Below the pieces are notes generated by a model. That model saw only the letters and a program-made list of their open reading frames with translations. It was not told the origin of the DNA and searched no databases. Source: an uncultured virus (IMG/VR IMGVR_UViG_3300009194_000004) (lineage: Duplodnaviria; Heunggongvirae; Uroviricota; Caudoviricetes). From it: a stretch of DNA of 20,000 nucleotides. The stretch spans positions 111,439 to 131,438 of IMG/VR virus record IMGVR_UViG_3300009194_000004, one strand, 5' to 3'. How positions within the stretch are numbered: position 1 is the stretch's first letter; each line of letters opens with the position of its first letter. Below are positions 1 to 20,000 of the stretch, one piece after another. The position numbers and the translations under genes were made by a program.

Positions 1-750
1 GTCTTTATAGGTTATTGCCGGGTCGAAAAACCGCTTAACCTCAGGCTGATTAAGTTGGTACTCGATATCATTTCGATCAAAATTAATCGGCAGACCAAGT
101 GTTTTCTTCAACCTAAACCCATTGTAGAAAGCCGCCATTCGACGCTTAACAAAATCCCTAGCGCAGGATATCCACAACATGTGTTCAATTTTCTTAGAAA
201 GTTGATCTACATGCGGGTCAGCGTCGTCAAAATCCACACTTAAGGAGTGAGCCAAGAGTGTTTCATAGCTCAGGTGTTTTTTGAGTTCCGAACAATACCC
301 ACTACCATGTTTCGAACCCGCGTAAAAGCGTTTCGTGTCGTCCAGTGTTGGAGCCGGAAGCTGGTCAGCGTAATGATCGTAAGCAAACCCCCTAACTCGA
401 ACAAAACGATGGTGTATGTAGAAGGTCCTCAGGATTGCGTGGATGATTTCCACCGGCATCTCAGGATACACCGCTCGATAGTGGGTCACCACTAGCTGGT
501 ACATGTCGTCAATGTCCAACATTAACCACACGTCGCCTTCAGTAAGAATCAATGTTTCCATGAATGTAGGTAGGTCGCCAAAAGCATCCAACGCTTCTTC
601 GAGGTTGGTGAATTCCATGAGTCCTTCGGGATGGAATTCATTTTGAGTATGCGTACGGTCGTCCAGATAAATGTACGAGTCGGTTGGTTGTTTCAGGTCA
701 ACGCTCGTAAATGCAAAGTCCGCCCGGACGTCATCAATTAAGTGCAGCAT
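1..750 (-). CDS. Hypothetical protein, 3'-truncated by the window edge (>=250 aa); paralog of 753..1802
   Basis: Translated by hand, not in the ORF track. ATG at 750, 2 nt after the stop of 753..1802, open to base 1: MLHLIDDVRADFAFTSVDLKQPTDSYIYLDD...LMEFTNLEEALDAFGDLPTFMETLI...LKKHLSYETLLAHS...DPHVDQLSKKIEHMLW...GFRLKKTLGLPI. Colinear blocks match the neighbouring protein. Confidence 0.85.
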   Translation of the reverse strand, partial: MLHLIDDVRADFAFTSVDLKQPTDSYIYLDDRTHTQNEFHPEGLMEFTNLEEALDAFGDLPTFMETLILTEGDVWLMLDIDDMYQLVVTHYRAVYPEMPVEIIHAILRTFYIHHRFVRVRGFAYDHYADQLPAPTLDDTKRFYAGSKHGSGYCSELKKHLSYETLLAHSLSVDFDDADPHVDQLSKKIEHMLWISCARDFVKRRMAAFYNGFRLKKTLGLPINFDRNDIEYQLNQPEVKRFFDPAITYKD

Positions 751-752
751 GG

Positions 753-1802
753 TTATGTTTCCTTTGTTGGGGACAGGACCATATCTGAAATCTTTACAGG
801 CGTGACTGAATGCAGGTAACTGAATATAAGGGAGCCTGTTCCCCATAATGCATCGTCGATACCGAAGAATGCACTCCACGGACGCTTCCGGTCGGCGTCA
901 ATCAGCTCGATGAATTCGTCGTGTGTGATCTCATGGTCCTTCAAGAAGAAGCTAACGGCGAGCTCCTTGAAGTCCTCTACAATGTTATTGCGTTTGTTGT
1001 TAACGCTAATAGCGTGGTGGATTTTCTGGGCGTTAGCTGCAGTTATCTCATTAAGTGATTCATCAAACCCCAGCGCTTCATCCAGCTTTGAGATTTGTTC
1101 CTCGATGTCGTCCGCCAGCGGATCGATATCTAGGTCTAGGTTTTTCTTTAGACCGAAGATTCCTAATAACAGCCTACGGCGCCATGTGGTGTAGTCAGTC
1201 ACCAACATTTGCCACAACAACGCTTCCATCCGTCGTCTAAAACAGATGACATAAGGATCTGACTCAGAATAGTTACACGCATGTGCGTGAACCATAAGGT
1301 ATTCAATAGAAACGTTCTCTTTTACCAAATCGGAGAACTCACCATTTACTCCCGCCTCTTCGTACCAAATGCGCGTCTGCATTGGTGTCGGGACTGTAAG
1401 TCCGAGTCTACCCTCACGATTAATGCTCGCGCGGGTGGAAAGGCGAATCTGGCTGTATTTTTGGTCGATCGTCACCATTCTCAAGAACCGATGTGTGTTC
1501 TCAAGCGTGATGTTTGGAAAAATACCACGCAAGAAATGAACGTAAAAACGGTTTAGATCTTGCTCGTCGATGAACGCCGTGACATCACGACCACTGTGAA
1601 TAATGGATTCGATGAATCCATTTATACCACCAGGGGCGTCTATAAGCACATCAAGATTGGGGTACTTCATCAGCGGAGTTGCGTCTTGAGAAAAAGCCTT
1701 AGACCCGAGGGAGTTAATATAAACAATATCTTTCGGGTTGGCCCTAGCGTTCGGACTGGAAAATGAGTAATCAAGCGACAGGCCGTTTGTCAACCGGATC
1801 AT
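753..1802 (-). CDS. Hypothetical protein (349 aa) in the radical SAM cassette
   Basis: Long ORF; ATGA start/stop overlap with the 180-aa gene at 1799-1802; no catalytic motif recognised; paralogous to 1..750. Confidence 0.85.
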   Translation of the reverse strand: MIRLTNGLSLDYSFSSPNARANPKDIVYINSLGSKAFSQDATPLMKYPNLDVLIDAPGGINGFIESIIHSGRDVTAFIDEQDLNRFYVHFLRGIFPNITLENTHRFLRMVTIDQKYSQIRLSTRASINREGRLGLTVPTPMQTRIWYEEAGVNGEFSDLVKENVSIEYLMVHAHACNYSESDPYVICFRRRMEALLWQMLVTDYTTWRRRLLLGIFGLKKNLDLDIDPLADDIEEQISKLDEALGFDESLNEITAANAQKIHHAISVNNKRNNIVEDFKELAVSFFLKDHEITHDEFIELIDADRKRPWSAFFGIDDALWGTGSLIFSYLHSVTPVKISDMVLSPTKET

Positions 1803-2341
1803 CGTCTGCTCCTTGAACCGTGGCAGTTGCTGTGGCAGTTCGAATGACAGACTGACAGATCCACGATCTCACCGTTGTGAATGCGTTCATATAACTCGTT
1901 CTGAACTGTTTGGATCAGGTCGGATAGATTTGACCGATCAGCATCGTTTCGAGTGGAAATGTAGGTCGGGTCACCACCGGCGGTTTTCAAGCTGTGTATG
2001 CTCTGGCGGTAATTATTGTTCAGTGCTGCAATACCCCACTCTTTATCGTGATCGCCGTTTGTGTAATTACTGCCAGAATAATGACGCGCGGTGTAAACCT
2101 TGCGCATTGAAGTACAACGTTCCGCTTCGGCTTTGATCACGTCAACAACGTTACTTGCATCGACATCTCCGGTGTTTGCATCAGTACCCCTATCAAAATG
2201 AGACAGTTCCACCAGCGGACTTTGGTCCATGTACTTGTCGTCCCGGGCAGAACCCTTCCACCATTTCGCTTGGTCCTTGGCGTACTGGTTGATGTTGTTA
2301 TTGACAGCCGCGTGAAAATCACTCCGTTTTAAATCAGCCAT
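1799..2341 (-). CDS. 180-aa protein with C-terminal CHSNCHSNCHGSRSRR motif; putative radical SAM substrate or virion accessory protein
   Basis: Starts 1 nt after the rSAM stop and overlaps the next gene by ATGA. Three Cys-His units at 4-residue spacing at the extreme C-terminus. Function is inferred. Confidence 0.8.
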   Translation of the reverse strand: MADLKRSDFHAAVNNNINQYAKDQAKWWKGSARDDKYMDQSPLVELSHFDRGTDANTGDVDASNVVDVIKAEAERCTSMRKVYTARHYSGSNYTNGDHDKEWGIAALNNNYRQSIHSLKTAGGDPTYISTRNDADRSNLSDLIQTVQNELYERIHNGEIVDLSVCHSNCHSNCHGSRSRR

Positions 2342-2342
2342 G

Positions 2343-3479
2343 TTAGAATACCTCTACAACTGGGATCGTTTTTGTATCCGAAGTCAGCGCGGACGGCTCT
2401 TTCTCATACCGAATGCCTTCCTCACCCATGAACCCATTGAGTACTTCCTTCAGGATGTCCTGATCGGTGTTTTTCATGGACCGCATCATGGACTTTGGAG
2501 AAGCACAGATATCGCCCTGCCAATTAAGTTGATGACAATCGCCATTACAAACGTCAAATACGTCACAACTGAAACAGACTTCGTTCAGGGTGCTTTCGGT
2601 TGCAATGTTACATCCACGTCCTTCCGAGAACACGATATCTGAAATGGTTTGATCCAAGGTTCCGAACGTCGTCTCAGGGGCGCCATTGGGACACCCGCCA
2701 ATGGTACCATCGGCGTTCAGGGTTAGAATCTTCTGTTCGCATTCCCGACTACGGCACCCGGAAAACGTATTGAATACAGTGCTGGTCAGCAGGCTTTCTA
2801 GGAACATGTTCAAGATCTTTTCGTACGCCTTGTGTTCCAACGTCTGTTCCCACATTTTCAAGAACCACGCGTCCAACTCCAGATTGGTAGGAAAAATACC
2901 GGTGTTCTCACGGGCGTTACCATTCTCAGTGATGCGTTCAAAGTTGATGAACGCAACCCCAAGGTTGGTCATCTTGTTGATCAAGTCGATTGGCTCAACA
3001 TCCATCAGGTCTTTGGACACGCAAATCATGACCGTGACGTCTATGCCTTCGGCCACTAACTTACGGACGTTTTCTTCCCACAGCGCTTCTTGGTTGCGGT
3101 TCCCTTGCCAACGGATGCTGTAATCCCAGGATGTCCCGATTGAAGTTCCTGCCACTTTCTTCAGAAACGCCAGTCGGTCATCTGTCAGCTTATACGTCAG
3201 GTTGGTTTGAATACCCCATGTCAAGTTATCCCAGAGTCCATCCAGCTCATCGTAAACCTTTTCCATTTTGTCCAGCGGGCAGAGCATCGGCTCGCCACCA
3301 TGGAACGAGATGTTGGCGGAACGGAAGGTGGGGAACTGAGCTTTCAGTCGGTGAAAGAAGTCAATGGTGGCATCCGGGTCAAACCAACCCTTCTTCCCGT
3401 TGGTACCACTTGTGAAACAGTGCTGGCAGTTTAACTGGCAAGTTTCGGTAGTTTTCAGGTAGACCATTAAATCACGCAT
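2343..3479 (-). CDS. Radical SAM protein with C-terminal SPASM domain (378 aa)
   Basis: CQLNCQHC (CxxxCxxC), FHGGEP, IQTN, SWD, and a SPASM Cys array CRSREC...DGTIGGC...CFSC-x5-C-x3-C...C. Start moved from 3656 to ATG 3479 because GAGGA precedes it and the longer version crosses a terminator and overlaps the upstream gene. Confidence 0.93.
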   Translation of the reverse strand: MRDLMVYLKTTETCQLNCQHCFTSGTNGKKGWFDPDATIDFFHRLKAQFPTFRSANISFHGGEPMLCPLDKMEKVYDELDGLWDNLTWGIQTNLTYKLTDDRLAFLKKVAGTSIGTSWDYSIRWQGNRNQEALWEENVRKLVAEGIDVTVMICVSKDLMDVEPIDLINKMTNLGVAFINFERITENGNARENTGIFPTNLELDAWFLKMWEQTLEHKAYEKILNMFLESLLTSTVFNTFSGCRSRECEQKILTLNADGTIGGCPNGAPETTFGTLDQTISDIVFSEGRGCNIATESTLNEVCFSCDVFDVCNGDCHQLNWQGDICASPKSMMRSMKNTDQDILKEVLNGFMGEEGIRYEKEPSALTSDTKTIPVVEVF

Positions 3480-3536
3480 GGTACGTCCTCGTTTATTTCT
3501 AATGAATGTCGCTACTGTACAATCATGACCATAAGT

Positions 3537-3570
3537 AAAAAAAGCAGCAGTGGGCTTACACCCACTGTGC
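3537..3570 (-). terminator. Intrinsic terminator at the end of the tail-fibre genes
   Basis: Minus strand GCA-CAGTGGGT-GTAA-GCCCACTG-CTGC-TTTTTTT: 8-bp stem with one G.U pair, GNRA loop containing the TAA stop of 3556..4485, then T7. Confidence 0.8.
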
Positions 3571-4485
3571 CGGCCAAACGACCTTCCAACCACCGTTGAC
3601 GTAGGCTTGCAGTTGATTGTTACGGACCCGCAGACTGGTCTCGTCTGTAGAACCAATTCGCACGTAACGCCCGTCGTGGTGATTCACGTTCGGGTTAGCG
3701 TGGGTGGCAAGTGCGACACCCACGGCGTGTGGTGACATGTACCGGGTTTTGGTGGACATGTCCGCCGCCTGGGTATCCGTGGCCATTTTGTAGTTTTCGA
3801 CGTCCCCCAGTCCCACCTGGGCCTTAGTAACCTTGTGTGGGTTGGTGCCGTCTTCCATGTGGTCGACCAAGCGGTTCTCGACTCGGTTTCGATCTTCGGC
3901 TGCTTCTTCAAACAACATCAACGCGTAGGCACGCGTTTCATCGTGAAGTGCTTGGTCACCAGCCATGATCGCCTGAACAATCCGTTCCAGTTCGGTGACA
4001 ACCGGCTCAAACCCATACAGTTCCCACAAGGCGTGCAGGTGGCCAGCCGCTGGGTACTCGTTAGGCTTGCCGATGATGTTGGCCCACTCCACGGGCCGAT
4101 CTTCTTCAGCCAGTGTGTCGATCACCTGCTGGAGTGCGTCGGTTGAAACTGCAAAGTCTCCACCCACTACCTGGTAATCCAGGAACACACTGGTCGAAAC
4201 ATTGGGGTTAACAACGATGATCGCCCCACAGACTTCCAGACCGCTTCGGGTCGTGGCCCGTTCGTACAGGTAAGTGGCGATATAATCATCGCCCTTACGA
4301 AGCTCTGCACCTGACACATCCCGGAGGACCATGTCGCGGGTGTAGAACCCGCCGTAATTGGGAACCAAGACCCGGTAGTTACCGGTGGTCACGGCGGCGT
4401 CCAGATCGTGTCGCTCGCCCAGGATGCGGTTATCCGGATTCCGGCCCGTCAAATCCAACGGGTATTTGTTAACAATGAGTGACAT
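3556..4485 (-). CDS. Virion structural / tail-fibre-type protein (309 aa) with one phage tail repeat
   Basis: NPHKVTKAQVGLGDVENY repeat (PTR-like), HHDGRY fibre-type motif, C-terminal YVNGGWKVVWPAQWV. N-terminus YPLDLTGRNPDNRILGE is homologous to that of 4502..6148. GGAG RBS. Confidence 0.8.
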   Translation of the reverse strand: MSLIVNKYPLDLTGRNPDNRILGERHDLDAAVTTGNYRVLVPNYGGFYTRDMVLRDVSGAELRKGDDYIATYLYERATTRSGLEVCGAIIVVNPNVSTSVFLDYQVVGGDFAVSTDALQQVIDTLAEEDRPVEWANIIGKPNEYPAAGHLHALWELYGFEPVVTELERIVQAIMAGDQALHDETRAYALMLFEEAAEDRNRVENRLVDHMEDGTNPHKVTKAQVGLGDVENYKMATDTQAADMSTKTRYMSPHAVGVALATHANPNVNHHDGRYVRIGSTDETSLRVRNNQLQAYVNGGWKVVWPAQWV

Positions 4486-4501
4486 TTAGACTTCTCCGAA
4501 G

Positions 4502-6148
4502 TTAGGCTTCAAGTTGGGCGGACGCGTCATCGAATGCCGCAATCAGGGTGTCCGTGACGTCTTGGGCACCGGCACCGACGGTGGGAATCGGTGTCCGACC
4601 ACTTCCACGGGTTGGGTAGTACAGACCAGGATCGGGCAGGAACTGACCTGTCGGTTGACGCACTGGGATGAATGTAATTCCTTCAGCGGGAACGTTGGTC
4701 ACATCCAGTGACAGTTCCATGACCCGCTCAGCGCCGGTACCGGTGATACCCAACATGAAATCCCGCATGGGCGGGATGCCGTTCAGTGTGGTTATGTTTA
4801 CCGTTTCGTTTGTCCAGTCGGCTTCAATACTAACCCACGCTTTACGTCCATCGGGTCCTGGTACGCTACCAAGCATGTGAAGGGGTTCGTCGGTTTCACT
4901 GAGGTGATAAAACGGCAGATGTTCATCGCGTCCGAAACTGTCTCCAGAGGTGAAGTCCCAGGTATACGTTGCGAAATACACAAATTGCGTGTACATGTCG
5001 TCCTTGATGTCACCATACGTCATGTTCTCCAGCATTTGGGAGTTAGCAGCCGTGCCCAACAGGATGTCCTGTTTCAACCCTTCGAGGGTCATCCCAAATG
5101 TCCGGTCGGTGTCGTAAGCGGTACCATCGACCCGGAGGTAATTCTGCAAGATACCGTTGATGGTATCCATGCTGATTGCGCCGATATCCGCAGCGGTAAT
5201 TCCGTGGGGGTTATTGGTGTCACTGAAATGCGGTTCCAGAACCTCGTCCTTGAGGGCTTGGATGACCACCTCTACCAGATACGGGGTCATGTACCGGTCG
5301 TTACGGGTCCCGTCATACGCTTCGCCCGGTGTGGCGATTCCGAAGTTCTGTACTAGCGAAAGACCTACGTCGGCTTTATCAGTACCGTGGGGGTTGTCGG
5401 CGTTCAGGTGTTCGTCAATTTCCCGTTGTACAGCTGCCCCTACAGCAACGTCCGTCGACTTCGGTGACATATAACGGTCACTGCGGAGTCCTTCGGCTGC
5501 CTCGGTCTCGTTGGCCATCGGGAAGTTTTGTACGTACTCCAGCCCCACCTGTTTCTTGGTGACCATGTGAGGGTTGTCCCGACTGTTCATGTGGTCGGTT
5601 ACAGTCCCCGCTTCCGTATCACCCAGTGCACGATTGATATCACCGATGGCTTCAACCACTTCTTCGAAACCGATCAGTTCACCGGTGCCCTGATCGTGTG
5701 GGATCGGTGGGAACAACGCCGGGAGTGTGTCAATCTGACTCCATGCGCGAGTCAATGGGTTGACAGCTTTATTCGACAGCTCTTCCAATACGGCTTGATC
5801 TGAGAAGCCCCAGTGACCCCCGATGGTTTGGTAGGTCATGGACACAATACCACCGATATCGCGACTCAGGAAGCGCAGAGAACCTGCCAGAGCCTTACCG
5901 GTGTTGTTGGAGCCTTCGGGGAAATAGTGACCAAAGAGAAAGTCACGTCCTTCCTTATACAGACGACCAGTTGCTTGGTCACGGATCTCAAACGACTCCA
6001 CGTAAAACGGAGCCGCCTGAGGGATGATGAAATAATAGTCATCCCGGCCAGGGACCTGCAGGGTCTGCAACTCCCCATCGATTTTGTTTGCCGGGTTGGT
6101 ACCGTACGGGTCGAACTCGTACAGTCCCGTGGTGTTTACAGTAGCCAT
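4502..6148 (-). CDS. Virion structural / tail-fibre-type protein (548 aa), phiKZ gp131-like family by recall
   Basis: Repeats NPHMVTKKQVGLEYVQNF, NPHGTDKADVGLSLVQNF and partial NPHGITAADIG; the two full repeats are followed by DRYMSP / DRYMTP. N-terminus YEFDPYGTNPANKIDGE. AAGGAG RBS. Confidence 0.8.
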   Translation of the reverse strand: MATVNTTGLYEFDPYGTNPANKIDGELQTLQVPGRDDYYFIIPQAAPFYVESFEIRDQATGRLYKEGRDFLFGHYFPEGSNNTGKALAGSLRFLSRDIGGIVSMTYQTIGGHWGFSDQAVLEELSNKAVNPLTRAWSQIDTLPALFPPIPHDQGTGELIGFEEVVEAIGDINRALGDTEAGTVTDHMNSRDNPHMVTKKQVGLEYVQNFPMANETEAAEGLRSDRYMSPKSTDVAVGAAVQREIDEHLNADNPHGTDKADVGLSLVQNFGIATPGEAYDGTRNDRYMTPYLVEVVIQALKDEVLEPHFSDTNNPHGITAADIGAISMDTINGILQNYLRVDGTAYDTDRTFGMTLEGLKQDILLGTAANSQMLENMTYGDIKDDMYTQFVYFATYTWDFTSGDSFGRDEHLPFYHLSETDEPLHMLGSVPGPDGRKAWVSIEADWTNETVNITTLNGIPPMRDFMLGITGTGAERVMELSLDVTNVPAEGITFIPVRQPTGQFLPDPGLYYPTRGSGRTPIPTVGAGAQDVTDTLIAAFDDASAQLEA

Positions 6149-6240
6149 GACCTCTCCTTACATGGTGTTTGGGCTGGTAGGCTGATCAATGGTTTGAGAT
6201 CATAAGATTGACGCTTAACGCCTTAAACGAGGACATGCCT

Positions 6241-7488
6241 ATGTACAGTCTACACAGCGCTCATGTGCGGGTGGATCGTCGCAACGACCGTTGGGAGAAG
6301 AAAGACCTTGCCAACACCACTCTGCTTTCTTTGCGTAATGACTACGATGAGATCTGGTTATTCATCGACCATTACAGTTTTGACGCACCCCGAGCGTTGT
6401 ACTTTGGGGACGTCATTCAACAAACGTACGACGACCCTAACGAACTCACACTCACCGAGTGGTTGTCGCAGGTTGGAAACCAAACACTTCCGTTCCGGGC
6501 CACAGTTCCCCGACTCGATCCCAGTTACGTGAAATACGCACACGCTTGGCAACTCGGGTACACATTCACACCGGTGGGCGACCCGGGAACCGTCCAGCAA
6601 GGTGGTAGTCGGTTTGACAAAACCGATCTGAAAGTTTACAAGGAAGGGATGGATAACGACTTTGTCGGTAAACACGCCATTTTCAGTGTAAACGGTTTTC
6701 ACCACATCACCGATTACGGACCGGACGGCGTGTTCGTTGTGGGCGGTAACCATTCATTGCGTCACGCCAACGACAACCAAATCGGTCTATTGTCGTTTGA
6801 GGACATTGGTGAGATCAAATGCGTTCCAATCACCGATGACATGGTCACCGGAAACCAAGGCGACGTACCGCTGCGCAAGGGCGCTTACGTCACCATTCCG
6901 GACCACATCGACATTGAGAACAAAACCACACTGCTCGTCCTGGGTGGTTATCTTCAAGTGCTGGGTAAGACCTACACCCGAGTGAGCGATCGAACGTATC
7001 GTATTCAACTGGAACAATTGAACCTTTTGGAACGGTACTACGACAGTCGTCCGTATTTGGACTTCAGTTCATTGGGTCTGGATGTTAATGACGATAATCC
7101 GACCATGGTAAGTATCGATGAGTTTTTCCAAGACGATACGCTTCGCGCTTACCTAACGCTCCCTCAGAGTTTCTTGATCGTAGTGGACGCCGACAGCTTC
7201 TTCCAAGAACTGGAACCGCTGGAGCGATCGGGGTTGCCGGGTCGGTATTACGCACACACCGACTATCACCCGTATCCCGTGGTCGGCGCGTACGGACGCA
7301 CCTTGGAATACCACACCCTTCAAGAAGACGGTACATTGGTATTGGCAACGGTTCGTAACCAACGCCATAATTACGACTTCTATCGTCAACCGTGGATGAC
7401 TAACGAGCGGGTGGATTCGGGCCGATACCCCGAATGGCCGCATCAAGAAGGAGAGGCATACACCCGTCTGATCGGGGTTGAGAAGTAG
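6241..7488 (+). CDS. Probable virion structural protein (415 aa), divergent from the tail-fibre genes
   Basis: Long ORF; GAGGA 7 nt before ATG 6241 favours this start over TTG 6208. Size and position resemble, from memory, the conserved virion gene beside gp131 in phiKZ-like phages; not verified. Confidence 0.65.
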   Translation: MYSLHSAHVRVDRRNDRWEKKDLANTTLLSLRNDYDEIWLFIDHYSFDAPRALYFGDVIQQTYDDPNELTLTEWLSQVGNQTLPFRATVPRLDPSYVKYAHAWQLGYTFTPVGDPGTVQQGGSRFDKTDLKVYKEGMDNDFVGKHAIFSVNGFHHITDYGPDGVFVVGGNHSLRHANDNQIGLLSFEDIGEIKCVPITDDMVTGNQGDVPLRKGAYVTIPDHIDIENKTTLLVLGGYLQVLGKTYTRVSDRTYRIQLEQLNLLERYYDSRPYLDFSSLGLDVNDDNPTMVSIDEFFQDDTLRAYLTLPQSFLIVVDADSFFQELEPLERSGLPGRYYAHTDYHPYPVVGAYGRTLEYHTLQEDGTLVLATVRNQRHNYDFYRQPWMTNERVDSGRYPEWPHQEGEAYTRLIGVEK

Positions 7489-7493
7489 CGACG

Positions 7494-7528
7494 ACATAAA
7501 GCCCGCCTCGAAGGCGGGCTTTATTATG
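7494..7528. terminator. Bidirectional terminator between convergent genes
   Basis: AAAGCCCGCCT-CGA-AGGCGGGCTTT inverted repeat flanked by CATAA and TTATG, between stops at 7488 (+) and 7538 (-). Confidence 0.85.
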
Positions 7529-7537
7529 CCGTTGGGA

Positions 7538-8221
7538 TCAGTCCTTACCGGAGCTTCCAAAGCCCTTATCGCCACGTTCGGTGACGGTATCGAACTCGTC
7601 CACCCATTGTGGATTCACCGGGTAGCATTTGGTGACCACATACTGCGCCACCCGCTCACCCGGTTGGATTTCCATGACCCGGTGAGTTTCGGTTTCATGA
7701 CGATTCCACAACGCCAGTTTCAGCTCACCTTGGTAGTCGGAGTCAATAACCCCAACCAAGTTACCCAACACCACGCCTTTACACCCCAAGCCACTGCGCG
7801 GTAGGATCAGACCCACAAAGTTAGGATGACCCAGATGCATGGCAACCCCGCTGTGAACCGTTGCCATTTCACCGGGTTGGAGGATCAGTGGTTCTTTACC
7901 GACGTAACGCAGGTCGTACGCTGCGCTCCCCGACGTGGCGTGACCCGACTCTTTGTACCGCCACTTGATCTGAGCGGCGAGTGTCTCGTCCATACCTTCA
8001 AAGGCTTCTTCAACGAAACGGGCTTTTGGGGTGACACACTCCACGTTGATAATTTGGGAATACGGGTTTCCCTCCACCAAGTGTTCGGCGGGGGTGTCCA
8101 ACACGGAAGTCAGACCGGAGGGACGGGGCTTGCGTTTCAGGGTCACCGAGTTTTCATCCTGGTGGACTGTGGTGACTGTCACGGCGTCTTTTTCAGTGAA
8201 TTCATCGTTGTCTTTGGACAT
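7538..8221 (-). CDS. dut: Trimeric dUTPase with N-terminal extension (227 aa)
   Basis: All five motifs in order: GSAAYDL, PRSGLG, GVIDSDYQGE, GERVAQ, RGDKGFGSSG. GAGGA RBS before ATG 8221. Confidence 0.95.
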   Translation of the reverse strand: MSKDNDEFTEKDAVTVTTVHQDENSVTLKRKPRPSGLTSVLDTPAEHLVEGNPYSQIINVECVTPKARFVEEAFEGMDETLAAQIKWRYKESGHATSGSAAYDLRYVGKEPLILQPGEMATVHSGVAMHLGHPNFVGLILPRSGLGCKGVVLGNLVGVIDSDYQGELKLALWNRHETETHRVMEIQPGERVAQYVVTKCYPVNPQWVDEFDTVTERGDKGFGSSGKD

Positions 8222-8232
8222 GGTTCGATTCC

Positions 8233-10722
8233 TCAGGCTATGGTTACGTGTTGGTTGTAGGTTTGTGGGACGGTGATGTTGTTGGGGTCCAAGACACAGA
8301 TCTCGGCTTGGTTGAACGCCCCGTGTACGGATGAGAAGTGGGAGATGTAGAAGATCTGGTTGACCTGACCCAACTCCATCATGCGGTTCAAGAACGGAAT
8401 CAGGTTCTGACGGTGTTGCTCGTCAAAGGTACTGCCAAACTCATCCAGGTACAACGGGTAGTGGGAGATGTTCAAGAACTTCATCACCAGCAGTTTGAAC
8501 GCGAAGTTCACGATGTCCCGTTGGGAACTGGAACCCAAAGCGATGTCTGGGGCCGTGACCGACCCGTTGTTAACGTCCAGTGGGAACTTGTACGTCAGTT
8601 CGTCTTTTTCCATCGGGGACGGCATGACTTTCATTGGGTACGTCCAAATCTCATCACTGACGCTGTTGATGAGTTTCACCACCACCTGCATGAACCCCAT
8701 TAAGTAACGACCAATCAACCCGTCGGTGGGGCCGAGGGCCTTCACCAAGGCCTGATACTCTTTTTGGGCCGTGACGCTCTGGTCGTGTTGGGTTTGTATC
8801 TCACGCAGCACCCCTTCACGGACTTCCATCCGCGATAGCGACTCTTGTTCCTGAGCCAGCTGTATTTGCAAGTGACGGGTCTCTTCGGAAATGGCGTCCT
8901 GATACAGCGACTCCCGGTGCGTGTCCATGTCTTTAAAGAACGCTTCCAAATCCGCAATGGTGCTTTCCATGGCTTCTTTGAACCGAACCCGGTTGCGTTT
9001 GTGCGCGTCCAGTTCTTGAATTTCACGACCCAGTGTGCGTAACCGTTGGGTGGTGTTCTCGATCTCCTGTTCCAGTTGCTTACGGTGACGGTCGGTGCGG
9101 GTCAAAGCGTCCCGATCAATGGCATCCACGTAACGCAAGCGGTGTTCGATCACCTCCACTTCTTGTTTGAGTTCGTTGAGTTTGTTCAGGTTCTGCATGG
9201 CGTTGTTCCAGGACAACGCGTCGTTGAGATAATCCTTGGGCTGGCGGAACATGATTTTGTGCTCAACACACACGTCCCAAACCGGCGCAAACCGTTGGTT
9301 TTCATTCACCAACTTCCGGAACGCCCGAACGTACGTCATGTACTCCTCGAACTTCTCTAGGTACTCCTTGAGGTGTTCCATCTCCTTTTCAATCGCCGCA
9401 ATGCGGGGACCACGTTCATCAATGGCTTGTTGGATGGCTTTGACTTCGGTTGGGTTCACCCCCGGTTGGAAGTCGTGTTCACAGTTCGGGCAATGAACCG
9501 TCTCACACCCTTTGAGTCGTGACAACCGCCGCGCATCAGTGTTCTGATCGTTGTCCAAGGCCAGATGGGTTTTCTCCAAGTGCCGGTACCGCTCGTGGGC
9601 CTCTTTACCTTTCGCACTACTGAAACGCTCGTCGGCGTTGTTCGGGATAGTCTGAATCAAGTTGACCCATTCGTCGAATACTTGTGCCAACGTCTCATGC
9701 GGACGACGGTCTTGGGGAATGTCCACCAGCGGGAAGATGCCTTGATAGTGATCCACGGCTTGTTTGGGTTCGAGCATCTGTTGGCTCAGTGACTTGACCT
9801 GTTGGCGCAGATCGTTGATTTGGGTCTCACTGAGTTCCGTGTCACGACTGGGAGCTTGTTCGTTGAGCTTCTGAAACTCCTCGGTCATGCGTTCCAACAA
9901 CGTTTGCTGGCGACGGTACTCCTCGTTCTGTTCCGCACAGTACGCCTCAAACGCCGTTTCGTCTTCCAGTCCCGGAATGGCGTCCGGCAGCTGATAACGC
10001 AGTAGTTTCTCTGCCCGATCTGTCAGTGTCTTCAGATGATCACCCACCTCCCGTTCGTCCCGGTAATTCGATTGCACTCCGGCCTTGCGCTCTTCAAACA
10101 GCCGATCGAGTTTGGCGGTGAGTTCTTTGATGCGGGTTCGGTGATGACTCAAAACGTTGTCATCCGGTAGATCGTGATTCTCCTGACCCATACGCTTGGT
10201 CAGATGCTTCACCACGCCCTGCTGGTCTCGATGGGCCGTCTTGGCTTTATGGAACACGTTAAAGGCAAACCCCAAATCCACCGGCGCCAGACGGGTGAGC
10301 CACTCCCGACGTTTGGCCGTGCTCAGGGAGGTAAACGGGGTGATGCCCACCAAGAGGTTATGGATCTCTCGGTTAAGACCGAACTCGTCCCACACCAGCT
10401 CCTTCTGAACCGCAAAGGTGTTGCCCTTGTTCAACTCCTCACCGTTCTTGACGAAGGAGTGATGGCCCGACCCGCCAGTGTACTCAGACACCAGTTCGTA
10501 ATTGTCGTTCAAGTTACGCAGTCGCACTTCTTTACGACCACCTTTCGCAAACCCACTGTGGTGTGCAGGGAGCGGGGTAAGTTCTTCCAGGACCGACGAC
10601 TTGCCCGAACCGTTACTGCCGATCAACAACTGCAGGTCCTGTTTCGGTCGGAACTCAAAACGTTGAATGTTCGACAACATCAAACGCTTGTACTTTTCCA
10701 ACAGCAAATAAGTAATGCGCAT
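8233..10722 (-). CDS. sbcC: SbcC/Rad50-like SMC-family ATPase (829 aa)
   Basis: Walker A GSNGSGKSS, long coiled coils, central zinc hook CPNC, degenerate signature LGSSSQR, Walker B/D-loop LYLDEFGSTFD, H-loop YISH. Start set at MRITYLLL (10722), typical of the family's first strand. Confidence 0.9.
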   Translation of the reverse strand: MRITYLLLEKYKRLMLSNIQRFEFRPKQDLQLLIGSNGSGKSSVLEELTPLPAHHSGFAKGGRKEVRLRNLNDNYELVSEYTGGSGHHSFVKNGEELNKGNTFAVQKELVWDEFGLNREIHNLLVGITPFTSLSTAKRREWLTRLAPVDLGFAFNVFHKAKTAHRDQQGVVKHLTKRMGQENHDLPDDNVLSHHRTRIKELTAKLDRLFEERKAGVQSNYRDEREVGDHLKTLTDRAEKLLRYQLPDAIPGLEDETAFEAYCAEQNEEYRRQQTLLERMTEEFQKLNEQAPSRDTELSETQINDLRQQVKSLSQQMLEPKQAVDHYQGIFPLVDIPQDRRPHETLAQVFDEWVNLIQTIPNNADERFSSAKGKEAHERYRHLEKTHLALDNDQNTDARRLSRLKGCETVHCPNCEHDFQPGVNPTEVKAIQQAIDERGPRIAAIEKEMEHLKEYLEKFEEYMTYVRAFRKLVNENQRFAPVWDVCVEHKIMFRQPKDYLNDALSWNNAMQNLNKLNELKQEVEVIEHRLRYVDAIDRDALTRTDRHRKQLEQEIENTTQRLRTLGREIQELDAHKRNRVRFKEAMESTIADLEAFFKDMDTHRESLYQDAISEETRHLQIQLAQEQESLSRMEVREGVLREIQTQHDQSVTAQKEYQALVKALGPTDGLIGRYLMGFMQVVVKLINSVSDEIWTYPMKVMPSPMEKDELTYKFPLDVNNGSVTAPDIALGSSSQRDIVNFAFKLLVMKFLNISHYPLYLDEFGSTFDEQHRQNLIPFLNRMMELGQVNQIFYISHFSSVHGAFNQAEICVLDPNNITVPQTYNQHVTIA

Positions 10723-10796
10723 GTCGTTACTTTCTCTATTTTGGCGGTTAATCTCTATAGGAAAAGACCCCACAGTAGAAGTTCAGGAGACCTCTA

Positions 10797-11855
10797 ATGC
10801 AAATGAGTCAATTACGCCCGTACAGTATCGGCGTGGCTTCGGAAAACAAACCGCTCGACACACGTCACTTGAATGTGACGCCCATTGAAATGTTGTCGGC
10901 CTTGGATGGGGAAATCAAGTTTGACCCTCAGGACGAGGTGGTTCGGGGTGTGGACAGTCGTGGGAACGAATACGAAATCAAGGTAACGATGGACAACTCC
11001 ATCACTGCTGAATGGTACCCCGGGGCGTCCAATCGTGTCACACCGCCTGACATTCGCCGTGGCGAGCTGATCGAGATCTTTCGACTCGCTGATACGGATA
11101 AGTTTTATTGGCGTTGTATGGGCCTCAGAGACGATCTGAGGCGATTGGAAACCGTGATCTGGGCCTTCAATGGCACACCAAACGAAGGCGACAAAGGGAT
11201 CAGTTACGAGACCTCCTATTTCTTTGAGGTGTCCACCCATAAGAAACTGATCACCATGAGCACATCCCAAGCCAATGGGGAACCGTTCCGTTACACCTTC
11301 CAGTTCAATACCGGGGAAGGCAATGTCCTATTGACCGACGACGTTGGTAACCATGTACTGTTGGATAGTGCTAACACCAACATCCACCTAGAAAACATCG
11401 AAGGCACCATGGTGGAGTTGAACAAACAGGACATCAACTTTTACGCCCCCAACGACCTGAACGGCCTGGTTGACAACAACGTCAATCTGAAGGTCGGGAA
11501 CAACATGAACATTGACGTGGTCAAAGACATTAGCATCAAGGCGGGTAAAAACTACACGCTCACCGCTGGGGTGGACATCACGACGAACGCTGGAAAGAAC
11601 AGCACCCACAACGCTGGTATGAACTACAGTGTGACCGCCCAACAGATGGTGAACGTCCTGGCCATGAAAACCGCAACGGTCACGGGCAATGTCAGTGCGT
11701 CCTTAGTCAGTGGTGGGAATGGTCTAAACGTAACCCCCGCAGGGATCACCATGACAGGTGGCACATCAACCATGGGTATGACACCGGCGGGCGTTCAGTT
11801 TGAGTCTCCGGCCATGAACATGAAGGTCGGTTCATTCGATGTAAAACAGGGGTAA
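10797..11855 (+). CDS. Baseplate central spike / puncturing protein (gp5/GpV/VgrG-like, 352 aa)
   Basis: C-terminal 8-residue beta-helix-type repeats (VDNNVNLK VGNNMNID VVKDISIK AGKNYTLT AGVDITTN AGKNSTHN AGMNYSVT); immediately upstream of a PAAR gene; GGAG RBS; no lysozyme domain evident. Confidence 0.8.
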   Translation: MQMSQLRPYSIGVASENKPLDTRHLNVTPIEMLSALDGEIKFDPQDEVVRGVDSRGNEYEIKVTMDNSITAEWYPGASNRVTPPDIRRGELIEIFRLADTDKFYWRCMGLRDDLRRLETVIWAFNGTPNEGDKGISYETSYFFEVSTHKKLITMSTSQANGEPFRYTFQFNTGEGNVLLTDDVGNHVLLDSANTNIHLENIEGTMVELNKQDINFYAPNDLNGLVDNNVNLKVGNNMNIDVVKDISIKAGKNYTLTAGVDITTNAGKNSTHNAGMNYSVTAQQMVNVLAMKTATVTGNVSASLVSGGNGLNVTPAGITMTGGTSTMGMTPAGVQFESPAMNMKVGSFDVKQG

Positions 11856-11859
11856 CGCA

Positions 11860-12123
11860 ATGCCAGGTATCAGTTTAGTGGGTGTCGACGCCGCTGGCGG
11901 AACTATTAACGGTGGTGGTCAAAGTGTCATGACAGTAGACGGTGCACCCGTAGCAGTCGTGGGTGACGCGGTGGCCGGTCACGGTAAGTCCCCACACGCG
12001 GCGCCATCAATGACAGCGGGTTCCAGCATCATGCGCATCAACGGAATTCCTGTGTGTCGGGCAGGGGATTCGGCCAGCTGCGGACACGCCGCCAGTGGGC
12101 AATCGTGGTTCAATGTGGATTAA
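11860..12123 (+). CDS. PAAR-repeat spike tip protein (87 aa)
   Basis: VDGAPVAVVGD and INGIPVCRAGD PAAR-type repeats; candidate metal ligands H-x4-H and CGH. Confidence 0.92.
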   Translation: MPGISLVGVDAAGGTINGGGQSVMTVDGAPVAVVGDAVAGHGKSPHAAPSMTAGSSIMRINGIPVCRAGDSASCGHAASGQSWFNVD

Positions 12124-12124
12124 G

Positions 12125-12158
12125 GACATAAAGGCGCCCCGAAGGGCGCCAATATGTC
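12125..12158. terminator. Stem-loop, probable terminator between convergent genes
   Basis: GACATA-aa-GGCGCCC-CGAA-GGGCGCC-aa-TATGTC between the PAAR stop (12123) and the stop at 12179. Confidence 0.75.
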
Positions 12159-12178
12159 GTCATTTAAGGTAGAACCGA

Positions 12179-14434
12179 TTAGGCGGTTTCACCTTTTTCT
12201 TTTTCTTTTTCTTCTTTTACTGCATGCTGTTTGTGGGTTTTGATGAAATACTCCAAAGTTGAAGCGTACGCTTTTGCTGTGGAAGCAACGTAAGCATGGA
12301 AATCACCTGTCGGTTTGACGAAGTTTCGGACGAGTTCGTTGAGGGTACGAACCGGAAGGTTGGTTCCGGCGCCGACCAACAGCTCGCCAATAGAAGACGG
12401 ACTCTTGCCGTTATTTTCATCCCTGACGATCTTGAACGTAACGTCGACCTTATCCGAAGACATCTTTCTACGGATCTGCTCGTACTTGTCTTGAGCGTTT
12501 TTCGAGTCCTCAAGAACCTTGACAAGAGTTTCCATGGATTTAAGCATACCCTTGATTTCATCCATGGATGGCAGGTCAACCGCGTCCATTTCCGGATTTG
12601 TACCTGTATTTACAGGCACGAAATCGAAGTATGAGAACTTACTCAACGACGGGTTATTATTCCCCTTCACGAACGATTCGATACGCGTCTGGGGTTGTAC
12701 CCACAAGACCAGCGCACGATCCCCTGGAAGGAGTGAGGAGCGTTTGATGCCCTCATAGCCCTTAACATGGTCGGGCAGATCCGATGCCTTTACATCCGTA
12801 GACCCAGGCAGTGGTTTAATGTGTTTCTGCGGGAGCATGAACAGTTCCCGAGCCGTCAGGTCCATAGTGGCTTTCAGGTCCTTTGACTTTGAGAAGTCGG
12901 TCGACATGATGTCGATGCCTTCTTTTATCATGCTCTCGTATTGGCGTGGGTATTGATTGAACATGTAATTAGACACGTCAATCATTGCCTTAATGGTCTC
13001 TGGTTTTGTGGGTCCGAATACCCCGGAAACCATCAAACGTTTACCGCCTTTAACATTTACCTTCTTACTGCCAGCTCCGGACTCAATGGACTCAACTTCT
13101 TTCTTAAGCTGATCCAGTTTCTTCTTGGTACCGGCGACGTCATCGTTGAATTTACCCCAAATGTGCCGGAGTAGTTCAAACAGTTTTTCCATCGCCTTCT
13201 TGCCGGCAGCGATGGTGGCTTTGAAGCCCGACTGGACGCTTTCCAGAGACACCTGGGTTGCGTACTGACGCGAGCTGGTCTGACCGAACGCTTCATTGGA
13301 GGGAATCAGCTGATCGCCACTGAACGACTCGTCCATATGCTCAAGACCAATGCGGATGGACTCGGCGGTAATGGAATCAATACCATCGCCACGTTCCAGA
13401 GCTTTGGTGAGAAGTGAATGGTAGGCTTCCAGAGACTCGCTCACTTTATCAAAATGGGCACCGTCTTGAGCGACCTGGTTCATGTCCTCGACCATCTTCT
13501 CTTCCGGTGAGGTAATGCCCACATCCAGGGACTCGTCTTCTTCGGCGCTGACGGAAACATCACCCTCGCCTTCACCGCTGGCTTCTTCGGTACCCTTGGT
13601 GTCGGCCGACACGTCTTCTTCCGGCTTGGGAACGTCGTGTTGCGGACCTTCTTTTACTCCACCGGTAGTTTCGGCTTCGCCGGATTCGGTTTCTTCGGAC
13701 ACTGTCACCGGCTGATGTTCAACATCACCGTTTACTTCGGCGTCACCGGCGGTTTCTTCTTCCGGATCACCGGCTTCGGACTCCACGTCGTCAGCTTCAG
13801 AGACCGATTCTTCTTCGGCTTGGGCTTCAGCTTCCGCAGGAGCTTCTTCAGCGGGTCCTTCTTCGACCACCGGTGTCTTACCGGCTTCTTCCTCTTCACC
13901 GCCTTCTTCGGCGTCAGAGGCGGGTTCTTCGCCAGACTGCTCGTCCACTTCTTCTTTTACAGCTTCGGCATCGTCGGAAGAGGCTTCTTCTTCCTGCTCG
14001 CCATCATCAGAAGCTTCTTCCTCGCCAGCTTCCTCTTCTTCCTCACCGGCTTCGGATTCTTCGCCGTCTTCTTCCTCGTCCTTTTCTTCAGACTCTTCGT
14101 CTTTCTCGTCGGAGTCATCGTCGGAGGACTCTTCCTCTTCCTCACGCTCCTCTTCTTCGTCCTTTTCCTCTTCCTCCTCTTCTTCCTTGCTGTCCTCGGA
14201 GGAAACAGTCACTTTCTGGTGACCTTGGTCTTTGGTCGTATGTTTCGGAGCGTCGTCGGACGCCGCGTCGAGCTCCGCTACCGCCGGCTTGGCTGTATCC
14301 GCATCACCGCTCTGTTCATTGCTGGCGTCAGAGAAATCGTCTTTCGGGGTTTCGCCGTCCTGAACAACAACCTTCTGATCTTCGTTGTTGTCTTCGTTAC
14401 TGGACGTCAGCCATTGCTTGATAAATCGAGACAT
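12179..14434 (-). CDS. Probable internal head protein with long acidic N-terminal propeptide (751 aa), phiKZ gp162/gp163-like
   Basis: First ~310 aa are Glu/Asp-rich and low complexity. Many S/A/G-x-E sites, including ATQVSLE|S at residue 398, followed by a Lys-rich globular region. GAGGAG RBS. Family assignment from recalled architecture and synteny with spike and sbcC. Confidence 0.7.
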   Translation of the reverse strand: MSRFIKQWLTSSNEDNNEDQKVVVQDGETPKDDFSDASNEQSGDADTAKPAVAELDAASDDAPKHTTKDQGHQKVTVSSEDSKEEEEEEEKDEEEEREEEEESSDDDSDEKDEESEEKDEEEDGEESEAGEEEEEAGEEEASDDGEQEEEASSDDAEAVKEEVDEQSGEEPASDAEEGGEEEEAGKTPVVEEGPAEEAPAEAEAQAEEESVSEADDVESEAGDPEEETAGDAEVNGDVEHQPVTVSEETESGEAETTGGVKEGPQHDVPKPEEDVSADTKGTEEASGEGEGDVSVSAEEDESLDVGITSPEEKMVEDMNQVAQDGAHFDKVSESLEAYHSLLTKALERGDGIDSITAESIRIGLEHMDESFSGDQLIPSNEAFGQTSSRQYATQVSLESVQSGFKATIAAGKKAMEKLFELLRHIWGKFNDDVAGTKKKLDQLKKEVESIESGAGSKKVNVKGGKRLMVSGVFGPTKPETIKAMIDVSNYMFNQYPRQYESMIKEGIDIMSTDFSKSKDLKATMDLTARELFMLPQKHIKPLPGSTDVKASDLPDHVKGYEGIKRSSLLPGDRALVLWVQPQTRIESFVKGNNNPSLSKFSYFDFVPVNTGTNPEMDAVDLPSMDEIKGMLKSMETLVKVLEDSKNAQDKYEQIRRKMSSDKVDVTFKIVRDENNGKSPSSIGELLVGAGTNLPVRTLNELVRNFVKPTGDFHAYVASTAKAYASTLEYFIKTHKQHAVKEEKEKEKGETA

Positions 14435-14525
14435 TAGGATTACTCCTCATTGCTACGTAACAAATAGAGCTGTATGCTCCAAAGGAAATGCCCGGCCGGG
14501 GGCATGTATGATTCCAAAGCATTGG

Positions 14526-15143
14526 TTACTCTGGGATCAAATTATTGTCTTTTAGGATCTGTTCCATGATGGCCAGACGCTGTTCGAGTTGGGCGTTTTT
14601 CTCCGACAACTCCAACACGCGCGCATGGGACGTGGTGCGGTTGCTGATGGCCGCCGCGCGGGCGGTTTCCAACACCTCGTGCTGTTCGGGTGAGATGGTC
14701 CCTTTCATGGGAGCAACGCCCAACTCCACTTTCGGTTGCATGCCGATGGTGTCTGACACCACCGCACCGACTTGATCCTGCAAGAAGGTTAAGTCTATAT
14801 AATCGGGCAGTGGACCCAAAGACGCACTGAGCACCACGTGATGGTAGTTGCGGTGTGAGAGATCGGGGATCGCCTCGATGTAACTGCTGGGTACGTAGAT
14901 GGGAGCGCTGGTCTCCGACGTCAGTGTGACAATCGCCACCTTTTCTCGACGGTCTTTCTCAAAGACGTTCCGGTCCATCCCCATGGGCTGGTAGTAGTCT
15001 TCGTATACATCGAACCCGAGGTTCTCAATGTCCACGAAGTAACGGATCGCCGCACATGTGTATAGAGTGTCAGGCGACGCGTTCCATGGGGACTTCAGAC
15101 TGTAACGCCCTTTCATCCCCAACGTTGGGATAATCGATACCAT
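14526..15143 (-). CDS. Hypothetical protein (205 aa) with C-terminal coiled coil
   Basis: AAGGA RBS overlapping the upstream stop; C-terminal heptads (VLELSEKNAQLEQRLAIMEQIL); last gene of the 19253->14526 run. Confidence 0.75.
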   Translation of the reverse strand: MVSIIPTLGMKGRYSLKSPWNASPDTLYTCAAIRYFVDIENLGFDVYEDYYQPMGMDRNVFEKDRREKVAIVTLTSETSAPIYVPSSYIEAIPDLSHRNYHHVVLSASLGPLPDYIDLTFLQDQVGAVVSDTIGMQPKVELGVAPMKGTISPEQHEVLETARAAAISNRTTSHARVLELSEKNAQLEQRLAIMEQILKDNNLIPE

Positions 15144-15152
15144 GGTAAATCC

Positions 15153-16481
15153 TTACTCAATTTTCCAAAAATCCGAACTATAGCCCTCAGCTACGCCATT
15201 AACAATGGCATTACCGCCATGGAAATAAAAAACGCCATCCATCATCGCATAAGCAGGAACCTGTCGGATCGGTATAGTGGGTGGTGCACCCGTTGGCTGT
15301 TTCAATAGAACTTCCCGCCAACGGAGGTCCGCCGGGTTGAATTCCCAAAGGTCGTTGTATCGATCGTCGTCCCCGGAGGTGTTGTTGCCACCATTACCAC
15401 CAAATACATAGAGGCGCCCGTTAAATGCACCGGCGGCGTGTCGGTTTTTTTGGGGAACTGAATTAACGGTAACAACTTCGGACCATTCATCCGTATCCGT
15501 ATTAAAAACCCATAGTTTGTCTTGATACGTATTTTGTATATCCCCACCGAATACATAGAGTTTATTCCCGATACGCGTCATCGTGTGCTCTTTAAGTAAT
15601 GGGATCGGATCAGGCAATACTTCCCATGTACCAGCGGCTACGTCGTACCGGTAAAACGACGGGTTTGGGTTTGTAGGGTCGTTATAACTGGCAGACCCGC
15701 CATGGATATAAATACGTCCCTGGGCATCAACAGCAGATGCATGAAACATAGTCGCCACTGGGCCGTTTGGCAACGATTCCCACTGAGCATTTTGGAAATT
15801 GTAACGACGGAATTCGGCAAGAGGCGTCCCACTTTGTGTTCGAGTACCCCCATAAACCCAAAGGTATCCATCGGTAACCACCGCTGAGTGATCCACTATA
15901 GTGTCGGGAAAAGGCGGTAACTTTGACCACACCGAACCATCGAATTTGAAAAATTCAAGGTTACCACCAGTAGAGTGCTGTCCCCCGAGAAGGTACAGTT
16001 CGTTTTCATAAACCGACAATGTGTGTCGGCGACGCGGTGTCGGACCTTCGGTAAGTTCAGTAGCTATGCCGTTAACGCGGTTGTCGTAATTTATGGGCGC
16101 TGTATAAGGATCATCGCCTATGTTGATACGATACATCCGAACACCATCATCCACGTAGTACAGCCGTCCATTTGGTGGGGAGAAACATAATGTCATCGGA
16201 CGTAAAAATGCATCCTCGCCGTAATATGGACGACTTGTGTAGCTTACGCCATCGTATTCATGGAGTAGGTTCGTCCGTGCATCGAAGATACGTTCGTACC
16301 GCTGTGTTTTTAAATTGGCAAGTTCTACGTACTTTTCCGCGACTGGTAGCATTGCCATTGGCTCACCCCCCGTCACCGAAAAAGGGACTGACGGGTCATT
16401 GACAAATAGAACACCACCGATTGGTACCTCATCTTTTTTAGCTTTAACGGTGCTAAAAAACCTAGCTAACGCGTCTTTCAT
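15153..16481 (-). CDS. Kelch-repeat beta-propeller protein with N-terminal shared module (442 aa)
   Basis: Six Kelch-type repeats: LYLLGG, LWVYGG, IYIHGG, LYVFGG, LYVFGG, FYFHGG, the first five followed by Y/F-x-W segments (e.g. FYRYDVAAGTW). ATGA overlap with the upstream gene. Confidence 0.9.
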   Translation of the reverse strand: MKDALARFFSTVKAKKDEVPIGGVLFVNDPSVPFSVTGGEPMAMLPVAEKYVELANLKTQRYERIFDARTNLLHEYDGVSYTSRPYYGEDAFLRPMTLCFSPPNGRLYYVDDGVRMYRINIGDDPYTAPINYDNRVNGIATELTEGPTPRRRHTLSVYENELYLLGGQHSTGGNLEFFKFDGSVWSKLPPFPDTIVDHSAVVTDGYLWVYGGTRTQSGTPLAEFRRYNFQNAQWESLPNGPVATMFHASAVDAQGRIYIHGGSASYNDPTNPNPSFYRYDVAAGTWEVLPDPIPLLKEHTMTRIGNKLYVFGGDIQNTYQDKLWVFNTDTDEWSEVVTVNSVPQKNRHAAGAFNGRLYVFGGNGGNNTSGDDDRYNDLWEFNPADLRWREVLLKQPTGAPPTIPIRQVPAYAMMDGVFYFHGGNAIVNGVAEGYSSDFWKIE

Positions 16482-16900
16482 ACCGTCGTTCCCTTTATTT
16501 GTTCAATATTCAGGGTGTTGTCGAAAAGAAAAAGTTTCTGGGTGTAAGGTGAGAAATAGACTCTACCAACTTTGAACACATCGTCACGGTTTTCGGTTGT
16601 GATTGTCCAGCCGCCGTTCTCCCAGATCATCAAAGAGTCGTTTCGCGTGTCAAAAACCACCGCCCGACTACCTGAATTTTGGACCATGTTAACAGTTTGG
16701 TTATAGTCGTCGTAGGTTACCACGACACCAACTTCATTGACAACCGGTTCAGGGCTAAACGTAAATTCACCGTCGGCACTGTTCACAAAGAGTACATGAA
16801 ACCGTTTGGCTGTATTGGGAAATGCCCCCCGGAAAAACGCAACCAATTTACTTAGATAGGAATCGACTGCTCGCCGTAGTTCGTTCATGTATGACCTCAT
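16478..16900 (-). CDS. Hypothetical protein (140 aa), stand-alone copy of the module shared with both neighbours
   Basis: ATGA overlaps at both ends; blocks VLFVN, VFDTRNDSLMIWENGGW and YFSPYTQKLF recur in the flanking proteins. The start could alternatively be the second Met (MNEL). Confidence 0.8.
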   Translation of the reverse strand: MRSYMNELRRAVDSYLSKLVAFFRGAFPNTAKRFHVLFVNSADGEFTFSPEPVVNEVGVVVTYDDYNQTVNMVQNSGSRAVVFDTRNDSLMIWENGGWTITTENRDDVFKVGRVYFSPYTQKLFLFDNTLNIEQIKGTTV

Positions 16901-17934
16901 TCAATCCTCGTTAAGGTATGGTTACCTTCCAACACATACGAACGTCCCGTTATTGGGTTGAAATGGAGCCAGTTGGGCTGTAGCACTCCCGCGTTTACAA
17001 GCGTAGGTAAGCCGGACCCTTTATTCACCCAAGACCCGTTTTCGTAAACGTAATATTCGTTACTACGCACATCCACGATTGGTAGACGATCGCCAGTCCT
17101 TTGGAGAACTCTCCATGTACTGTTGGGTTGAGAATGACACACGTATCCATACCGCTGCGGACCACGGAATACGGCCAAATCCGGATCTGCGGTTAAGTCA
17201 ATAACCGTTTTTGCGGGATCATGATAGTTGCCGTTATTGAGTGTTGTTTCTACGGTAATGAGGTCGTCCTCACGTGTAATCCTCAGCTTTTGACCGTTTG
17301 GAATTGAACTCCATCCTACTTTTGTACCATTCCCGATGGGTCCGGTAGCTACTGTTCCGTCGAACCACTGCAGGCCTGAATAGACATTAGCGATTTCTTT
17401 GAATCCGGTCACCTGACGATTGTATTCAATAATCATAGGTGCCCGGCCTGTACCGGCGCGTATCGCTGTGAGTGTATGGGTGTTTCCGTTTTCATCCTCA
17501 GCGTGGGCAAGACACACCCCAATGTAGTCGTCGTCAGCTGATGTTGATCTCAACAACACTTCCAAGACATAGTTGTTGTAGCGCTGATCTGAAATAAACC
17601 CAACGAGGGTGGTCGAGTTTATCTGACAAACAATCTGATCCGCGCTGCTATTATAACTCCATGCGGTGAGTTCGCTGGTATTGGCCGAATCAGACATCGA
17701 CCCAGACCGACTGATCCGTTGCCACGAATCAAAAACGGTTTGAAACGACTCTTTTTGGGATTTCTGGAAATTCATTTCTTCGTCGGTCTCAATGAACCCG
17801 ACCTTCTTGATGGTAGGTACCCCAACAAATCTCTCGCCGTCATTGGACAACATTTGACCAACGGCGTTAAAAGGGGATCGAAAGACCCCCTTAACCGTGT
17901 TGAAGTAACCCACCAGACTGGTCACTAAACTCAT
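16897..17934 (-). CDS. 345-aa protein with an internal thrombospondin-C-terminal-like (ConA/L-lectin fold) domain
   Basis: QIVCQINS...STSADDDYIGVCL...RGPQRYGYVCHSQPNSTW resembles TSP_C/COMP hallmarks as recalled (IVQTMNS...DDDYAGF...GGRLGVFCFSQENIIW). TAATG overlap with the upstream gene. Confidence 0.7.
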   Translation of the reverse strand: MSLVTSLVGYFNTVKGVFRSPFNAVGQMLSNDGERFVGVPTIKKVGFIETDEEMNFQKSQKESFQTVFDSWQRISRSGSMSDSANTSELTAWSYNSSADQIVCQINSTTLVGFISDQRYNNYVLEVLLRSTSADDDYIGVCLAHAEDENGNTHTLTAIRAGTGRAPMIIEYNRQVTGFKEIANVYSGLQWFDGTVATGPIGNGTKVGWSSIPNGQKLRITREDDLITVETTLNNGNYHDPAKTVIDLTADPDLAVFRGPQRYGYVCHSQPNSTWRVLQRTGDRLPIVDVRSNEYYVYENGSWVNKGSGLPTLVNAGVLQPNWLHFNPITGRSYVLEGNHTLTRIE

Positions 17935-19253
17935 TATTCATTCCTTGTCAGTTCTTCTACCGTTGGTTTACCCACAACCAGATAGTTCGCGTTTTCATAC
18001 GGGAAGATGACGTATGAAACACCCCCGCGAGTAATCCGGTTCATGGTCACCGGCATCTCGCTGGTGGGACTCAAGGTTTCCGCGACCTTAACCGCTTCGC
18101 TCAACAGTGTAAAGAACTCTTGAGTGCGCGGTTGCATCCGGTTATAGTCAGACGATTCGTTGGAGACAATGAGGTAGTCTTCGAATTTACCATAGAAACT
18201 GGTGATGCCATCTTGGTTCTGTGGGTTACCCACAACCCCGAATGCCAACGACTTGTACAGTAGGTTCGAGATTTCGTACTCGTTGTTAATCCAGGTATCG
18301 TTGTACTGCGGACCCAGTGTGGTCTGACGTAACAGTCCGGTGATCTCTTTCGGTTTCACCGTGGGACTGTAGATACCGGCTTTCAACTCACGGTTGGGAA
18401 CACCGTAGTGCGTCCAAAACGGCGTGATAACAAATTCAGTCGCGATGAAAATCTCAGGCAGGATCTCAGACCAGTCATCCTCACCGTACTCACTGTTGGC
18501 CAAGATGTAGTCCACGATGGCTTGTTTCATCTTGTCGGGGTTATTGCCTGCTGGACCATAAATGATGAGCAACCACTCGGTCGGGATTTCCCAGCCGGTG
18601 TCGTTGGGGTCCACGTAATTAAAGCGCAGTGCTTTCAGGTCCGTGTAGGGGTACTCACCCCGAGTGATTTCCACCTCACCCAGTTTCTCCACCAAGTCGA
18701 ACTGGTTCAGGCGCTGCTGTACCCGCACCGGGTCCAAGAAGAAATCATCAATTGGGGTAAACGGTGGGATGACTTCAATCTGGGATTCGTCGTATTGGTA
18801 CCGGAAGGCCGCGTCGGATAACCAGACCGAAATGTAATTTTCTTCACCGAGTTGCGAATCGGTAAAGCTGACCCAAGTGGGCATCCAAAGACCGTCCGAA
18901 CGCTCCAACGGGCCAAATGCGAAATCGGCTATTTGGTCGGCGAATTCGGCCTTGACCATCTGCAGAAAAGCAGTACGGTCACTGCTGATGGATTGTTCGT
19001 TTGCACGATCGTAAATGTACTGTCCCAGTGTCAGTATACGGGTCACCAGAGTCATGTCTGGGTTAACTGGTTGGTTGTCCTTTACGCTATGAAACGAAAT
19101 AAGAGTCGTTACTGGAGCTTGTTCGTCGGTGTGGTACGTTTTGTCTTTGGCATAGGTGGATGAATGCGTGGAAAGTTCGCCAAAACGGGCGACTACATCA
19201 CGTGTGTTATCGACCAACGTCGAATAGCTGAAAAACCCTTTCAGTACAAACAT
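17934..19253 (-). CDS. Probable virion structural protein (439 aa), phiKZ gp157-like by recall
   Basis: Long ORF, AAGGA RBS, first gene of a coupled operon; N-terminus MFVLKGFF resembles a conserved virion protein of phiKZ-like phages (not verified). Confidence 0.65.
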   Translation of the reverse strand: MFVLKGFFSYSTLVDNTRDVVARFGELSTHSSTYAKDKTYHTDEQAPVTTLISFHSVKDNQPVNPDMTLVTRILTLGQYIYDRANEQSISSDRTAFLQMVKAEFADQIADFAFGPLERSDGLWMPTWVSFTDSQLGEENYISVWLSDAAFRYQYDESQIEVIPPFTPIDDFFLDPVRVQQRLNQFDLVEKLGEVEITRGEYPYTDLKALRFNYVDPNDTGWEIPTEWLLIIYGPAGNNPDKMKQAIVDYILANSEYGEDDWSEILPEIFIATEFVITPFWTHYGVPNRELKAGIYSPTVKPKEITGLLRQTTLGPQYNDTWINNEYEISNLLYKSLAFGVVGNPQNQDGITSFYGKFEDYLIVSNESSDYNRMQPRTQEFFTLLSEAVKVAETLSPTSEMPVTMNRITRGGVSYVIFPYENANYLVVGKPTVEELTRNE

Positions 19254-19463
19254 GCCTATTTTTTCCTTTATTAAAGGTTGAAATCGATTGCGAGTTCCTA
19301 TAAAATCAACGGGCGATGCGGGAGTTAACCCCCGGTAGTCCGTTCGTTCCTAATAGCAATATCGGGAGTTTAGCGCTGTTACCTACCGTAAATGTGAAAA
19401 GACCTTCGTGACGGCCTAAGGTAGGAGTAGTATCACAACATGACAACTGTCACGAGGTAGTGC

Positions 19464-19802
19464 ATGTTATCAACCATACTAAAAGCCCTTGTGGTGGTCT
19501 GGCCTTTCTTCAAAGCCCTGATCTTTAAAGACCGTTCAGCCATGGAAGTGTTGAGCGACAATAAGCAGTTTACCGGCATGTTCGTCGTGTTGGTGGTGGT
19601 GGCTTTGATGTTTTACGTGACCCTGAACGAACTGTCTGAAACCAAGGTAGTTCTTCAGGCTCGGGAACAAGAACTGAGTCAACTCCAAAAGCGCTGTCGA
19701 GCACCGGCGGTTCCAGGTGTCAATTCGCCTGTAATAGAAAAAGACGAAGAATCGCCGTTCGACAAAAGTCCGGTCCTTGAACTGCTGGACATCGAAGGAT
19801 AA
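19464..19802 (+). CDS. Membrane protein (112 aa), candidate inner-membrane spanin (Rz-like)
   Basis: GAGG RBS; hydrophobic helix FTGMFVVLVVVALMFYVTL followed by a coiled-coil-like segment, one Cys and a Pro-containing tail; directly upstream of a lipoprotein gene. Confidence 0.6.
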   Translation: MLSTILKALVVVWPFFKALIFKDRSAMEVLSDNKQFTGMFVVLVVVALMFYVTLNELSETKVVLQAREQELSQLQKRCRAPAVPGVNSPVIEKDEESPFDKSPVLELLDIEG

Positions 19803-19817
19803 GACATGGAGTTTACC

Positions 19818-20000
19818 ATGCTACACCGTGTTAAATTACTCAGCGGTGTTGTGTTGTTGGTGTTGGGTGGGTGTACTGTGCACGTGGGGTACACCCCCAA
19901 ACTTTACCTCGCCCAATCCGACCGTCTCCAAACGGATCTCGACACATCACCCACGTTTACCTTACAGAGCGAATCACGACCTGCAGTGATTCCCAATCCA
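19818..20000 (+). CDS. Lipoprotein, 3'-truncated; candidate outer-membrane spanin (Rz1-like)
   Basis: Translated by hand, not in the ORF track. GGAG at 19808, ATG 19818: MLHRVKLLSGVVLLVLGG-CTVHVGYTPKLYLAQ... with basic n-region, hydrophobic h-region and lipobox LGGC (Cys19 at 19872-19874); open to the window end. Confidence 0.7.
   Translation, partial: MLHRVKLLSGVVLLVLGGCTVHVGYTPKLYLAQSDRLQTDLDTSPTFTLQSESRPAVIPNP

What the first reader, a model, noticed from the sequence alone, without database searches (positions are those of the whole stretch)
1..3479. Phage-encoded radical SAM/SPASM cassette with a Cys/His-repeat substrate candidate, beside the tail-fibre genes
Seen: four tightly packed minus-strand genes (1-nt gap, ATGA overlap, 2-nt gap): rSAM/SPASM enzyme, a 180-aa protein ending in (CHSN)2CHGSRSRR, and two paralogous unknowns, continuing off the window, right after two tail-fibre-type genes. 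Established: SPASM rSAM enzymes mainly modify peptides or proteins (sacti/ranthipeptide thioethers, triceptide cyclophanes, anSME), and their substrates are usually encoded adjacently. Inference: a RiPP-like post-translational modification system carried by a jumbo phage, either maturing a virion fibre-tip component or producing a modified peptide effector. No RRE, peptidase or transporter is visible in the window, which favours modification of a full-length protein. I recall similar motifs in other jumbo phages but know of no biochemical characterisation.
Basis: partly seen in the sequence, partly recalled or inferred. Interest (0 to 1): 0.92.

Follow-up and report, generated by a model that had tools for sequence, protein, structure and literature searches.

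The report
Radical-SAM kit for fibre-linked virion protein
Right behind its tail-fibre genes this jumbo phage carries five iron-sulfur "radical SAM" enzymes and helper proteins that most likely rebuild the invariant Cys-His repeat tail of a small virus-particle protein, an untested kind of protein chemistry that also turns up in many other phages and in predatory bacteria.

Summary
A radical SAM/SPASM gene (2343-3479), a 180-aa gene ending CHSNCHSNCHGSRSRR (1799-2341) and two paralogues follow two tail-fibre genes.

The cassette runs about 9 kb beyond the window's left edge. It adds a third paralogue, four more radical SAM enzymes and a 2OG-Fe(II) oxygenase.

The enzyme-tail link holds in both directions:
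- All non-self loci found with the enzyme that had enough downstream DNA carry the tail gene.
- Of 77 viral contigs found by the tail motif alone, 57 have the enzyme at most one gene upstream.
- All 5 tested contigs of 15 "small-type" loci have it 8-12 kb away.
- Only the last 16 residues of the tail protein are invariant.

54 of 64 upstream ORFs bear tail-fibre-type domains. The homologue Atu_ph07 gp170 is in the published virion proteome, while none of the cassette's enzymes or other genes (gp165-169, 171-172) is listed. The whole kit also occurs in Bdellovibrionota chromosomes, in two of three examined beside a fibre protein.

Best reading: non-virion enzymes modify the tail of a fibre-associated virion protein. 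The chemistry is unknown, and I found no paper describing it.

The parts
4502..6148 (-). Tail-fibre-type gene 1 (548 aa)
   Evidence: phrog_13857 'tail protein' E 1e-118 and phrog_2163 'virion structural protein' E 2e-82. It is 77% identical to its counterpart in the nearest relative, L007.
3556..4485 (-). Tail-fibre-type gene 2 (309 aa), ending ...GGWKVVWPAQWV
   Evidence: phrog_2163 E 1e-96. The same C-terminal W..VWPAQW-type ending recurs in 8 upstream fibre ORFs of other loci.
3538..3567 (-). Terminator-like hairpin plus T-run between fibre gene 2 and the rSAM gene
   Evidence: Consensus scan: 8-bp stem with 5 GC pairs, followed by CTGCTTTTTT (L002 15548-15567 = window 3548-3567). This is a consensus match only, and function is not shown.
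2343..3479 (-). rSAM1: radical SAM/SPASM enzyme (378 aa) with three predicted [4Fe-4S] sites and no RRE domain
   Evidence: PF04055 30.7 bits. Best NCBIfam hit is anSME TIGR03942 at 66 bits, against a cut-off of 349. C14/C18/C21 plus C247, C263, C302, C305, C311, C315 and C325 are invariant in 46 homologues. The profile's best PDB hit is anSMEcpe 4K36-39, E 2e-9.
1799..2341 (-). CH-tail protein (180 aa): folded N-terminal domain plus a C-terminal tail; candidate substrate and virion protein
   Evidence: Alignment A1/A2: apart from M1 and one Gly, only C165, H166, C169, H170, C173, H174, R177, R179 and R180 are invariant. AF2 gives pLDDT 77 with the tail disordered. The homologue Atu_ph07 gp170 is in the virion proteome.
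1802..1849 (-). Codons of the invariant tail CHSNCHSNCHGSRSRR (residues 165-180), directly before the stop
   Evidence: 56 of the 61 newly fetched family members (of 62 hits) end in exactly CHxxCHxxCHxxRxRR.
753..1802 (-). Paralogue A (349 aa) of an unknown family: PTP-like alpha/beta N-domain plus helical C-domain, with no catalytic motif
   Evidence: AF2 pLDDT 88.7. Residues 1-160 resemble dual-specificity phosphatases at Z 5-6.5, but there is no CX5R motif, and only E167 and N323 are nearly invariant. 75 representative relatives were found.
1..750 (-). Paralogue B (345 aa in full; its last 95 codons lie left of the window). The cassette continues leftwards outside the window.
   Evidence: BLASTP against paralogue A, E 4e-31; full gene at L002 11713-12750.

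Further left, in L002 coordinates (window coordinate = L002 - 12000):
- paralogue C, 10656-11690
- fam1 protein (250 aa), 9893-10645
- rSAM2, 8956-9960
- rSAM3, 7976-8959
- rSAM4, 6837-7871
- 230-aa unknown, 6152-6844
- 2OG-Fe(II) oxygenase, 5552-6142
- rSAM5, 4630-5529
- 139-aa unknown, 4269-4688

Best explanation
The window holds the start of an operon-like cassette of about 13 kb, encoded directly behind the tail-fibre genes.

Its centre is a 180-aa protein with a folded but fast-evolving N-terminal domain and a flexible, invariant C-terminal tail, (C-H-x-S/N)x3-R-x-R-R-COOH.

Proposed mechanism:
1. rSAM1 is a SPASM-type radical SAM enzyme with three Fe-S clusters and no leader-binding (RRE) domain. 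It recognises the tail itself, much as sulfatase maturases recognise a short motif in a full-length protein.
2. It starts radical chemistry on the tail, most likely on its cysteines. Candidates are a thioether cross-link or oxidation of Cys to a thioaldehyde/formylglycine.
3. The other four rSAMs and the 2OG-Fe(II) oxygenase (plus a cupin in relatives) add further steps. The non-catalytic paralogues act as helpers.
4. The enzymes stay in the cell. The modified protein joins the virion as a fibre-associated component.

Shown here: the anatomy; the two-way genomic linkage of enzyme and tail; the linkage to fibre genes; and virion presence of a homologue.

Inferred: that the tail is the substrate, which residues are changed, and what the modification does.
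For: 1. Enzyme to tail. Four of 4 cultured-phage lineages (Atu_ph07, Phosso, RSL2, pPa_SNUABM_DT01) and 5 of 5 non-self metagenomic loci with enough downstream DNA have a CHxxCHxxCHxxRxRR* gene just after the rSAM1 homologue, in L011 with one gene between.

2. Tail to enzyme. A DNA pattern for the tail alone found at least 123 viral stretches. In the 77 distinct contigs fetched:
- 54 have an rSAM1 homologue (at least 150 bits) directly upstream.
- 3 have it one gene away.
- 1 is cut inside it.
- 2 have a divergent rSAM there.

The 15 'small-type' loci instead have an rSAM3-like enzyme next door. All 5 of the 5 tested carry an rSAM1 homologue (410 bits) 8-12 kb away on the same contig.

3. Only the tail is conserved: 9 invariant tail residues, against 26% mean column identity across the alignment. 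56 of 61 newly fetched database relatives (of 62 hits) have the exact ending. The tail is predicted to be flexible.

4. rSAM1 has a full SPASM cysteine set and no RRE. Its nearest relatives are protein/peptide maturases such as anSME, DarE and CbpB.

5. Fibre link. 39 of 64 upstream ORFs hit PHROGs labelled tail, tail fibre or virion structural. A further 15 hit only phrog_22593/6427, which overlap the phrog_19602 tail-fibre C-domain. The fibre families differ between loci.

6. Virion presence. In the Atu_ph07 virion ESI-MS/MS, gp170 (the CH-tail homologue; mass 31.89 kDa matched) has 8 unique peptides and 35% coverage, and is most abundant in the top gel band. The upstream fibre-like gp176 is also present. 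None of gp165-169 or 171-175 is listed (PMC6102473, Table S5).

7. The same gene families occur together in Bdellovibrionota chromosomes. In 2 of 3 genomes examined they lie beside a protein with a Peptidase_S74 fibre-chaperone domain.
Against: - No mass or chemical evidence that the tail is modified in any organism.
- rSAM1 is far below every curated family cut-off. The residue aligned with the anSME catalytic Asp (role recalled, not from a call) is an almost invariant Pro.
- In 15 of 77 contigs rSAM1 is not adjacent to the tail gene.
- The N-terminal domain resembles no solved fibre, adhesin or chaperone; best Z is 4.5.
- A terminator-like hairpin separates the fibre genes from the cassette.
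- One of three Bdellovibrionota loci has no fibre-type gene nearby.
- The virion evidence comes from one phage with a 296-aa homologue, not from this phage. High-mass gel migration may reflect disulfides, because no reductant is named in the loading buffer.
Confidence: 0.6

Rival explanations
1. The Cys/His tail is a metal or Fe-S binding site, not a substrate. On this view the 180-aa protein is an unmodified fibre accessory (adhesin or assembly factor) whose tail holds a metal. The rSAMs and oxygenases act on something else, such as the fibre proteins themselves or a surface glycan.
For: Cys and His lie at i, i+4, i+8, which suits metal chelation. Fibre tips of T4-like phages bind metals through His motifs (recalled). 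Some Bdellovibrionota cassettes include a weak glycosyltransferase-like gene (GT8, E 4e-4, below cut-off). Earlier scan notes describe other phage rSAM arrays linked to sugar enzymes. High-mass migration of gp170 could be disulfide or metal mediated.
Against: A metal site alone does not explain why one particular SPASM enzyme family travels with the tail in 57 of 77 contigs and in all 5 of 5 tested distant cases. It also does not explain why S/N at unit position 4 and the R-x-R-R end are conserved. No glycosyltransferase lies in this phage's cassette.
Confidence: 0.14
2. A RiPP- or cofactor-type pathway, as for PQQ or mycofactocin. The big N-terminal domain would be a leader or scaffold, the C-terminal 16 residues would be tailored by the enzymes, and the product would be cut off as a small metallophore, cofactor or effector.
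For: Several tailoring enzymes surround one short conserved C-terminal core, and SPASM enzymes typically make RiPPs. Cys-derived heterocycles next to His would chelate copper, as in thiooxazole metallophores (listings only). Two matrixin-like peptidases lie near one Bdellovibrionota cassette.
Against: No RRE, peptidase or exporter is found in this cassette or in the four cultured-phage cassettes. The N-domain has a conserved fold (BFVD TM 0.56-0.69 to family members). The homologue is a virion protein with 35% coverage. The cassette is tied to fibre genes.
Confidence: 0.1
3. The 180-aa protein is a dedicated redox or Fe-S assembly partner, ferredoxin-like, that feeds electrons or clusters to the five rSAM enzymes.
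For: A phage with 5-8 rSAM enzymes needs a reductant. The tail has three Cys and is the only conserved part.
Against: CxxxCxxxC with obligatory His and a poly-Arg end is not a known ferredoxin motif (own knowledge). The N-domain is highly variable in sequence and length, 124-402 aa, and the gene is often duplicated in tandem. The homologue is packaged in virions while the enzymes are not.
Confidence: 0.05

Closest known systems
Anaerobic sulfatase-maturating enzyme (anSME; TIGR03942; PDB 4K36-4K39)
   Same: It is the best family and best solved-structure match for rSAM1. Shared features: a SPASM domain with a full cysteine set, no RRE, and action on a short motif inside a full-length protein. 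The last tail unit, C-H-[G/S/T/A]-[S/A/N]-R, resembles the sulfatase motif C/S-x-P/A-x-R (motif recalled; frequencies).
   Different: The score is 66 bits against a cut-off of 349. The position of the proposed catalytic Asp is Pro. The substrate is a virion-type protein with three Cys-His units at the extreme C-terminus, not a sulfatase. Four more rSAMs and oxygenases accompany it.
CrpC/CrpA of Methanococcus voltae (PMC13692751; abstract seen)
   Same: A SPASM radical SAM enzyme installs thioether (ranthionine) cross-links on an adjacent Cys-rich protein rather than on a short peptide.
   Different: CrpC has a predicted RRE, going by a section heading in the outline; rSAM1 has none. There is no sequence-family link: the related-looking model TIGR04083 scores 36.8 bits against a cut-off of 300, and whether CrpC belongs to that model was not checked. 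The substrate motif differs, and the context is archaeal rather than virion.
HXS antiphage system (HxsA/B/C/D; PMC13128918; abstract and one results section read)
   Same: Several rSAM enzymes mature a ~200-aa protein at a His-x-Ser motif rich in basic residues (+8 Da on SHRSS). The setting is the phage-bacterium conflict at the cell envelope. The phage tail also reads H-x-S in unit 1 (41 of 56) and unit 3 (45 of 56).
   Different: The HxsB and HxsC models score 26 and 27 bits against cut-offs of 370 and 268, and no HxsA-type hit was found for the tail protein. The phage motif has an obligatory Cys before each His and sits at the C-terminus. It is encoded by the phage, with fibre genes.
CXXX-repeat peptide maturase family (TIGR04115)
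   Same: The target carries Cys at a four-residue period, and the enzyme is rSAM/SPASM. rSAM1 aligns over its whole length (residues 8-321).
   Different: The score is 23.6 bits against a cut-off of 350. Here there are only three units, with invariant His and an Arg-rich end, on a folded protein.
Tail-fibre accessory proteins encoded after fibre genes (T4/T2 gp38, Mu/P2 Tfa; recalled)
   Same: A small gene directly downstream of a fibre gene, fast-evolving, and present in particles in at least one relative.
   Different: No sequence or fold similarity was found. None of those proteins is known to need radical SAM enzymes.

Membership tests
Radical SAM superfamily (PF04055) | CxxxCxxC cluster motif and a family HMM score above the cut-off | tested here: met
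   C14-x3-C18-x2-C21 is invariant in 46 sequences. PF04055 scores 30.7 bits against a cut-off of 29.5.
SPASM subfamily (TIGR04085) | Seven-cysteine C-terminal motif for two auxiliary clusters (Cx9-15Gx4C ... Cx2Cx5Cx3C ... C) | tested here: met
   C247, G258-x4-C263, C302-x2-C305-x5-C311-x3-C315 and C325 are all invariant; an eighth Cys (C242 or C244) lies nearby. The HMM score of 26.5 is just under the cut-off of 27.
Anaerobic sulfatase maturase (TIGR03942) | Equivalog score of at least 349 | tested here: not met
   66.4 bits.
Anaerobic sulfatase maturase (TIGR03942) | Catalytic Asp after the third auxiliary-cluster Cys (role recalled from the anSMEcpe literature) | tested here: not met
   The profile alignment puts the anSME 'PCD' opposite 'GCPN'. 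P264 is at least 90% conserved.
Anaerobic sulfatase maturase (TIGR03942) | Substrate motif C/S-x-P/A-x-R in a sulfatase | tested here: inconclusive
   The third unit is C-H-x-x-R with G31/S11/T6/A4 at the P/A position, never P, in 56 tails. The carrier is not a sulfatase (no Pfam hit).
HXS system (HxsA/B/C/D) | HxsB and HxsC equivalog enzymes | tested here: not met
   rSAM1 against HxsB scores 26.2 bits (cut-off 370). rSAM4 against HxsC scores 26.9 bits (cut-off 267.9).
HXS system (HxsA/B/C/D) | HxsA-type effector with His-Xaa-Ser repeats | tested here: not met
   No NCBIfam hit for the 180-aa protein at E <= 0.1. H-x-S is present in some units only and always preceded by Cys.
CXXX-repeat maturase system (TIGR04115) | Equivalog-domain score of at least 350 | tested here: not met
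   23.6 bits.
Classical RiPP cluster | Short precursor with a leader, an RRE/PqqD-like recognition domain, and a leader peptidase and/or exporter | tested here: not met
   No such Pfam or NCBIfam domain in any of the 18 proteins scanned from the fibre genes to the RuvC-like gene. The substrate candidate is 180 aa with a folded domain.
Protein-thioether systems (CrpC/CrpA; QhpD, recalled) | Demonstrated Cys-to-carbon thioether in the adjacent protein | not testable with these tools
   Needs mass spectrometry. Only weak hits to TIGR04083 (36.8 bits) and TIGR03906 (15.5 bits, rSAM2).
Fibre-associated virion protein | Encoded with fibre genes and found in purified particles | tested here: met
   54 of 64 upstream ORFs carry tail-fibre-type domains. 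Atu_ph07 gp170 has 8 peptides and 35% coverage in virions. This was not tested for this phage itself, and the protein's place in the particle is unknown.
PTP/dual-specificity phosphatase (for the paralogues) | HCx5R catalytic loop | tested here: not met
   Fold likeness only, Z 5-6.5 over residues 1-160. There is no conserved Cys or Arg; only E167 and N323 are nearly invariant.

The most novel reading that the evidence does not exclude
Phages and predatory bacteria share an enzymatically forged 'warhead' on their attack fibres. On this reading, the radical SAM cassette converts the Cys-His tail into either a reactive group (such as a formylglycine-type aldehyde) or a cross-linking or metal-loaded group. 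That group would covalently lock the fibre subunits together or capture the prey envelope. It would be the first radical-SAM modification of a virion protein, and a shared chemical device for attacking Gram-negative cells.
Probability: 0.2. Interest if true: 0.92.

Novelty: new variant of a known kind. Interest (0 to 1): 0.8.

Why it matters
Radical SAM maturation of whole proteins is known from only a few cases: sulfatases, quinohemoprotein amine dehydrogenase, and recently CrpA and HxsA. No virion protein is known to be made this way.

This cassette is widespread. It was found in at least 123 viral stretches, 62 protein clusters and 27 Bdellovibrionota loci. It takes up about 10 kb of phage genome and always sits with the host-recognition fibres.

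If the tail is modified, it would:
- define a new substrate motif and probably new enzyme chemistry;
- explain the 'highly unusual' rSAM gene clusters that phage genome papers have noted but not explained;
- point to a chemical step in adsorption or fibre assembly, which is relevant to host range.

The claim is directly testable with cultured phages.

Tried and rejected
- Megablast of window 1-6200 and tblastn of the 180-aa protein against cultured phages: no match. The rSAM did match.
- phmmer of rSAM1 and of the 180-aa protein against PDB sequences: nothing usable.
- Fold searches of the 180-aa model. Foldseek PDB gave nothing at E <= 0.001. VIA wide gave a best Z of 4.5, with weak rows for a phage Milano baseplate protein (Z 4.1) and TssK (Z 3.3), which are too weak to use. 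BFVD returned only the protein's own uncharacterised family.
- ESM Atlas for paralogue A and for the 180-aa protein: chance-level scores.
- Complex prediction of rSAM1 (with SAM and three clusters) against tail residues 136-180: no verdict, score 0.16 against a mark of 0.32, controls not run. This is neither for nor against binding.
- phiRP31 virion mass spectrometry (PMC5468394, Table S3): none of ORF68-76 is listed. It is a shallow gel-band study, and I could not check whether its ORF70 (125 aa) carries the tail.
- tblastn of a small-type tail protein and of its neighbouring rSAM (P0068) against cultured phages: no match.
- Phosphatase function for the paralogues: rejected, no CX5R motif.
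- Membership of rSAM1 in the anSME, DarE, PapB, HxsB or CXXX-repeat families: rejected on curated cut-offs.
- Sigma-70 promoter scan: fewer sites than in shuffles (9 against 16), and phiKZ-like phages use their own polymerases, so it is uninformative.
- Searches for a published description found only remarks that such phages carry many rSAM genes.

Full report
**Observation.**
The minus strand of window 1-6148 encodes, in order of transcription:
- two tail-fibre-type proteins, 4502-6148 (548 aa) and 3556-4485 (309 aa);
- a radical SAM enzyme, 2343-3479;
- a 180-aa protein, 1799-2341;
- a 349-aa protein, 753-1802;
- a further gene that starts at 750 and leaves the window.

The spacings are exactly those reported: a 1-nt gap, an ATGA overlap and a 2-nt gap. 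The fibre genes hit PHROGs 'tail protein' and 'virion structural protein' at E 1e-97 to 1e-119.

The enzyme passes Pfam's Radical_SAM cut-off (30.7 against 29.5 bits). It has C14-x3-C18-x2-C21 and the seven-cysteine SPASM motif. All ten cysteines are invariant in 46 homologues, and an eighth auxiliary Cys lies nearby.

The 180-aa protein ends VCHSNCHSNCHGSRSRR-stop. The DNA pattern of three Cys-His-x-x units occurs once in the window and in none of 200 shuffles. The two unknowns are paralogues (BLASTP E 4e-31).

**Extension beyond the window.**
The window is the last 20 kb of a 131-kb virus record, estimated 44% complete. The flanks encode SbcC, a baseplate protein and internal head proteins, the gene order of phiKZ-like jumbo phages.

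Reading 12 kb to the left (L002) shows that the finding is only the first third of a cassette. Still on the minus strand and tightly packed, it continues with:
- the rest of paralogue B and a third paralogue;
- a 250-aa protein of PHROG 20767 ('fam1');
- three more rSAM genes in a row;
- a 230-aa unknown;
- a PF13759 2OG-Fe(II) oxygenase;
- a fifth rSAM;
- a 139-aa unknown.

It ends at a DUF7208 gene and a RuvC-like gene. No RRE, peptidase or transporter domain was found in any of these proteins.

**Is the tail protein tied to the enzyme?**
tblastn of rSAM1 found 15 cultured-phage records, all jumbo phages of 223-490 kb. In each of the four lineages inspected (Atu_ph07, Phosso, RSL2, pPa_SNUABM_DT01) the gene immediately downstream of the rSAM1 homologue ends in the same tail. 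The proteins are 178-306 aa long and otherwise barely alignable.

Seven IMG/VR loci were found with rSAM1. One is identical to the window (L008) and one is cut 467 bases after the enzyme (L009). The other five all carry one such gene.

An alignment of nine tail proteins has, besides M1 and one Gly, only C165, H166, C169, H170, C173, H174, R177, R179 and R180 invariant.

A word-seeded profile search of 5.8 billion proteins returned 62 unnamed proteins. Of the 61 newly fetched, 56 end in exactly CHxxCHxxCHxxRxRR. The exceptions are one insertion, one probable frameshift and three that lack the Arg end. This search is biased towards the tail by construction.

The unbiased converse test was a scan of viral contigs with a degenerate DNA pattern for the tail alone. 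In the 80 loci fetched (77 distinct contigs):
- 54 have an rSAM1-family gene (at least 150 bits to the family HMM) directly upstream;
- 3 have it one gene away (L021, L040, L062);
- 1 is truncated inside it (L041);
- 2 have a divergent rSAM in that place (L028, L036);
- 2 are otherwise arranged (L043, L046);
- 15 are of a 'small type' (I corrected by eye a script miscount that had put L040 among the adjacent ones).

In the small type, two tandem 124-140-aa tail proteins follow a long fibre gene directly. They are followed by an rSAM with CxxxCxxC that is homologous to this phage's rSAM3 (E 3e-17), and then by relatives of the paralogues and of fam1. All five small-type contigs tested do carry an rSAM1 homologue (410-411 bits), 8-12 kb away.

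Enzyme family and tail motif therefore co-occur essentially without exception, adjacent in three quarters of cases.

**What kind of enzyme-substrate pair?**
rSAM1's best matches are peptide and protein maturases: anSME 66 bits, DarE 57, CbpB 52, DynA 48. All are far below curated cut-offs of 349-650 bits. The best solved structure for the family profile is anSMEcpe (E 2e-9), ahead of an unnamed rSAM, ChlB and CteB.

rSAM1 begins with the radical SAM core and has no RRE. In the partner, nothing but the 16-residue tail (and the hydrophobic residue before it) is conserved. Recognition must therefore rest on the tail itself. This is how anSME treats the sulfatase motif (own knowledge), and unlike leader-guided RiPP enzymes.

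The last unit plus the invariant Arg, C-H-[G31/S11/T6/A4]-[S45/A7/N4]-R, resembles the sulfatase motif C/S-x-P/A-x-R (recalled). However, the residue aligned with the Asp proposed as anSME's base (recalled) is a conserved Pro. Formylglycine chemistry is therefore only one option.

Other options with precedent:
- Cys thioethers, as installed on a whole protein by CrpC (PMC13692751, abstract).
- A change on the His-x-Ser triad, as in HxsA, where rSAM enzymes add +8 Da to SHRSS (PMC13128918, section read).

The AF2 model of the 180-aa protein (56-sequence alignment, pLDDT 77) has three long helices and a beta-hairpin. The start of the tail adds a strand, and the rest is of low confidence, so it is accessible. 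The fold has no clear solved relative. It is shared by family members including Atu_ph07 gp170 (TM 0.56-0.69), so the N-terminal part is a real domain and not a disposable leader.

**The other cassette proteins.**
rSAM2 and rSAM4 also carry SPASM-type ends. rSAM3 and rSAM5 have shorter Cys-rich ends.

The three paralogues belong to a small family of 75 representative clusters. The model of paralogue A is confident (pLDDT 88.7). Its first 160 residues resemble dual-specificity phosphatases at middling Z (5-6.5, about 125-145 residues aligned, rmsd 3.5-4.6). No CX5R loop or any conserved catalytic residue exists; only E167 and N323 are nearly invariant. I read these proteins as non-catalytic helpers, and their role is unknown.

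Between this phage and its nearest relative (L007), the enzymes are better conserved (rSAM1 90%, rSAM2 84%) than the tail protein (76%), the paralogues (65-74%) and fibre 1 (77%).

**Link to fibres and to the virion.**
For 64 of the 77 contigs an upstream ORF could be taken, either at least 230 aa long or, if it ran off the locus edge, at least 150 aa. Of these:
- 39 hit PHROGs labelled tail fibre, tail or virion structural at E <= 1e-8;
- 15 more hit only phrog_22593/6427, unnamed families that in the other proteins overlap the C-terminal domain of phrog_19602 'tail fiber protein';
- 10 hit nothing or something else, including a homing endonuclease, an exonuclease and a cassette gene.

The fibre types differ between loci: phiKZ-like phrog_2163 fibres ending W..VWPAQW, and collagen-like fibres with Peptidase_G2/IMC-type ends ...GIALxDxxxGxVEVKV. 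The association therefore does not come from one inherited gene order.

The published virion proteome of Atu_ph07 (PMC6102473, Supplementary Table S5, read) lists Gp170 with 8 unique peptides and 35% coverage, in gel bands 1-9 and most abundant in band 1. It also lists the fibre-like Gp176 and Gp177. It has no row for Gp165-169 or 171-175, which include the three rSAMs, the cupin and the fam1 protein.

Masses computed from the RefSeq ORFs (31.89, 66.07 and 21.66 kDa) equal those in the table, so the numbering is the same and Gp170 is the tail protein.

Band 1 otherwise holds mainly 75-139-kDa proteins, though two other ~32-36-kDa entries (Gp321, Gp616) also peak there. A 32-kDa protein peaking there behaves like the phage's tail-fibre proteins, which also run above their monomer size. 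No reductant is named in the loading buffer, so disulfides through the tail cysteines would explain this as well as an enzymatic cross-link would.

**Outside phages.**
Earlier notes of this scan, on other genomes, reported the same cassette and mentioned predatory bacteria and a virion counterpart. I treated these as leads and tested them.

The tail pattern occurs in 47 stretches of the species-representative genome collection. Of these, 39 encode a genuine in-frame tail, 4 are low-complexity CH/R runs and 4 are out of frame. Of the 39, 27 carry Bdellovibrionota-type titles (Bdellovibrio, Bacteriovorax, Halobacteriovoraceae and related), several on contigs of 1.3-2.8 Mb. Eighteen of these 27 have an rSAM1 homologue of at least 400 bits within the 8-kb locus. 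All 5 of 5 genomes searched whole have one.

The loci contain the same families as the phage cassette. These include relatives of rSAM3 and rSAM4, fam1, the paralogues, the oxygenase, and the 139-aa and 230-aa unknowns. That judgement rests on N- and C-terminal sequence likeness; only rSAM1 was tested by HMM.

In two of three genomes examined over about 35 kb, the cassette is flanked by a 375-408-aa protein with a Peptidase_S74 'chaperone of endosialidase' domain (E 4e-10 and 1e-13). This is the auto-cleaving C-terminal module of trimeric phage-type fibres. A transposase lies at the end of one of these cassettes.

Phage-like adhesive fibres in Bdellovibrio are known from the literature (recalled, not checked here). 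Phages and predators thus share the kit, in both cases beside fibre-type genes.

**Conclusion and limits.**
The best-supported reading (confidence 0.6) is that non-virion enzymes, led by rSAM1, modify the Cys-His tail of a fibre-associated virion protein.

Shown:
- gene anatomy;
- invariance of the tail;
- two-way co-occurrence of enzyme and tail;
- linkage to fibre genes;
- virion presence of one homologue.

Not shown:
- any modification;
- its chemistry;
- the protein's position in the particle;
- its function.

Rivals: a metal-binding tail with enzymes acting elsewhere (0.14), a released RiPP or cofactor (0.10), and a redox partner (0.05).

Eight full-text searches found no paper that describes the tail motif or assigns a function to these rSAM clusters. 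Phage genome papers only remark on them; for example, eight rSAM genes in a structural cluster are called 'highly unusual' (PMC12390700, passage). Subscription-only papers, among them the original RSL2/RSF1 description, were not searchable.

Noticed in passing
window 3538-3567 (-): A strong terminator-like hairpin (8-bp stem, T-run) sits in the 76-nt gap between fibre gene 2 and rSAM1. It may lower expression of the enzyme cassette relative to the fibre genes.
   Followed up: no
L014, L039, L047, L048, L052, L057, L068, L073, L077, L080, L082, L088, L091, L093 (two genes each); L049 (one gene): A 'small-type' variant: tandem pairs of 124-140-aa tail proteins, with a conserved N-terminal ...QLRTFDKT... 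motif, lie directly behind 350-1050-aa collagen-like fibres ending ...GEVEVKV. rSAM1 is moved 8-12 kb away onto the other strand.
   Followed up: partly
P0051, P0067; L036, L046, L166, L174: Some family members carry four Cys-His-x-x units instead of three. Three proteins (P0052, P0054, P0062) have the three units but end ...CHGSL/I, without the Arg-rich end.
   Followed up: no
L003 5421-6005; L004 5379-5996; L005 7499-7987; L006 7480-7986: In the four cultured relatives a cupin (with an H-x-D...H-type metal motif, seen in the Atu_ph07 and Phosso copies) precedes rSAM1. This phage lacks it at that place and has only the PF13759 oxygenase further down.
   Followed up: no
L056 408-1331: In one RSL2/RSF1-type contig a homing-endonuclease gene (phrog_314, E 1e-39) lies upstream of the rSAM1 gene, where other loci have the tail-fibre gene.
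   Followed up: no
L184 12576-13202; L186 13216-13800; L188 5163-5762: All three Bdellovibrionota loci have a ~200-aa protein ending ...GRHW(I/V)KVK at the cassette border. In two of them it lies next to the Peptidase_S74 fibre protein. It has no family hit.
   Followed up: no
L186 11636-13165: Two tandem matrixin-like (Peptidase_M10) genes lie beside one Bdellovibrionota cassette. They could be a processing protease, but are absent from the phage cassettes.
   Followed up: no
window 7538-8221 (-): The dUTPase has a ~95-residue N-terminal extension with no family hit. It is only 63% identical to the copy in the nearest relative.
   Followed up: no
PMC5468394 Table S2B (phiRP31 ORF68-76): phiRP31 has two YomR-type fibre genes followed by a 125-aa ORF, a 295-aa ORF and three rSAM genes.
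   Followed up: partly

Follow-up and report, generated by a model that had tools for sequence, protein, structure and literature searches.

What becomes of a small jumbo-phage protein that ends in three Cys-His units and a basic terminus, and what does it have to do with the radical SAM gene directly in front of it? The question was raised by a stretch of 20,000 nucleotides (the window) from an uncultured virus of the Caudoviricetes (IMG/VR record IMGVR_UViG_3300009194_000004, positions 111,439 to 131,438). The record (G000) is a 131-kb linear virus contig, and its phage tail genes match those of phiKZ-like phages. [quoted passage not shown] We refer to this putative modification site as the tail and to the whole product as the tailed protein; the family consensus is CHxS-CHxS-CHxS-RGRR. 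A sequence-only reading of the window had described three Cys-His units at period 4 followed by a basic end, and this description was exact. It had further stated that the repeat codons differ and that the protein contains a single additional Cys. Both statements were confirmed: the minus strand reads TGT CAT TCG AAC / TGC CAC AGC AAC / TGC CAC GGT TCA / AGG AGC AGA CGA TGA from 1849 to 1799, and one of the four Cys lies outside the tail; units 2 and 3, however, share the 9-mer AACTGCCAC. In six frames of the 131-kb record, CH..CH..CH was observed once, with 0.00009 occurrences expected. The differing unit codons and this chance expectation ruled out slippage or a chance repeat as the origin of the tail.

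In the 11 homologues identified first (26–76% identity), neither the first two CH units nor R-x-R-R varied. A profile search, carried out on a library without a word index, revealed the ending CH..CH..CH..R.RR in 137 of the best 150 hits, the other 13 being variants or truncations, and gave 881 clusters at 50% identity. Among 387 nonredundant tails, 368 had three CH units and 376 the RxRR end, whereas the 19 tails departing from three units had 0, 1, 2, 4, or 13; as tail sets of this kind were partly chosen by the motif itself, the fairer test is one that starts from the enzyme. Viral contigs scanned with a DNA pattern gave at least 123 matching stretches, and in-frame matches always represented a protein C terminus. 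The tail was thus retained in homologues, as the sequence-only reading had expected, on bodies that are ~20% identical (length range 124–434 aa), and judged by this conservation it is strongly selected.

The tailed gene starts two bases behind rSAM1 (2343..3479, minus strand; PHROG 1802), which encodes a 378-aa radical SAM/SPASM enzyme without an N-terminal RRE, with CxxxCxxC at residue 14 and eight Cys in the SPASM region. It is followed on the minus strand by two of the three paralogues in this genome of a ~350-aa cassette protein, the family of which was found in 128 loci (copy 1, 753..1802; copy 2, 1..750, continuing past the window edge). Beyond the window, the cassette comprises copy 3, a 250-aa protein, rSAM2, a divergent rSAM, rSAM3, a 230-aa protein, a 2OG-Fe(II) oxygenase, rSAM4, and a 139-aa protein. 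A JmjC-like cupin precedes rSAM1 in most loci, with none in the available part of the window genome. Eight conserved C-terminal Cys were counted in rSAM1 and rSAM3, seven in rSAM2 (in 111 sequences), and four each in rSAM4 and the divergent rSAM, both of which have divergent motifs. In an NCBIfam scan, the cassette enzymes stayed below every maturase cut-off (best 66 bits versus 349, TIGR03942), so the chemistry can be assigned by analogy alone. An anaerobic sulfatase maturase was rejected on this TIGR03942 score and on the body, which had no sulfatase match; the last tail unit alone resembles C-x-x-x-R, which we take to be the sulfatase motif. The 250-aa partner was not RRE-like and gave nothing significant in a fold search (Z 3.5 to the rSAM ChlB), and an Atlas search with the ~350-aa protein yielded no usable lead.

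Cassettes vary in content. An optional gene for a B12-binding radical SAM protein is present in some (L208 7585-9426, L243 18129-19856, and many viral loci, there encoding 520–610 aa), with none in the cassette of the window genome. At L004 (1197-3227), a 676-aa collagen-like Gly-Pro-x repeat protein is encoded downstream of the cassette. In a second class (L005, L027, L034, L067, L080, and similar loci), a tandem pair of ~127-aa tailed genes precedes at least five divergent radical SAM genes, and record G005 carries both classes. That the tandem short class is enzyme-free was ruled out by its divergent rSAM neighbors and by an rSAM1 further away in four of five records.

The linkage between tail and enzymes was followed from both sides. 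Starting from the motif, 78 of 80 large viral loci had a tailed ORF (L042 and L048, which lack one in frame, were left out of the forward count), and rSAM-family genes were present in 78 of these 78. Starting from the enzyme, the full tail was found in 76 of 80 viral loci; in the other four, the contig ended 240–1210 bases after rSAM1, with a cut-off body homologue present. Close rSAM1 loci from bacterial and archaeal bins (n = 43) had a canonical tail in 28 cases, a variant in eight, and none in the available DNA, several pieces of which were short, in seven. A tail was found in one of 25 distant rSAM loci. The tail gene and the radical SAM/SPASM enzymes are genetically inseparable, and it is almost certain that the co-encoded enzyme set either acts on the tail or serves it.

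Most of these bacterial and archaeal bins belonged to Bdellovibrionota. Because the cassette has housekeeping flanks there and lies on contigs of up to 2.8 Mb, this sequence context identifies it as chromosomal in this phylum; of 301 Bdellovibrionota genomes sampled, 12 gave a match, which was strong for 10. A few other bins, labeled Rickettsiales, Rhodobacteraceae, Methanobacteriota, and others (L215, L221, L227, L229, L231, L233, L248), appear to be mis-binned phage contigs. In a quick tree, the group formed around the window rSAM1 (SH-aLRT 97) comprised Bdellovibrionota and some viral copies and not the RSF1-like enzyme. The same gene order was found in Ralstonia phage RSL2, the T4-like Agrobacterium phage Atu_ph07, and Pseudomonas phage pPa_SNUABM_DT01, and the whole kit occurs in the cultured phages Atu_ph07, Phosso, pPa_SNUABM_DT01, and the RSL2/RSF1 group. 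A contig of 231,818 bases (L020, L129) with an identical tailed protein and cassette is a longer assembly of the window phage or of one nearly identical to it. A search of sequencing runs listed none of RNA.

Cys and His did not vary in any of the 362 canonical tails, and the three Arg were likewise fixed. Position 4 was Ser in 328 and Asn in 19 of these tails; all three units read HxS in 242, and both Asn, as in the window protein, were present in eight. Across 555 positions of 185 distinct tails, which include related and hence nonindependent ones, His+2 was Ser (438), Asn (74), or Ala (28), and Gly and Thr were counted zero times. His+1 was free (Ser, Gly [83], Ala, Thr [64], Asn, Tyr, and others). 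The repeat unit is C-H-x-[S/N/A], and the Asn residues of the window protein represent a minority form of the H-x-S unit. With Asn in the minority at His+2, His-Asn was ruled out as a family rule. Thus, of the His-Asn cyclophanes or Cys thioethers proposed in the sequence-only reading, an aromatic-X-X link and a thioether are both still plausible, but the Asn is not conserved; and the period of 4 that was said to separate the tail from the His-Xaa-Ser system is real, but the HxS unit is closer to that theme than had been allowed. Since neither Gly nor Thr was found at His+2, although both occur at His+1, an unbranched C-beta seems to be required at this position. By analogy, the absence of Gly fits His-to-C-beta cross-links; links from His C2 to C-beta(Ala) at i+2 are described for HaaB in the available text of PMC11002830. 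The Ser/Asn preference could instead reflect a turn or capping requirement. Among departures from the canonical tail, the variant at L246/L333 (4310-4918) has one Cys, two being lost, and period-3 H-S-S repeats before RGRR, and may form a bridge to HXS-type repeats; four Bacteriovoracaceae tails keep the first and last CH only, with a Pro-rich spacer between them.

By the sequence tests run, the cassette would work like the HXS, CrpC, and triceptide systems and is a member of none of them. In the HXS antiphage system, HxsA is matured by HxsB/HxsC with HxsD, and the modification was mapped to S-H-R-S-S (accessible sections of PMC13128918), a motif that the tail unit brings to mind. Both systems use a full-length protein, His-x-Ser repeats rich in basic residues, and more than one radical SAM enzyme. 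As far as those sections describe it, however, HXS is a bacterial periplasmic defense with a peptidoglycan-binding domain, whereas the tailed protein is phage-encoded and present in particles; HXS repeats have a period of 3, whereas the units of the tailed protein carry Cys, have a period of 4, and lie at the extreme C terminus. The cassette enzymes scored 26 bits versus 370 with TIGR03978 and 12–27 versus 268 with TIGR03977, and no small cassette protein matched HxsD in a scan. The triceptide (3-CyFE) systems of HaaB, YhhB, XncB, and MscB share with the cassette SPASM enzymes and a sequence in which an aromatic residue and a C-beta-bearing residue at i+2 occur three times; according to the same portion of PMC11002830, their precursors are short leader-core peptides, whereas the tailed protein is folded and each of its units opens with an invariant Cys. 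The cassette enzymes reached 11–38 bits with the 3-CyFE families XyeB, FxsB, YhhB, AmcB, and GrrM (cut-offs 310–450); rSAM1 by itself scored 20–38 bits versus cut-offs of 370–450.

A third comparison is offered by CrpC of Methanococcus voltae, a seven-Cys SPASM enzyme with an open iron that forms protein thioethers on CrpA (PMC13692751, the available part of which contains no mention of phage). CrpC/CrpA shares with the cassette a SPASM enzyme, a Cys-rich C terminus behind a folded N-terminal domain, and the seven-Cys count of rSAM2. By analogy, the SPASM domain of rSAM2 would be suited to thioether formation, with a similar iron ligation presumed. As described in that part of the paper, CrpC has an RRE and works as a single enzyme on a target without His repeats, whereas the cassette enzymes begin at the rSAM core (motif at residue 11–33) and number four to nine. 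Cut-offs of the ranthipeptide synthase families (PapB, SCIFF) were not reached (PapB 35 bits versus 340 at best). Of the named Atlas clusters, the nearest (score 0.81, 19% of members; a weak lead) was the CXXX-repeat system TIGR04114/TIGR04115 (Pfam PF27846), in which, as in the tailed protein, Cys recurs at every fourth residue of a target encoded beside radical SAM genes; none of 19 tailed proteins matched TIGR04114, and rSAM1 scored 23.6 bits versus 350 with TIGR04115.

A different kind of precedent is the T-even gp37-gp38 pair, in which a small variable tip adhesin is encoded behind a fiber with a self-removed C-terminal chaperone. The tailed gene likewise lies behind a trimeric-type fiber, its product is present in particles (one homologue), and some homologues carry Gly_rich_2; gp38, however, needs no enzymes, and its fold may differ from that of the body, for which PDB searches gave no match beyond Z 4.3 or E 0.001. 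No description of the tail or cassette was found in a literature search that covered few subscription journals. In their available parts, PMC8066314, PMC11898562, and PMC7029224 list such radical SAM genes and give no function, PMC12801897 concerns another gene, the supplement of PMC5468394 contains annotation rows only, and PMC10769870 treats S74 fibers of Bdellovibrio without the cassette. The word 'radical' is absent from PMC7824862.

AlphaFold2 modeling with 85 sequences predicted the body as a three-helix bundle plus a beta-hairpin (mean pLDDT 80.9), with the tail at low confidence. Fold searches matched only uncharacterized viral proteins, including a 296-aa Atu_ph07 protein; in PDB fold searches, weak rows below the above limits (Z 3.5–3.9) pointed to phage baseplate wedges. 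A Pfam scan of the window protein (P0001) gave no family and in particular no peptidoglycan-binding domain. Part of the body fold is shared by 500–660-aa proteins of Myoviridae sp. ctijX18 (BFVD A0A8S5USJ7, A0A8S5USV2, A0A8S5USJ8). In some loci, the tailed gene is split in two by a Gly_rich_2 domain that lies behind the first helix, or this domain is fused in front (L187, L190, L192, L196, L011, L285; P0047). Such variable length and Gly-rich insertions would be expected of receptor-binding parts.

The virion data come from one phage, Atu_ph07, and a PEG preparation (PMC6102473, of which the available portions, including Table S5, are cited here). The homologue gp170 was identified with eight peptides (35% coverage) in bands 1–9 and was most abundant in band 1; its computed mass of 31.89 kDa equals the table value. 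The products gp164–169, 171, and 172, which include the cassette enzymes, are absent from the virion list. By our own count from that table, 2 of 39 listed proteins of 25–40 kDa with at least two peptides peak in band 1. The upstream fiber gp176 (66 kDa) peaks in band 4 with 50–56-kDa proteins, which fits the loss of its C-terminal domain (52.5 kDa computed without it), and this position near the size of a cleaved monomer argues against wholesale covalent attachment of gp170. Because the gel loading buffer as described contained no reductant, the band shift of gp170 is no proof of a radical cross-link; disulfides or an SDS-stable oligomer would account for band 1 equally well. Modified peptides are not listed in the MS table. 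Since the predicted body is a folded domain and gp170 is found in virions, it is improbable that the tail is excised as a peptide. Of the 'selected core peptide' in the sequence-only reading, selection is borne out by the conserved tail, and the core peptide has become doubtful. That the tail is modified and retained on the virion protein is, in our view, fairly likely.

On the window's minus strand, rSAM1 is preceded by a fiber pair, namely a 548-aa tail protein (4502..6148; PHROG 13857) as first gene and a 309-aa tail-fiber-type virion protein (3556..4485; PHROG 2163) with the tip motif W-x-x-V-W-P-A-Q-W at about 3559..3588. Elsewhere in the window, the minus strand encodes a 751-aa protein whose N-terminal third is very acidic (12179-14434) and, among tail genes, a 442-aa kelch-type propeller with weak matches to NanM/YjhT mutarotase models (15153-16481). 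In 110 tallied rows, the gene before the cassette encoded a chaperone-type (YADLAE-like) fiber in 75 and a W-P-type fiber in six by rule and several more by eye, and in 15 no upstream gene was in view. The last 60 aa of the window fiber matched 15 cultured-phage records, its N-terminal part 151. These 15 comprised 12 cassette-bearing chimalliviruses and three RP12/RP31 records, in which a cluster of another kind, with three annotated radical SAM genes, occupies the same place. In RP12/RP31 (L347; RP12 NC_041911.1 81074-89152), the same fiber tip motif is followed by a 125-aa His-Thr-His-containing protein. No tailed-protein homologue was detectable in RP12/RP31, and RP12 gp74 was not supported as one (hhalign probability 0.9%); the cluster is possibly a parallel system.

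With the chaperone-domain cleavage site inferred from a motif, 62 fibers would end in A-x-[YFW]-[AS] (Ala-4 in 53, Tyr/Phe-2 in 62, and Ala-1 in 60), and the W-P-x-Q-W type in a similar A/P-x-aromatic-A tip; a Pfam S74 scan of the chaperone-type domains gave no match. The fiber tip motif is a candidate docking site for the tailed protein. The Bdellovibrionota cassette often adjoins prepilin-S74 genes and a ~200-aa protein with little beyond a similar tip motif and a chaperone-like domain (L212, L220, L226, L234, L240, L243, L247). The fiber cap suggested in the sequence-only reading gains indirect support from the upstream chaperone-type fiber, the tip co-distribution, and the Gly-rich fusions. 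Against a fiber link in the window genome counts a putative terminator, a hairpin with a T run found by pattern match between the fiber gene and rSAM1 (3548..3567, minus strand); six such hairpins were found in the region versus 2.8 expected. The tailed homologues of Bdellovibrionota had no evident signal peptide, which leaves their export unexplained by the proposal below. A location of the tailed protein at the fiber tip is about evenly balanced for us, if anything slightly doubtful.

We tentatively propose that unrelated lineages of large phages have a portable host-contact module in common with predatory Bdellovibrionota: a set of four to nine radical SAM enzymes would build a cross-linked Cys-His unit (His-C-beta cyclophanes and thioethers, perhaps metal-binding or interchain) on a fiber tip protein; as a whole we rate this reading somewhat below even. 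Co-occurrence shows that the tail gene and the enzyme set travel together, and one homologue occurs in particles as a high-mass species resistant to SDS, with the enzymes absent. In the chemical steps, an eight-Cys SPASM enzyme (rSAM1 or rSAM3) would take H from the C-beta of the Ser, Asn, or Ala at His+2, and this C-beta would be joined to the His ring, giving three small cyclophanes. The seven-Cys rSAM2 would bind the Cys thiols and form thioethers within or between chains, and the free-ended RxRR may serve as recognition handle in place of a leader. For the His-C-beta chemistry, which is argued from analogy, we see roughly a one-in-a-few prospect that is real and rather doubtful. On the particle, the variable body would be the host-contact part and dock on the conserved tip of the trimeric fiber, and the cross-linked tail would rigidify or lock the assembly and may hold metal.

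An unlikely alternative is that the tail is a metal site, with Cys3His3, an Fe-S cluster, or another cofactor assembled by the radical SAM set, possibly as a pseudo-threefold fiber cap. His-bound iron occurs in phage fibers, the neighboring fiber is of the trimeric type, the Cys and His never vary in canonical tails, and two of the five enzymes keep four C-terminal Cys and divergent motifs. A plain site, however, would not need four to nine enzymes, and ligation does not explain the ban on Gly at His+2. The pseudo-threefold Cys3His3 set of the sequence-only reading draws on the prevalence of three units (368 of 387) and is weakened by tails with 1, 2, 4, or 13 CH units; the 2-, 4-, and 13-unit tails, the Cys-lost His-Ser-Ser tail, and the two-unit Pro-rich tails all occur with the same enzymes.

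Slightly less likely again, the tail might be a tag for recognition or coupling that the chemistry links to another chain (for example, to the terminal Tyr/Trp of every fiber protomer) or to further copies of the protein as a polymer. The band 1 position of gp170 would agree with this, but gp176 peaks near monomer size (both from the available portions of PMC6102473). Three units would match three protomers, and both fiber types end in an aromatic tip after predicted chaperone removal, but that cleavage site is motif-inferred and Pfam S74 misses those domains. In the least probable case, which we consider very improbable, the body would be the large leader of a classical RiPP and the modified 16-mer would be cut off as a diffusible toxin, signal, or metallophore. 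A variable N-terminal part ahead of an invariant C-terminal core, the low-confidence tail of the model, and the large number of tailoring enzymes (among them, in some loci, oxygenases and B12-dependent rSAM) would suit this, but the leader is usually the conserved part of a RiPP, whereas in this family it is the body that varies and has domains inserted. No protease, transporter, or RRE was recognized in a scan of the cassette, no conserved cleavage motif but a beta-strand pattern precedes the first Cys, and the body is in virions, although the virion peptides reported in the available portions of PMC6102473 could all derive from it.

The proposed module of radical SAM enzymes and fiber tip protein bears on a large family of 881 clusters, in which the target is a 16-residue invariant tail. 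Full-length protein maturation by radical SAM enzymes is represented by few cellular cases (HxsA, CrpA, QhpC), and none was placed on a virus particle in the literature found. New here are the rule for His+2, the Cys counts of the SPASM domains, the fiber-tip co-distribution, and the gel-band comparison. As the kit is present in cultured phages, MS on particles that already exist can test the chemistry directly. If true, the proposal would yield at least four new enzyme reactions and would explain the radical SAM clusters that appear without a function in jumbo-phage papers. It would also link the adhesion of phages to that of predatory bacteria, with RiPP-type chemistry finishing a virion or a predator appendage.
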